DNA of 64,000 bases from an uncultured Acidobacteriota bacterium (lineage in GTDB: Bacteria > Acidobacteriota > Thermoanaerobaculia > Multivoradales > SZUA-115), in assembly GCA_963805975.1 (NCBI GenBank), contig CAWDVR010000006.1, positions 32,001-96,000 of the forward strand. Reading direction: 5' to 3'. A program made the translations under genes and the position numbers. Below, piece after piece: positions 1 to 64,000 of the stretch (position 1 is the stretch's first letter; each line of letters opens with the position of its first letter). The notes under the pieces were generated by a model that ran no database searches, was not told where the DNA came from, and saw only the letters and a program-made list of their open reading frames with translations.

Positions 1-259
1 GGTAGGCGTGCAGGCGCCCCTTGAAGTAGAGCACCGGCCGGTCCGGCCGCGGCAGCACGATCTCCACCGAGTGCGCGTGGCCGACGACGTGGTGGGTGGG
101 GAACGGCAGCAGGTCGGCAAGCGGCACCGGCCCGTGCGCTGTTTCGCCCAGCCCCACGCCGAGCCCGGAGCCGGTGATCACCGCCGCCTTGGGCGCTGGC
201 CAACCGAGCCGGGCGTAGGCGGCGAGGGAGTGCTCGAGATCATGAGCTGGGTCGGACAT
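1..259 (-). CDS. Purine nucleoside phosphorylase, N-terminal part (runs off the window)
   Basis: Not in the ORF track. Manual translation from ATG 259 gives MSDPAHDLEHSL...AAVITGSGLG...VVGHAH...LYFKGRLHAY, which carries the GSGLG and GRxHxY motifs of PNP/XapA. Confidence 0.85.
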   Translation of the reverse strand, partial: MSDPAHDLEHSLAAYARLGWPAPKAAVITGSGLGVGLGETAHGPVPLADLLPFPTHHVVGHAHSVEIVLPRPDRPVLYFKGRLHAY

Positions 260-378
260 GGCGGGGGAGTGTAGCGCAGGGCCGGACTGGCCTTGGCCTT
301 GCAGAACCGGCTCGTGTCAGCTGTTTTCTGGCCGGAGGAGCAGCAGCCAAACGAAAAATTTGCCTGGAGGAAGCCGCG

Positions 379-576
379 ATGCCTACCAAGTCCACCAAGA
401 ACACCGGCAATGCCTGGACCGGCGAGCAGGACAAGCAGCTTCGCCAACTGGTCCTCGAGAACACCCCGACCCGAGTCATCGGCCTGAAGCTCGGCCGCAC
501 CGAGACCGCCGTACGCTCCCGCGCCAGCCGGCTCGGGGTCTCGCTCCGGCCCGCCAACCAGGCGCCGTACGGCTAG
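379..576 (+). CDS. Small basic 65-aa protein with a Myb/GcrA-like HTH pattern
   Basis: Strong RBS (GGAGGA) upstream; pattern WT.EQD..LR.L...TR.IG.KLGRT..AVR.RA.RLG. Confidence 0.75.
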   Translation: MPTKSTKNTGNAWTGEQDKQLRQLVLENTPTRVIGLKLGRTETAVRSRASRLGVSLRPANQAPYG

Positions 577-647
577 AAGCCATTCGAGGGGACCATCGGC
601 GCCGGTGATACAGCACAGTCGAGAAATGCAGTATCGTCCCGGCGCCC

Positions 648-2128
<1,481 letters not shown>

Positions 2129-2132
<4 letters not shown>

Positions 2133-3367
2133 AGCGGCAGGGGCGACCTGGGCCGCCGATCCTCGATCTGCCGCTGCCGCTCGTCCTCGCCCTGCGGTAT
2201 CTCAAGAGCACGCGGCGGGATGCGCTCGCCACCTTCCTCTCGGTGGTCGCCGCCGGCTCGATCGCGCTCGGGGTGGCGGCGCTGATCCTGGCCCTTGCGA
2301 TGCTCTCCGGCTTCCAGCGCGCGCTCAAGGGCGAGATCCTGGCGCGCACGCCGGAGATCGAGGTGGGGCTGCCGGCGGGCGCGGACCCGGAGCCCTTCCG
2401 CCGCGCCGCCCTCGCGGTCCCAGGGGTCCGGGGAGCTCATCTCACGGCCAAGGGCCGGGGCTGGCTGCTCTCCGAGGGGAGAGTGCAGGCGGTCGAGATC
2501 CACGGCTTCGACGGCACCGTGCCACGTGGATTTCCCGGCGCCACCGGCCTCCCGGCGGGGCTCTACGTCAGCTCCTCGCTCGCCGCCCGCTGGGGCCTCG
2601 AGACGGGAGACAAGGTCGAGGTGTCCTCGCCGCGGCCGACCCTGACCCCCTTCGGGCCCCAGCCGCGGGTGCGGAGCCTCACCCTGGCAGGCACCTTTTC
2701 GAGCGCCGCCACGGACGAGACCGACCGCGCCGCGCTGCCGCTCGAGGTGGCCGCGAGCCTTCTGGGCGGCGACCGCCGAGCCCTGGTGGTGGAGACCGGG
2801 GGGCTCGAGGCCGCGCTCGCCGTGGCGCCCCGGCTGGCCGCGGCCCTGCCACAGGACGACCCCGCCGGTCCGGGCCCAGGCGCCGCCGGCCAAGTTCAAG
2901 TGCGCACCTGGCAGGACCTCAACCGCCCGCTGCTCTTCGCGCTGGCGCTCGAGAAGGTGCTGACCTTCGTCGCCATCGCTCTCGTGATCCTGGTCGCCGC
3001 CCTGGCGCTGGTGGCGGACCTGTCGCTGCTGATCGCCAGCAAGCGCCCGGAGATCGGCATCCTCCAGGCTTGCGGAGCGCGGGGAGAGGCCATCCGCCGC
3101 GCGTTCCTGCTGCTGGGCGGCATCCTGGGGGCGCTGGGCCTGGCCGTGGGGGGGGCGATCGGGGTGGGGGGGGCCTTCGTGCTGGACCGCGAGCGGCTGC
3201 TCGCCGTGCCCGGCCAGGTCTACTTCATCGACTACGTGCCGTTCTGGGTGCGGCCCTGGGACCTGGCGGCCGTGTTCGGCTTCACCCTCGCGGTGTCGCT
3301 CGCCTGCTCGCTCTACGCCGCCCGCCGCGCGACGCTGCTCTCGCCGGTCGAGGCCATGCGGCGATGA
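2129..3367 (+). CDS. Lipoprotein-releasing ABC transporter permease, LolC/E family
   Basis: ALRYLKS, GVAALIL...SGF and EIGIL.A.GA motifs; ATGA overlap with lysS; followed by LolD. Confidence 0.9.
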
Positions 3368-4059
3368 GCGTCGCGGTCAGAACCGTCGGGCTCTCGAAGG
3401 CGTACGTGGACGGCCGCCGCACCGTCCAGGTGCTGAAGGGCGTCGATCTCGAGATCGAGCCCGGTGAGCTGGTGGCGATCGTCGGCCCCTCGGGCTCGGG
3501 CAAGTCGACGCTCCTGCATCTCCTGGGCGCGCTCGACCGGCCCGATGCCGGCGCGGTCGAGATCGCCGGCCGGGACGTTGCCCGGCTCGGCGCCGGCGAG
3601 CTCGCCGCCTTCCGCAACCGCACGGTGGGCTTCGTCTTCCAGTTCCACCAGTTGCTGCCGGACTTCACGGCGGTCGAGAACGTGATGATGCCGGGCCGCA
3701 TCGCCGGCCTGGGGGCCGCCGAGGCCTGGGAGAAGGCGCGGTGCCTGCTCGTCGAGGTGGGGCTCGAGGACCGCCTCCACCACTTCCCGAGCCAGCTCTC
3801 GGGCGGCGAGTGCCAGCGGGTGGCCATCTGCCGCGCCCTGCTGCTCGAGCCGCCGCTGCTCCTGGCGGACGAGCCCACCGGCAATTTGGACCCGGCGAGC
3901 GGTGAGGCCGTCTTCGAGCTGCTGCTGGCTCTCCAGGCGCGCCACGGCACCACCGGCGTGCTGGTGACCCACAACCCGGAGCTTGCCAGGCGCTGTGCTA
4001 AGATTTTTCGCCTGGAGAACGGAACTCTGCAGCCCCAGCCAGCCTTTCCCTCCGTCTGA
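3364..4059 (+). CDS. lolD: Lipoprotein-releasing ABC transporter ATP-binding protein
   Basis: GPSGSGKSTLL, GFVFQFHQLL, LSGGE and LLADEPTGNLD motifs. Confidence 0.92.
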   Translation: MSVAVRTVGLSKAYVDGRRTVQVLKGVDLEIEPGELVAIVGPSGSGKSTLLHLLGALDRPDAGAVEIAGRDVARLGAGELAAFRNRTVGFVFQFHQLLPDFTAVENVMMPGRIAGLGAAEAWEKARCLLVEVGLEDRLHHFPSQLSGGECQRVAICRALLLEPPLLLADEPTGNLDPASGEAVFELLLALQARHGTTGVLVTHNPELARRCAKIFRLENGTLQPQPAFPSV

Positions 4060-4067
4060 CCCCCGGC

Positions 4068-6494
<2,427 letters not shown>

Positions 6495-6575
6495 CCGCGG
6501 CTCGCGAGGACGTGCCGAGCCAGCACTGACCTGGCACCTCTGAGGGCCATCTCTGAAGTTTTTGCGGCAAAGGTC

Positions 6576-6605
6576 TTGCAAGCGAGCGCCACGCCGAGCT
6601 ATAAG
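6576..6605 (+). promoter_or_regulatory. Putative sigma70 promoter for bamA (TTGCAA-N18-TATAAG)
   Basis: Near-consensus -35/-10 in the clpC-bamA gap, upstream of an RBS and ATG 6650. Confidence 0.45.
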
Positions 6606-6649
6606 CCGCGGTTCGGCACAGGTCAACGGACGGCTGCCCGAGGGGAAGG

Positions 6650-9108
6650 ATGGAGACCAAGATCAGCATGAGATCAACCTTGCCCTGCGGACGCCGGGGC
6701 CTGTGGGCCCCGGCCGTCCTCGCCCTGACTCTGCTGGCCACGGTGCGGCGCCTCCCGCGGCTGCCCAGGCCCTGGCGGCGCCGAACCTCGACGGCCGCTC
6801 CATCACCACCCTCCGGGTCGAGGGCCTGTCGCTCCTGGGCGAGGACGCGGTGCTCTTCTACCTCGGCCTCACCCCGGGGGCCAAGCTGGACCAGGCCCAG
6901 CTCGACGCCAAGATCCGTGAGCTCTGGGCCCGCGGCCTGGTCGACGATCTGCAAGTGGAGGCCTTCCCCGACGGCGAAGGCGTGCGCCTCACGATCAAGA
7001 TCAAGGAACGGCCGGTGCTGCGCTCGGTCGAGTACGTGGGCCTGAAGCGGCTGTCGAAGACCGACATCGGCGACCGTATCTCCAGGGAACACATCGACCT
7101 CGGCGAAGGGCGGCCGCTCGACCGCGGCCAGATCGCGGCGCTCAAGGGCCTGCTCGAAGAGATGTACCGCGAGAAGGGCTATCGCTTCGCCGGCATCAGC
7201 ATCTCCTACGAGGAGCTGTCGAAGGGTGAGGTGCGGGCCAACGTGACCGTGGACGAGGGCGACCGCGTGCGCATCGGCGACATCGATTTCGAGGGCAACG
7301 AGGTCTTCGGCGACCTGCGCCTGCGCTGGGTGATGAAGAAGACCAAGGAGAGCGGCCCGCTCGCCCGGGTGCTCAAGAAGGACATCTACAACCCCGCCAA
7401 CCTGGGCGAGGACCTGACCAAGGTACGCGACATCTATCGCGGCGCCGGCTACAAGAACGTGCTGGTGGGCGAGCCCAAGATCGAGGTGCGGACCGAGGGC
7501 GACAAGCGCCGTCTGGTGCTGGTGGTGCCGGTCGACGAAGGCGAGCGCTGGAAGCTCGGCACGGTCTCGATCGAGGGCAACACCAAGTTCCAGGAGAAGA
7601 ACCTCCTGGCCCTGATCGAGGCCCGGCCCGGCAGTTGGCTGCGCAGCGACCTCGTCGACAAGGGCCTCGAGAAGGTCAAGCAGGCCTACGACAACTCCGG
7701 CTACATCTTCTCCCGCGTCGAGCCGGAGCTCGTCGAGCGCCCCGGCTACGTCGCCGACCTGGTGGTCCACGTGCGCGAGAACGACCAGTTCAAGGTCGGC
7801 CGCATCGAGTTCGAGGGCAACACCTCGACCCGCGACAAGGTGCTGCGGCGCGAGCTCCGCGTGCAGGAGGGCCTGTTCATCAACCTGGGCGGGGTCAAGA
7901 ACAGCGTCTTCAAGATCAACCAGCTCGGCTACTTCAAGCTCAACGAGGGCGAGCCGGTGAAGTTCGACGCCAAGAACGAGGAGAAGCAGGTCGACCTGAC
8001 CTTCGTCGGTGCCGAGGACAACCGCACCGAGCTGCAGTTCGGGGCCGGCTACAGCGAGACCCAGGGCTTCTTCGGCCAGGTCTCCTTCCGCACCCTGAAC
8101 TTCCTGGGCCGGGGAGAGACGCTGGGAGTGTCGGTCGAGAGCGGCACCAACCGCGACATCTTCGACATCTCCTACTTCGTGCCCTGGTTCCTCGACCGGC
8201 CGCAGAGCCTGGGCGCCCAGGTCTTCCGCCAGGAGCTGCAGTACAGCCCGCGCAACGACCTCTACCGGCAGGAGAGCCAGGGGGCGGTGGTCACCTACGG
8301 GCGCTCCTTCGGGCTGTTCAACAGCACCTCGGTGAGCTACACGCGGGCCAGCCAGGAGCAGGAGATCCGCAGCGAGACGGACCCCACCCAGAACTTCTTC
8401 CAGGAGATCGAGAACTCCTCGCTGCGCCCGGGCTGGTCCTTCAACTCGATCGACAACCGCTTCGAGCCTACCCGCGGCCAGCGCGCGCGCGCCTCGGTGG
8501 ACTACTCGGGCGGCTTTCTCGGCGGCAACAACTATCTGATCCGTCCGGAGGTGGCCTACACCTTCTTCCATCCGGCCACCAAGTACCCGGTGCGCACCGT
8601 GTGGGGCGTCAACATCGAGGCCGGCCGGGTCGAGCCCTTCGGCAGCTTCCGCGACTCGACCGGCGTGCGCCGCGACCGGCCGCTCAATCCTTTCGAGCGC
8701 TACCGGCTGGGCGGCGAGAACTCGATCCGCGGCCACCACTACAATTCGATCTTCGTGCGCGACGACCAGGACCGCATCGTCATCGACCCCACCCTCGCCT
8801 TCTTCGAGCTCGGAGGCGACGAGTACCTGCAGGTCAACCTCGAGTACCACTTCCTCCTCGGCGGGCCGTTCCGCATGATCCTCTACGCCGACGGCGGCAA
8901 CGTGTGGGGCGACTTCAAGGACTCGACGGGCAAGCTGATCAAGCAGTCGATCGATCCCGGCGACCTGCGCTGGACGGCGGGCGCCGAGCTGCGCCTGCTG
9001 GTGCCGGTGTTCGGCGCGCCGCTACGCTTCATCTACGCCAAGAACCTCGACTCGCTGCCGGGCGACGAGTTCGACAGCTTCCGCTTCAGCGTCGGAGCCT
9101 CGTTCTGA
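6650..9108 (+). CDS. bamA: Outer membrane protein assembly factor BamA (apparent frameshift near 6742)
   Basis: POTRA repeats (FEGNT.TRD.VLRRE), GG.NSIRG loop and terminal Phe; next to skp/lpxD. The signal peptide lies in the 6650 frame and the body in the 6562 frame. Confidence 0.93.
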
Positions 9109-9138
9109 GCGCTCCCTAGAGTGAAGGAGAAAGCAGGA

Positions 9139-9696
9139 ATGTTTCGTCATCGTTTCGCCGGCCGCCTGGCCGGCCTCGTCATCGCCGTGCTGGCCACGGC
9201 CACCGCGCCGGCCTGGGCGCAGACCGGCCAGCACAAGATCGCCATCATCGACGTGCAGCGGATCATCCGCGAGTCCGCCGTCGGCAAGGCCGCGATCGCC
9301 AAGGTGCAGCAGTTGAACGAGCAGATCAGCGCCGACCTCAAGGCCAAGCAGGAGGACGCGAGGCAGCTCCAGAAGAGGATCGTCGAAGGCAAGATGTCGC
9401 TCGCCGAGGACAAGCTGAAGCAGATGCAGGCGGAGCTCGAGGGCAAGGCCATCGAGCTCGACCGGGCGCGCGAGGACGGCGAGCGCCGGCTGGAGAAGGC
9501 GCAGGCCGAGGCCTTCGGGCCGATCGAGGAGCAGGTGATGCCGATCATCCAGCAGGTGGGCAAGGAAGGCGGCTACACGCTGATCTTCCGCAAGTTCGAG
9601 AGCGGCCTGGTCTACGCGGCGGACGGCATCGACATCACGGCCTCGGTGATCTCGCGGCTGGACGCCTCGAAGACGACCGCGCCCGCCGGGTCCTGA
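9139..9696 (+). CDS. skp: OmpH/Skp periplasmic chaperone
   Basis: Signal peptide, KIAIIDVQRI, coiled coil and DIT.SVI end; lies between bamA and lpxD. Confidence 0.93.
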   Translation: MFRHRFAGRLAGLVIAVLATATAPAWAQTGQHKIAIIDVQRIIRESAVGKAAIAKVQQLNEQISADLKAKQEDARQLQKRIVEGKMSLAEDKLKQMQAELEGKAIELDRAREDGERRLEKAQAEAFGPIEEQVMPIIQQVGKEGGYTLIFRKFESGLVYAADGIDITASVISRLDASKTTAPAGS

Positions 9697-9703
9697 GCGC
9701 GCG

Positions 9704-10786
9704 GTGAGCGGCGGCAGGTTCGCGCTCGGCGAGCTGGCGGCTCGCATCGGCGGCCGGGTCCATGGGGACCCGGCGCTCGTGCTTTCCGGGGTCAGGGCCC
9801 TGGAGGACGCAGGCCCGGCCGACCTCTCGCTCCTCACCCAGGCCCGGTATCGGCCCGCGGCGCTCGCCAGCCGGGCGGGCGCCCTGCTCGCGGCACCCTC
9901 CTGGGCCGGCGACGCGGACCTCGCCGCCCGCAACCTGCTGCTGGCGGACGACCCGGCGCTCGCGTTGGCGAGGATCCTCGGTCTCTTTCATCCGCCGCCG
10001 GCGCCACGTCCCGGTGTTCACCCCACCGCCGTGGTGGAGGAAGGCGCGGTGATCGACCCGGGTGCCCGGATCGGCGCCTACGCCGTGGTGGGTGAGGGCT
10101 CGGCCGTGGCCGCCGGCGCCGTCCTGGAGGCGCACGTGGTGGTGGGGAAGGGCTGCACCGTGGGCCCCGGCGCCGTGCTCCACCCGCACGTGGTGCTCTA
10201 CGACGGCGTGGAGGTGGGCGAGCGCAGCGTGGTCCACGCCGGCACGGTGCTGGGAGCGGACGGCTTCGGCTACGCCACGCACCAGGGCGTGCACCACAAA
10301 GTGCCCCAGGTCGGCCGGGTGGTGGTGGAGGCCGACGTCGAGATCGGCGCCAACTCGGCGGTGGACCGCGCGACCCTCGGCGAGACCCGGATCGGCGCCG
10401 GCACCAAGGTCGACAACCTGGTACAGGTAGGCCACAATGTGCGGGTCGGGAAGGCCTCCATCCTCTGCGGCCAGGCCGGTATCGCAGGCAGCACACGGCT
10501 GGGAGACGGCGTGGTGCTGGCGGGGCAGGCGGGAGTGGCGGGCCATCTCGAAGTAGGAAGCCACGTACAAGTCGCCGCCAAGTCCGCCCTGCTGCACTCG
10601 GTCGACAAGGGGCGGTTCGCCGGCATCCCGGCCGTGGAGCTCGGCGCCTGGCGGCGCCAGGCCGTGGCCCTGCCCAGGTTGAGCGAGATCCTGCGCCGGC
10701 TCAAGGCTCTGGAGAATGCGTTAGGCCAGAAGACGGACCTGATGAAGCGACCGGACGGCAGGCAAGGAGAGGGGGAGGAGCGATGA
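9704..10786 (+). CDS. lpxD: UDP-3-O-(3-hydroxyacyl)glucosamine N-acyltransferase
   Basis: Hexapeptide repeats, GADGFGY and KVDNLVQVGHN motifs. Confidence 0.96.
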   Translation: MSGGRFALGELAARIGGRVHGDPALVLSGVRALEDAGPADLSLLTQARYRPAALASRAGALLAAPSWAGDADLAARNLLLADDPALALARILGLFHPPPAPRPGVHPTAVVEEGAVIDPGARIGAYAVVGEGSAVAAGAVLEAHVVVGKGCTVGPGAVLHPHVVLYDGVEVGERSVVHAGTVLGADGFGYATHQGVHHKVPQVGRVVVEADVEIGANSAVDRATLGETRIGAGTKVDNLVQVGHNVRVGKASILCGQAGIAGSTRLGDGVVLAGQAGVAGHLEVGSHVQVAAKSALLHSVDKGRFAGIPAVELGAWRRQAVALPRLSEILRRLKALENALGQKTDLMKRPDGRQGEGEER

Positions 10787-11241
10787 GCCAGGAGACCCAG
10801 GACCATCCGCCGTTCGACAACCGCTGGGTGCAGTCGATCCTGCCGCACCGCTACCCGTTCCTGCTGGTCGACAAGGTGCTCGAGCTCGAGCCGGGCAAGC
10901 GGATCGTGGCGGTCAAGAACTTCACCATCAACGAGCAGTTCTTCACCGGCCACTTCCCGGATCACCCGGTGGTCCCCGGCGTGCTCTTGATCGAGGGCAT
11001 GGCGCAGGCGGGCGGCCTTCTCGCCCTCCACCACCGCCAGGACCGGGGCCAGAAGCTCTCCTACTTCGCCGGCATCGACAAGGCGCGCTTTCGCCGGCCG
11101 GTGGTGCCCGGCGACCAGGTCTTCTACGAGGTGGAGGTCATCGTCATGCGCCTGAACGCCTGCCGGCTGTCGGCCAAGACCCTGGTCGACGGCAAGGTGG
11201 CGGCGGAGGCGATCCTCACATCGGCGATGGTGGACCGGTGA
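10783..11241 (+). CDS. fabZ: 3-hydroxyacyl-ACP dehydratase
   Basis: LPHRYPFLLVD and FF.GHFP..PV.PGVL..E.MAQ motifs. Confidence 0.97.
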   Translation: MSQETQDHPPFDNRWVQSILPHRYPFLLVDKVLELEPGKRIVAVKNFTINEQFFTGHFPDHPVVPGVLLIEGMAQAGGLLALHHRQDRGQKLSYFAGIDKARFRRPVVPGDQVFYEVEVIVMRLNACRLSAKTLVDGKVAAEAILTSAMVDR

Positions 11242-11271
11242 CGGCGGCACTCGGTCGCGAGGCTGGCTGAC

Positions 11272-12120
11272 ATGGCGGCAGAGATCCATCCCACGGCGGT
11301 GGTCGATCCGGGCGCCGAGCTGGGCCCGGGCGTCTCGGTCGGCCCCCACGCCGTGATCGGCGCGCGGGTCGTGATCGGCGCCGGCAGCTCGATCGGCGCC
11401 GGGGCCCAGGTCCAGGGCCCGACCCGCATCGGCCGCGACAACCGCATCTTCCCCATGGCGGCGATCGGCTTCGAGCCTCAGGACGTGAAGTTCGGCGGCG
11501 AGGACGTGTTCCTCGAGATCGGCGACCGCAACCAGTTTCGCGAGTTCACCACCCTCCACCGCGGCACCGGCAAGGGCGGCGGCGTCACCCGAATCGGCGA
11601 CGACAACTACTTCCTCGCCTACTCGCACGTCGCCCACGACTGCCAGGTGGGAAACCGCACCCTGTTCGTCAACGGCGCAACGCTGGCCGGGCACGTGACG
11701 GTCGAGGACGATGCCACCATCGGCGCCTTCTCCTCCGTGCACCAGTTCTGCCGCGTGGGGCGCCACGCCTACATCGGCGGCTACACGGTGCTCACCCTGG
11801 ATGCCCTGCCCTTCTGCAAGACCGTGGGGCAGAAGGCCCTCTGCTACGGCCTCAACACCATCGGCTTGAAGCGCAAGGGCTTCGGCGACGAGAGCGTCGC
11901 CCGCCTGGGGAAAGCGGTGCGCCTGCTGCTGCGCGGGAAGATCTCCACCGCCGACGCCCTGGCCCGCCTGCGGGCGGACTTCGGCGCCGACGAGGCCGTC
12001 GAGTACCTGGCGGCCTTCGTCGAGACCTCGCAGCGCGGCGTGGTCAAGGCCATCCCCGGCCGGCGCGGCGGGCGCGGTGGCGAGGACGGTGCCTCGGCGG
12101 AGGAGGGCGAGAGTGGCTGA
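11272..12120 (+). CDS. lpxA: Acyl-ACP--UDP-N-acetylglucosamine O-acyltransferase
   Basis: IHPTAVV, REF.T.HRGT, HVAHDC, VHQF and GLN.IGL.R motifs. Confidence 0.96.
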   Translation: MAAEIHPTAVVDPGAELGPGVSVGPHAVIGARVVIGAGSSIGAGAQVQGPTRIGRDNRIFPMAAIGFEPQDVKFGGEDVFLEIGDRNQFREFTTLHRGTGKGGGVTRIGDDNYFLAYSHVAHDCQVGNRTLFVNGATLAGHVTVEDDATIGAFSSVHQFCRVGRHAYIGGYTVLTLDALPFCKTVGQKALCYGLNTIGLKRKGFGDESVARLGKAVRLLLRGKISTADALARLRADFGADEAVEYLAAFVETSQRGVVKAIPGRRGGRGGEDGASAEEGESG

Positions 12121-13066
12121 GGTCGCGGTCGGCGTGATCGGCGCCGGTGGCATGGGCCGCCACCACATCCGGCTCCTGGCCCAGATGCCGGGCGCGCGAC
12201 TGGTGGGCATTCACGACAAGAACCCCGAGACGGCCGCGGCCCAGTCCGCCGAGCGCGGCGGCGTGCCGGTCTTCCCGAGCGTCGAGGAGCTGGCCGCGGA
12301 GTGCGAGGCCCTGGTGCTCGCCGTGCCCACCGTCGACCACGCCGAGCTCGGCTGCAGGCTGCTCGCGGCGGGCAAGCACCTGCTGATCGAGAAGCCGCTG
12401 GCGGCGAGCCTCGACGAGGCCGATCGGCTGATCGAAGCCGCCGGCAGCGCACCGCCGGTGCTGGCCGTGGGCCACGTCGAGTTCTTCAACCCCGCGGTGG
12501 CCGCCCTGCTCGCGGTGGGCACGCCGCCCCGCTTCGTCGAGGTGCAGCGGCTGGCCGCCTTCACCCCCCGCAGCCTGGACGTGGACGTGGTCCTCGATCT
12601 GATGATCCACGATCTCCAGATCCTCCACGCGCTCGATCCGAGCCCGCTCGCCGAGGTGCGCGCCACGGGCATCAACGTGCTCTCGCCGCGCATCGACATC
12701 GCCAACGTGCGGCTGGAGTTCGAGTCCGGCTGTGTGGCCAACCTGACGGCCTCGCGGGTCTCGGCCGACCGGGTGCGGAAGCTCCGGGCCTTCCTTCCCA
12801 GCCGCTACTACTCGCTGGACTACATGGAGCAGGAGGTCAAGGGCTTCCGGCTCGACCAGCGCGAGGGCGCCCGCGCCATCGTCCCGGACGACTTGCCCGT
12901 CGAGCGCGACGAGCCCCTGAAGCGCGAGCTCGAGGCCTTCCTCGCCGCCTGCCGCGGCGAGCCGGCGCGCATCGTCTCCGGCCCCGAGGCCCGCCAGGCC
13001 CTGGCCACGGCCCTGGCGGTGGTGGAGGCGATCGGGCGGGTGGGGAAGCGGGGCCTGGCAGATTGA
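12113..13066 (+). CDS. Gfo/Idh/MocA oxidoreductase, GnnA-like (UDP-GlcNAc 3-dehydrogenase candidate)
   Basis: GAGGMG Rossmann motif, IEKP, GHVE.FNP and DVVLDLMIHDL; GTG start overlaps the end of lpxA. Confidence 0.85.
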   Translation: MAEVAVGVIGAGGMGRHHIRLLAQMPGARLVGIHDKNPETAAAQSAERGGVPVFPSVEELAAECEALVLAVPTVDHAELGCRLLAAGKHLLIEKPLAASLDEADRLIEAAGSAPPVLAVGHVEFFNPAVAALLAVGTPPRFVEVQRLAAFTPRSLDVDVVLDLMIHDLQILHALDPSPLAEVRATGINVLSPRIDIANVRLEFESGCVANLTASRVSADRVRKLRAFLPSRYYSLDYMEQEVKGFRLDQREGARAIVPDDLPVERDEPLKRELEAFLAACRGEPARIVSGPEARQALATALAVVEAIGRVGKRGLAD

Positions 13067-13177
13067 ATTTCGGATGTTCGATCTGCAAAGGCTGACCCTC
13101 GGCCCTGTGCTACTCTCCCGCCTCTCACGAGCCCACGAGCGGGTCTTTTAGCGCCCTTCCAGAGTCGAAACACGCCC

Positions 13178-14050
13178 ATGTCCGACATCCACTTCGGCGT
13201 CATCGGCGGCAGTGGTCTCTATGCCATGGAGGGGCTGACGGTCGTCGAGGAGCGGCGGCTCGAGACCCCGTTCGGCGAGCCGTCGGACGCCTACGTGATC
13301 GGGCTCCTCGAAGGCAGGAAGGTCGCCTTCCTGCCGCGCCACGGCCGCGGGCACCGGCTGCTGCCCACCGAGCTCAACTTCCGCGCCAACCTCTTCGGCT
13401 TCAAGCTGCTGGGCGTCGAGCAGATCCTCTCGGTGTCGGCCGTGGGCTCGATGAAGATCGGCTACCGGCCGACCGAGATCGTGGTGCCGGACCAGTTCTT
13501 CGACCGCACCCGCCACCGGCCGGACACCTTCTTCGGCGACGGGCTGGTGGCGCACGTGTCCATGGCCAGGCCGGTCTGCCCGATGCTCTCCCGGCTGATG
13601 GTGGAGGAGGGCCTGGCCGCCGGCGCCGTGATGCACGAGGGCGGCACCTACCTCTGCATGGAGGGGCCGCAGTTCTCGACCCGGGCCGAGTCCGACATCT
13701 ACCGCCAGTGGGGCGTGGACGTGATCGGCATGACCAACCTCCAGGAGGCGAAGCTCGCCCGCGAGGCCGAGATCTGCTACGCGACGCTCGCCATGGTGAC
13801 CGACTACGACTGCTGGCACGAGGAAGAGGAGGCGGTGTCGGTGGACGCGGTGATGGCCGTGCTGGCGCAGAACGCGAAGATGGCGCAGGAGATCGTGCGG
13901 CGGGCGATCGCTCGTTTGCCGGAGACGCCGGCGCGGACCTGCGCCTGCGCCACCGCTCTCGCCACGGCGCTCGTCACCGACCCCAAAGTGATCCCGCCCT
14001 CGACCCTCGCCAGGCTGGCGCCGATCGTCGGCAAGTACTACCCTGGCTAG
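13178..14050 (+). CDS. mtnP: S-methyl-5'-thioadenosine phosphorylase
   Basis: [30 protein letters not shown] and TDYDCW motifs; extended -10 (TGCTACTCT) at 13108-13116. Confidence 0.95.
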
Positions 14051-14074
14051 ACCGCGCGCTTCTCGGAAGGACGA

Positions 14075-14833
14075 ATGCCCCGCATCCTGATCACCAACGA
14101 CGACGGCGTGTTCTCGACCGGCATCAAGGCGCTGGCCTCGGAGCTCTCGACCCTGGCCGAAGTGATCGTGGTCGCTCCCGACCGCGAGCAGAGCGCCACC
14201 AGCCACGCGCTCACGCTGCACCGGCCGCTGCGCCTGCAACGGCTGGAGGAGAACTGGTACGCGGTGGACGGCACGCCCACCGACTGCGTCAACCTGGCGA
14301 TCCTCTCGCTGCTCGAGAAGACGCCGCCGGACATGGTGGTCTCCGGCATCAACTTCGGCCTCAACCTGGGCGACGACGTGACCTACTCCGGCACGGTGAG
14401 CGCCACCTTCGAGGGCTCGCTCCTGGGCATTCCCTCGGTGGCCTTCAGCCAGGAGGTGGCCGAGGGGTTCTCCTTCGAGCGCGGGGCGAGCTTCGCACGG
14501 CTCCTGATCGAGACGCTGCTCTCCGCGCCGCGGCGGCCGGGCCTGCTGGTCAACGTCAACTTCCCGGCCGGGCCGTTCGCCGGCGTCCGGCTCACGCGTC
14601 TCGGGCGCCGCGAGTACAAGCAGTCGATCGTCGAGAAGCTCGACCCGCGGGGCCGCAAGTACTACTGGATCGCCGGCACGCCGGAGTGGGAGCAGGCCGA
14701 GGGCACGGACCAGCACGCGGTGTCGCAGGGGTGCGTGTCGCTGACGCCGCTGCATCTCGACCTCACCTCGTACCCTGCGATCGAGGATCTGACCGGCCTG
14801 CGCGACCGCCTGGACACCGCGCTCAGGGCCTAG
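14075..14833 (+). CDS. surE: 5'/3'-nucleotidase SurE
   Basis: ILITNDDG, GTPTDCV and SGIN.G.N.G.DV.YSGTV motifs. Confidence 0.97.
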   Translation: MPRILITNDDGVFSTGIKALASELSTLAEVIVVAPDREQSATSHALTLHRPLRLQRLEENWYAVDGTPTDCVNLAILSLLEKTPPDMVVSGINFGLNLGDDVTYSGTVSATFEGSLLGIPSVAFSQEVAEGFSFERGASFARLLIETLLSAPRRPGLLVNVNFPAGPFAGVRLTRLGRREYKQSIVEKLDPRGRKYYWIAGTPEWEQAEGTDQHAVSQGCVSLTPLHLDLTSYPAIEDLTGLRDRLDTALRA

Positions 14834-14841
14834 CCGCACCG

Positions 14842-15489
14842 ATGATCGACTACACGCTGCGCCGCGAGAGCATGGTGCGGGACCAGATCGCGGCCCGTGG
14901 CGTCGCCGATCCACGGGTGCTCGCCGCCCTGCGCAAGGTGCCGCGCCACGAGTTCGTGCCCGAGCACCTGCGCCACCAGGCCTACGGCGACCATGCGCTG
15001 CCCATCGCCGGCGGGCAGACCATCTCGCAGCCCTTCGTGGTGGCGCGCATGACCGAGCTGCTCAAGGTGGAGCCGGAGGCGAGCGTGCTCGAGATCGGCA
15101 GCGGCTCGGGCTACCAGACGGCGGTACTGGCACAGCTCGCCCGCCGGGTGTTCAGCCTGGAGCGTGTGCCCGAGCTGGCGCGCCAGGCGGTCGAGCGCAT
15201 GCGGCAGATGAAGCTCGACAACGTCAAGGTGCAGGTCTTCGACGGCACCATGGGCTGGAAGGACATGGGGCCGTTCGACCGCATCCTGGTCACGGCCGGC
15301 GCACCCCACGTGCCGCCGCCGCTCCTCGAGCAGCTCGCGCTCGGCGGCCGGCTGGTGATCCCCGAGGGCGACCGCATGCGCCAGAAGCTGGTGATCTACG
15401 ACCGGACCAAGCGCGGCATGCGGCGCACCGAGGGCGACCCCGTGGCGTTCGTGCCGCTGATCGGCCGCCACGGCTGGGACAAGGACTGA
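14842..15489 (+). CDS. pcm: Protein-L-isoaspartate O-methyltransferase
   Basis: VPRHEFVP, GQTISQP, VLEIGSGSGYQ and FVPLIG motifs; follows surE. Confidence 0.96.
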   Translation: MIDYTLRRESMVRDQIAARGVADPRVLAALRKVPRHEFVPEHLRHQAYGDHALPIAGGQTISQPFVVARMTELLKVEPEASVLEIGSGSGYQTAVLAQLARRVFSLERVPELARQAVERMRQMKLDNVKVQVFDGTMGWKDMGPFDRILVTAGAPHVPPPLLEQLALGGRLVIPEGDRMRQKLVIYDRTKRGMRRTEGDPVAFVPLIGRHGWDKD

Positions 15490-15646
15490 CCAGCCCGTTC
15501 CCGCTCCGACCGCGGGCGTAGCTTTTCTTACCGGCTCCGAGCTCCATCACCCTTTCATGGGGTGCACCCATGACACAATCATTGTTTGGTGCGCTCGGCG
15601 GATGCCTCCGCCAGAAGCGCGACCCCACAAAGGCAGCGGAAACTCT

Positions 15647-16276
15647 ATGGAAACGGCAGCTCCCTCGGTCCTCCTGGCTGGTTCGCCGATTGCCCCACCC
15701 TGCCATGCATGCGCCTTTTTCAACTCGAAGGAAGAAGAGTACGACGTGCTCCTCTCGTTCATCAGGGAGGGGTTCGACCAGGGCGACAAGAGCTTTCACA
15801 TCATCGACGAAGCCAGGCGCTCCGAGTACCTGGACCGCCTGGCGGGTAGCGGCATCGATCTCCAGGCCGCGGAGCAGAGCGGACAGCTCGAGGTCCGAGG
15901 CTGGGAGAACGCCCATCTGCGGCCCGGCTGGTTCGACCAGGAGGCGATGCTCGCGCTGGTGGAGGAGGTCTTGAGCGACTCCCGCCAGAAGGGCTTCCGG
16001 CACACCCGCTGGGTGGCCAACATGGGGTGGGCGCTCGAGGATCGGCCTGGAGTCCAGGACCTGGTCGAGTACTGCGCGCGCCTCAACCAGGTGGTGCCCA
16101 AGTACCACGCGTCGGTGATCTGCACCTATGACCTCGCCCGCTTCACGGCGGCCCAGGTGGTCGATGTCCTGCGCTGCCATCCGATGGCCGTGATCGGCGG
16201 GATCGTGCAGCACAACCCGTTCTTCGTCCCTCCCGAGGAGCTCGTCCGGGAGATCCGCGAGGCGCGTCACCATTAG
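15647..16276 (+). CDS. MEDS (DcmR-like sensory) domain protein
   Basis: H.CAFF.S..EEY, R..ANM.W, IC.YDL.RF and HP..IIGG...NPFF.PP motifs. Confidence 0.88.
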   Translation: METAAPSVLLAGSPIAPPCHACAFFNSKEEEYDVLLSFIREGFDQGDKSFHIIDEARRSEYLDRLAGSGIDLQAAEQSGQLEVRGWENAHLRPGWFDQEAMLALVEEVLSDSRQKGFRHTRWVANMGWALEDRPGVQDLVEYCARLNQVVPKYHASVICTYDLARFTAAQVVDVLRCHPMAVIGGIVQHNPFFVPPEELVREIREARHH

Positions 16277-16321
16277 CTCTCCTGCGAGGCACTTCTCAAG
16301 CGAGGCGAGCGGATCGGAGCG

Positions 16322-18433
16322 ATGAGCCAGCCACCGGACGAAGCGGACCGCCTCCGCCGGACATTGCGTGACCTGGTGGCCCTTTCGGTCCTGCCCGCCG
16401 CCTGGCAGAGCTACGACCTCGACCGCCTCGCCGACAGCGCCGCCGAGATGGCGGTGAGCGTTCTTTCCGTCGACCTCGGGTATCTCCGACTGGGGCCGAC
16501 CCCGGGGGCGTCGAGCGAGGCCGTACGGCTTCCGGGCGGGCCGGCCTCGCCGGAGGAGGCACGGAAGGTGTGCGAAGCCCTCCTCCCCTGGCTGCAGCAC
16601 TCGCCGAGCCCGCGCGGGACGATGGCCGACCCGCTGGGGGAGGGCGTGCTCCACCTGGCCGCGGCGCGCTTCGGCTCGGGCCTCGACGAGGGGGTGCTGG
16701 TCGCCGGCTCGCGCCGCGCCGACTTTCCGAACGAGGCGGAGCGGCTGCTGCTGAGCGTCGCGGCCAATCAGGTCGCGACTGTCACCTACCGCATTCGCGC
16801 CGACCACGAGCGGTCGACCTTGATCGAGCGCTCGCATCTCCTGGCGGCGGTCGTCGAGTCCACCCAGGACGCCGTGGTGAGCAAGACCCTCGAGGGGGTG
16901 ATCACCTCCTGGAACCGGGGCGCCGAGCGCTTGTTCGGCTATTCGGCGGCGGAGGCCGTCGGCCGGCCGGTCACCATGCTGATCCCCGCCGGTCGCCACC
17001 ACGAGGAGGATCTGATCCTCGGGCGGATCCGGCGCAACGAGACCGTGGACTCCTACGACACCATCCGTCAGCGCAAGGACGGGAGCCTGGTCGAGATCTC
17101 GCTCACCGTGTCCCCGATCCTCGGCCCCGAAGGGCGCGTGATCGGAGCCTCGAAGATCGCGCGCGACATCACCGATCGCCGGCGCATCGAGGCCGAGCGG
17201 CAAATGGCCTGGCAGCGCGAGCGCGAGGCGCACAAGGAGACGCAGCTCGCCGAGGAGCGCGAGCGCGCCGCCCGCACCGCGGCCGAGCGCGCGTCGCGAT
17301 TGCGCGACGAGTTCCTGGCCACCGTCTCCCACGAGCTGCGCAACCCGCTGAACAGCGTCCTCGGTTGGACGGAGCTGCTGCGGCGCGCTCCGGAGGACGA
17401 AGAGACCAGGACGCAGGCGGTGGAAGCGATCGAGCGTGGAGCCCGGGCCCAGACCCGATTGATCGACGATCTCCTGGACATGAGTCGCATCATCTCCGGC
17501 AAGCTGCGCCTCGACGTCCAGACGGTGGATCTGGCGCCCGTCGTCCAGGCGGCGGTGGAGACTATCCAGCCCGCGGCGGAGGTCAAGGAGATCCGCATCG
17601 AGCAGGTGATCGACCCGCTGGCCGGCCCGATCAAGGGCGACTCCTCCCGATTGCTGCAGATCCTCTGGAACCTGCTGTCCAACGCCGTCAAGTTCACTCC
17701 CAAGGGCGGCAAGGTCCAGGTCCATCTCGAGCGGGTCAACTCCCACGTCGAGCTGAGCGTCAGTGACACCGGCGTGGGCATCGTGCCCGAGTTCCTGCCC
17801 CACGTCTTCGACCGCTTCCGGCAGGCCGACAGCTCCACCACCCGCCGCTTCGGCGGCCTCGGCCTGGGCCTCTCGCTGGTCAAGCACCTGGTCGAGCTGC
17901 ACGGCGGGCGGGTCTGGGCGAGGAGCGCCGGAGAGGGGTTGGGCTCGACCTTCAGCGTCCACCTGCCGATCGCCATCGTGCGGCAGGACTCGGCCGGGCG
18001 CGAGCACCCTGCGGCACCTCGCCCGGTGGAGGAGCCCTGGGAAGAGGTGGACCTGGCCGGCATTCGAGTGCTGGTGGTGGATGACGACCCGGACGCCTGC
18101 GAGGTGCTGCGCCGGGTGCTCGAGGAGCGCGGCGCCAAAGTGGCGGTTGCGACCTCGGCGCGGGCGGCGCTCGACCAGCTCGAGCAGCGCGAGCCGGACG
18201 TCCTGGTCAGCGACATCGGCATGCCGGAGATCGACGGCTACGAGCTCATCCGGCGGGTCCGGGCCCGCGGCTCGACGCTGGCGGCGGTCGCGGTCACCGC
18301 CTTCGCCCGCGCGGAGGACCGCATTCGAGCGCTGCGCGCGGGCTTCAACATGCACGTCGCCAAACCCCTCGAACCCAAGGAGCTGATCGCCGTCGTCGCG
18401 GCGCTGGTCAGCACTGAGTCGTCGGGCCGATAG
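16322..18433 (+). CDS. Hybrid sensor histidine kinase (N-terminal sensor, PAS, HisKA, HATPase, receiver)
   Basis: PAS (ITSWN.GAE), SHELRNPL, NLLSNAVKFT, GGLGLGL and receiver SDIGMP motifs. Confidence 0.95.
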   Translation: MSQPPDEADRLRRTLRDLVALSVLPAAWQSYDLDRLADSAAEMAVSVLSVDLGYLRLGPTPGASSEAVRLPGGPASPEEARKVCEALLPWLQHSPSPRGTMADPLGEGVLHLAAARFGSGLDEGVLVAGSRRADFPNEAERLLLSVAANQVATVTYRIRADHERSTLIERSHLLAAVVESTQDAVVSKTLEGVITSWNRGAERLFGYSAAEAVGRPVTMLIPAGRHHEEDLILGRIRRNETVDSYDTIRQRKDGSLVEISLTVSPILGPEGRVIGASKIARDITDRRRIEAERQMAWQREREAHKETQLAEERERAARTAAERASRLRDEFLATVSHELRNPLNSVLGWTELLRRAPEDEETRTQAVEAIERGARAQTRLIDDLLDMSRIISGKLRLDVQTVDLAPVVQAAVETIQPAAEVKEIRIEQVIDPLAGPIKGDSSRLLQILWNLLSNAVKFTPKGGKVQVHLERVNSHVELSVSDTGVGIVPEFLPHVFDRFRQADSSTTRRFGGLGLGLSLVKHLVELHGGRVWARSAGEGLGSTFSVHLPIAIVRQDSAGREHPAAPRPVEEPWEEVDLAGIRVLVVDDDPDACEVLRRVLEERGAKVAVATSARAALDQLEQREPDVLVSDIGMPEIDGYELIRRVRARGSTLAAVAVTAFARAEDRIRALRAGFNMHVAKPLEPKELIAVVAALVSTESSGR

Positions 18434-18460
18434 ATAGAGGGGAGCTCTGCGGGAGAGAGC

Positions 18461-18976
18461 ATGGACGAGCTGAAGCGCTACATCCGCGAGGTGCCGGACT
18501 TCCCCAAGCCCGGCATCCTCTTCTACGACATCACCACGCTGCTGCGCGACCCGCGGGGCCTGCGCCTGACCGTGGACCGCATGGTGGAGCAGTTCTCCGA
18601 TCTGCCGGTCGACCGCGTGGTGGGCATCGAGTCGCGCGGGTTCTTCTTCGGCCCGCTCCTCGCCTACCAGCTCGGCGCCGGCTTCGTGCCGGTGAGAAAG
18701 CCCGGCAAGCTGCCGGCCGCGATCTTCAGCCAGGCCTACGACCTCGAGTACGGCACCGACCAGGTGGAGATGCACCGGGACGGCGTCGAGCCCGGCGAGC
18801 GGGTGCTGATCGTCGACGACGTGATCGCCACCGGCGGCACGGCGCTCGCCACCGCCAAGCTGGTGGAGGCGGCCGGCGCGACGGTCGCTGCGCTCGGCTT
18901 CCTGGTCGAGCTGACCTTCCTCGCCGGGCGGGCTCGGCTGCCCGGCTACGAGGTGCGGTCGCTGATCCAATACTAG
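18461..18976 (+). CDS. apt: Adenine phosphoribosyltransferase
   Basis: [18 protein letters not shown] and [10 protein letters not shown] motifs. Confidence 0.97.
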
Positions 18977-19001
18977 GGGCTGCGCTATACTTTCGAGGTT
19001 T

Positions 19002-19078
19002 GCGGCTGTAGCTCAGATGGATAGAGCTGGTGCGTCCTAAGCACAGGGTCGGGGGTTCAAGTCCCTCCAGCCGCACCA
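19002..19078 (+). tRNA. tRNA-Arg(CCT)
   Basis: Acceptor stem GCGGCTG/CAGCCGC, D-loop with A20, anticodon loop GT-CCT-AA, TTCAAGT T-loop and encoded CCA; TATACT -10 at 18986. Confidence 0.93.
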
Positions 19079-19141
19079 TCACCCGCTGACCCTTCAACCT
19101 CCCACTCCACGGTCCAAGCCGGACGATCCCAGAGAAAGCCG

Positions 19142-19879
19142 ATGAGCCACCTGACCCGCAAGGAGATCAAGCGCGACGAGTTCACCCAGGTTCTGGGCCG
19201 CACCGTCGACTATGCCTCGAGCCACAGCCAGCTCATCGTCAAGGGACTGATCGCCCTCGTCGCGGTGCTGGTCATTGCCGGCCTCGCCGTGCTCTTCTTC
19301 CGCAACCGTGCGGCCACGGCGAGCGAGGCCCTGGCCCAGGCGATGCTGGTCTACCAGGCCGAGATCAATCCCACCACCCCCCAGCCGGACGACCCCGGCA
19401 AGCCCTCGTTCCGCGACGAGCCGAGCCGCCGCGCCCGCGCCACGGAGTTGTTCGAAGGCGTGCGCTCCCGCTACGGCGGCTCCGAGGCGGGCCGGGTGGC
19501 CAAGGTCTATCTCGGGCGGCTCGCGGCCGAGAAGGGCGACCTCGCCGCCGCCCGCGCGCTGTGGAAGGAAGCGCTCGACGGTGCGCCGCGCGACGTCCTC
19601 ACCTCGGCCCTGGAGCTCGACATGGTGAAGCTCGACCTCGCGGAGGGCAAGGACAACGAAGTGGTGACGCGGCTCGAGAGCATGCTCGCGAAGACCGAGA
19701 AGCCGATCCCCGCGGACGTGATCCTCTACGAGCTGGCGGGCGTGCACGAGAAGCTCGGCAAGACCGAAGAGGCCCTCTCCGCCTACCAGCGCATCGTCAA
19801 CGAGTTCCCCCGCTCCCCCTACCTGCCCGAGGCGCAGCAGAAGACCACCAGTCTGGGCGGCTCGCGCGCCACTTCCTAG
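19142..19879 (+). CDS. Membrane-anchored TPR protein, YfgM-like
   Basis: LTRKEIKRDEF N-terminus, a single TM helix, then TPR helices ending in ...EFP.SPY. Confidence 0.8.
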   Translation: MSHLTRKEIKRDEFTQVLGRTVDYASSHSQLIVKGLIALVAVLVIAGLAVLFFRNRAATASEALAQAMLVYQAEINPTTPQPDDPGKPSFRDEPSRRARATELFEGVRSRYGGSEAGRVAKVYLGRLAAEKGDLAAARALWKEALDGAPRDVLTSALELDMVKLDLAEGKDNEVVTRLESMLAKTEKPIPADVILYELAGVHEKLGKTEEALSAYQRIVNEFPRSPYLPEAQQKTTSLGGSRATS

Positions 19880-19884
19880 GGCGC

Positions 19885-21174
19885 ATGACACCGCCCTACA
19901 GGATCCTCGAGCGCCAGCGCTCGGGGATCCCGCTCGCCGACTCCGACATCCGCGAGGTGGTGCAGGGCGCGGCCGACGGCTCGTGGGCGGACGCCCAGCT
20001 CGGCGCCTTCCTGATGGCGGCGGCGCTCAACGGTCTCGACGGCCGCGAGACCCGCACCCTGACCGAGGCCATGCTCGACTCCGGCGAGCGCTGGGACCTG
20101 GCGCGCGACCTCCCGGCGGTGGGCGACAAGCACTCGACCGGCGGCGTGGGCGACAAGGTGTCGCTGGTCCTGGCGCCCCTCCTCGCCGCCTGCGACCGCC
20201 AGGTGGTGATGCTCACCGGCCGCGGCCTGGGGCACACCGGCGGCACGGCGGACAAGCTCGAGGCCATCGCCGGCCTGGACCTGGCGCTCGACCGGGAGCG
20301 GGCCCTCGCGGCGATCGCCAGGAGCGGCGCCGCGATCGGCATGGCGACCGGCGCGATCGCGCCGGCCGACCGCAAGCTCTACGCGCTGCGCGACGTCACC
20401 GCCACCATCGACTCGCTGCCGCTGATCACCGCCAGCATCCTCTCCAAGAAGCTCGCCACCGGCGCCGCGGCCGTGGTCTACGACGTCAAGACCGGCCCCG
20501 GCGCCTTCCTTCCCGAGCCGGAGCGCGCCCGCCAGCTCGCCGAGCTGCTGGTCTCGATCTCGAGCGCCCTGGGCACGCCGGCCTCGGCCATCCTCACCGA
20601 CATGAGCCAGCCGCTGGGCGAGTGGGCGGGCCACGCGGCCGAGGTGCGGGAGACGCTGGCCTGCCTGACGGGCGACGGTCCCGCCGACCTGATGGAGGTC
20701 ACCTTCACCCTCAGCCTGGAGCTGGCGGCCCTGGTCGGACGGCCGCTCACGCAAGAGGAGCTCACGGCCGCCATCGCCTCCGGCCGTGCCCACCGCGCCT
20801 TCGAGCGCTGGGCCGAGGCGCAGGGTGCCGCGCCGGGCTGGGAGCGCCACGCGGCGCTCGACCTGGCGCCGGTCGAGATGGTGCTCGAGGCCGAGCAGGG
20901 CGGCACGCTCGTCGCCGTGGACACCAAGGAGCTGGGCCTGCTGCTCGCCGAGGCGGGGGGCGGGCGGCAGAAGCCCGGCGACGCCATCGACCACGGGGTG
21001 TCGCTGTGGTACCGCGCGCGGCTCGGCCGGCGGCTCGAACGCGGGGACGAGCTGGCCCGCCTCTACCTGCGGCAAGCGGACGCCGATCTCGCCCGTAGGT
21101 TCCGCTCCTGCTTCACGCTGGGAGAGGAGCCGCTGGTGGCGCCGGCCCTGATCCAGGAGCGCATCGGCCCGTGA
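19885..21174 (+). CDS. pdp: Thymidine/pyrimidine-nucleoside phosphorylase
   Basis: DKHSTGGVGDK, GRGLGHTGGT.DKLE and ASILSKKLA motifs. Confidence 0.93.
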   Translation: MTPPYRILERQRSGIPLADSDIREVVQGAADGSWADAQLGAFLMAAALNGLDGRETRTLTEAMLDSGERWDLARDLPAVGDKHSTGGVGDKVSLVLAPLLAACDRQVVMLTGRGLGHTGGTADKLEAIAGLDLALDRERALAAIARSGAAIGMATGAIAPADRKLYALRDVTATIDSLPLITASILSKKLATGAAAVVYDVKTGPGAFLPEPERARQLAELLVSISSALGTPASAILTDMSQPLGEWAGHAAEVRETLACLTGDGPADLMEVTFTLSLELAALVGRPLTQEELTAAIASGRAHRAFERWAEAQGAAPGWERHAALDLAPVEMVLEAEQGGTLVAVDTKELGLLLAEAGGGRQKPGDAIDHGVSLWYRARLGRRLERGDELARLYLRQADADLARRFRSCFTLGEEPLVAPALIQERIGP

Positions 21175-21199
21175 GAGACCTCCGCCCGAGAGCCTGACT

Positions 21200-22459
21200 G
21201 TGAAAGCCGCCATCATCGCCGTCGGCTCCGAGATGCTCGGCAGCGAGCGCCTGGACACCAACTCGCTCCGCCTCTCGGCGCTCCTCGCGCGCTACGGCGT
21301 GGAGCTGCGGCGCAAGAGCGTGGTGGGCGACCTCGAGGCCGACCTGGTGGCCGAGATCGACGCCCTGCTCCCGGCCTTCGACCTGGTGATCGTCTCCGGC
21401 GGCCTGGGCCCCACGGCCGACGATGTCACGCGGCCGGCCGTGGCGGCGGCCCTCGGCCGTGGGATCTCGATCGACGCCGCCGTGGTGGCCGTGATCGAGG
21501 AGCGTTTCGCGCGCATGGGCCGCAAGATGGCCGCGGTCAACCGCCGGCAGGCGGAAGTGATCGACGGCGCCACCGTGCTCGCCAACGACCGCGGCTCGGC
21601 GCCCGGCCTGACGCTTACCGAGGGCCGCACCACCCTCTTCCTCTTCCCCGGCGTGCCCTCGGAGCTGGACGCGATGTCCGCCCGCTACCTCGATCCGTGG
21701 CTCGCCGAGCGCACGGGCGGCGCCGCGCTCGAGACCGTGGTGCTCAAGGTCTCCTGCGTTGCCGAGTCCACGCTCGAGGAGTGGATCGCGCCGGCCTATG
21801 AGGACTTCGGCCGCGAGGCGATCACCGTGCTCGCCAAGCCGGGCGAGATCGAGGTCTGGGCCACGGCCACCGGCGAGCCGGCGGCGCGGCAGGCACGCCT
21901 GGCGACGATGAAGGCCCGGCTCACCGGGCTGATCGGCGATTTCCTCTACGCCGAAGGTCCGAAGGCGACGCTCGAGGCCACGGTGGGCGAGCTGCTGCGC
22001 CAGGCCGGCGCGACCCTCGCCACGGCCGAGTCGTGTACCGGCGGCCTGGTGGCCGAGCGCATGACGCGGGTGCCCGGTTCGAGCAACTACTTCGTGGGCG
22101 CCGCCGTCACCTACTCGAACGCGCTCAAGACCCTCCTCCTCGGCGTGCCGCCCGAGCTGATCGCGACCCACGGTGCGGTGTCCGAAGAGGTGGCGCGGGC
22201 CATGGCCGCCGGCGCCCGCGAGCGCCTGGGAGCCGACTACGCCCTCGCCCTCACCGGCGTCGCCGGCCCCGGCGGCGGCAGCCCGGAGAAGCCCGTGGGC
22301 ACGGTCGAGATCGCCCTCGCCGGCCCCGGAGACGGCGACCTCGAGTCCCGCCGCATCCGCTACCCCGGCGACCGCGAGCGCATCCGCTGGATCGCGAGCC
22401 AGATCGCCCTCGAGATGCTGCGGCGCAAGCTGGCGGGGTTACTCCCTCTGAGGCTCTAA
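21200..22459 (+). CDS. cinA: Competence/damage-inducible protein A (MoCF-like plus NMN deamidase)
   Basis: GGLGPTADD, AESCTGG, GAVSEEVA and TGVAGPGGG motifs. Confidence 0.95.
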   Translation: MKAAIIAVGSEMLGSERLDTNSLRLSALLARYGVELRRKSVVGDLEADLVAEIDALLPAFDLVIVSGGLGPTADDVTRPAVAAALGRGISIDAAVVAVIEERFARMGRKMAAVNRRQAEVIDGATVLANDRGSAPGLTLTEGRTTLFLFPGVPSELDAMSARYLDPWLAERTGGAALETVVLKVSCVAESTLEEWIAPAYEDFGREAITVLAKPGEIEVWATATGEPAARQARLATMKARLTGLIGDFLYAEGPKATLEATVGELLRQAGATLATAESCTGGLVAERMTRVPGSSNYFVGAAVTYSNALKTLLLGVPPELIATHGAVSEEVARAMAAGARERLGADYALALTGVAGPGGGSPEKPVGTVEIALAGPGDGDLESRRIRYPGDRERIRWIASQIALEMLRRKLAGLLPLRL

Positions 22460-23512
22460 GGGGAGTCTAATGTCGGCGTCGCAAGGTTGACAGGAGTCTT
22501 GGGTGGCCAGCCACCGTCGCCGCTCGATGCCTCCCAACATCGGAGGCCAGAAGGTCGTCTGTCTGGGAGTGGCTTTGTTGATACAAGATTCGTCGCGCTT
22601 CGGCTCTTCCGACATGCAGCCGAGTAACACGGCGTTGCGCCGCTCGAATGTGTACTCCGGACACTCTTCCCGCCTCATATCCCCCCGCCTCTTCTCCCAG
22701 TAGCCCAGGCGATAGTACCAAAGCAGGTAGGGTAGGACATCAAAGAAGACCTCAGCTTGTTCCGCTGGATCCTGAAGCACCGGACCCATACCTGGAGCCT
22801 TGGGGAGTCTGCTAAGACGAAGTGTATTTGCGAGGTTGCGTATCGTAACTGCAACCTCATCCGCTTCTGATATTCGATAGATTACGATCGAGAAGGGGCC
22901 GCCGGCGCAGGAGTAGAGGCGGAGACGTCGAGCGTACTTATACGTTACCTTTAAGCTATCGGACAAGGCACGGGGGAAGTACTGGTCTTCCCTGCAGTCA
23001 GAACGATACCAACAGGTATATGGTGATGAGCTAGGCCACAGGTCACCCGCACGGATCATTCCCGTGCGAAAATCCAAGCTCGTTGGAGTATAGGAGGAGT
23101 CCTTCAGGCGATTCTCTCGTAGACCATTGGAGCGCTGGTCAATCTCGTAGAGCCGTGGAAGCCCCTCGAGGCTGTCGTAGTCAATATGGTTTCTTCGTTC
23201 AAAGTCGTCTGGCTCGAGGCAGATGTTGCCCTCAGGAATCTGACAACGAACTACCTTGACCGCCTCCTCCTCCACTTCTTCGCAATACTTACTTTCCGGA
23301 GGGTCAAGCTCGAAGTCGTCTGCCAAAAATTCGAGCTGTAGACGAGTTTTTACGGTGTTGTACCAGCCGCAGGTCTTCTGCGGGCCGTTTGCCTTCGCTA
23401 CCCAGGCAGTGTTCCACCCCGTTCGCGTAGGGCAGTCCTTGTCGTCTTTCAAGCAGATCAGCATCAAGCCAGTGAAGAACACATCGATACCCACAGGCAC
23501 CGCTCCCTTCAT
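22439..23512 (-). CDS. Hypothetical Cys-rich protein (357 aa, 14 Cys), lower GC, directly downstream of the CHAT gene
   Basis: Long ORF with visibly more A/T than the flanks; ATG 5 nt after the CHAT stop. Confidence 0.8.
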   Translation of the reverse strand: MKGAVPVGIDVFFTGLMLICLKDDKDCPTRTGWNTAWVAKANGPQKTCGWYNTVKTRLQLEFLADDFELDPPESKYCEEVEEEAVKVVRCQIPEGNICLEPDDFERRNHIDYDSLEGLPRLYEIDQRSNGLRENRLKDSSYTPTSLDFRTGMIRAGDLWPSSSPYTCWYRSDCREDQYFPRALSDSLKVTYKYARRLRLYSCAGGPFSIVIYRISEADEVAVTIRNLANTLRLSRLPKAPGMGPVLQDPAEQAEVFFDVLPYLLWYYRLGYWEKRRGDMRREECPEYTFERRNAVLLGCMSEEPKRDESCINKATPRQTTFWPPMLGGIERRRWLATQDSCQPCDADIRLPLEPQRE

Positions 23513-23517
23513 GCGGC

Positions 23518-26500
23518 TCAGAGGCCGCGGAAAAGTTCAAAAGGCACCCACGCGAACGGATCGCTCGACACGGACTCGGACAGCAAGGCGAGCTGCGCGA
23601 GGCGTAGCGCCTGAGCCTGCGACTCGCCTTCGAGGAGTCGGGCGTGGAACACCGCTGCGAGTCGGGCTGCCGCCTCGTCGTTGACTGCCCAGAGCGTGGC
23701 GACGACCGAGGGCACTCCGGCTGCGAGGAAGGCACGGGCCAGGCCGGCCACCCCCTCCCGGTCGCCGTCGGCAAAGCCCGGCGCCGTGTCGCACGCGGAC
23801 AAGAACACCAGCTCGACGCCGGCGAGGCGCTTCGCATCGAGGTCCGAGGCCCGTAGCGGCGCGCGGCCCACGTCGGCCGTCGCCACCTCCGAGCCCAGCG
23901 GGTTCCGGGGATCGATTACCACGTGCGCTGCGAGGTGCAACACCTCGCTTCCCGGCAGCTCGTCGAGGATCTCTCTGCCGCGTGGCCTGCTCGCCCACCA
24001 GCAGGCGGGGAGCTTCGTAGAGCGCGGCCACCGCCTGCGCCTCCGCTGCGGCCCATCCCAGGAGCGGCAGGGCTGGGAACCGCGCGCGATCGAACGCCGG
24101 GTCTCCCACCGCCAGGACCCGGCGCAGCTTCCCGGTGGCCGGCGTGCGCCGCGCCAGCGACGCCAGGTAGAGATCCAGGCTCGGTGCCACCTGGCAGGCA
24201 TGATCTTCGATCAGAAAGCGGCCGCGCACCGCGTCGAACAGCGCCGGGAACGGCACCTGGTGCAGCTCGCGGTCGGGCACGAAGACCAGCTCGGTGTCAG
24301 GCGGCAGGCCCTGGAGCACAGGGCGGAGCAGCAGGTCGAAGGCCCTGGCCGCGGCGGCCTCGCCGGCGTCCCGTGAGCGGGCGCGAGCCAGTACGGCGCG
24401 GAGCGAGCCCACCGTTTCGGCCACCTGCTCCCGCGAGACGGGCAGCACGTGCATGCGGAGCTCGCCCTGGCGAAGCCGCCAGACGAGCAGGGTCTCGGGC
24501 AGCACCGTGTAGGTGAGGACGGCGACGTTCGCGGGGATCTGTCGCAGCCGCTCGTCCACGGAGAGAGGCGCGGTGTCGGCCTCGTCGTGAACGCGCTCGC
24601 GCAGCTCCCGCGCGCGAACCCGCTCCGCATAGGCGAAGGCTGCCTTGGCGTCGCCGCGCTCGAGGGCCTGGAAGCGGATCATGGCGTCGAAGCCCCGCTG
24701 GACAGTCGAGAAGAAGCTGATCCGGTGCTTCTCGCTGACGGTGCCGGCGCGCCGGTCCTCGTAGACCTGAAGGCCTCGGCCGAACGCCTTCTCGGCCGCC
24801 TCGAGATCGCCGGTGGCAAGCTGCGCCCGCGCGAGATCGAGCAGCGCGCGCGGGAGGAGCAGGGCATCGCCGCTCGCCTCCAGGCGAGCCACCGCGGCCT
24901 GGGCCAGCTCCAGGGCTGTCTCCGGGTTCGTGGCGAGGCGGTGCTCCGCGGAGGCGATGGTCAGCTCGGTCTCGACGCGTGCCCGCGCGGCCGGCTGCTG
25001 GTACTGATCGAGCGCCTTGCGGCAGGCGGCGATGTCTGCCGCCGCCTGCTCGTTCTCGCCCAGCAGGAGATCGAGGTCGATGCGGCGAATCAGCGTCTCG
25101 GCCTCGGCGCCAGGCTGGGACGCGGCGCGGGCGTTGGCCAGCATCTCGTCGAGGACCGCCCGCGCAGCTTCCTGGCGGCCACTGCCGATCAGGCCGAGAG
25201 CGAGGCTGGCCAGGACACCATGGCGGACCTGCCAGTTACCGGCCGTGACGGCGCCGCGTAGCGTAGCCACTCGATATCGCCACACACCTTCGCGGTCACC
25301 GACGACGCCATACGCCTCGTGGAGCATCCCGGAGAACCTTGTGACGTCGCTGTCACCGGCCTCCGCCAGGAGATCGACGGCCCGCCCATAGTGCGCCAGG
25401 GCCTGCGAATGCCTTCCGTCGGCTATTGAACACAGACCGAGCATGCCCTCGGTCCGAGCGAGCAGCGTTGGGTAGCCTCGCCCCTCGATCTGGGTCACCA
25501 GTGTGGCGAATTGCCCTTCTGCCTCCGCTGGGTGGCGGCGGTAGAGACAAACGAGCTGGCCGAACCGGGCTGCCAGCGCCAGCGGGCTACCGCCTGCGGA
25601 GAGCTGCCGCACTGCCCGCTCGAACGTTGGCTCCGCCTCGGAACAGTTCCCGCGGGTCGCCAGGCCCAGCGCATAGGCTCGGTGGCCCGCCGCCAGGGTC
25701 CGGGAGGCAGCCGGTCGCTGCTCGATCGCGGTGACGGCATCGCTGTACAGCCGCTCGCCGGTGCCGGCCACGGCCTCGGCCACCCGCTTCGCGATTGCGA
25801 GCCGGGCCGCGTCCGCAGGCGTTCCGGCGGCCTCGGCCCAGGCGGGCAGGAGCTCGCTTTCGAGCAGCTCCTTGCTCTGCCGCCGGTACTGGCCCACGAG
25901 GCGTGCCACGGCCGCCTGGTCCCCGGCCGCCGCGGCCGCGAGCAGGGGGCCTTTCTCCGTGATCCAGCGGTCGGCAGTCGTGGGCTCGCGCAACCGGACG
26001 AGGCGCTCGGAAGCCTCCTGGCGCCAGGCACTGTCCGTCTCCAAGTCGAGGTAGCGCTCCCACGCGAGGTTTGATTCGTGTGCCAGAGACATGCGCTCGA
26101 GCGCCAGGGCGAGGTTGAACGCGGCCCGAGGCTCTTCGGGTGCCAGCTCCACGGCACGGGTGGCGGCCACGACAGCATCGACCTGGAGCCAGGGATGGTC
26201 GTCTTGGGCGAGGGTGAGGTAGGCGGCGGCGAGATCGCTCAGGAGGGTCGCGGAAGGTCTCCGCTCCGCCGCCGCCTCGAGCGCCGACACGGCCCGGGCC
26301 GCTGCTCTGCGATGGAGCGCGAGGAGCCCGATGCGATGCTGCTCTTCGGGGTCGTCCTCGCCCGGCAAGGGCCTGGAGCCGCGGAGGACTGGCTGAGCCT
26401 CACTGTCAGACAAGGCGTCCAGCGCTGGTTGTTCAGTGAGAGGTGGCGAGGACCACCGAGCGTAGCGGGTTGTCGACGACAGCCGAGCCTCCACCGGTCT

Positions 26501-26635
26501 CGGGTCGGCTTCGGCCGCCTCCCTCAGGCGCCGCGCGGTCCGGTCTTCGGGCTTGTCGCAACCGCTCAGGAGGAGGACCACCAGACCCCAGGCTCTGGGG
26601 TGGTGCAGAGAAAACCTGACCGAGCGGCTCGTCAT
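23518..26635 (-). CDS. TPR + CHAT (caspase-like) protease with a predicted lipoprotein signal; one-base frameshift near 23972
   Basis: LLLSGC lipobox, TPR (AAFNLALALE), CHAT LVFVPD..LH.VPF.AL; the second frame continues with HLAAH, LVFLSACDT, VVATLWAV and a W..F end. Confidence 0.9.
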
Positions 26636-26836
26636 CTATTTGGGAACGCTTGGCCCTGACATTAAAGGATAGAGACGGACACCTCCACGCGTTTTTCGCT
26701 TCCGGAGTGTCAAACGGAGCGAGCCAGGCGACCTCGAGGCCAGCGATATACTGGCGCCACCCCTTGCCATACCCGCGGCTTGCTGTGACACTTCCCGCGG
26801 CCGAGCAGGCTCCAGAGCACCAGGCCTTCTGACTCC

Positions 26837-27469
26837 ATGAGACTCTTCGTCGCCCTAGAGATCCCCGACGGCGTCCGCCGCGAGGTGGAGGCCCTGATGC
26901 GCGGGGTCGAGCGGGATCTTCCCAAGGCGCGCTGGGTGCGGCCGGAGAAGCTGCATCTGACCCTTTCCTTCCTGGGCGAGGTGGAGAAGGGGCGGCTTTC
27001 CGCCCTGTTGCCCGCCCTGGCGGCCGTGTTCGGCGCCGGCTCCCCCTTCACCCTGGTCGCCGCGGGTGGGGGAGGCTTCCCTCCGCGCCGGCCGGCACGG
27101 GTCGCCTGGGTGGGGCTCCACGGCCACGGCTCCGAAGACGACGCCAAGCTCGCCCTGCTCCAGGCCGAGGTCGCGGCCTCGGCGGCCTTCGCCGCCGGTA
27201 TCGAGCCCGAGCGCCGGGCCTTCCACGCCCACCTGACACTGGCCCGGCCGGAGGTGCCCTGGCCGGCGGCGGCCGTCGAGCGTTTCGCCCGTGCCGCCGA
27301 CCGCCGTTTCGGCGGGCCGTTCCCGGTGGGGGAGGGGGTGCTGATGGAGAGCGAGCTGGGCGCCGGCGGGGCGAGGTACCGGCCTGTCGAACGCTTTGCG
27401 ATCGGCGGCGGGCGCCGCGCACCGGCCGCGCGGGCTGAGCGCGGCCGCGAGGAGGAGACCTCTCCTTGA
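26837..27469 (+). CDS. thpR: RNA 2',3'-cyclic phosphodiesterase
   Basis: MRLFVAL start and two HxT motifs (LHLTL, AHLTL). Confidence 0.95.
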
Positions 27470-28479
27470 AGCGCATCGCCGTGCTGGGGGCCGGCTCCTG
27501 GGGCACGGCCCTGGGCGTACACCTCGCCAATGCCGGTCACTCGGTGGCGCTCTGGGCGCGGCGGCCGGAGTTCGCCCGCCGGCTCGATCAGGAGAAGGTG
27601 AACGAGGACTACCTGCCGGGCGTGCCGCTCCCCGAGCATCTGCACCCCTGCGCCGACCTGCTGGCCACGGTGCCCAACGACCTGGTGCTGATGGTGGTGC
27701 CTTCCTACGGCTTCCGCGAGGTGCTGCGCCAGTACCTGGCCGGCCATCCTCCGGACCGGCCGGCCATCGTGGTCTCCGCCACCAAGGGCATCGAGCCCGA
27801 GACGCTCGCCCGCATGAGCCGGGTGGCGGCGGAGGAGGGGGAGGCGGCGGGCGTGCCGCTCTCGTTCGCCGTGCTCTCCGGCCCGAGCTTCGCGGCCGAG
27901 CTGGCGGTCAACGCGCCCACCGCCGCGGTGGTGGCCTCGACCGACGCCGCGCTGGCCGAGGAGCTGCGGGAGACCCTCTCGACGCGCTGGTTCCGGCTCT
28001 ACTCGTCGGCCGACGTGCCGGGTGTGGAACTGGGCGGAACGGCCAAGAACGTGATCGCCATCGCCGCCGGGGTGGTCGCGGGCCTGGGGCTCGGCCACAA
28101 CACGCAGGCGGTGCTCATCACCCGCGGCCTGCACGAGATCACCCGCCTGGGGCTCGCCTTCGGCGGCCAGGTGCGCACCTTCGCCGGCCTCTCCGGCCTG
28201 GGGGACCTGGTGCTCACCTGCAACGGCTCGCTCTCCCGCAACCGGCAGATCGGCATCGAGCTCGCCCGCGGCCGGCAGCTCTCCGAGATCCTGGGCTCGA
28301 CCCAGCGCGTGGCCGAGGGCGTGCGCAACTCGGCGGCGGTCGCCGCCCTCGCGCGCCAGCGCGGTGTCGAGATGCCGATCACCGAGCAGATGGTGAAGGT
28401 GCTCCACGAGGGCCAGTCGCCGCGCCGCGCGGTGGAGGAGCTGATGACGCGGGACTTGAAGGCGGAGTCGGAGCTTTAA
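27466..28479 (+). CDS. gpsA: NAD(P)H-dependent glycerol-3-phosphate dehydrogenase
   Basis: [23 protein letters not shown] and GLGDLVLTC...SRN motifs. Confidence 0.97.
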
Positions 28480-28484
28480 CCGCG

Positions 28485-30053
28485 ATGGAGCATCACCAGC
28501 TCGTCCTCATCCTCGACTACGGCAGCCAGTTCACCCAGCTCATCGCCCGGAGGGTGCGCGAGAACCGCGTCTACTGCGAGGTGCACCCCTTCAACCTGGG
28601 GATCGACGAGATCCGCCGCCGCGAGCCCCTCGGCATCATCCTCTCGGGCGGCCCGCAGAGCGTGTACGAGCCCGGTGCGCCGGGCGCCGAGCGGGCGCTC
28701 TTCGAGCTCGGCGTGCCGGTGCTCGGCATCTGCTACGGCATGCAGCTCCTGGCGCACGTGCTGGGCGGTAAGGTGGCGCCGGGCCAGGCGCGCGAGTACG
28801 GCCGCGCCGAGGTCGAGGTGGCGGCGAGCTGCCCGCTCTTCGCCGGTCTGGGCGCCCAGGAGACGGTGTGGATGAGCCACGGCGACCGCGTCGAGGTTCT
28901 GCCGCCCGGCTTCGAGACCACGGTGGCGAGCGGCAGCGTGCCGATCGCCGGCTGTGAGGACCGCGAGCGCCGCATCTGGGGCATCCAGTTCCACCCCGAG
29001 GTGTCGCACACCGTCTCCGGCGCCCAGGTGTTGCACAACTTCCTCTTCGGCATCTGCGGCGCCCGCGGCGACTGGCGCATGGCCTCTTATCTCGAGGAGG
29101 CGATTGCGACCGTGCGCCGGCAGGTGGGAGAGGGCCGGGTGATCTGTGCGCTGTCCGGCGGGGTGGACTCCTCGGTGGTGGCGGCCCTCCTGGAGCGGGC
29201 GGTGGGCGAGCAGGCCACGGCGATCTTCGTCGACACCGGCCTGCTGCGGAAGGGCGAGGGACAGCAGGTGATGGCGAGCCTCGCCGAAGGGCTGGGGATC
29301 GACGTGCGGCGGGTCGACGCCGGGGAGCGCTTCCTCGGCGCGCTCGCCGGCCTCACCGACCCGGAGGGGAAGCGCAAGGTCATCGGCCGCCTGTTCATCG
29401 AAGTGTTCGAGGAGGAGGCGCGCGGGCTGGTCGCGGCCGGCGCCGGGACGAATGCCACGGCCCCTCGATTTTTAGCACAGGGCACGCTCTACCCGGACGT
29501 CATCGAATCGGTGTCGGTGAAGGGTCCGTCGGCGGTGATCAAGACCCATCACAACGTGGGTGGGCTGCCGGAGAAGCTGGGCTTCGAGCTGGTCGAACCG
29601 CTGCGCTTCCTGTTCAAGGACGAGGTGCGCCAGCTCGGCCGTGAGCTGGGCCTGCCCGAGGCGTTGATCAGCCGCCATCCGTTCCCGGGGCCGGGGCTCG
29701 CGGTGCGGGTGCTTGGCGAGGTGACGGCCGAGCGGGTGCGGCTGCTGCAGGAAGCGGACGCGATCTTCCTCCACGAGCTCCGCGAGAGCGGCTGGTACGA
29801 GCGCACCAGCCAGGCTTTCGCGGTGCTGCTGCCGGTCCAGAGCGTGGGAGTGATGGGCGACTACCGCACCTACGAGAACGCGGTCGCCCTGCGCTCGGTG
29901 GACACCCACGATTTCATGACCGCGGACTGGAGCCCGCTGCCCTACGACCTCCTGGGCCGCGTCGCCAACCGCATCGTCAACGAGGTGCGCGGCATCAACC
30001 GCGTGGTCTACGACGTGACCAGCAAGCCCCCGGCGACGATCGAGTGGGAGTAG
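28485..30053 (+). CDS. guaA: GMP synthase (glutamine-hydrolysing)
   Basis: [37 protein letters not shown] and KPPATIEWE motifs. Confidence 0.98.
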
Positions 30054-30060
30054 GGGAGAG

Positions 30061-30182
30061 CCCCTCACCCCAGCCCTCTCCCCGCTGACGCGGGGCGAGG
30101 GAGCCGGACGGGGGGTCGACTCCGAGCTCCGCGGTGGGAGGTGGCGCCCTCTCCCGCTCGCGGGAGAGGGACGGGGTGAGGG
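30061..30182. repeat. Inverted pair of REP-like palindromes (CCCTCACCCC.GCCCTCTCCC...GGGAGAGGG type)
   Basis: Arms at 30061-30103 and 30147-30182 between convergent genes; near-identical copy at 52434-52608. Confidence 0.85.
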
Positions 30183-31247
30183 CTATCCTCCGTGCACCGC
30201 CGGTGCGCCGTTCAACTTCACCGGCGTGAGCTTCTCCGGGTTCTTCTTGAGCGCCTTGGCGAGGCGGGCGGCGAGCTGGCGCTGGAGGGCCGGGCGCTCG
30301 GCCTCGGGTGTCTTGGCGGCGCTCACCCAGCCGCCGGCCGTCATGCCGTGGCCGCCGCCCTTGCCGCGGCGGCCCACCAGCTTGCGCATCACCTGCCCGG
30401 CGTCGGCGCGCGGGTTGGTGGTGCGGATCGAGAGATAGACGCGCTCGCCGTAGAGGCCCGTGGCGAGCGACCAGGTCTTGCCCTCCAGGCGCAGCAGCAG
30501 GTCGGCGATCTCGGGCACGATGTCCGGCTGCTCGACGACTCCCAGGTGGCTCACCACCAGGGAGCCCACGACCTCCAGGTTCTCGAGCGCCTGGTGGAGG
30601 TTCTTGAAGTAGGCGAGCGGCTGGGTGGCGTTCTGGATGCGGGACAGCAGGCGTTTGCTCGCCCGGGGGAACACGGCGTCGTAGACCTGCTTGTCCGGCC
30701 CGACGAACTCGCGGCCGAAGTCCCGCGTCTCGGAACGGATGGCGTACACCAGCCCGGTCGCCTGGGCGTGGGTCATCTCGACGCCCGCCGCCTCCAGGTA
30801 CTCGGCGACGATGGTCGCCGTGGCGCCGTACTCCGGCCGCACGTCGTAGAGCGCCGCCGCCTGCGTGGCCTTGCGCAGCGGGTGGTGATCGATCACCAGG
30901 TCCGGCACCACGCCGGCCGGGAGCTGGTTGTTGCCGGTGCCGGGCTGCGCGTCCACCAGGGCGAAATGGCGGAAGCGCGAGGTGTCGAGCGGGCGGATGT
31001 GCACCAGCTCGAGGCGCAGGCTCTTGAACATTTCCTGGTTCTCGGCTCTGCCGATCAGCCCGCCGTAGGCCGCCGTCACCTCGCGGTGAAAGCTGCGCGC
31101 CAGGAGCCGGGCGAGGAGCGCGGCGGAGACCAGGGCGTCCGGGTCCGGGTTGTCGTGGGTGACGACCAGCCAGGGCCCGGCGCCGGCGCGCGAGGCCACT
31201 CGTTCGGCGAACGCCTGGTAGCGCTGGCGCGTCAGCTCGGTGATCAT
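30183..31247 (-). CDS. DHH family phosphoesterase (NrnA-like)
   Basis: HDNPDPD, IDHHP and GGGH motifs. Confidence 0.92.
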   Translation of the reverse strand: MITELTRQRYQAFAERVASRAGAGPWLVVTHDNPDPDALVSAALLARLLARSFHREVTAAYGGLIGRAENQEMFKSLRLELVHIRPLDTSRFRHFALVDAQPGTGNNQLPAGVVPDLVIDHHPLRKATQAAALYDVRPEYGATATIVAEYLEAAGVEMTHAQATGLVYAIRSETRDFGREFVGPDKQVYDAVFPRASKRLLSRIQNATQPLAYFKNLHQALENLEVVGSLVVSHLGVVEQPDIVPEIADLLLRLEGKTWSLATGLYGERVYLSIRTTNPRADAGQVMRKLVGRRGKGGGHGMTAGGWVSAAKTPEAERPALQRQLAARLAKALKKNPEKLTPVKLNGAPAVHGG

Positions 31248-31375
31248 GGAGGGGCGGATTCTATGCGCACCGGGAGAAGCCGGCGGCCGGAGAGGCGGGG
31301 AGCGCGGTGTAGGATGCCGGCAATCTCCGACCCGCCCGAATGCCGTGCGGCCTGGCTCGCCGCCGAGGAGCAGGT

Positions 31376-32047
31376 ATGTTCATCGGTCATTTCGCCCTCG
31401 GCCTCGGCGCGAAGAAAGCGGCACCCACGGTGTCGCTCGGCACGCTCTTTCTCGCCGCTCAGCTCGCCGATCTGCTCTGGCCGACCTTCGTCCTCCTCGG
31501 CCTGGAGGCAGTGGCGGTCGAGCCGGGAGCGACGGCGTTCACCCCGCTCGACTTCGTCCGCTACCCCTACTCCCACAGCCTGCTGGCGCTCACCGGCTGG
31601 GCGGTCGTCCTGGGGGCTGGCTATCGGCTGCTGCGGCGGAGCACGACCTCGAGCGCGATCGTGCTGGGTCTTCTCGTCCTCAGCCACTGGGTGCTGGATT
31701 TCGTGACCCACCGCCCCGACCTGCCGCTGACGGCCCAGGGCTCGGAACGCCTGGGCCTGGGGCTCTGGAACTCGATCCCCGGCACGTTGATCGTGGAGCT
31801 CCTGCTGTTCACCGTCGGCGTGGCGCTCTACACCCGTTCGACCTCGGCCCGCGACCGCACCGGCACGATCGCTTTCCGGGCGCTGGTGGCTTTCCTGCTC
31901 GTCGTCTACCTGGCGACCGCCTTCGGCCCGCCGCCTCCCAGCAGCGCCGCAGTCGCCTGGACAACGCAGGCGATGTGGCTGATCGTCGCCTGGGGCTACT
32001 GGGTGGACCGCCATCGGCAGGCACGCGACTCTGGCGCGCCGCGCTAG
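31376..32047 (+). CDS. Inner-membrane protein, metal-dependent hydrolase-like family
   Basis: MFIGHF, D.LWP, YSHSL and SHWVLD..HRPDLP motifs; multiple TM segments. Confidence 0.8.
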   Translation: MFIGHFALGLGAKKAAPTVSLGTLFLAAQLADLLWPTFVLLGLEAVAVEPGATAFTPLDFVRYPYSHSLLALTGWAVVLGAGYRLLRRSTTSSAIVLGLLVLSHWVLDFVTHRPDLPLTAQGSERLGLGLWNSIPGTLIVELLLFTVGVALYTRSTSARDRTGTIAFRALVAFLLVVYLATAFGPPPPSSAAVAWTTQAMWLIVAWGYWVDRHRQARDSGAPR

Positions 32048-32145
32048 CCTGCCGCGAGACCCGCAGGAAACCCGGCGCTCGCGGGTTCTAGGGGCAAAGG
32101 CGCTCGTGCCGGACGGCGGGCGCCGCCACTCAAAAGGAGAAGCGA

Positions 32146-32583
32146 ATGCGCCGTAGATTCCCCGTTCTCGCCACCGCTGCCGTTCTCGCCGCGCTCCTGG
32201 CCGTTCCCCTGGCCGCCGAAGCCAACCATCCCCGCCGCCCGCGCTGCAACAACCTGCGCGCCATCGCCCGCGTGGTGCAGCTCTCGCCGGCTCAGGTGCA
32301 GCAGGCGCAGGCTCTCTTCGGCGAGCTGCGACAGACGATCGAGCCCCTGCGCCAGCAGATCCCGCCGCTGCGCGAAGCGCTCGAGGATCTACTCGAGGCC
32401 GAGACGCCCGAGGCCGCCGCCGTGGGGGAGGCGGTGATCGACATCGACGCGCTCCGCGACCAGATCCAGGACGCGCGGAGGTCTGCCGTGGACGAGTTCG
32501 AAGGCCTGCTCACCACCGGCCAGCTCGAGCGCTGGGAGGAGTTCCAGGAGCACTGCCGCGAGGGCTACCAGCACGGCGACTAG
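32146..32583 (+). CDS. Periplasmic Spy/CpxP-like helical protein
   Basis: Signal peptide, LS..Q and LT..Q motifs, AGGAG RBS. Confidence 0.7.
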   Translation: MRRRFPVLATAAVLAALLAVPLAAEANHPRRPRCNNLRAIARVVQLSPAQVQQAQALFGELRQTIEPLRQQIPPLREALEDLLEAETPEAAAVGEAVIDIDALRDQIQDARRSAVDEFEGLLTTGQLERWEEFQEHCREGYQHGD

Positions 32584-32708
32584 GAAACCTGCTGCGCGGT
32601 CCACCTGCTGCGTCGCGGGCCTCCCCGGCAACCTTTACGTACTGCCATGTACGCTGCGGTCGCCGGGTCCTCCCGCTCCTTGCATCTGGACCGCTCGCGA
32701 CGGTTTCC
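32583..32708. repeat. About 126-bp imperfect long hairpin (MITE/REP-like)
   Basis: Nested inverted segments GGAAACC/GGTTTCC, GCGGTCCA/TGGACCGC, CCCGGCAACC/GGTCGCCGGG and CGTAC/GTACG. Confidence 0.75.
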
Positions 32709-32714
32709 CCCAAG

Positions 32715-34115
32715 CTACGGAAAGATCTTCCCCGGGTTGAGGATGCCCGCCGGGTCGAAGGCGGCCTTGAGGCGGCGCATCAGGGCGATGGAGCCGGGGT
32801 CGAGGGCGAGCGGCAGGTGGCGGCGCTGCACCGAGCCCACACCATGCTCGCCCGTGATCGTCCCTCCCAGCTCCACCACGGCCCGGAACAGCTCTTCCTC
32901 GGCGGCGTCGCGCCGCTCCTGCCAGAGGGAGGGGTCGAGATCGCCGCGCAGCAGGTTGACGTGCAGGTTGCCGTCGCCCGCGTGGCCGTAGCAGAGGGCC
33001 GTGAGCCCTTGCCGGGCGGCGGCCCGGCGCGCCGCGCGTACCAGCTCCGCCAGCTTCGAGCGCGGCACCACGGTGTCCGCTTCCTTGTAGACCGAGCGGT
33101 GCTTGACCGCCTCTCCCATCCGCCGGCGCACGGCCCACAGGCGGCGCTGCTCGGCGGCGTCGGCCGCCACCAGGGCCTCGCCCGCGCCCAGGCTCTCGGC
33201 CAGCGCCGCGATCCCGGCGGCGCGTTCGAGGAGCTCCTCGTCCCGCTCGCCGTGCAGCTCCAGGAGCAGCAATGCCTCGCGATTGATGAGGGAGGCGGGC
33301 AGGGGCTCGAGGGCGGCCACCGCGGCCAGCGCCCCGGACTCGACCAGCTCGCAGCTCGCGGGATCGAAACCGCGCTCGAGGATCGCCGAGACCGCGGCGG
33401 CCGCGGCCTCGAGGTCGTCGAACGGCAGCAGGAGGGAAAGAGTGGCCCGCGGCTTGGCGCAGAGCCGCAGGAGGGCGGCGGTGATCACCGCCAGCGTCCC
33501 CTCGGAGCCCACCAGGAGCTGCGTCAGGTTGTAGCCGGTGGCGTTCTTCCGTGTACGGCCGCCGGTCTCGACGATGGTGCCGTCCGGCAGCACGGCCTCG
33601 AGGCCCAGCACCCAGGCGCGGGTGGTGCCGTACTTGAGCGAGCGCGGGCCGGCCGAGTCCTCGGCCAGGTTGCCGGCCAGCAGGCAGGAGTCGCGGCTGG
33701 CAGGGTCCGGTGGATAGAAGAGGCCCAGCTCCTCGACCGCGGTGTGGAGCACGCCGGTCACCACGCCGGCCTCGGCCTCGGCGACCAGGTCGGCGGGCTC
33801 GATCGAGCGGATGCGATCGAGGCGCTCGACCGAGAGCACGATGCCGCCGTGGACGGGGAGCGCTCCTCCCGAGAGCCCGGTACCGGCGCCGCGCGGGGTC
33901 ACCGGCACGCGCTCGGCGGTCGCGAAGCGCAGCACGGCCCCCACCTGCTCGGGGCTCTCCGGCAGCACCACCGCCTCGGGCCGGTGCGCGAGATCCTCGG
34001 TCTCGTCGCGGCCGTAGCGCTCGAGCGCCGCTTCGTCGGTCCGGACCGAGGCGTCCCCGGCCACCGCACGGAGGCGGGCCAATCGCGTTTCGTCGAGGCG
34101 TTGGAAGTCGGACAT
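32715..34115 (-). CDS. FAD-linked oxidase, GlcD/D-lactate dehydrogenase family
   Basis: PRGAGTGLSGG, YPPDPAS, GSEGTL, GHAGDGNLH, GEHGVG and LNPGK motifs. Confidence 0.93.
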   Translation of the reverse strand: MSDFQRLDETRLARLRAVAGDASVRTDEAALERYGRDETEDLAHRPEAVVLPESPEQVGAVLRFATAERVPVTPRGAGTGLSGGALPVHGGIVLSVERLDRIRSIEPADLVAEAEAGVVTGVLHTAVEELGLFYPPDPASRDSCLLAGNLAEDSAGPRSLKYGTTRAWVLGLEAVLPDGTIVETGGRTRKNATGYNLTQLLVGSEGTLAVITAALLRLCAKPRATLSLLLPFDDLEAAAAAVSAILERGFDPASCELVESGALAAVAALEPLPASLINREALLLLELHGERDEELLERAAGIAALAESLGAGEALVAADAAEQRRLWAVRRRMGEAVKHRSVYKEADTVVPRSKLAELVRAARRAAARQGLTALCYGHAGDGNLHVNLLRGDLDPSLWQERRDAAEEELFRAVVELGGTITGEHGVGSVQRRHLPLALDPGSIALMRRLKAAFDPAGILNPGKIFP

Positions 34116-34123
34116 GCGGGCCT

Positions 34124-34885
34124 CTACAGCTCCCCTCGCAGCCACCCCGTGCGCGCCACCCGGCCTTCGATACGCCGCACGCGCCGCTGGTAGACCTGGC
34201 TCTTGCTGCCCGGGTGCCACGCCGAGGGCTTCGGCAGGCCGGCCGCGAGCGAGGCGGCTTCAGAAGTGGTCAAGGCCGCGGCCGACTTGCCGAAATAGCG
34301 GCGGGCCGCCGCTTCCGCGCCGTACACCCCCGGGCCGAACTCCGCCACGTTGAGGTACAGCTCCAGGATGCGCCGCTTTTCGAGGTGCTTCTCGAGCTGC
34401 CGGGTGAGGAGCGCCTCTTTCACCTTGCGCCACGGGCTGCGCGACGGCGACAGCCACAGGTTCTTCGCGAGCTGCTGCGAGAGGGTCGAGGCCCCGCGCA
34501 CGGGCCTGCCGTCCTCGCGCGCCTCGTCGATCGCCCTCTTGACCTCCTCCCACGCAAAGCCGTCGTGCGAGAAGAAGTCGATGTCCTCCGCCACCAGCAC
34601 GGCGTGCTTGAGCTCGGTCGAGATCCGGCCATAGGGCACCTGCCGCCAGGCGACCGCGGCGGGCTTGCCGTCCTTGCCGGCGCGCTCGCGGTAGCGCTCG
34701 ATGAAGGCCGTGGTCTCGGGGTCCTCGGTGGCGAGGGCCGCCACCCGCGGCCAGGTGACGAGCTGCCAGAGCAGAGCGATCACTGCCACGACCCAGAGCC
34801 CGAGCACGATCCAGCGGAAGAGCCGGCGCTTGCGCCTGGGCTGGGCGAGCGGCTCGGCCTGGCGTGGAGCGGGCTCGTCGATCAC
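34124..34885 (-). CDS. mtgA: Monofunctional peptidoglycan transglycosylase
   Basis: AED..FF.H.GF, RGASTLSQQLAKNL, RKVKE and ILELYLN motifs. Confidence 0.93.
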   Translation of the reverse strand: MIDEPAPRQAEPLAQPRRKRRLFRWIVLGLWVVAVIALLWQLVTWPRVAALATEDPETTAFIERYRERAGKDGKPAAVAWRQVPYGRISTELKHAVLVAEDIDFFSHDGFAWEEVKRAIDEAREDGRPVRGASTLSQQLAKNLWLSPSRSPWRKVKEALLTRQLEKHLEKRRILELYLNVAEFGPGVYGAEAAARRYFGKSAAALTTSEAASLAAGLPKPSAWHPGSKSQVYQRRVRRIEGRVARTGWLRGEL

Positions 34886-35967
34886 GGCTCGTCGGCGAAG
34901 AGCGAGAGCTGCGGCGTGGGCAACGCTTTTGGCCGGGCCGACGCCGGCACGCGGAAGGCGTCGGTCGCGAGCGACGGGCGCGGCCGATCCAGTCCGTGCC
35001 GCCTGACCGCGGTGTCGAACAGCGCGGCGATCTGCTCCGCGAAGGCACCCTGGCCGCGGAAGCGGCTGCCGAAGCGCGAGTCGTTGAGCTTGCCGCCGCG
35101 CAGCGACCGCTGCCGGTTGAGCACCTTGTCCACCCGGTCCGGGAAATGGGTCTCGAGCCATTGCTCGAAGAGCGGCGCCACGGCGCCCGGCAGCCGCAGC
35201 GGCACGTAGCCCGCGAAGCCGGCTCCCGCCTCGGCAGCCGCCGCGAGGATCTTGGGGATCTCGTGATCGGTGATCGCCGGGATCACCGGCGCCGCCATCA
35301 CCCCCACCGGGATGCCGGCCGCGGCCAGCTCGCGAACCGCCCGCAGGCGCTCGCGCGGGTGCGAGGCCCGCGGCTCGAGCCGGCGGGCGAGGCCGGCGTC
35401 GAGAGTGGTGATCGACAGGCAGACCGAGGCCAGGCCCTCCCGCGCCATCTCGGAGAGCAGGTCGATGTCCCGCGTCACCAGGGCGTTCTTGGTGATGATC
35501 GAGACCGGGTTCCGGAACTCGGCCAGCACCGCGAGGCAGCGGCGGGTGACCTCGAGCTTGCGCTCGATCGGCTGGTAGGGGTCGGTGACGCCGGAGATCA
35601 TCAGCGTCTGCGGCTTCCACTTGGGCGCCGCCAGCTCGCGGCGCAGGAGCTCCGGCGCGTCCTCCTTGACCAGGATCTTGCTCTCGAAGTCGAGCCCGGC
35701 GGAGAAGCCCAGGAACTCATGGGTCGGCCGGGCGTAGCAATAGATGCACCCGTGCTCGCAGCCGCGGTACGGGTTGAGCGAGGCATCGAAACCCACGTCC
35801 GGGCTGTCGTTGTAGGTGATGGCGGTTTTCGAGCCGTCTACCAGGTAGGTGGTCGGAACGCGATCCGGCGGCGGCTCTTCCAGCTCCACCGCGAGGTGGG
35901 TGAAGCGGTTGGCCGGGTTGGTGGCGGCGGCCCGACCGCGCGGCGGCTCCACGAGGTCCGTTCTCAT
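34882..35967 (-). CDS. Radical SAM protein, PA0069/SplB-like family
   Basis: NPYRGCEHGCIYCYARPTHE (CxxxCxxC) and TDPYQP motifs. Confidence 0.93.
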   Translation of the reverse strand: MRTDLVEPPRGRAAATNPANRFTHLAVELEEPPPDRVPTTYLVDGSKTAITYNDSPDVGFDASLNPYRGCEHGCIYCYARPTHEFLGFSAGLDFESKILVKEDAPELLRRELAAPKWKPQTLMISGVTDPYQPIERKLEVTRRCLAVLAEFRNPVSIITKNALVTRDIDLLSEMAREGLASVCLSITTLDAGLARRLEPRASHPRERLRAVRELAAAGIPVGVMAAPVIPAITDHEIPKILAAAAEAGAGFAGYVPLRLPGAVAPLFEQWLETHFPDRVDKVLNRQRSLRGGKLNDSRFGSRFRGQGAFAEQIAALFDTAVRRHGLDRPRPSLATDAFRVPASARPKALPTPQLSLFADEP

Positions 35968-36105
35968 GCGCCTAGTTTACGCCTATTCACGGTTCGCCAG
36001 AGCTCGAGGTCTCTGCCAAGGGCTCCGCGCCGCGTATGTCTTCGTGTCATGATCGCCCGTCCATCGTAAGCGGGGTGTCGGGTCGGGGCAAGCCGAGGGC
36101 GATCT

Positions 36106-37824
36106 ATGCACGGAAGGCAGGACGAGAGAGATCTGATCCGCGCGTTGGCGGCCGTGGCGGCGCTGGCGCTCCTCGCAACCCCCGTATTTTCCAGCTCCAT
36201 TCCATCCTCTGCCGATCCGGTGCCAGCCGCGCCCGCCGCCGATCCCGGCTGCGAGCCGGTGCCGGACGACGCCACTCTCGAGTCGCGCGGTGCCCGCATC
36301 CGTGCGATCGAGATCGCGATCGGGGACATCTTCGACGAGGAGAACCCGAAGGAGGACGGCACCCTCTACAAGCTCGTCAACCGCCTGCACATCGACACCC
36401 GGCCGCACGTGGCGGCGAACCTGATCCTGGTGCGCACCGGCGATGTCTACCAGCGGCGCCTGCTCGACGAGTCCGAGCGCCTGCTGCGCGAGGAGCGGTA
36501 CTTTTCCGAGGCGACGATCCGCCCGCTGCGCTACTGCGGCAACGAGGTGGACCTGGTGGTCGAAGCGCACGACGTGTGGACGCTCAACCTCGCCGCCACC
36601 TTCAGCCGGAGCGGCGGCAAGAACACCACGCGCGCCAAGATCGAGGACGGCAACTTCCTCGGGCTGGGCAAGGACGTGGCCCTCGAACAGCGCTCGACCG
36701 TCGACCGCGACTCGCTGGTCGCCCGCTATCGCGACCACAACCTCCGCGGCAGCCGCCGGCGGCTCGAGCTGTGGTACGCCGACAACAGCGACGGCAGCTT
36801 CCAGGTCTTCGACCTGCGCCAGCCGTTCTACGCCCTCGACAGCCGCTTCGCGGCGGGCATCCGGGTGCGGATCGACGACAAGGTGGACGACCTCTACCGC
36901 CTGGGCGAGATCTACACCAGCTTCCGCCACCAGCAGGACTTCGCCGATCTCTTCCTGGGCCGCTCGGCGGGCCTCAAGGGCGGCAGGGCCGTGCGCTGGA
37001 GCGTGGGCGCCACCCTGCTGCGCGATCGCTTCGAGAAGAAGGTGGGGGAGGTCGAGCCGATCTTCATCCCGCCGGACCGCACGCTCGCCTACCCTTGGCT
37101 TGGCTTCGAGTGGGTGGAGGACGATTTCCGCGAGCTCTCCGACCTGGACCAGATCGCGCGCACCGAGGACTTCGCACTGGGCCTGCACCTCTCCGGGCGC
37201 ATCGGCTACTCGGCGGAGTCTTTCGGTGGCGACGAGAATCGCGTCGTCTACTCGCTCGCGGCGAGCGACGGGGTGGAGTGGGGCGAGAAGGCCCTGCTGC
37301 TGCTCTCGGCCGCCTCTAGCGGCCGCTGGGGGGACGACGGCGCGCAGAACATGGTCACCGGCGGCCAGGCGCGCTTCTACTGGCGAAATTTCGGCCAGAA
37401 CCTCTTCTTCGTCACCCTGGGCGCGGACGTGGCCGACAACCTGGACTTCGACAACCAGCTACTCCTGGGCGGCGACAACGGCCTGCGCGGCTACCCGTTG
37501 CGCTACCAGGAGGGGGACCGCCGCGCCCTCCTCACGCTGGAGCAACGCTTCTACACCCCGCTCGACCTCTTCCACGTGGTGCAGGTGGGGGGCGCCGTGT
37601 TCTTCGATATCGGCCGCGCCTGGTTCGAGGAGGAGCAGCGTTTCCCGCCCCGGCTGCCGGTCAAGGCGACCGGCTGGCTCAAGGACGTGGGCGTGGGCCT
37701 GCGCTTCTCCTCCAACCGCTCGGGCCACGGCACCATGGTGCACTTCGACGTCGCCTTCCCGCTGGACGGCGACGACTCGATCGAAGAGGTGCAGTGGCTG
37801 GTGCGGACCCGCGAAACGTTCTAG
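36106..37824 (+). CDS. Omp85/BamA-TamA family outer membrane protein (second copy)
   Basis: Signal peptide, POTRA-like ESERLLR, LGGDNGLRGY and terminal Phe. Confidence 0.85.
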   Translation: MHGRQDERDLIRALAAVAALALLATPVFSSSIPSSADPVPAAPAADPGCEPVPDDATLESRGARIRAIEIAIGDIFDEENPKEDGTLYKLVNRLHIDTRPHVAANLILVRTGDVYQRRLLDESERLLREERYFSEATIRPLRYCGNEVDLVVEAHDVWTLNLAATFSRSGGKNTTRAKIEDGNFLGLGKDVALEQRSTVDRDSLVARYRDHNLRGSRRRLELWYADNSDGSFQVFDLRQPFYALDSRFAAGIRVRIDDKVDDLYRLGEIYTSFRHQQDFADLFLGRSAGLKGGRAVRWSVGATLLRDRFEKKVGEVEPIFIPPDRTLAYPWLGFEWVEDDFRELSDLDQIARTEDFALGLHLSGRIGYSAESFGGDENRVVYSLAASDGVEWGEKALLLLSAASSGRWGDDGAQNMVTGGQARFYWRNFGQNLFFVTLGADVADNLDFDNQLLLGGDNGLRGYPLRYQEGDRRALLTLEQRFYTPLDLFHVVQVGGAVFFDIGRAWFEEEQRFPPRLPVKATGWLKDVGVGLRFSSNRSGHGTMVHFDVAFPLDGDDSIEEVQWLVRTRETF

Positions 37825-38685
37825 CTACAAGCTCTCGTCGCCGAACGGGTCGCAGGTGTCCGGGTTGCCGCTCTCGAGGCCGCGGCGCAGCCAGCGGGCG
37901 CGCATCTCGGACGAGCCGTGGGTCCAGGACTCGGGCTGCACCCAGCCCTGGGTGTTCTTCTGGATGCGGTCGTCACCGATCGCCTGAGCAGCGCCCAGGC
38001 CCTCCTGCACGTCGCCGGGCTCGAGCCAGTTGCGCTCGCGGTTGGCGTGATGCCCCCAGACCCCGGCCAGGCAGTCGGCCTGCAGCTCCATGCGCACCGA
38101 CAGGCCGTTGGCCTGCTCGCGGTCCACCTGCTGGCGCAGCCGCGCCACCTGGTCCGAGATGCCGAGCTGCTGCTGCACGTGGTGACCCACCTCGTGCGCC
38201 ACCACGTAGGCGCGCGCGAAGTCGCCCGGTGCGCCGAAGCGTTGCGAGAGGTCGCTGAAGAACGAGAGATCGAGGTAGACCTGCTGATCGGCGGGGCAGT
38301 AGAAGGGGCCAACGGCCGAGGTGGTGTAGCCGCAGGCGGAATCCACCTCGCTGGAGAACAGCACCAGCACCGGCGGCTGGTAGGTGCGGTCCATACGCTG
38401 GAAGATCTCGCCCCACACGTCCTCGGTCGAGCCGAGGATCACCTTGGCGAAACGGCTCTCCTCGTCGTCCGGTGGAGCGCCGCCCGGCGAGGAAGGCCCG
38501 GTCTCGACGCTCGAGCTCGGGCCTTCGGCCATGCCGATGAGATCCCGCGGGTCCTGCCCGGTCAACACCGCGAAGAGGAGGAGCAGCAGCATGCCTCCCC
38601 CTCCGATGGCCGCACCGCGACCCGCCACCCGCCGGCCGCGTCGATCGTCGACGTTGCCGCTTTCCCGTTGCCCTTGCCATCTCAT
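37825..38685 (-). CDS. Neutral zinc metallopeptidase, YpfJ family
   Basis: MRW...RES.NV.DRRG, GPFYCP.D, AHEVGHHVQ and ELQADC motifs. Confidence 0.93.
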   Translation of the reverse strand: MRWQGQRESGNVDDRRGRRVAGRGAAIGGGGMLLLLLFAVLTGQDPRDLIGMAEGPSSSVETGPSSPGGAPPDDEESRFAKVILGSTEDVWGEIFQRMDRTYQPPVLVLFSSEVDSACGYTTSAVGPFYCPADQQVYLDLSFFSDLSQRFGAPGDFARAYVVAHEVGHHVQQQLGISDQVARLRQQVDREQANGLSVRMELQADCLAGVWGHHANRERNWLEPGDVQEGLGAAQAIGDDRIQKNTQGWVQPESWTHGSSEMRARWLRRGLESGNPDTCDPFGDESL

Positions 38686-38805
38686 GTGCGCTCCTCCTCG
38701 CGGCCAGGCTGCCGCGCTGCCGATCTGCTGAATTGTAGAGCACACTGGGGACCGGCGCCCGGTAAACCACTCGTGCGACAATCGCGGCGGAAAGGACGCC
38801 GGCCC

Positions 38806-40350
38806 GTGGCCCATCGAGAGGTTCTCCTCACCGACGATCTCCCCCTCCTCCTCGCCGTGATGCCTCCCGAGGTGCGGCAGGCGCTCGAGGCCGAGCCCGG
38901 CCGCGACGAGATCCTGGAGGTCGTGCTCGACCTCGGCCGCATCCCCGAGGCGCGCTTCCCGGCGCGCGCCGTGGACCTGCTGCCACGGCAGGTCACCGCC
39001 GAGGACCTGCAGCACGTGGTCGATCGGGTGGGCCGCTTCGGCGAGGACAACCGCGCCGGGATCGGCGGCACTCTCCACCGCATCTCGGCGCTGCGCAACC
39101 GGGTGGGAGAGGTGATCGGCCTCACCTGCCGCGTCGGCCGCGCAGTGTTCGGCACCGTTGCCATCCTGCGCGACACGGTCGAGGCCGGGCGCTCGATCCT
39201 GCTCCTCGGCCGGCCCGGGGTGGGCAAGACGACGCTCTTGCGCGAGGCGGCCCGCGTGCTCGCCGACGAGCTCGGCAAGCGGGTGGTGATCGTCGACACC
39301 TCGAACGAGATCGCCGGCGACGGCGACGTGCCCCATCCCGGCATCGGCCGCGCCCGGCGCATGCAGGTGCCGACCCCTTCCGAGCAGCACGCGGTGATGA
39401 TCGAGGCGGTGGAGAACCACATGCCGGAGGTGATCGTCATCGACGAGATCGGCACCACGGCCGAGGCCATGGCGGCGCGCACCATCGCCGAGCGCGGCGT
39501 GCAGCTGATCGCCACCGCGCACGGCAACACGCTCGAGAACCTGCTGCGCAACCCGACGCTCTCCGACCTCGTGGGCGGTATCCACGCGGTGACCCTCTCG
39601 GACGAGGAGGCCCGCCGCCGCGCCAGCCAGAAGACGGTGCTCGAGCGCAAGGCGCCGCCCACCTTCGACGTGGTGGTCGAGATCCACGAGAAAGACCGCC
39701 TGGCCGTGCACCACCGCGTGGCGGAGGTGGTGGACCGCTTCCTGCGCGGCGCGCCGCTCGCGCCCGAGCTGCGGCTGCGCACGGCGGAGGGAGAGGTCGA
39801 GATCCACGCGGCGGCGGCCCCCGAGCGCGCCGCGAGGACGAACGCGCACGAACGCACGCCGGGGGCCGCGGGAGAGGGCCCGCGGCTGCTACGGCGCCGG
39901 CTGCGGATCTTTCCCTACGCCATCTCGCGCAGCAAGCTCGAGCGCGCCATCCGCCAGCTTCACGTGCCCGCCACGATGGCGATGCAAGCCAAGGAAGCGG
40001 ACGTGGTGCTGACCGTCAAGGGGCAGCAGCGGCGGCAGGGCAAGCGCTGGGCCGACGCCGAGGCCAACGGCGTGCGGCTGGCAGTGGTGAAGAGCAACAC
40101 CGTCACCCAGCTCGAGAGCTTCCTGCGCGCCGAGTTCGGCCTCGCCGAGCCGCGGGAAGAGCACCAGGTCGCGCTCCGCGAGGCCCAGGACGCGATCGAT
40201 CAGGTGCTGGACTCCGGCGTTCCCGTGGAGCTCTCACCCCAGGAGCGCGACATCCGCCGCCTCCAGCACGAGACCGTCGTCGGCTCCGGCCTCGTCTCCC
40301 AGAGCCGCGGCCAGGACCCCTACCGCCGGGTGGTGGTGTTCCCGGGGTGA
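38806..40350 (+). CDS. SpoIIIAA/Ycf45-like AAA ATPase with a C-terminal R3H domain
   Basis: GRPGVGKTT, VDTSNEI.GDGD, EAVENHMPE and R..QH R3H end. Confidence 0.92.
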   Translation: MAHREVLLTDDLPLLLAVMPPEVRQALEAEPGRDEILEVVLDLGRIPEARFPARAVDLLPRQVTAEDLQHVVDRVGRFGEDNRAGIGGTLHRISALRNRVGEVIGLTCRVGRAVFGTVAILRDTVEAGRSILLLGRPGVGKTTLLREAARVLADELGKRVVIVDTSNEIAGDGDVPHPGIGRARRMQVPTPSEQHAVMIEAVENHMPEVIVIDEIGTTAEAMAARTIAERGVQLIATAHGNTLENLLRNPTLSDLVGGIHAVTLSDEEARRRASQKTVLERKAPPTFDVVVEIHEKDRLAVHHRVAEVVDRFLRGAPLAPELRLRTAEGEVEIHAAAAPERAARTNAHERTPGAAGEGPRLLRRRLRIFPYAISRSKLERAIRQLHVPATMAMQAKEADVVLTVKGQQRRQGKRWADAEANGVRLAVVKSNTVTQLESFLRAEFGLAEPREEHQVALREAQDAIDQVLDSGVPVELSPQERDIRRLQHETVVGSGLVSQSRGQDPYRRVVVFPG

Positions 40351-40859
40351 GAGAGCCGATTGCGGTTCTCGACGACGCCCAGGAACCCGGATAATGCCGC
40401 AGAAGATCCGGACACTCAGCGCCAGTCCCGTTGCCGCATGACCTCCCGAGGACTCTTCCCACAATCGGGCCTAACTCGCGATCGTACAGGGGTTTCCAGG
40501 CTCCCCGCCTCCCCCGACGGCAACCAACGCGACAGGAACCCCGTCGCACAGTCTGCCGGTCGTCCCCAATTGCGGCTCTGATTCCCTTCCGAGCACACAC
40601 ACTGTTCGCTCGATGACCGGAATTCGAGCCAGTTCAGGGACTAGCTGAAGCCCCTAAAAGCGAAACTCCTGCGGGTCACCTCCCGAATCGCGACCAGAGT
40701 AAGAAGCTCTCAGAAGCGCCGGTAGCGACATCCGGTGTCGCCGTGGTTCCTACAGAGCTTGTTGTAGGATACCTCCAACTGAAGGCAGGCTAAGGAGTTG
40801 AAGGTCCACGGAGAAGCAGCACGGGGGCCAAGGCGACAGGCGGCGCCACAGGCTGCAGA

Positions 40860-41189
40860 CGGCAGGTACTTGCCAGAGGTTTCTCAGTTTTGAGGACCGG
40901 ATAAGAAACGCATGTACCACTTGGCCTACACCAAGATGGGCTTTGGCTACACCATGACAACAGTGTCAGCACGGAGGGTTTCGACACCAAGCTGGCTTCC
41001 GAGCTTCCCGGGAAACTGGACCTCTCTGGGCAAGACCGTGTCTACTTGGTGGACCCGCACCGGGTTACCCGCACCATCGTCAGACACTTTGGCTACTTCG
41101 TGCCCCGGCTTAGGGAGGCTGGTTCGAAGTCGAGCCCGATGCGGGTCAAATTCGAGGAATTCTTCGATGACTTTCACGACACGGATTGA
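40860..41189 (+). pseudogene. Degraded or frameshifted ORF remnant of unknown function
   Basis: Three frames can be joined into DRIRNxMYHLAYTKMxLWLHHDN...VYLVDPHRVT...FEEFFDDFHDTD-stop; the 5' boundary is uncertain. Confidence 0.4.
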
Positions 41190-41219
41190 GGATCCACGAT
41201 CGCTGGGAGGGTGCGAAGC

Positions 41220-41278
41220 GCAGAACCCTTTGGTGGAGTGGCCGGCTGCGGCCGCCGCTCACCTCAAGAGCGTTAGGC
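41220..41278 (+). other. attC-like integron cassette recombination site (59 bp)
   Basis: GCAGAAC-N5-GGTGGAGT...GCTCACC-N8-GTTAGGC; L boxes pair with one extra G. Confidence 0.6.
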
Positions 41279-41432
41279 GGCCTGCGCGACCGCGGCGCTG
41301 AGGAGGTAGCCGCGGGCAGTCGGCATCAATGTGGGTAGAGGGCGGCCACACACGAGAGAGCCGTCAGCCTTTGCCCGCCCCGCGTCGATCGCGTCGATAA
41401 GGTTCTATGTAGTTGAACCAAGCAGGGAGAGC

Positions 41433-42284
41433 ATGAGAATGGAGAACGATGTCCGTTTGGTCTCGACTTCCGACCTGCTGGCGCTAGAGCAACTTCTGTG
41501 TGCGCCGAATGATCCCGCCCGCGAGCCGGCGGACCCGGTCTTGGCGCAGTCGACGCGCCTCAAGGCCGCCGAACTCCTGTCGAGCGAGATCCACAATCGC
41601 GGCCTGATCAACTGGCGCCGCGTTCGTAGCGCGATTGAGCACGAGAATACGCTTGTCAATCATCGAGTGACGTGGCTGCTGCTATCACAGGCCGCGCTTC
41701 TGGCAGCCTTCGCCAGCCTGTATGCCAAGTGGCTCGAACTTTCGGGTGGTAGCTCCGGAACACTGGTTGATAGCTATATACCTGTACCCCTCAGTCTTGT
41801 AGCCATTCTGGGCCTCGTGATTTGCTTCAACCTTCGTGTTTCTCTAAGGAACGCCGCAACCCAACTCAACCGGCTCACTAAGTGGTGGTACGCAATTCCA
41901 TTTCAGTTGTTAGAGGAGAAGAAGAAGGACGAAGCTCACGAAGCGTACGACGATGCTCATAAGAGTCATCCCCCGCTCCATCTTAATCACGAGATGGAGT
42001 GGCGCTTGACGGGAGCTCGAAGAGAGCGATGGAGGGCCCTGTTTGCCATTGAGGTGCTTCCTCTCTACTTCGTAGGGTCATGGCTCATACTGCTGTTCGG
42101 CGTGATTTTGCGGCACGTCATGCGCGATGACTGGTCGCAGGCTACCGCCATTGCAACTCAGATGTTCCCGGTAGTAATGGGATTGCTGGCAGTCGGCGCC
42201 ACTTTCGTTGCGGGACTGGCTTGGGGCCGTCGTAGCCTCAAGGCCCGGGGTGGTAGCACTACTAAGCCCTCGGATAGGGCTTAA
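41433..42284 (+). CDS. Hypothetical membrane protein (about 4 TM), RipA/8xMP-like N-terminal motif
   Basis: Lower GC; EHENTLVNHRVTWLLLSQAALLAAF followed by hydrophobic helices. Confidence 0.7.
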   Translation: MRMENDVRLVSTSDLLALEQLLCAPNDPAREPADPVLAQSTRLKAAELLSSEIHNRGLINWRRVRSAIEHENTLVNHRVTWLLLSQAALLAAFASLYAKWLELSGGSSGTLVDSYIPVPLSLVAILGLVICFNLRVSLRNAATQLNRLTKWWYAIPFQLLEEKKKDEAHEAYDDAHKSHPPLHLNHEMEWRLTGARRERWRALFAIEVLPLYFVGSWLILLFGVILRHVMRDDWSQATAIATQMFPVVMGLLAVGATFVAGLAWGRRSLKARGGSTTKPSDRA

Positions 42285-42498
42285 GCGCAACTCGGTCGCC
42301 GCCCGAAGTCACAGATTCGACAGACTTATAGCGGCCCTCCTCCGTCCTCGTAGCTGCGTGCCAGAGAGCCTGGGATTTCGGCTCGACGCAAGTACTCGCA
42401 TGGCGATTCTTGCCATCGCCGGAGAGGTTTCCGGCTGACGCGGCCGCCAGCGCAGGCGGACCGGTGAGCGAGGACCGTGCTGTGCCTAATGCCGGGCC

Positions 42499-44526
42499 TC
42501 ACGGCACCACCGTCGACCATGCCGAGGTGTTGCCGCTCTCGAAGCCGTCCGCGAAGATCGCCTGGAAGTCGAGGATCTGCGCGTAGACATGCAAGTGCCC
42601 GTCCGAGGTGGACGGATAGAGGACGTGCACGCGTTCGCCGATCGGGGCGAGCCCGATGTAGTCGCCCACGAACTGGCTCTGGAAAGCGCTGAACCCGGCG
42701 AGCGCGCTCTGGAACGGCGGGTTCGTGATCCTCATCTCGCCCCATCCGAGACCGTCGTCCTCGCTCGTCGCGTAGTAGAGGTCGATCCAGGCGTTGGTGT
42801 CGGCATCGGCCTGCGCCGTGTTGCGGGTGTCGAAGAAGGCGAGGTGGAGCCTGCCGGTCGAATCGGCCTCGATCCAGGGGTGGAACTGGTCACGCGGCGG
42901 TGTCGAGTCGCCCCCGACGACGACCGGAGTGGACCAAGTCGTGCCGCCGTTGGTCGAGCGCGTCAGGTAGAGGTCCACGTCCCACTCGCCGCCGGCCGTG
43001 GAGGTGGTGTCCGGGTAGACCATCGTGAGCACTCCGTTCGTCGGGTTGACCGCCATGTAGGCGAGCGGAGCCACGCGGAAACCGCCCGGGAACCGCGGGT
43101 TGTTCTCCTCGGGGCCCCAGGTATCGAGACGGGTGGCGACGGTGATGGGCGAGCCGAAGGTCGCGCCGCCGTCCGTGCTCTTCACCAGCCTGAACTCAAA
43201 GCCGAAGTCCCAGTACAGAACGTAGAGGACGCCGTTGGCGCCGATCTTCGGCTGGAAGCCGAGCCCGGAGGGCAGGCTCTGGATGGCCGACCAGGTGGCG
43301 CCGAGGTCGTCCGAGCGCTGGATGCCCAGGTTGTAGGTGACGTAGAGCCGCGTGCTGTTGGGCAGGCCGGGCCGCGGACCGGCTGCGAGCAGGCCCTTGT
43401 CGATGATCGGGCTGACGCTGCTGCCGCCGTGGATCTGGACTGGAGCCAGGAAGTTCGCGGTCACGGCCTGCCGCCGCGCCACCCACAGCCGCGACGGGAC
43501 GTTGGTGACGTAACCGAAGAGGATGCCGCCCACCCACTGGGTGCCGGTGCGCGGGTCGTGTGCCACCATCGGGTCTCCCTCGTAGTCACCGGCCGCGGCG
43601 AACGGCCCGTGCAGCACCTGGTCGCTCCACGAGCCCCCGCCGTTCAGGCTGGCTGCCGCCGCCACCTTCCACGGGCCGTTGTTGCCGCCCTGGCGCAGGT
43701 CGATCCAGCCCGCCACCAGCTCGGGCCCGGCACCCGCCGCGAGGATGGTCTCTGCCGAGTGCGCGTTGCCGGCCCCGGCGTCGACCCGCGTCGGGGGCAG
43801 GGCGACCGGAAGCGGCGTCGCGCCGCGGGCCTCGAACGCCGCCTTCCGCACCTCGCAGGAAGCCGCGAGCGCCGAAGGCAGGGGCGTGCCCAGCCGCTTC
43901 GCCTCGGCCCGGTGCTCCTCGCAGGAGTCGCGGTCGCCGAGCAGGAAGTGGAGGGCTGCGAGCCGCGCGTGCGCAGAGCCGTAGTCCGGCTCGTAGCCGA
44001 GGAGCGTCTGCCACTCGGCCATGGCCTCGTCCAGCTTCCGCTCGGCCTGGAGGAGGCCCGCCAGCTCGTGCCGGCTCTCGAGGTGCCTCGGGTCGAGGTC
44101 GAGCGCGGTGCGATAGGCAGCCTCTGCGTGCTCCGTGCGCTGGAGGAAGCGCAGCGCGCGGGCCAGGAGGTAGTAGGGCAGCGGCCGCTCCGGTGCGGAG
44201 CGGATGGGGGCGACGAGGAGCTCCAGAGCCTCGTAGGAGCGCCCGTTCTCCAGCAGGTCGCTGGCCTGGCGGAGCGCGCGGTCCGCTTCCTCGGGGGCGA
44301 GCGGCCGGCCGACGGGAGCGGTCACCATGGGCAGCGCCCGCACCCGCTCGCGCTCGAAGACCAGCCCCTGGAGCCGCTGGTCCACCAGGCGCTCCTTGAT
44401 CGCCTCGGGTGGCCCGAAGCCAAGCTGTGGCGAAGCGTTCGGAAGGGCGCAGGCTGCGGTGCCCGCCAGGGCCAGAAGGACCAGGGCGCGCGAGACGAGA
44501 ACGAGGTGTCGAGACAGATCGTGCAT
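42499..44526 (-). CDS. Predicted lipoprotein with TPR and BNR/Asp-box (sialidase-like) propeller, and a C-terminal IFADGFE motif
   Basis: AGTAAC lipobox, TPR helices, S.D.G.TW repeats, ends IFADGFESGNTSAWSTVVP. Confidence 0.85.
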   Translation of the reverse strand: MHDLSRHLVLVSRALVLLALAGTAACALPNASPQLGFGPPEAIKERLVDQRLQGLVFERERVRALPMVTAPVGRPLAPEEADRALRQASDLLENGRSYEALELLVAPIRSAPERPLPYYLLARALRFLQRTEHAEAAYRTALDLDPRHLESRHELAGLLQAERKLDEAMAEWQTLLGYEPDYGSAHARLAALHFLLGDRDSCEEHRAEAKRLGTPLPSALAASCEVRKAAFEARGATPLPVALPPTRVDAGAGNAHSAETILAAGAGPELVAGWIDLRQGGNNGPWKVAAAASLNGGGSWSDQVLHGPFAAAGDYEGDPMVAHDPRTGTQWVGGILFGYVTNVPSRLWVARRQAVTANFLAPVQIHGGSSVSPIIDKGLLAAGPRPGLPNSTRLYVTYNLGIQRSDDLGATWSAIQSLPSGLGFQPKIGANGVLYVLYWDFGFEFRLVKSTDGGATFGSPITVATRLDTWGPEENNPRFPGGFRVAPLAYMAVNPTNGVLTMVYPDTTSTAGGEWDVDLYLTRSTNGGTTWSTPVVVGGDSTPPRDQFHPWIEADSTGRLHLAFFDTRNTAQADADTNAWIDLYYATSEDDGLGWGEMRITNPPFQSALAGFSAFQSQFVGDYIGLAPIGERVHVLYPSTSDGHLHVYAQILDFQAIFADGFESGNTSAWSTVVP

Positions 44527-44661
44527 GACCTGAAGCTCCTGCCCGCGGCGCGGGCTCCATCCGGAGGTCTTGTAGTGCGAGTGAAATGTCACGGTAGCAT
44601 AGATGAGCAGCCGATCAATCGTCCTGGATGGTCCCTCGCGTCTGCGGGATATCCTCGGCGC

Positions 44662-45831
44662 ATGAGCTGGAGAAGCGCGAAAGGTGCCGCGGCCCTGGGC
44701 GTCGGGCTGGCCTTTTCGCTTCTGGCACCTCCTTCCCGTGCCCACGATCTCCAGCTCACCGAGACGTTGGTGCTGTTGAAGGTCGACGGCACGTACCAGG
44801 TGGACCTGACCTGCGACCTCGACGCCCTGGCCCTGGGCGTCGGTCCCGAGGTCGGGGCGCTCGAAGCCAAGGCGGCGCTCGAGAGCCTGACGCCCGACGA
44901 GCTCCAGACCAAGGTGGCGACGCTCCGGGAGATGCTGGCCCGGCGGGTGCGGCTGCGCTTCGACGGCCTGCCGGCGCAGCCCCGCGTGGAGCTTCCGGAC
45001 GCCACGTCGCCGGGGCACTCGTCAGATTCCACCGGGATCATCGCCCCGTCCCTGCTCGGCCTCACGGCCCGCTTCGTGGGCCGGCTGCCCGCCGACGCCC
45101 AGGAGCTCTCGATCCAGGTGTCGAGTGGATTTCCGCCCGTTCTGCTGACGGTGCTCGACCAGGCGAGCGCCACCGGCCGCCGGCTGCCGCTGCAGAAGGG
45201 CGAGGAGAGCCCGAAGTTCCCGCTCGGCCGGCCGCTTGTGGAGACGGCGACGTCTGGTGGAGCCGCGGGGCGGCTCGACGTGGCGGCACGCTATCTGCTG
45301 CTGGGGTTCCTGCACATCCTGCCCAAGGGGTTGGACCACATCCTCTTCGTGCTCGGGCTCTTCCTCTTGAGCGCGCGCTGGCGTCCTCTACTGTGGCAGG
45401 TGACGGCCTTCACCGCCGCCCACACCATCAGCCTGGCCCTCGCCACCTTCGGCGTGGTCGAGCTGCCGTCGCGGGTCGTGGAGCCGCTAATCGCGCTCTC
45501 GATCGCCTACGTGGCGATCGAGAACACGCTCACCCAGGAGCTCAAACCCTGGCGGCCGTTCGTGGTCTTCGCCTTCGGCCTGCTGCACGGCCTGGGCTTC
45601 GCGGGGGTCCTGGCCGAGCTCGGCCTGCCGCAGGGCGAAGCGGTGGCGGCGCTGCTCTCGTTCAACGTCGGTGTCGAGCTGGGGCAGCTCGCGGTGCTGG
45701 CGGCGGCTTTCGTGCTGCTGGGGGCCTTCCGCGATCGCCCGTGGTATCGCCGCCGGGTGGTGATCCCGCTCTCGCTGGCGATCGCCGCCGTGGGGATCTA
45801 CTGGGCGATCACGCGGGCGATGGGAGGGTAG
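44662..45831 (+). CDS. HupE/UreJ family protein with an N-terminal periplasmic domain
   Basis: Signal peptide AH; HILPKGLDHILF, FT.AHTI, FGLLHGLGFA and FNVGVELGQ motifs. Confidence 0.9.
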   Translation: MSWRSAKGAAALGVGLAFSLLAPPSRAHDLQLTETLVLLKVDGTYQVDLTCDLDALALGVGPEVGALEAKAALESLTPDELQTKVATLREMLARRVRLRFDGLPAQPRVELPDATSPGHSSDSTGIIAPSLLGLTARFVGRLPADAQELSIQVSSGFPPVLLTVLDQASATGRRLPLQKGEESPKFPLGRPLVETATSGGAAGRLDVAARYLLLGFLHILPKGLDHILFVLGLFLLSARWRPLLWQVTAFTAAHTISLALATFGVVELPSRVVEPLIALSIAYVAIENTLTQELKPWRPFVVFAFGLLHGLGFAGVLAELGLPQGEAVAALLSFNVGVELGQLAVLAAAFVLLGAFRDRPWYRRRVVIPLSLAIAAVGIYWAITRAMGG

Positions 45832-46645
45832 CGAGCCTGAGATAGGCGGCGATCTCGGGCCGCTCTAGATACTCGGCCCAATCGAGTGGCGTCGCCTGGT
45901 AGAGGCGGTCCCTCGTGCCGGGCGCGGCCCCGGCCTCGACCAGGACCTCGACCGCCTCGAGAGAGCCCGAGTCCACGGCGTGATGGAGCGCCGTGCCGTG
46001 GGGATGAAACCCGGGCGGGCTGTAGGCGTCGAGGTCGACGCCGAGGTCGAGCAGGTGCCTGAGGCTCCCGGCGTGGCCATAGAGAGCGGCGGCCACGAAT
46101 GCGAGCTGGCGCTCGGCAGGGCTTGCCACCTGGCCGAGGCGCGCGACGTCAGCCATGCGCCCGGTGCAGACCGCGGCCAGCAGGGTCCACGTGGCGCCGC
46201 GCTCGAGGAGCCGCTCGGCCGCGGCGAGCTCGCGATGCGCGAGGGCCGAGACCAGGGCGCCGTCGGGGTCCGCGCCGGCGTCACCCAGCACGTCGATGAG
46301 CTCGCGCTGGACGCCGCACTCCCGCGGGACCCGCCCGGAGCACACCAGCTCGAGGGCGTAGTCGATCGGTTGCCCGCAGCCCTCTGCTCCCTGGCTCGTC
46401 ATCGCCTGCAGGATCGTACGGGTCAGCGGCGCGATGTTCTCCGGCAGCTTGCCGGTGCGGATCGGGTTCTCGGCCACGAACCAGAGCAGGTACGGCCGGC
46501 GGAAGTAGCCCTCGCCGTAGTCGAGGCGGTCGCGGGCCAGCCCTGGATGCGCGGCCAGGAGGCCTTCCAGAGCGCTCGCGTCGCCGGCGTCGAGGGCGGC
46601 CACGGCCGCCCGGAACGACGGGTCGGGGATGTCGGCAGTATCCAT
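45809..46645 (-). CDS. Ankyrin repeat protein
   Basis: TALHHAV..G.LE.V.VLVEAGA and ATPLDWA motifs. Confidence 0.85.
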   Translation of the reverse strand: MDTADIPDPSFRAAVAALDAGDASALEGLLAAHPGLARDRLDYGEGYFRRPYLLWFVAENPIRTGKLPENIAPLTRTILQAMTSQGAEGCGQPIDYALELVCSGRVPRECGVQRELIDVLGDAGADPDGALVSALAHRELAAAERLLERGATWTLLAAVCTGRMADVARLGQVASPAERQLAFVAAALYGHAGSLRHLLDLGVDLDAYSPPGFHPHGTALHHAVDSGSLEAVEVLVEAGAAPGTRDRLYQATPLDWAEYLERPEIAAYLRLATLPSPA

Positions 46646-46708
46646 GGGGAACGGTCCGGCGAGAGGGCCGCCGGCATTCTACGCGCCGTGGCCCTCTCGC
46701 GGATCGTC

Positions 46709-47719
46709 CTACTTCACCACGCGGATCCGATACTTGCCGGTGCCGCCGGCCGTGTTGAAGTGCCGGACCTGCACCTTGTAGGTGCCCGGCACCAGGTCGG
46801 CCGCGATCCGTGGGTTGCGGCCCTCGCCGTTGTCGTCGTCCTGGGCGATCTGGGTGCCGCTGGGCCCCAGGAGCGACATCACCAGGTCGGTCGTGCCGGT
46901 GGTCTCGATGGTGTAGCGCCCGGCGGTCGCGGCGTTGAAGGTGTAGAGATCCTCTTCCGCCGGCTGGCCGATCTCGGCCTCGTGACCTTCGGAGACCGGC
47001 AGCTCGACCGTCGTGCTGGGTCCCTGCGCCTTCGGGTAGACGAGGCCGGCGAACGTCTTGTCGAGACCGGATAGATTCTCGTTGGGGTCGGTGTGGAACC
47101 CGTTCAGGGTCCAGGACGCCGGGAAGCTGTAGAGCATCACGGAGACCGCGTCGAAGTCGCTGCCGTTGATCTGCGAGACCTCGTACTTGTCGTAGAGGTT
47201 GTGCTGGATGGTCGCCGGGTCCCAGTTGTTGGGCGGCCCGGCGAGCGCGGCGTTGACCACCGGCTTGTTCCACTGGATGGGATTGGCGCGCGGGTTCTGG
47301 TGCTCGTGGATCATGCCGAGCATGTGGCCGAACTCGTGCAGGATCACGCCCTCGTCCAGCCAGCCGAAGTTCATCGTCGCCTGGTTGGCGGGGATGCCCA
47401 GCGCGTCCTTGCCGATGTAGGACCAGGCGCCGTCGTCGGCGAAGGTGATGCGGATCTGCGCCGTCGGGCTGTTGTCGAAGACGAACTTCAGGTTGGCGTG
47501 GTCCGTCCACTGCGGCGCGAACTGCTTCACTTGGTCGTGCTGGGCGGAGGTGCCGCCGAGAAAGCGGAACGAGAGAACCGTTCCGTTCGGCCACAGCTTC
47601 GCGATCTCGAACGCGGCGCGGGTGGGGCCCACGCTCAACGCCATCATGCGTCCGGCAAGGGGCCGGTGCAGATCCTGGGGCAGAATCCGGTCGAAGCAGA
47701 CTTTCTCGGTTTGGGGCAT
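46709..47719 (-). CDS. Metzincin (M12A/astacin-like) metalloprotease with a C-terminal PPC domain
   Basis: HEFGHMLGMIHEH, SVMLY Met-turn and DDDNGEG.N.RI PPC-type tail; AAGGAGG RBS. Confidence 0.9.
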   Translation of the reverse strand: MPQTEKVCFDRILPQDLHRPLAGRMMALSVGPTRAAFEIAKLWPNGTVLSFRFLGGTSAQHDQVKQFAPQWTDHANLKFVFDNSPTAQIRITFADDGAWSYIGKDALGIPANQATMNFGWLDEGVILHEFGHMLGMIHEHQNPRANPIQWNKPVVNAALAGPPNNWDPATIQHNLYDKYEVSQINGSDFDAVSVMLYSFPASWTLNGFHTDPNENLSGLDKTFAGLVYPKAQGPSTTVELPVSEGHEAEIGQPAEEDLYTFNAATAGRYTIETTGTTDLVMSLLGPSGTQIAQDDDNGEGRNPRIAADLVPGTYKVQVRHFNTAGGTGKYRIRVVK

Positions 47720-47928
47720 GGGGTCCTCCTTGTAGGGTTGAAGCGGTGGTCGGTGCGGCTCAGCCCATCGTCGTGAGACGGACACGGGAGCGGCGCCTTC
47801 CACCCGTCTGTTGTTCGAGACAGGCCCCTCGTCGCAGCTTTTTGTTACCTTGAATGGCGAAGTGACGAGAAGGTCCGCCGAGGACCGAGGGCGAAGGCGG
47901 CGTAGAATCCGGTTCCGGCCACGAAACC

Positions 47929-48705
47929 ATGAAGACCATCACCTGGAACGTCAACTCGATCCGCCAGCGTCTGGCGCGCACCCTGGCGCTCCTCGAGCGC
48001 CACCAGCCCGACCTTCTCTGCCTGCAGGAGACCAAGGTCACGGACGAGGAGTTTCCCCTGGCCGAGCTGGCGCGGCTGGGATACCGCGCCGAGCTCTTCG
48101 GCCAGCGCGGGTACAACGGCGTGGCGCTCGTCTCCCGCCTGCCGCTCACCGGCGTCACCCGCGGCTTTGCCGGCGACCCCACCGACCAGGCGAGGGTGAT
48201 CTCGGGGGAGCTGGCGGGCCTCCGGGTCACCAACCTCTACGTGGTCAACGGCGAGTCCCTGGCGAGCCCCAAGTACGAGATCAAGCTCGCCTGGCTCGCG
48301 GCGCTCGGCGAGTGGCTGCGACGCGAGCACGACCCGGCGCGGCCCCACCTCCTGGTCGGCGACTTCAACATCGCTCCCGAGGACCGGGACATCCATGACC
48401 CCGAGCTCTGGCGGGGGAGGGTGCTGGCGAGTGAGCCCGAGCGCGACCGCCTGCGGGCGATCCTCGGCTGGGGGGTGTCGGACCTGCTGCGGGCCAAGAC
48501 CCAGGAGGGCGGCATCCACACCTGGTGGGACTACCGCATGGGTGCCTTCCACCGCGGCTGGGGCCTGCGCATCGACCTCGCCCTCGGCACCCCGGCCGTG
48601 GCCGGGCGGCTGATCTCGGTGACCGTGGACCGCGAGGAGCGCAAGCCCACCTCCGGCGAGGGCAAGCCCAGCGACCACGCCCCGGTGGTGGTGGAGCTGG
48701 GTTGA
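47929..48705 (+). CDS. xth: Exodeoxyribonuclease III
   Basis: TWNVNSIR, LQETK, GDFNIAP, TWWDYR and SDHAPV motifs. Confidence 0.96.
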   Translation: MKTITWNVNSIRQRLARTLALLERHQPDLLCLQETKVTDEEFPLAELARLGYRAELFGQRGYNGVALVSRLPLTGVTRGFAGDPTDQARVISGELAGLRVTNLYVVNGESLASPKYEIKLAWLAALGEWLRREHDPARPHLLVGDFNIAPEDRDIHDPELWRGRVLASEPERDRLRAILGWGVSDLLRAKTQEGGIHTWWDYRMGAFHRGWGLRIDLALGTPAVAGRLISVTVDREERKPTSGEGKPSDHAPVVVELG

Positions 48706-48764
48706 GAGCGAGGGCCTGACCGGAAAGCGGCTCGCGGGGTCCGTCCAAGGGACGAGGAGCGCAC

Positions 48765-50328
48765 ATGAGCTTCGACCCCACTCGCTACTACCAGCTGACC
48801 CACAAGACACTGGGCCCGAACCAGGCCCTGGACGTGAACCCAGACGGCAGCGGCCGGCTGATGATGGCCAGCACGGGGTCGGCCAGCGGGCAGAGCTGGC
48901 AGCTGGCCGACCTGCCGGGTAGCAGAGCACGCACTACGGACCCAGTATCTGGGCGACGGCCTGTCGCTCGATGCCTGCAAGACCGACTCCGGCCCCACGC
49001 CGTGCATGGCTCCGACCGTGGACGGCCTTGGGCAGGCCTGGACGCTCCAGCCGCTCGCTGACGGAACCTTCAGGCTGATCCATGATCTTGCTGGCCAGGA
49101 CCTCTCGCTCGACACCACCGGCAATACGCCGGCACTGGTCTTCGCTCCCGGAGGTCCCACGGGACAGGGCTGGACACTGACCGCGACAGGGAAGGTGGAG
49201 AGCACGGTCGCCATCCCGGGTTTTGCCGTCGGCGTGCAGCCGAGCGAAGGAGCGACGGATTTCACGCTCTATGCCGATTCCCGACCGAAACGCACCGTCC
49301 GGGCAGTGATGGTCTTCGTCGACTTCAAGGACGCTCAAGCTCCCGGGGGGACGGCCACCGCGGCGGCCCTGGCTGGCGACCTGCTCGGCAACGGGTTGGC
49401 CCAGAAGCTCTTTCACGAGCAGTCCTACGGCGGATTGACCCTGGACGTGACCGTGAGGTCAGACCTGGGCTGGCAGCGGATGCCCGGCGCCAGCAGCGAC
49501 CTCGATACGCACGAGACCGGTCCTCACAGGACCTACATCGAACGGGCGGCGGCGCTGTTCACGAAGTTCGACAACACCCAGGACGAGGTCACGTTCTCGG
49601 CCTACCATCTCGTCTTCATCGTCGCGCCCGAGCAGGCCGCCCTGGGTGGCGCTTCGGCCTTCGCTGCGCCTCTGGGATCTGGTGCCTCCTCGTCGAGCGG
49701 CGAGATCCGGCTGGCGGTCACCTTCAAGGGTAAGTCCTCACGGGAGAGCTTCACCACCGTGGTCCATGAAGCCGGCCATCTGTTCGGACTTCCGGACCAC
49801 TACCCTGCGAAGGGCAACGCCGACAACTCGCTCGCCGGCTGCTGGTCGATCATGTCCGACATTTTCCACGCCACAGGATTCCTGGGCTGGCACCGGCACA
49901 AGAACGGCTGGCTCGAGCCGTCGAGGAAGACCTACCTGACTCCTGCCGCAGGTCCATGGTGGGGGACGCTTCATCCTCTCTCCTCAGCCCAAGGCCTGTC
50001 GATGGTAGTGATCCCTGTCGACGACCCGGTCAACCCCTCCCAAGTCCTGGTGATCGAGCTGGCGCAGCGGGTTCGTGGCAAGGATGGCGGGGAGTCTCAC
50101 GGCAGAGGCGTCCTGCTCTACAGCGTCGACACGACTCTCGGCCCCGACCGGTCGCCGGTGGCGGTTCTGCCGAAGCACCGGAGCTTCAGCGACAACTTCG
50201 GCAACCTGTTCGAGGCGCCCTACCTGGTGGACGACAAGGCGCTGGCCAGCACTCAAAGCGAGGACGTGATCCTCGAGGTGATCCAGCGATTTGGGGAGTC
50301 TTACTACGTGACGATTCGGTTTCTCTGA
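48765..50328 (+). CDS. Ricin-B lectin + M6-like metalloprotease (frameshift near 48920)
   Basis: Three GQxW repeats spread over two frames; HEAGHLFGLPDHY and WSIMS motifs. Confidence 0.8.
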
Positions 50329-50404
50329 CCAGGGCGGGCTCCCTCCAGGCGGCTCGAGCGGCTGTCCATGAAGATGAGGCGGTCCAGAAGATAGAGTCCG
50401 GGTC

Positions 50405-51820
50405 ATGTCCGGCGCTCGCCAACCAGGCTCACCGGAGCCGCTCTCCGCCGTCGACCGCGCCTGGCTGCGGATGGACGACCCCGCCAACCTGATGATGATC
50501 AGCGGCGTGCTGGTCTTCGACGGCCCGCTCGACGTCGAGCTGCTGAAGCGGGTGCTCGTGCGCCGCCTGCTGCCGGTCAAGCGCTTCGGGGAACGGGTGG
50601 TGGGGCTTGCCGCGGGGGACCCGGCCTGGCAGCGGGTGGAGGTCGATCTCGAGGCCCACGTCGAGCGCCTGGCACTGCCCGATCCCGGCGGCGACCGCGA
50701 GCTCGAGGCGACGGTCTCCGGCCTCATGAGCCGGCCGCTCGACCCCGAGCGCCCGCTGTGGTGCTTCCACGTGATCGACAACTACCGGGGCGGCTCGGCC
50801 CTGGTGGGCCGCATCCACCACGCGATCGGCGACGGTATCGCGCTGGTGCTGGTGCTGTTGTCGCTCGCCGACCGCTCGCCGGAGCTCGCCACGGCGGCGG
50901 TCGAGAACGAGCACGGGGCCTCGCTCAACCCTTTCACCGCGCTCTTCACCCACAGCGACCATGATCCCGCCGAGGTGCGGGCGGCAGCCGAGGATCTGAT
51001 GCCGGAAGGCATGAGGCTCCTGCTCAAGCCGGCCGAGGCCCTGGCGAAGACCAGCGCCTGGGCCCGGGGCCTGGGCTCCGCCGAGGCCCTGTCCCGCCTC
51101 ACGGCCCGCTGGCCGGACCCCAAGACCGCGTTCAAGGGCCCGCTCGGCGTTGCCAAGCGGGCTGCCTGGTCCCCCGCGATCCCTCTCGACGAAGTGCGCG
51201 AGGCCGCGGCACGACTGGGCGCCACGGTGAACGACGTGCTGCTCACCGCCGCCGCCGGAGGGCTCCATCGCTACCTGGCACGGCGCGGCGCCGTGGCGCG
51301 GAGCTTGAGCTTCCGCGCCGCGGTGCCGGTGAACCTGCGCTCGCTCGAAAAGATGGCCGATCTCGGCAACCAGTTCGGGCTGGTGTTCCTGTCGCTGCCG
51401 GTAGGGATCGCGGATCCGTGGGCGCGGCTCACCGAGCTCAAGCGCCGCATGCAGGCCCTCAAGCGATCGGCCGAGCCGCTGGTGACCTTTCGCGTCCTCG
51501 AGGCCCTGGGCAGGGTGCCGCTCGCCGTACAACAAGCCGTGGTCAAGATCCTCGCCACCAAGGCCACGGCGGTCGCCACCAGCGTGCCGGGGCCGCGCCA
51601 TCGCCTCTACCTGGCCGGCCGCGCGATCCAGGACATCTTCTTCTGGGTGCCCCAGGCCGGCCGCGTCGGCCTGGGGATCAGCATCCTCTCCTACGCCGGC
51701 CGGGTGCGGCTCGGAGTGGGCACGGACGCCGGCCTGGTGCCCGACCCCGAGACGATCGTGGACGGCTTCATGGCCGAGCTGGATGCACTGCGAGAGTGCC
51801 GCCCGGGCGCGGCGGCCTGA
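50405..51820 (+). CDS. Wax ester synthase/diacylglycerol acyltransferase
   Basis: LS.VD.AWL.M, RPLW, HHAIGDG, TVNDV and PVNLR motifs. Confidence 0.95.
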   Translation: MSGARQPGSPEPLSAVDRAWLRMDDPANLMMISGVLVFDGPLDVELLKRVLVRRLLPVKRFGERVVGLAAGDPAWQRVEVDLEAHVERLALPDPGGDRELEATVSGLMSRPLDPERPLWCFHVIDNYRGGSALVGRIHHAIGDGIALVLVLLSLADRSPELATAAVENEHGASLNPFTALFTHSDHDPAEVRAAAEDLMPEGMRLLLKPAEALAKTSAWARGLGSAEALSRLTARWPDPKTAFKGPLGVAKRAAWSPAIPLDEVREAAARLGATVNDVLLTAAAGGLHRYLARRGAVARSLSFRAAVPVNLRSLEKMADLGNQFGLVFLSLPVGIADPWARLTELKRRMQALKRSAEPLVTFRVLEALGRVPLAVQQAVVKILATKATAVATSVPGPRHRLYLAGRAIQDIFFWVPQAGRVGLGISILSYAGRVRLGVGTDAGLVPDPETIVDGFMAELDALRECRPGAAA

Positions 51821-51881
51821 CTCGAGAGGCTCGGGCTCGGCTGCTAGACTGCCGGCTCCCAACATAGACAGGAGAATCGAC

Positions 51882-52409
51882 ATGAAGAGAACACTATTTT
51901 TGCTTGGCCTGCTGACGCTGTTCTGCCTGACCCCGGCGGCTGCGCACGAAGAGAGCACGGAAGTGGCCGGCTTCAAGGCATCTCTGATCGAGAGCCTGAA
52001 CGACGCCGAAACCAAGGTCCTGGCGCTGGCGGAGGCCACGCCCCAGGACAAGTACGGCTGGAAGCCGGGTGAAGGCGTGAGGAGCACCAGCCAGGTCTAC
52101 ATGCACGTGGCGGGCGGGAACTACTACCTGTCCGGCCTGGCCGGCGGCCCGAAGCCCGAGAGCGTGCCGGCGGAGCTCGAGAAGATCGCCGACAAGGCGC
52201 AGGTGGCGGCCACGGTGAAGGCCTCCTTCGCCCATGCCCGCAAGACGATCGACCAGGCGACCGATCTGGACGCGAAGGTCAAGGCGCCGTGGGGCGAGAT
52301 GAGCCGCCGCTCGATCCTGCTGGTGCTCGCCACCCACGCCCACGAGCACCTGGGCCAGGCCATCGCCTACGCGCGGTCGTCGGGTATCGTGCCGCCGTGG
52401 AGTGAGTAG
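51882..52409 (+). CDS. Secreted DinB family protein
   Basis: Signal peptide, W.PGEGVRS...MH and H..EHLGQ motifs. Confidence 0.88.
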   Translation: MKRTLFLLGLLTLFCLTPAAAHEESTEVAGFKASLIESLNDAETKVLALAEATPQDKYGWKPGEGVRSTSQVYMHVAGGNYYLSGLAGGPKPESVPAELEKIADKAQVAATVKASFAHARKTIDQATDLDAKVKAPWGEMSRRSILLVLATHAHEHLGQAIAYARSSGIVPPWSE

Positions 52410-52433
52410 GAGAGCTGAGCTTTCCGCCGAGCG

Positions 52434-52608
52434 CCCCTCACCCCAGCCCTCTCCCCGCTCGCGCGGGGCGAGGGGGCCGGACTTGATTCGGGAGCGCTTC
52501 CAGTTAGCACAGCCCAGCGGGGCTCGACCGGCCCCCTGAAACACCCGGAGGGCACACCCTTCTGACTCCCTCGCCCCGCGTGAGCGGGGAGAGGGCTGGG
52601 GTGAGGGG
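52434..52608. repeat. Second inverted pair of REP-like palindromes
   Basis: CCCCTCACCCCAGCCCTCTCCCCGCT..CGCGGGGCGAGGG and its reverse complement about 90 bp apart, between convergent genes. Confidence 0.88.
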
Positions 52609-52610
52609 CG

Positions 52611-54059
52611 TCAGTACGCGTTCTGCCGCAGGTCCGACAAGAACGTCACCACGGTCATCCACAGGATCTTGAGGTCGAGGCCCAGCGACCAGTTCTCGAT
52701 GTAGTAGAGGTCGTACTGGAGCCGCTTCTTGATCGAGGTGTTGCCGCGCCAGCCGTGGACCTGCGCCCAGCCGGTGATGCCGGCCTTGACGCGGTGGCGG
52801 AGCATGTACTGCGGGATCTTGTGCTTGAACTCGCGCACGAAGGCCGGCCGCTCGGGGCGCGGGCCGATGATCGACATGTCGCCCTTGAGCACGTTCCAGA
52901 CCTGCGGCAGCTCGTCGAACGACCAGTGGCGCAGGAACGTGCCGATCCGGGTGCGGCGGGGGTCGTCGCGCACCGCCCACACCGGCCCGCTGGTCGACTC
53001 GGCGTCGGAGCGCATGGAGCGCAGCTTCCAGATCATGAAGGGCTTGCCGTCGAGGCCCATGCGCTCCTGACGGTAGAAGATCGGCCCGCGGTCCTCGATC
53101 CAGATGGCGAGGGCGAGGAAAGGGAACACGGGCAGCATGATGGCCAGGGCGATGACGGAGAGCACGATGTCCATCGCCCGCTTGACCAGCGTGCTCCAGC
53201 CCTGGAGCGGCACCTGCGAGAGGTTGATCATCGGCGTGCCGTCGAGGTCCTCGAGCGTCGCCTTCAGGGTGGCGTACTGGAGGATGTCCGGCACCAGCTT
53301 GATCTCGACGCACTCGCGCCCCATCTGGCGCAAGAGGCGCATCATCTTGCGGTGCGCGTCGAGCGGCAGGGCGATCACCACCTGGTCCACGTCGTGGGCC
53401 GCGAGCACCTCGTCCACCTGCCGCAGGCTGGCGAGGACCGGCGCTCCCTCGAAGCTCTTGCCGGCCTTGCCGGGGTCGTCGTCGAGGTAGCCCACCACCC
53501 GGTAGCCGAGCTCCTTGTGGAGCTGGATCTTCCCCGCCACCTCGCGGCCCAGGGCGCCGGCGCCCACGATCAGGATGCGCTCGAGGCCGATGCCCTGGCG
53601 CCGCCGGTGGCGTAGCAGGCCGCGGATCACGGCCCGGGCCAGGATCACCGACAGCAGGGTGAGCAGGGCGAAGAAGGCGAGGAAGACGCGGCTGTAGGTG
53701 AAGTACTCGGTGGTGCCGTCCGGCCGCAGGGCGCCCGCCAGGCGCACCCAGTAGGTGAGCCCGGAGAGCAGCACGGTGGCGAGCACCACCGCCATCAGGA
53801 TGTTGAGCGCCTCGTCGACGCGGCTCTTCCCTCGGCCGGCCTGGTAGAGCCCGTGGAAGTAGAAGACCACCGGCCACAGCAGCAGCACGATGGGGATGAG
53901 CTGGAGGTAGCGGTCGATCTCGGACGGCGGGTTCTTGGTCAGCGGGATGAGCTGCAGCTCGAAGCGCAGGAACCAGGCCGCCACGTACGCGCCCAGGATC
54001 GCCAGCAGGTCCCCGGCGAAGTAGATGCCGGCGCTCCAGCGGTGGCGTTGTTGCAACAT
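52611..54059 (-). CDS. Undecaprenyl-phosphate glucose phosphotransferase (WcaJ family)
   Basis: KR..D, DELPQ.WNVL.GDMS.IGPRPERP, GITGWAQV and DLYYIENWS motifs. Confidence 0.95.
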   Translation of the reverse strand: MLQQRHRWSAGIYFAGDLLAILGAYVAAWFLRFELQLIPLTKNPPSEIDRYLQLIPIVLLLWPVVFYFHGLYQAGRGKSRVDEALNILMAVVLATVLLSGLTYWVRLAGALRPDGTTEYFTYSRVFLAFFALLTLLSVILARAVIRGLLRHRRRQGIGLERILIVGAGALGREVAGKIQLHKELGYRVVGYLDDDPGKAGKSFEGAPVLASLRQVDEVLAAHDVDQVVIALPLDAHRKMMRLLRQMGRECVEIKLVPDILQYATLKATLEDLDGTPMINLSQVPLQGWSTLVKRAMDIVLSVIALAIMLPVFPFLALAIWIEDRGPIFYRQERMGLDGKPFMIWKLRSMRSDAESTSGPVWAVRDDPRRTRIGTFLRHWSFDELPQVWNVLKGDMSIIGPRPERPAFVREFKHKIPQYMLRHRVKAGITGWAQVHGWRGNTSIKKRLQYDLYYIENWSLGLDLKILWMTVVTFLSDLRQNAY

Positions 54060-54072
54060 GGACGGTTTGACC

Positions 54073-55176
54073 TCAGGCGGTCTCGCGTGCCTCGAGCACG
54101 GACCGGAAGCGAGCGAGGAAGCTCATGGTCGAGAAGGACTCGGCTCTCGTACGGAGATCCTCGGTATTGAAGCGAATCTGGCGCCGCCTGTCAATCGCCG
54201 CCGCCAGCGCCCCGGCGCTCGGCTCGGCGTAGAGCACGCCGTGGCGGCCGTCCTCGACCACGTCGAGCACCCCCCCCCGGCCCAGGGCGACGACCGGAGT
54301 GCCGCAGGCCAGCGCCTCGACGGGGGCGATCCCGAAGTCCTCGACCCCGGGTTGCAGGACACACAGGGCGCTGCGGTAGAGATCGCGCAATTTTTGTCGA
54401 TCGACGCGGCCGAGGAGGCGGGCGTCACCGCCTTCGAACCGCCGAAGTTTAGCCGATTGCGGACCGGTCCCGACCACGTAGAGGGCCAGGCCGAGCTGGC
54501 GGCAGGCCTCGAAGGCGAGCTCCAGGCGCTTGTACGGCGCGAGGGCCGCCACCGCCAGGCAGTAGGGCTTCGACCCGCCCGGATCCTGGGTCTCGCCGGG
54601 TGCCGGCGTGAAGAACTCCGTATCCACGGGCGGCGCCAGCACTTCCGCGTGCCGCCGGTAGTAGCTCCGGATGCGCTCGGCCACGAAGCGCGAGTTGGCG
54701 AGGAAGCGATCGACCCGCGCCGCGGAGGCCACGTCCCAGGCCCGCAGGCGGGTGAGCGCCAGGCCCCGGAGCCGGGCCACCAGCCCACGCCGGCGGGGGA
54801 AGTAGGCGTGCTCCTGGTCCCAGGCGTAGCGCATCGGGCTGTGGCAGTAGCAGAGGTGGAAGGCGCCGGGGGCCGGGATGACGCCCTTGGCCACACAGTG
54901 GCTCGAGCTCACCACGGTGTCGAAGCCGGCGAGGTCGAAGTCCTCGATCGCCGACGGGAAGAGCGGGAGGTAGCGGGGGTAGTGCTTTTTCACTCCCGGC
55001 GCGTGCTGTACGAAGCTGGTGCGGATGGGGTGGGCCTCGAGCGCCGGGCTCACGCTTCCGGGCACGTGGAGCAGGGTGTAGATCGGCGCCTCCGGGACCA
55101 GGCCGGCGATGGCCTCGAGGACCATCTCGCCGCCCCGCATGCCGGTCAGCCAGTCGTGGATGAGCGCCGTTGCCAT
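54073..55176 (-). CDS. Glycosyltransferase family 4
   Basis: HDWL...RGGE and EDFGIAPVEA motifs. Confidence 0.93.
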   Translation of the reverse strand: MATALIHDWLTGMRGGEMVLEAIAGLVPEAPIYTLLHVPGSVSPALEAHPIRTSFVQHAPGVKKHYPRYLPLFPSAIEDFDLAGFDTVVSSSHCVAKGVIPAPGAFHLCYCHSPMRYAWDQEHAYFPRRRGLVARLRGLALTRLRAWDVASAARVDRFLANSRFVAERIRSYYRRHAEVLAPPVDTEFFTPAPGETQDPGGSKPYCLAVAALAPYKRLELAFEACRQLGLALYVVGTGPQSAKLRRFEGGDARLLGRVDRQKLRDLYRSALCVLQPGVEDFGIAPVEALACGTPVVALGRGGVLDVVEDGRHGVLYAEPSAGALAAAIDRRRQIRFNTEDLRTRAESFSTMSFLARFRSVLEARETA

Positions 55177-55190
55177 GACCGCGGTCCGTC

Positions 55191-56327
55191 TCAGCCGGGC
55201 TCGGCAGCCGGCTCGCCCAGCGCCTGCCGGTAGACGGCGAGGGTGGCGGCGGCGGCGCTCCGCCACTGGAAAGCTTCGGCACGGCGCCGGCCGAGGCCGG
55301 CCAGGGCCTCGCGTCTCTCCGGGTCGGTCATGCACAGTGCGATCGCCTCCCCCATGCCCGCGACATCGAGAGGGTCCACCAGATACGCGTAACCCTCGGC
55401 GATCTCTTTCAAGGCCGAGGTGTTGGAGGTGATGACGGCCACCCCGGAGGCCATGGCCTCTACCACCGGCAGGCCAAAGCCCTCGTAGAGGGTGGGGTAG
55501 AGGAAGAGGTCGGCGCCCTGGTAGAGCGCCGGCAGCTGATCCTGGCCCACTTCGCCGAGCAGCACCACGGAGTCCCCCAGGCCGAGCTGCTCGGCCCGCT
55601 GGCGGATCTTGAACTCCATTCCCTGGCGCCCGCCGACGCAGACCAGCGGCGCGGTGAAGCTCCGCAGGCTCCGCGCGTGGGCGTAGGCCTTGACCACGTT
55701 GTCGAGGTTCTTGTGCGGCTTGGGGTTGCCGACGAAGAGGGCGTAGCCCCGGGTGAGCCCCAGGCGCTCGAGCCGGCGGTCGACCTCGGCGGTGGGCAGG
55801 CTTTGGCGGAACACCTCCTCGACCCCGTTGTAGACCACCTCGATCTTCTTGCCGTCGAGCTGGAAGTAGTCCATCAGGTCGTGCTTGGTGTTCTGCGACA
55901 CGGTGATGATGCGGTCGCCGCGCGCCAGGGTGTGCCGGATCATGCGCTGCGCGTAGAGGAACGCCAGGCGGCTGGGCAGGAAGTCCGGGTAGAGCAGGTG
56001 GATGATGTCGTGGATGGTCGCCACCACCTTGCAGGGCACCACCGCCGGCAGCACGTAGTGGGTCGAGTGGTAGAGGTCGAGCCGCAGCCGGAAGAGCTTC
56101 CAGGAGAGGGTCGCGAGCTCGGCCAGCGAGTAGACCCTGGAGCGCTCGACCACCACCTCGAAATTGGCCGGCAGGTCGGAGAAAGAGTCGCGGCCCTCGC
56201 GGCTAGTCAGGAGCAGATAGCGGTTCTCGGCGTCCAGCTCGGCCAGCGCGCCGACCAGATTGCGGATGTAGGTGCCGATGCCGAAGTCGTGGACCTTGCG
56301 CGCGTCGATGCCGATGGTGTGGGTCAA
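55191..56327 (-). CDS. Glycosyltransferase family 4
   Basis: IGIDARK, TIHD, HKN and YEGFGLPVVEAM motifs; TTG start assumed. Confidence 0.92.
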   Translation of the reverse strand: MTHTIGIDARKVHDFGIGTYIRNLVGALAELDAENRYLLLTSREGRDSFSDLPANFEVVVERSRVYSLAELATLSWKLFRLRLDLYHSTHYVLPAVVPCKVVATIHDIIHLLYPDFLPSRLAFLYAQRMIRHTLARGDRIITVSQNTKHDLMDYFQLDGKKIEVVYNGVEEVFRQSLPTAEVDRRLERLGLTRGYALFVGNPKPHKNLDNVVKAYAHARSLRSFTAPLVCVGGRQGMEFKIRQRAEQLGLGDSVVLLGEVGQDQLPALYQGADLFLYPTLYEGFGLPVVEAMASGVAVITSNTSALKEIAEGYAYLVDPLDVAGMGEAIALCMTDPERREALAGLGRRRAEAFQWRSAAAATLAVYRQALGEPAAEPG

Positions 56328-56367
56328 GGGGAGTCTCGGGTGACGGGCTGGCACGATCCGCCGGGCC

Positions 56368-56393
56368 AGCTCCTTCGCTACGCTCAGGATGAC
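56368..56393. repeat. Single REP-like unit (TCCTTCGCTACGCTCAGGATGAC)
   Basis: Internal palindrome matching the widespread GTCATCCTGAGCG.AGCGAAGGA repeat type; intergenic. Confidence 0.65.
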
Positions 56394-56404
56394 GTTCGGG
56401 CGAA

Positions 56405-57550
56405 TCAGCCGCTGATTCTAGCCTGCGGCGCCAGGGCCTCGGCGAATACCACCTCCATCTTGTCGGCCGCGGCCTCCCAGGTGAAGCGACGGCTGCGCTC
56501 GAGGCCCCGCCAGCCGAGCCTCGCCGCCACCTCGGGATCGGCCAGCAGGTGGCGGAGCGCGCCGGCGAGAGCGCCGGCATCCCACGGCGGCACCAGCAGG
56601 CCGGCGTCGCCCACCACCTCCGGCAGGCTCGAGGCGTCCGCGGCCACCACCGGCACGCCGCAGGCCATGGCCTCGGCCGGAGGCAGACCGAAGCCCTCGT
56701 ACAGCGAGGGGTAGACGAAGACGCTCGCGGCTTGCATCACCTCCACCAGGCGGCCGCGCTCGAGCCGGCCGAGCAGGCGGACGCCGGCCGGCGCCAGCGC
56801 CTCGGCACGGGCCAGCAGGTCGCGGCTCCGCCAGCCGTAGGGACCGGCCAGGAGCAGCGGCGGCAGCTCCTCCGGCGAGTCCCTGTAGAGCGCCTCCCAG
56901 GCCGCGAGCAGCAGCGCGAGGTTCTTGCGTGGCTCGAGCGTGCCGGTGTAGAGGACGTAGCCTCGCGGGCAGCCGAGCGAGGCGCGGGTGGAGGCGACGG
57001 CCGCCTCGCCCGCCGGGCGGAACTCCGGGTCGATGCCGTTGTGCACCACCCGCACCCGCTCCGCGCACTGCGGAAAGTGGAAACGGAGGTCCGCTGCCGT
57101 GGCCTCGGAGATCGCCACCACCCGTTCCGCCCGCTCCAGCGTGCGCTGGAGGAATGGAAGCTGGGACAGGCGCACCTTGAGGCCGTGCGTCTCGGGCAGC
57201 AGCACCACGGTCAGATCGTGGACGGTGACCACCGAGGGCACCGGGCAACCCCAGGGCAGGATGCCGAGCGGCGACCAGAAGAGATCGACGTCACCGCGCC
57301 GGAGGCGGCGCGGAAGCTGCCACTGCTGCCAGAGCGTGCCGAGCGGCGCCGGCTGCTGCTCGAAGGCGACACCGAGCGCCGCGAGGTCCTCGGCCTCGCG
57401 CGGCGGCCGGTGCGAGAGACCGAGATAGCGGGCGCCTCCACGCTCGGCGAGGACGCGGAGCAGCGACCGCGTGTAGACGCCGATGCCGGTAGCCTCCGGC
57501 ACCAGCGCCCGCAGGTCGACGGCGATGTGGGGAAGTCCTCCGGCCGGCAT
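56405..57550 (-). CDS. Glycosyltransferase family 4
   Basis: TGIGVY, TVHDL, LEPRKN and YEGFGLPPAEAM motifs; TACAAT -10 just upstream. Confidence 0.92.
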   Translation of the reverse strand: MPAGGLPHIAVDLRALVPEATGIGVYTRSLLRVLAERGGARYLGLSHRPPREAEDLAALGVAFEQQPAPLGTLWQQWQLPRRLRRGDVDLFWSPLGILPWGCPVPSVVTVHDLTVVLLPETHGLKVRLSQLPFLQRTLERAERVVAISEATAADLRFHFPQCAERVRVVHNGIDPEFRPAGEAAVASTRASLGCPRGYVLYTGTLEPRKNLALLLAAWEALYRDSPEELPPLLLAGPYGWRSRDLLARAEALAPAGVRLLGRLERGRLVEVMQAASVFVYPSLYEGFGLPPAEAMACGVPVVAADASSLPEVVGDAGLLVPPWDAGALAGALRHLLADPEVAARLGWRGLERSRRFTWEAAADKMEVVFAEALAPQARISG

Positions 57551-57600
57551 GGCGGCCGATTGTAGCGGTGACCGTCCGAACGTGGCAGCCCGGCGGCCCC

Positions 57601-58080
57601 TCAGCGGTTCAGCGGACGCTCGTTGATCCAGTGGAAGCCGCGCGTGACGAGCGGGAACTCGGGCGGCTCGGTCAGGCGGAGCCGCGCCCTCACCTCGTGC
57701 CCGTCGAGCGGCCCCTCCACGTAGAGAACGTCTGGTTGCAACAAGCTGTAGCCGAGAGTGGTAGAGGATGAACACGGCCGCGCAAGCTGCCGCGGTGCGG
57801 GCGAGCCATCTCCTCCGGAAGAGTGAGCGGACCTCCTCGGGCTCGGCTGGGCGGTTGAGCACCAGCAGGTTGGCGAGGCGCCGCAGGTCGTGAGCCGCCA
57901 GGAAGACCGCCATCAGCAGCAGGTGCGTGGAGTAGAGCTTGACCGGCACGTCATAGCTGAAGTTGAGCATCACCACGTTGCTCATCACGCCGATCGAGAC
58001 CAGTGCGCCGAGCAGAGTGGTCCGGCGGACGGTCAGGAGCAGCCCACCGACCAGCTCGCGATGCCTCCGTAGCACGCCAG
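57601..58080 (-). pseudogene. Fragment of a DoxX-like membrane protein
   Basis: E..GGLLL..RRTTLLG...LNFSYDVPVKLYS.HL, and the terminal LVTRGFHWINERPLNR in another frame; N-terminus and middle are missing. Confidence 0.75.
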
Positions 58081-58126
58081 GATGCGGAGTGAAGTCCGGC
58101 CCGGATCTTAACTTCGGCTGTGCTCG

Positions 58127-58708
58127 CTAGACTCGCTGCCAGCTCATGATCCAGTTCTGCTCCCAGGTCTTGCCGCCGTCGGCCGAGACGGCCTGGCGCC
58201 AGCGGCAGGAGCTGGGAGTGATCAGGTCCCAAACTCCGACCGACTTCATGGTCCGGCCGTTCTCTTCGTAGTCGGAAGCGAAAATGCCGGCGCCGTTCTC
58301 GAAGCTCCCGGTCTGGCCGGGAGCGGTCAGGACTCCGCTCTTCGCGTTGACCCAGAAATCCGACCAGACGTGGCTCTCGACGTCGAGGAGGCGGAGGCCC
58401 AGGCCGCTGAAAGACCGCGCCGGGATGCGCAGCTCCTCGACGCTGCCGACGCCGCCGAGGATGGTCCAGCAGGTGGCCTCGCCCTCGAAGCGTTTCCACT
58501 CCGTCGCACCCGGCGCCCGCTGGAGGTGCGCGATCCGCCATTCGCCGACGAGGAAGTTGAAGTCGCCCGGCTTGCCGGGCGTGGGCTTCACGGGCAACGG
58601 CGGAATGGGATCGAGGGTCGGGCCTTCGGCCCTGATCGGGAACGGGAACAACGCCGTGGCACCGATGGCGACCGCGGCCTGGAGCAGGGCGCGTCTCTGT
58701 TCGTCCAT
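58127..58708 (-). CDS. DUF1579-like beta-barrel protein with a Tat-like signal
   Basis: QRRALL leader; DFNFL.G.W and S.DGG.TWE.NW.M motifs. Confidence 0.8.
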   Translation of the reverse strand: MDEQRRALLQAAVAIGATALFPFPIRAEGPTLDPIPPLPVKPTPGKPGDFNFLVGEWRIAHLQRAPGATEWKRFEGEATCWTILGGVGSVEELRIPARSFSGLGLRLLDVESHVWSDFWVNAKSGVLTAPGQTGSFENGAGIFASDYEENGRTMKSVGVWDLITPSSCRWRQAVSADGGKTWEQNWIMSWQRV

Positions 58709-58740
58709 GAGGTTTTCCTTTCGTGAAACGGATGTGGCGC

Positions 58741-59526
58741 TCAGCGGAGGGCGGAGCGCGGAGTCGGCTGCAGCCGGCAAGTCTCGACGGGTCCCTCGAG
58801 CCTTCGGGAGGTCTCGGCCTCGAGCGCGCGCCACTCGCGCGAGGCGGCTCGAGCGTCCGCGGCGGCGCGCTGCGCCTGCTTGTTGTCGAATCGGCGCAGA
58901 GCGACGAAGCAGGTGCCGCCGCGCACCGGGCGCTTGGGATCGGTCTTCATGCCGGGCCGCGTGACGAGAGCGCCGACGGCCGCGCCGCCGAACGTCTCGA
59001 GGAGGGGTGCGATCTCACCGCCGTGGAAGGCCATGAACTGATCGGCGCGGCCGGGAGGAAGGTCGTGGATCGAGACCTCGAAGACCGACGTTTCGACGCC
59101 GGCAGCTCCCGCCGGCGGACGCGGCGGCGGGCTCGCCAAGACCTCGCCGGAAGCCCACCCGAGCAGACGGGCGTCGCTCACGTCGGCGATCGTGGCGTTG
59201 CAGGCGTCGGCGCGCGAGAGCCAGGTCTCGGCGGTGTAGAAGCCCTGGAGCGCGGCCTCGCGTGTTTGGAGGTCTCCGAAGGCGCGGATCCAGACCCAGC
59301 GATCCGGGTCGTCGAGATGGCGGAACGTGCCGAGAATCAGCGCGCCCGCGCGCTCGTAGGCGTCGAGGAAATGCTCCTCGAACATCGTGATGAGCTCGTC
59401 GCGGCGGCCCGGCTGCGTCGCGTAGCTGCGCAGCTCGAAGACCGAGAGGCGGGAGGCCGCGCGTGCCACGCGCGCCAGGGCCGGGGCGAGAGCGGCGCTG
59501 ATGAGCAAGGTCCGTCGGGTCATCAT
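58741..59526 (-). CDS. NIPSNAP family protein with a Tat-like signal
   Basis: TRRTLL leader; ELRSY...PG.RD, D.DRWVWIR.F and RL.PT.RS.L motifs. Confidence 0.88.
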   Translation of the reverse strand: MMTRRTLLISAALAPALARVARAASRLSVFELRSYATQPGRRDELITMFEEHFLDAYERAGALILGTFRHLDDPDRWVWIRAFGDLQTREAALQGFYTAETWLSRADACNATIADVSDARLLGWASGEVLASPPPRPPAGAAGVETSVFEVSIHDLPPGRADQFMAFHGGEIAPLLETFGGAAVGALVTRPGMKTDPKRPVRGGTCFVALRRFDNKQAQRAAADARAASREWRALEAETSRRLEGPVETCRLQPTPRSALR

Positions 59527-59545
59527 GAAATTGACTCTACGGCGC

Positions 59546-59572
59546 AAACCCTGACACCCTGTGGCAAGGTTT
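59546..59572. promoter_or_regulatory. Palindromic operator, probable binding site of the WYL regulator
   Basis: AAACCCTGACA-N5-TGGCAAGGTTT (9 of 11 symmetric) between the divergent genes, next to a TAGAGT -10. Confidence 0.6.
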
Positions 59573-59591
59573 CCCAAGCCGTCTCGAGAGC

Positions 59592-60563
59592 ATGCGCGCC
59601 AGCCGCCTCCTGTCCCTCCTCATGCTGCTCCAGCTCCGGGGGCGCGTTTCGGCCTCGGCGCTGGCGCGCGAGCTCGAGGTGTCGGTCCGCACGATCTACC
59701 GGGACGTCGAGGCGCTGAGCGCCGGAGGCGTGCCGATCTACGCCGAGCCGGGCCGCAACGGCGGCGTTGCGCTCTCCGACGGGTTCCGGACCCGCTTGAC
59801 TGGGCTCACCCGCGGCGAGGCGGCAAGCCTGCCGTTTGCGGGGCTCGCCGGGGCGGCGAAGGACCTGGGCCTCGGCGCGGAAGCGGCGGCGGCGCAGCTC
59901 AAGCTCCTGGCGAGCCTGCCCGCCGATTCGGGCGCGAGCGCGCAGCGCATCGCGGAGCGGTTCCATCTCGATCCGCTGCCCTGGTATCACCGGGCGGAGA
60001 CGCTGGAGTGCCTGCCCGCGCTCGCCGGCGCGGTGTGGCGCGAGCGCAAGGTCCGGATCGAGTACGAGAGCTGGAAGGGCGGCCTGATGCGCGAGCTGGA
60101 GCCGCTCGGCCTGGTGCTCAAGGGAGGCCTCTGGTACCTCGTGGCCTCGGAACGCGGACAGCCGCGGACCTATCGTGTGTCGAGCATCGCCAAGCTCGAC
60201 GTCCTCGAGGAGGGGTTCGGGCGACCGGCGCGGTTCGACCTGGCGCGTTACTGGCCCGGATGGATCGAGGAGTTCGAGGCGCGACTGATGAGCGAGACGG
60301 CTACCGTGCGGCTGTCTCCCGAAGGACGCCGCATCCTGCGCGCCACGAGCCCGGTCACCGCCGAGAGCGCCGAGGCGACGCAGCGCGCCTCCTCGGTGCA
60401 GGGCTGGATCGAGGCCGAGGTCCCCATCGAGACGCCCGAGTACTCGGCGCGCCAGCTCCTTCGGCTGGGGGCCGAGGTCGAAGTGCTGGCGCCGCCCGAG
60501 CTGCGCGAGGCGATTGCCCGCGAGGCCGCGAACGTGGCGGCGCTCTACGCGATGCGGAGATGA
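59592..60563 (+). CDS. HTH-WYL-WCX transcriptional regulator (YafY family)
   Basis: MRASRLL, ELEVSVRTIYRD, WYLVA and EVL.P.ELR motifs. Confidence 0.95.
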   Translation: MRASRLLSLLMLLQLRGRVSASALARELEVSVRTIYRDVEALSAGGVPIYAEPGRNGGVALSDGFRTRLTGLTRGEAASLPFAGLAGAAKDLGLGAEAAAAQLKLLASLPADSGASAQRIAERFHLDPLPWYHRAETLECLPALAGAVWRERKVRIEYESWKGGLMRELEPLGLVLKGGLWYLVASERGQPRTYRVSSIAKLDVLEEGFGRPARFDLARYWPGWIEEFEARLMSETATVRLSPEGRRILRATSPVTAESAEATQRASSVQGWIEAEVPIETPEYSARQLLRLGAEVEVLAPPELREAIAREAANVAALYAMRR

Positions 60564-60566
60564 TGC

Positions 60567-62318
60567 CTACCGCAGGCTCACCTTGCGGCTGAGCTTGCCG
60601 CCCTTCACGCTGTCGTACTCGACGGTGACCTCGCCGTCGCCTTCCACCAGGAAGTAGAGCAGCCGGGTGGAGAGGCCCGGGACTCCCGGCACCTGCAGCC
60701 GGTTGGGGCGCTCGCGCTGCAGCTCCATGCGGCGCAGCCACGGGTCGTCGATCAGGCCGCTGGCGATCACCCTGCCCCCCTCGACGGATGCGATGTCCTG
60801 CCGGTGCAGGTGGTCCTGCACCGCGATGGCGGTCATCGAGGGGATGCCGCGGTCGTTGGTCACCGGCACCTCGAGCTTCCACAGGCGCGGCCCGACCTTC
60901 GCGACCGAGGGCTCGCCCAGGGAGAGGCGCGGCAGGTGGTGGGCGTTGAACAGCACGAAGACGCTGTTGCGGTGCACCTCCTCGGTGAGCATCCAACCCT
61001 CGGGCACACGGCTGACGTCGTGGCGGTAGCCGCCGACCTCGACCGTGCCGTACTGCGGGTGCTCGACCTTCTTCCACGGCACGAACTGCCGGCCGAGGGT
61101 CAGCAGGTCGCTGAACCGGATCTCCTCGCGGTCCGTGGCCGTGCCGTCGGCGTCGAGGTCGGTGGGCGCCTGGTACATCTCGTTGGTGAAGGCCACCGCG
61201 CCGTGGATGCGGTAGAAGTGCTCGGTGGTGCCGCCGAACACCGGGTACAGATCCTTCCAGGTGATGAAGTACTTGTAGCCGGGAAGGAGCTTCTCGCCTT
61301 CCTTGCCGATCAAGTCGTAGACCTTGAGGTCGGCCGGGGGGTAGGGCGGGTCGGTCTTGGCGTCCGGGCCGCGCAGGATCATGCGGCCGTTGTTGTGGAA
61401 GCTCTGCACGGCGCCGATGTTCTCGTGCGTCATGGCCCAGAGGGCGATCGAGCGCGTCTCGGGGATGGCGAGCGGATAGGCGCCGGCGCCGTTCTGCACG
61501 TACTCCGGCTGCCAGCCCCAGCCCCAGGTGCGGTTGGGGTCGACGTAGCCGATCGTGTCCTCGTTCACCCGGCCATCGCCGTCGTTGTCCTGGCCCTCCT
61601 CGCCGAGCAGCATGTAGTCGCCGAGCTCGTCGCCCTCGACCTCGACCAGCAGGCGTGGGTCCTTGGCATCGATGCGATGGCTGCCCATGCCCATCGGCAC
61701 CTTCTTGCGCATCTGGGTGATGACGCCGTCACCGTCCAGGTCGTCGTAGCCGTCTTCGTCCGTCTTGCCGTCGCGATCGTCGTCCACCGGCACCATCACC
61801 GTGCGCGGGAAGTGCGCCGTCGACGGACCGGTGAACCAGTGGGCGCGGCCGTCCGGGTTGACCATCGGCACGAAGTAGAAGGCGGCGCGGTCGAGAAGCT
61901 CGGTGATGCGGTCCAGCTTGCCGTAGTTCTGAAGCAGGAAGTCGAGGGTGTAGAGCGTCGCCTCCGTGCCCTGCACCTCGTTGGCGTGGGTGTTGCCGTC
62001 CACGTACATCGCCGGCTTGGCGCGGTCGGGCCCGGTGGCCGGGTTGTTGAGGGTGACGAGCCACATGTCGCGGCCCTCGATGCTCTTGCCGATTGACTCG
62101 AGCTTCACCCAGCTCGGGTAGGCGCTGGCGTAGCCCTGGAGAAGAGAGGTCACCTGCTCGTAGGTCATCAGGCGATCGAAGTGGGGCTCGGGTGCTTTGC
62201 CTTTGGCCTCGAGAGGCTTCGGAGCCGCGAGCGCCGGGCTCGCAGGGAGGACGCTGCCCAGGGCCAGGCAACAGAGCACCAGGCCGGCCCGGGCGTGGGT
62301 CGAGTGGGTAGTGCTCAT
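60567..62318 (-). CDS. Secreted M14 zinc carboxypeptidase
   Basis: Signal peptide, HANE, NPDG, D.NR, SFHN and DxDxDG repeats. Confidence 0.92.
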   Translation of the reverse strand: MSTTHSTHARAGLVLCCLALGSVLPASPALAAPKPLEAKGKAPEPHFDRLMTYEQVTSLLQGYASAYPSWVKLESIGKSIEGRDMWLVTLNNPATGPDRAKPAMYVDGNTHANEVQGTEATLYTLDFLLQNYGKLDRITELLDRAAFYFVPMVNPDGRAHWFTGPSTAHFPRTVMVPVDDDRDGKTDEDGYDDLDGDGVITQMRKKVPMGMGSHRIDAKDPRLLVEVEGDELGDYMLLGEEGQDNDGDGRVNEDTIGYVDPNRTWGWGWQPEYVQNGAGAYPLAIPETRSIALWAMTHENIGAVQSFHNNGRMILRGPDAKTDPPYPPADLKVYDLIGKEGEKLLPGYKYFITWKDLYPVFGGTTEHFYRIHGAVAFTNEMYQAPTDLDADGTATDREEIRFSDLLTLGRQFVPWKKVEHPQYGTVEVGGYRHDVSRVPEGWMLTEEVHRNSVFVLFNAHHLPRLSLGEPSVAKVGPRLWKLEVPVTNDRGIPSMTAIAVQDHLHRQDIASVEGGRVIASGLIDDPWLRRMELQRERPNRLQVPGVPGLSTRLLYFLVEGDGEVTVEYDSVKGGKLSRKVSLR

Positions 62319-64000
62319 CGCGAGGCCCCCTTTCCGCCGGCCGGCCTCTCGCCGGCCGTCCTGACCCGCGCCTGGGCGAGGTCGATCGTCTCCCGGTCGC
62401 TGCCGGCATTGTCCGTCTTCAAGGTGACCGCCAGCTTCGCCTTGGGACCGGCCTGGACCAGCCACTCGGCCTCGAGCGTGCCGATCTTGCCCTCCAGGCT
62501 CTCGCTGGTCACCGCCGACGTGCCGGCGAGCAGCACCGCGCCGTCGCCGGCCTCGAGCGTCAGCCGCACCGGCAGGTGGGCGCGGGCCTTGACCGCCAGC
62601 TTGGTGTGCGTGGGAAAGGTGCCGCGGTTGCCGGCCACGGCCCGCACTCGGTAGACACCGCCGCCCAGGCTCTCGGTCTCGACCGCGAGGATCTCGACCG
62701 CGGCGAGCTTGCCGGCGAGATCCAGCACCGTCGCCGTGTGGGCCTTCGCGGCCGGGGCGAGCGTCGCGAGCGGCGGTGCGACGTCGACGAACGGGTCGAG
62801 GCCGCCGGCCTCGGCCTTCGTGCCGTCGGAAAGGGTGACCTGCTTCCAGGCCGAGAACGCGTCGGGCGCGTTGGCGTCCACCCAGGCCAGCACCTCCCGT
62901 CGCCGCTCGGTCGCCGCATCGTCCTTCTCGGCTCCGGCCTCGTCCTTGGCGCCCATCTGCTGCGCCATCTTCGCCATCTGCTCCGGCGTCACCTGGTCGG
63001 TCTGGACGCGCTCGATCAGCGCCTCCGCGGTGAACTGCGGCGGGGCCTTGATGCGCTTCAGGAAGTCTGCCACCTGCTCGGCCGAGAGCTTGAGGAACTC
63101 TTCCTTGCTCATGCCGCCGAGGCGCTTCAAGGTCAGCGGCTCGTCCTTGCCCGCCTCTTCCTTCTTCACCTTGGGCACGCCCCACACGTCGAGCTCGAGG
63201 GTGAGCGCCCCGTACTGGTAGTAGGCCCAGGGTGTGAGGCCGCCTTCGCCGTACTGGCCGCCGGGCCGCTCGCTGTCGAGGCCCGCCGCCTTGAGGCGCT
63301 CCTTGTAGGCCTTGCCCAGCTCGGTGAGCAGGGCCTGGTCCTCGTCGGCCACCTTGGTCGCCGGGCCGGCGCCCAGGAACTGCGCGACCTGGTCCTTGCT
63401 CAGGCCCTGGCGCTTGACCACGGGATGGTCCTTGGCGACCTCCCAGATCTCGTCGATCGTGTACTCCTGCTCGGGGTCGAGGCCGAGAGCGCCGGCGATC
63501 TGCGTCGGCACCTTGAGCTTGAGCGTGCCGGCATCGGCGCCGCGGCCCAGGCCCTCGGGCGCGGCCAGCAGGTTGTTGGCCGGTCCGTAGACCACGGCCA
63601 GGGCGACGTTCTTGTGCGCCAGGAGAAAGTCGAGGACCGCCTTGGTCTCGGGCGTCGAGCCCGGCCACGGGCCGGCGCCCGGGTCGGGATGAGGGAAGGC
63701 GTGGGGGAAGTTGCGGTCGGGCGCAGCGCCACCGGCGCCGTCCTCGTTGAAAGCGCCGTCCTCGTCGTCGTCCCTGCCCTCGGTCTCGACACGGAAGCCG
63801 CCCGCCCAGCCCTTGGCCGCATCGGCTCGCACCATCAGGCGCGGCTCCTGCGGATGGGGCAGCCAGCCCCCGGCCGGGTCGGGGATGCGCAGCCTGGTGA
63901 TCCGGCCGTCGCCGTCCAGGTCGTCGGCGCCGTCCTCCGCGACGAAGCCGTCGCGGTCGCGGTCGAGGCGGCCGGAGGTTCCCGAGCGGCGTTCGGCAAC
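62315..64000 (-). CDS. M14 carboxypeptidase-like protein (5' end outside the window)
   Basis: DxDxDG repeats, DRNFPH, PETKAV and LELDVW motifs; C-terminal beta domain resembling its neighbour. Confidence 0.85.
   Translation of the reverse strand, partial: VAERRSGTSGRLDRDRDGFVAEDGADDLDGDGRITRLRIPDPAGGWLPHPQEPRLMVRADAAKGWAGGFRVETEGRDDDEDGAFNEDGAGGAAPDRNFPHAFPHPDPGAGPWPGSTPETKAVLDFLLAHKNVALAVVYGPANNLLAAPEGLGRGADAGTLKLKVPTQIAGALGLDPEQEYTIDEIWEVAKDHPVVKRQGLSKDQVAQFLGAGPATKVADEDQALLTELGKAYKERLKAAGLDSERPGGQYGEGGLTPWAYYQYGALTLELDVWGVPKVKKEEAGKDEPLTLKRLGGMSKEEFLKLSAEQVADFLKRIKAPPQFTAEALIERVQTDQVTPEQMAKMAQQMGAKDEAGAEKDDAATERRREVLAWVDANAPDAFSAWKQVTLSDGTKAEAGGLDPFVDVAPPLATLAPAAKAHTATVLDLAGKLAAVEILAVETESLGGGVYRVRAVAGNRGTFPTHTKLAVKARAHLPVRLTLEAGDGAVLLAGTSAVTSESLEGKIGTLEAEWLVQAGPKAKLAVTLKTDNAGSDRETIDLAQARVRTAGERPAGGKGASR

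Follow-up and report, generated by a model that had tools for sequence, protein, structure and literature searches.

The two-gene module between cinA and thpR

The window analysed here is a 64,000-nucleotide stretch of DNA from an uncultured Acidobacteriota bacterium, and its nearest relatives are labelled Thermoanaerobaculia or Acidobacteriota. According to ORF calls and Pfam matches, the interval between cinA and thpR contains a TPR-CHAT protease gene followed by a partner gene, both on the minus strand (Table 1). These coordinates and strands agree with the first-pass annotation, which had described a pair lying antisense between the two flanking genes. It had also taken cinA and thpR to be commonly adjacent, and they adjoin in 4 of the 6 genomes with a found cinA (8 same-family genomes were searched). 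The lower GC content that it had noted for the partner was measured as 0.55, compared with 0.72–0.75 in the neighbouring genes.

Table 1. Features of the module, its flanks and the partner copies of the same genome
Feature	Position	Strand	Remarks
cinA, flank	21200..22459	+	3' end overlaps the extended 3' end of the partner by 21 nt
Partner gene	22439..23500	-	353 aa from GTG (357 aa from ATG 23512); predicted mainly-beta, 10 conserved Cys, predicted to lack a signal peptide
C-terminal FWPPML motif, candidate latch peptide	22535..22552	-	Preceded by a linker of lower confidence; most superfamily members have CPP here
Shine-Dalgarno AAGGGAG of the partner	23503..23509	-	In register with L029
Lipoprotein scaffold-TPR-CHAT protease gene	23518..26635	-	1038 codons when the single frameshift is bridged; homologous to the periplasmic part of DdvA
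Catalytic Cys of LSACDT	23791..23793	-	DdvA C907 equivalent by alignment (PMC11506125)
Catalytic His, second H of HLAAH	23923..23925	-	DdvA H862 equivalent by alignment (PMC11506125)
Frameshift, one extra base in CAGAGAG	23968..23977	-	Lies directly 5' of both catalytic motifs; frame is continuous in six orthologues
Predicted type II signal peptide	26558..26635	-	Ends at lipobox LSG/C (Cys26); from sequence
ECF-sigma-type promoter motif GAAAA-N14-CCGTC (GAAA-n16-CGT)	26674..26697	-	38 nt upstream of the TPR-CHAT start; putative function
thpR (RNA 2',3'-cyclic phosphodiesterase), flank	26837..27469	+	
Partner copies in the window's genome (G000)	C6 (window), C3:3042-4028, C2:108678-109658, C1:227727-228581, C2:359404-360372		

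The related locus L029 carries the same two genes, unbroken and at the same cinA/thpR site, with an identity of 66% for the protease and 42% for the partner. No junction repeats were found at the insertion between cinA and thpR. From these observations, the insertion is lineage-specific and not recent. Near the 3' end of cinA, L029 additionally contains an inserted gene for a secreted beta-helix protein of 913 aa (L029:8953-12102), and a short piece of the cinA end is duplicated there. No sigma, Cas or gasdermin gene was found among the 34 window ORFs scanned, the other window ORFs being inspected by eye only, which matches the earlier statement that no gasdermin, CRISPR or ECF sigma gene is adjacent. 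Elsewhere in the window are a 317-aa ORF of lower GC content without a Pfam match (41331-42281, +) and an astacin (M12A) metalloprotease with a PPC domain (46712-47803, -).

The CHAT domain of the protease was matched by Pfam at E=2e-38, and the TPR matches were weak. The lipobox LLLSGC occupies residues 21–26 behind a hydrophobic stretch (Cys codon 26560-26558), and both elements lie within the first 15–35 residues, the range used to recognise lipoproteins. After 12 of 35 close homologues had been set aside as truncated or late-called, the Cys at the lipobox position was kept in 22 of the 23 with a full N-terminus and a strict lipobox in 19, so the lipoprotein signal claimed in the first-pass annotation was borne out. 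We predict from these sequences that the protease is lipid-anchored outside the cytoplasm. Its orthologues are unbroken and 60–66% identical to the window copy (42% in L036), and the His and Cys of the dyad are nearly invariant in an 80-sequence alignment of the protease family.

The gene had been described as a TPR-CHAT gene of ~1040 aa. The motifs LLLSGC, HLAAH and LSACDT are all present, but the 1038 codons do not form one open frame: the extra base splits the gene into a 1032-codon frame without the catalytic motifs and a second frame carrying both. To estimate the frameshift background, 168 ORFs were taken from a 400-kb part of a same-family genome; 90 of them had orthologues in G000, the genome in which the window spans C6:32001-96000. 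These orthologues contained 5 frame breaks in 4 genes. After one query was dropped as a wrong-frame ORF, 89 genes with ~37,000 codons remained; 3 of these genes contained 4 breaks, a background of ~1 per 28 kb of coding DNA. At this rate, the chance of such a frameshift in a 3.1-kb gene is about 11%. Two of the about 20 CHAT genes in G000 are split, and the second has its frameshift inside the CHAT domain (G000:C3:12746-13559).

It is probable that the protease copy of G000 is intact and that the frameshift is an assembly error. A true pseudogene in a decaying module, with the family functional elsewhere, is unlikely but has an appreciable chance; this question is separate from that of the mechanism. 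The one-base insertion looks real and takes both catalytic residues out of the long frame, and the partner carries a 28-residue C-terminal read-through that is missing in all but one of 18 homologues. Decay is argued against by the frameshift being the only lesion seen in 3.1 kb, with promoter, lipobox, dyad and partner intact, by the breaks found in ordinary genes of the same assembly and by the second split CHAT gene. On the window's contig, tssC-like and tssF-like Type VI secretion genes (named by eye) contain three frameshifts (G000:C6:145138-149230); they possibly provide an export route other than Sec, or else point to errors in the assembly.

The partner protein and its superfamily

The partner had been annotated as a 357-aa protein beginning 5 nt after the protease. 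It probably starts instead at GTG 23500, 17 nt past the protease stop, and comprises 353 aa, because the Shine-Dalgarno sequence and its spacing match those of the orthologue in L029. The 14 Cys counted earlier are there, but only 10 are conserved and two belong to the C-terminal read-through.

AlphaFold predicted a mainly-beta structure both for the window partner (pLDDT 79, pTM 0.82) and for a distant superfamily member (pLDDT 91, pTM 0.92). Fold searches gave no PDB match for either model. The first strand (xFxGL) lies within the core fold with a pLDDT of 95–97 in both models, so the partner is predicted to have no signal peptide.

An even number of Cys was counted in 48 of 53 members of the window's partner clade and in 18 of 44 other superfamily members, the latter showing no bias. 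All 12 clade sequences without C202 also lack C98. The clade probably has five disulfides with putative pairings; the even count and the joint loss of C98 and C202 fit disulfides and an oxidising compartment like that of the protease. Gly15, Gly151 and Asn226 are near-invariant throughout the superfamily. In most superfamily members a His is found within H-x-P and a Cys within a C-terminal CPP, together with an invariant Asn. The window's clade has Thr in place of the His and Trp-Pro-Pro in place of the CPP, and it has gained paired cysteines; judged from the alignment, these replacements possibly reflect a lost active or lipidation site. The first Cys of the window partner is residue 20, and none occurs near the start in the superfamily alignment.

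The pLDDT of the linker and then the C-terminal motif was 59/58 then 74 in the first model, and 69 then 94 in the second. A motif modelled more confidently than its linker is the pattern expected of a peptide latched on the core through predicted contacts. No cleavage residue common to the whole superfamily was found; in the window's clade the fourth residue ahead of WPP is commonly an Asp, which the window copy lacks.

The first-pass annotation had called the partner an orphan, which no longer holds, since 18 homologues at 31–41% identity and a wider superfamily were found. A partner profile run against 1.84 billion proteins gave 71 matches, the longest of 390 aa, so there are no large partner fusions among them. 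The window's clade and a paralogue clade were not significantly similar in direct comparison; a bridge set consisting of the 11 weakest profile matches was linked to the former at 99.8% and to the latter at 98.5% probability. Of 251 genomes from the order, 37 had members by the bridge profile, as did 11 of 401 genomes across the phylum by a combined profile; both counts include G000. There is no Pfam or NCBIfam model for the superfamily and it was not found in literature searches, and by profile comparison the partner is a member of an undescribed Acidobacteriota superfamily.

That the partner is dedicated to the protease, as the first-pass annotation had suggested, agrees with the gene order. 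An orthologous lipobox TPR-CHAT gene lies directly before the partner in 8/8 close loci with upstream DNA (L026 includes just the last 560 nt of its CHAT gene). The consistent position downstream of TPR-CHAT genes was seen more widely as well: a CHAT gene immediately precedes the partner in 29 of 30 superfamily loci, which are those returned from 50 matches and include G000's own and one with a broken partner, and in 14 of 17 held-out loci. These counts overstate the linkage, as kin are not independent. Of the partners in the three held-out misses, one is flanked by a C14 caspase and a TPR-CHAT gene, one stands three genes behind a TPR-CHAT gene, and one, a weak match, has no CHAT within 14 kb. 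G000 has 22 CHAT matches in about 20 genes, five of which have a superfamily partner directly behind. The partner diverges faster than its protease: identities are 34–45% for the partner vs 60–75% for the protease in 10 pairs without L036, and 35–37% vs 42–46% in the 5 pairs with L036.

Other arrangements were also observed. In L114:2345-7190 the operon is rearranged into promoter motif, C14 caspase, partner and TPR-CHAT, and two partner-like genes per CHAT operon occur in L115:4596-9159 and L117:4390-7781. The two partner-like genes of L115 are separated by one for a 534-aa secreted protein, and a trypsin gene follows. PIN-domain or nucleotidyltransferase toxin-antitoxin-like genes (by eye) are near the modules at L036:6386-6862, L040:2552-2986 and L031:8079-9178.

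Of 46 superfamily loci, 19 have a second protease directly after the partner (36 loci with a scorable ORF, flanks of 1.5 kb). It belongs to one of five unrelated families: trypsin (7), S8 (7), C39/C70 (3), C14 (1) and M48 (1). In the listed loci of the window's clade, no same-strand second protease is directly behind the partner. By eye, no obvious signal peptide was seen in the partner or in many of the proteases encoded behind it, and CHAT genes of G000 without a partner also have caspase-like or subtilase-like neighbours (by eye).

Promoter motif and comparison with known CHAT systems

In the window, L028, L029 and L031, the otherwise unalignable DNA ahead of the protease gene retains the pattern GAAAA-N13-15-CGTCT; this pattern was drawn from these four loci and matches 12 of 20,000 random 300-nt windows. 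A looser pattern was present in 5 of 11 other upstream regions vs a background of 8%, and all five end in GTCCGTC. This form occurs upstream of CHAT operons in L040, L114, L115, L118 (twice) and L119. The refined pattern, which was defined after the fact and has a chance of 0.0004 per 330 nt, also occurs before the L119 CHAT gene and is missing from L037 and L039, where the sigmas belong to a different type. A divergent ECF sigma with a zf-HC2 anti-sigma is encoded in L040, L117, L118 and L119, a sigma also in L037, L039 and L115, and in L122 a sigma, a fused zf-HC2-TPR-CHAT and a partner stand in a row. G000 encodes two sigmas of the L040 (matching) type. With the motif upstream and no sigma found in the window, the module is likely to be controlled by an ECF sigma acting in trans.

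The refined pattern has 15 sites in the G000 genome, many of them probably chance. They include window position 48722-48745 (+) and G000 C2:923268, C3:747369 and C3:750676, and some of these further matches are a short distance ahead of genes for secreted or unknown proteins and may mark a regulon.

A PDB search with the single window protease gave no match. With a profile of 80 protease homologues, DdvA (8ROT) was the best natural structure at E=1.3e-34, compared with about 4e-7 for Csx29-type structures. The profile aligns with DdvA residues 78–585 and 833–983. The alignment starts at the end of the membrane helix, runs through the scaffold and TPRs and also covers the CHAT domain, where H862 and C907 match the dyad. 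DdvA of Myxococcus xanthus, the counterpart of the ECF sigma DdvS, is a transmembrane anti-sigma with a periplasmic TPR-CHAT region (PMC11506125). The earlier statement that characterised CHAT proteases are cytoplasmic is therefore not supported; DdvA is also the closest natural solved relative. Envelope TPR-CHAT proteins were already known and are not new here, because the whole periplasmic part of DdvA is homologous to the window protease.

DdvA-like anti-sigmas are reported only in Myxococcota and one Comamonas, and the text of the same article, as far as it was searched, does not mention a lipoprotein form or a partner family (PMC11506125). Distant protease homologues (26–30% identity) carry the zinc anti-sigma domain and membrane helix of DdvA. 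By Pfam, the zf-HC2 anti-sigma domain is absent from the window protease, which has the lipobox Cys at residue 26 instead, and there is no cognate ECF sigma next to it, the flanks being cinA and thpR. The module shares with DdvS/DdvA a TPR-CHAT protein with the dyad in register, a promoter resembling the DdvS pattern GTAAn16CGT (PMC6061681) and a following gene, which after ddvA is MXAN_7287, of unknown function (PMC11506125); an extracytoplasmic location like that of DdvA is predicted for its protease from the lipobox. It differs in having a lipobox for the zinc anti-sigma and membrane helix, in its fixed partner gene and in that no sigma, CBASS or CRISPR gene was found near it. By these features, the module looks like a stripped-down DdvA system without the anti-sigma domain and adjacent sigma.

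Type III-E craspase (Csx29-Csx30-CASP-sigma) also combines a TPR-CHAT protein with a neighbouring dedicated substrate, a place that the partner may take here. However, craspase is cytoplasmic and Cas7-11 dependent, whereas the module has a lipobox and no Cas gene was found; no Cas family, Cas7-11 included, was present among the 34 window ORFs scanned. HetF reportedly cleaves PatU3.

The Haliangium ochraceum SAVED-CHAT/PCaspase/PCi/PCc-sigma cluster (bioRxiv 10.1101/2023.06.23.546230) contains a CHAT protein, a second protease, a sigma and a small extra protein, as do many wider-superfamily loci. Unlike in that cluster, no SAVED sensor or CRISPR gene was found in the module, and the window locus has no second protease. 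No SAVED sensor was found in the window protease, where TPR-type matches alone were obtained and the PADLOC SAVED_CHAT match (E=1e-6) covers only the CHAT part.

Bacterial gasdermins lie next to proteases in 43/50 cases (bioRxiv 10.1101/2021.06.07.447441). The partner resembles them in its size of ~300 aa, in its position beside caspase-like or other proteases and in a candidate C-terminal peptide predicted behind a flexible linker; in our locus, too, the adjacent protease is caspase-like. Differences are that no sequence similarity was found, the partner has no Cys at position 3–4 and its protease is predicted to be exported. Fold searches with the partner listed no family at all, so a family missing from the list, gasdermin included, may still share its fold.

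Possible roles of the partner

In the proposed mechanism, an ECF sigma encoded elsewhere in the genome would probably transcribe both genes from the GAAA-n16-CGT promoter. The protease, homologous to DdvA, would be exported and lipidated, as predicted from its lipobox, with the lipid anchor in place of DdvA's anti-sigma/transmembrane anchor. Its TPR region would likely sense an envelope signal and switch on the His-Cys dyad, by analogy with the proposal for DdvA. The likely next step is cleavage of the partner by the active protease, at the variable linker that precedes its C-terminal W/C-PP motif; the cut may free the beta core as an effector, which is the logic of a bacterial gasdermin without a fold match having been found. 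As the partner is predicted to have no signal peptide, it would meet the protease only after non-Sec export or envelope damage.

Our tentative reading, which falls somewhat short of an even chance, is that the partner is the dedicated target of the protease, to be bound, cut and switched on by it. It is favoured by the CHAT-partner linkage, the dyad aligned with DdvA, the faster divergence of the partner, the latch-like C-terminus and the probable disulfides, and by analogy the protease-rich neighbourhoods resemble gasdermin loci (bioRxiv 10.1101/2021.06.07.447441). Against it, a partner predicted to lack a signal peptide may never reach the protease, there is no cleavage residue common to the superfamily, and CHAT activity of DdvA has not been demonstrated (PMC11506125). 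The gene linkage also fits co-regulation, and the protease of the window is frameshifted.

Co-regulation without contact is unlikely, though still a serious competitor. Here the exported CHAT protein would act on a separate membrane anti-sigma (a split DdvA) and free an ECF sigma, and the partner would be a cytoplasmic output of the regulon, possibly processed by a second cytoplasmic protease. The many loci with a divergent ECF sigma and zf-HC2 anti-sigma, the fused arrangement in L122 and the two matching sigmas in G000 fit this reading, and the topology problem is gone if the partner and many downstream proteases, lacking obvious signal peptides, stay in the cytoplasm. However, the partner is directly behind CHAT in 43 of 47 loci, a tighter association than with the sigma or the second protease, it is retained in the stand-alone clade, and the probable disulfides speak against a cytoplasmic life in the window's clade.

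The partner might instead bind the CHAT protease, and elsewhere the second protease too, and set its threshold as an inhibitor, chaperone or activator with no effector activity of its own; we consider this doubtful and the least probable of the roles discussed. Secreted proteins rich in disulfides are often protease inhibitors, and securin for separase and PCi for PCaspase are precedents for such a role. The position of the partner between two proteases of unrelated families in 19/46 loci would suit it, as would PCi within a CHAT cascade (bioRxiv 10.1101/2023.06.23.546230) and the incomplete active site described for DdvA (PMC11506125). Inhibition of five protease families by one fold is unlikely, however, and the window's clade lacks the second protease in the listed loci; the His, invariant Asn and C-terminal Cys of the superfamily, with no even-Cys bias (18/44), look more like an active or modified site.

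A further and improbable reading is that the partner represents the first of a new fold and of a new class of Acidobacteriota protease-activated effectors. Such effectors would resemble gasdermins in logic and not in ancestry. A C-terminal latch would keep them shut, and on envelope breach a caspase-like protease of the envelope, or one of several interchangeable proteases (trypsin, subtilase or papain-like), would release them.

In summary, the module may be viewed as a DdvA-type system reduced to a lipid-anchored protease and one fixed partner, which is a candidate substrate or regulator, and two genes suffice to ask about protease activity in envelope CHAT domains. With no family model, a confident predicted structure and no match in the PDB, the partner superfamily is well suited to structural study. 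If the partner is indeed a cleavage-activated effector, it would represent a new arm of bacterial caspase-like signalling.
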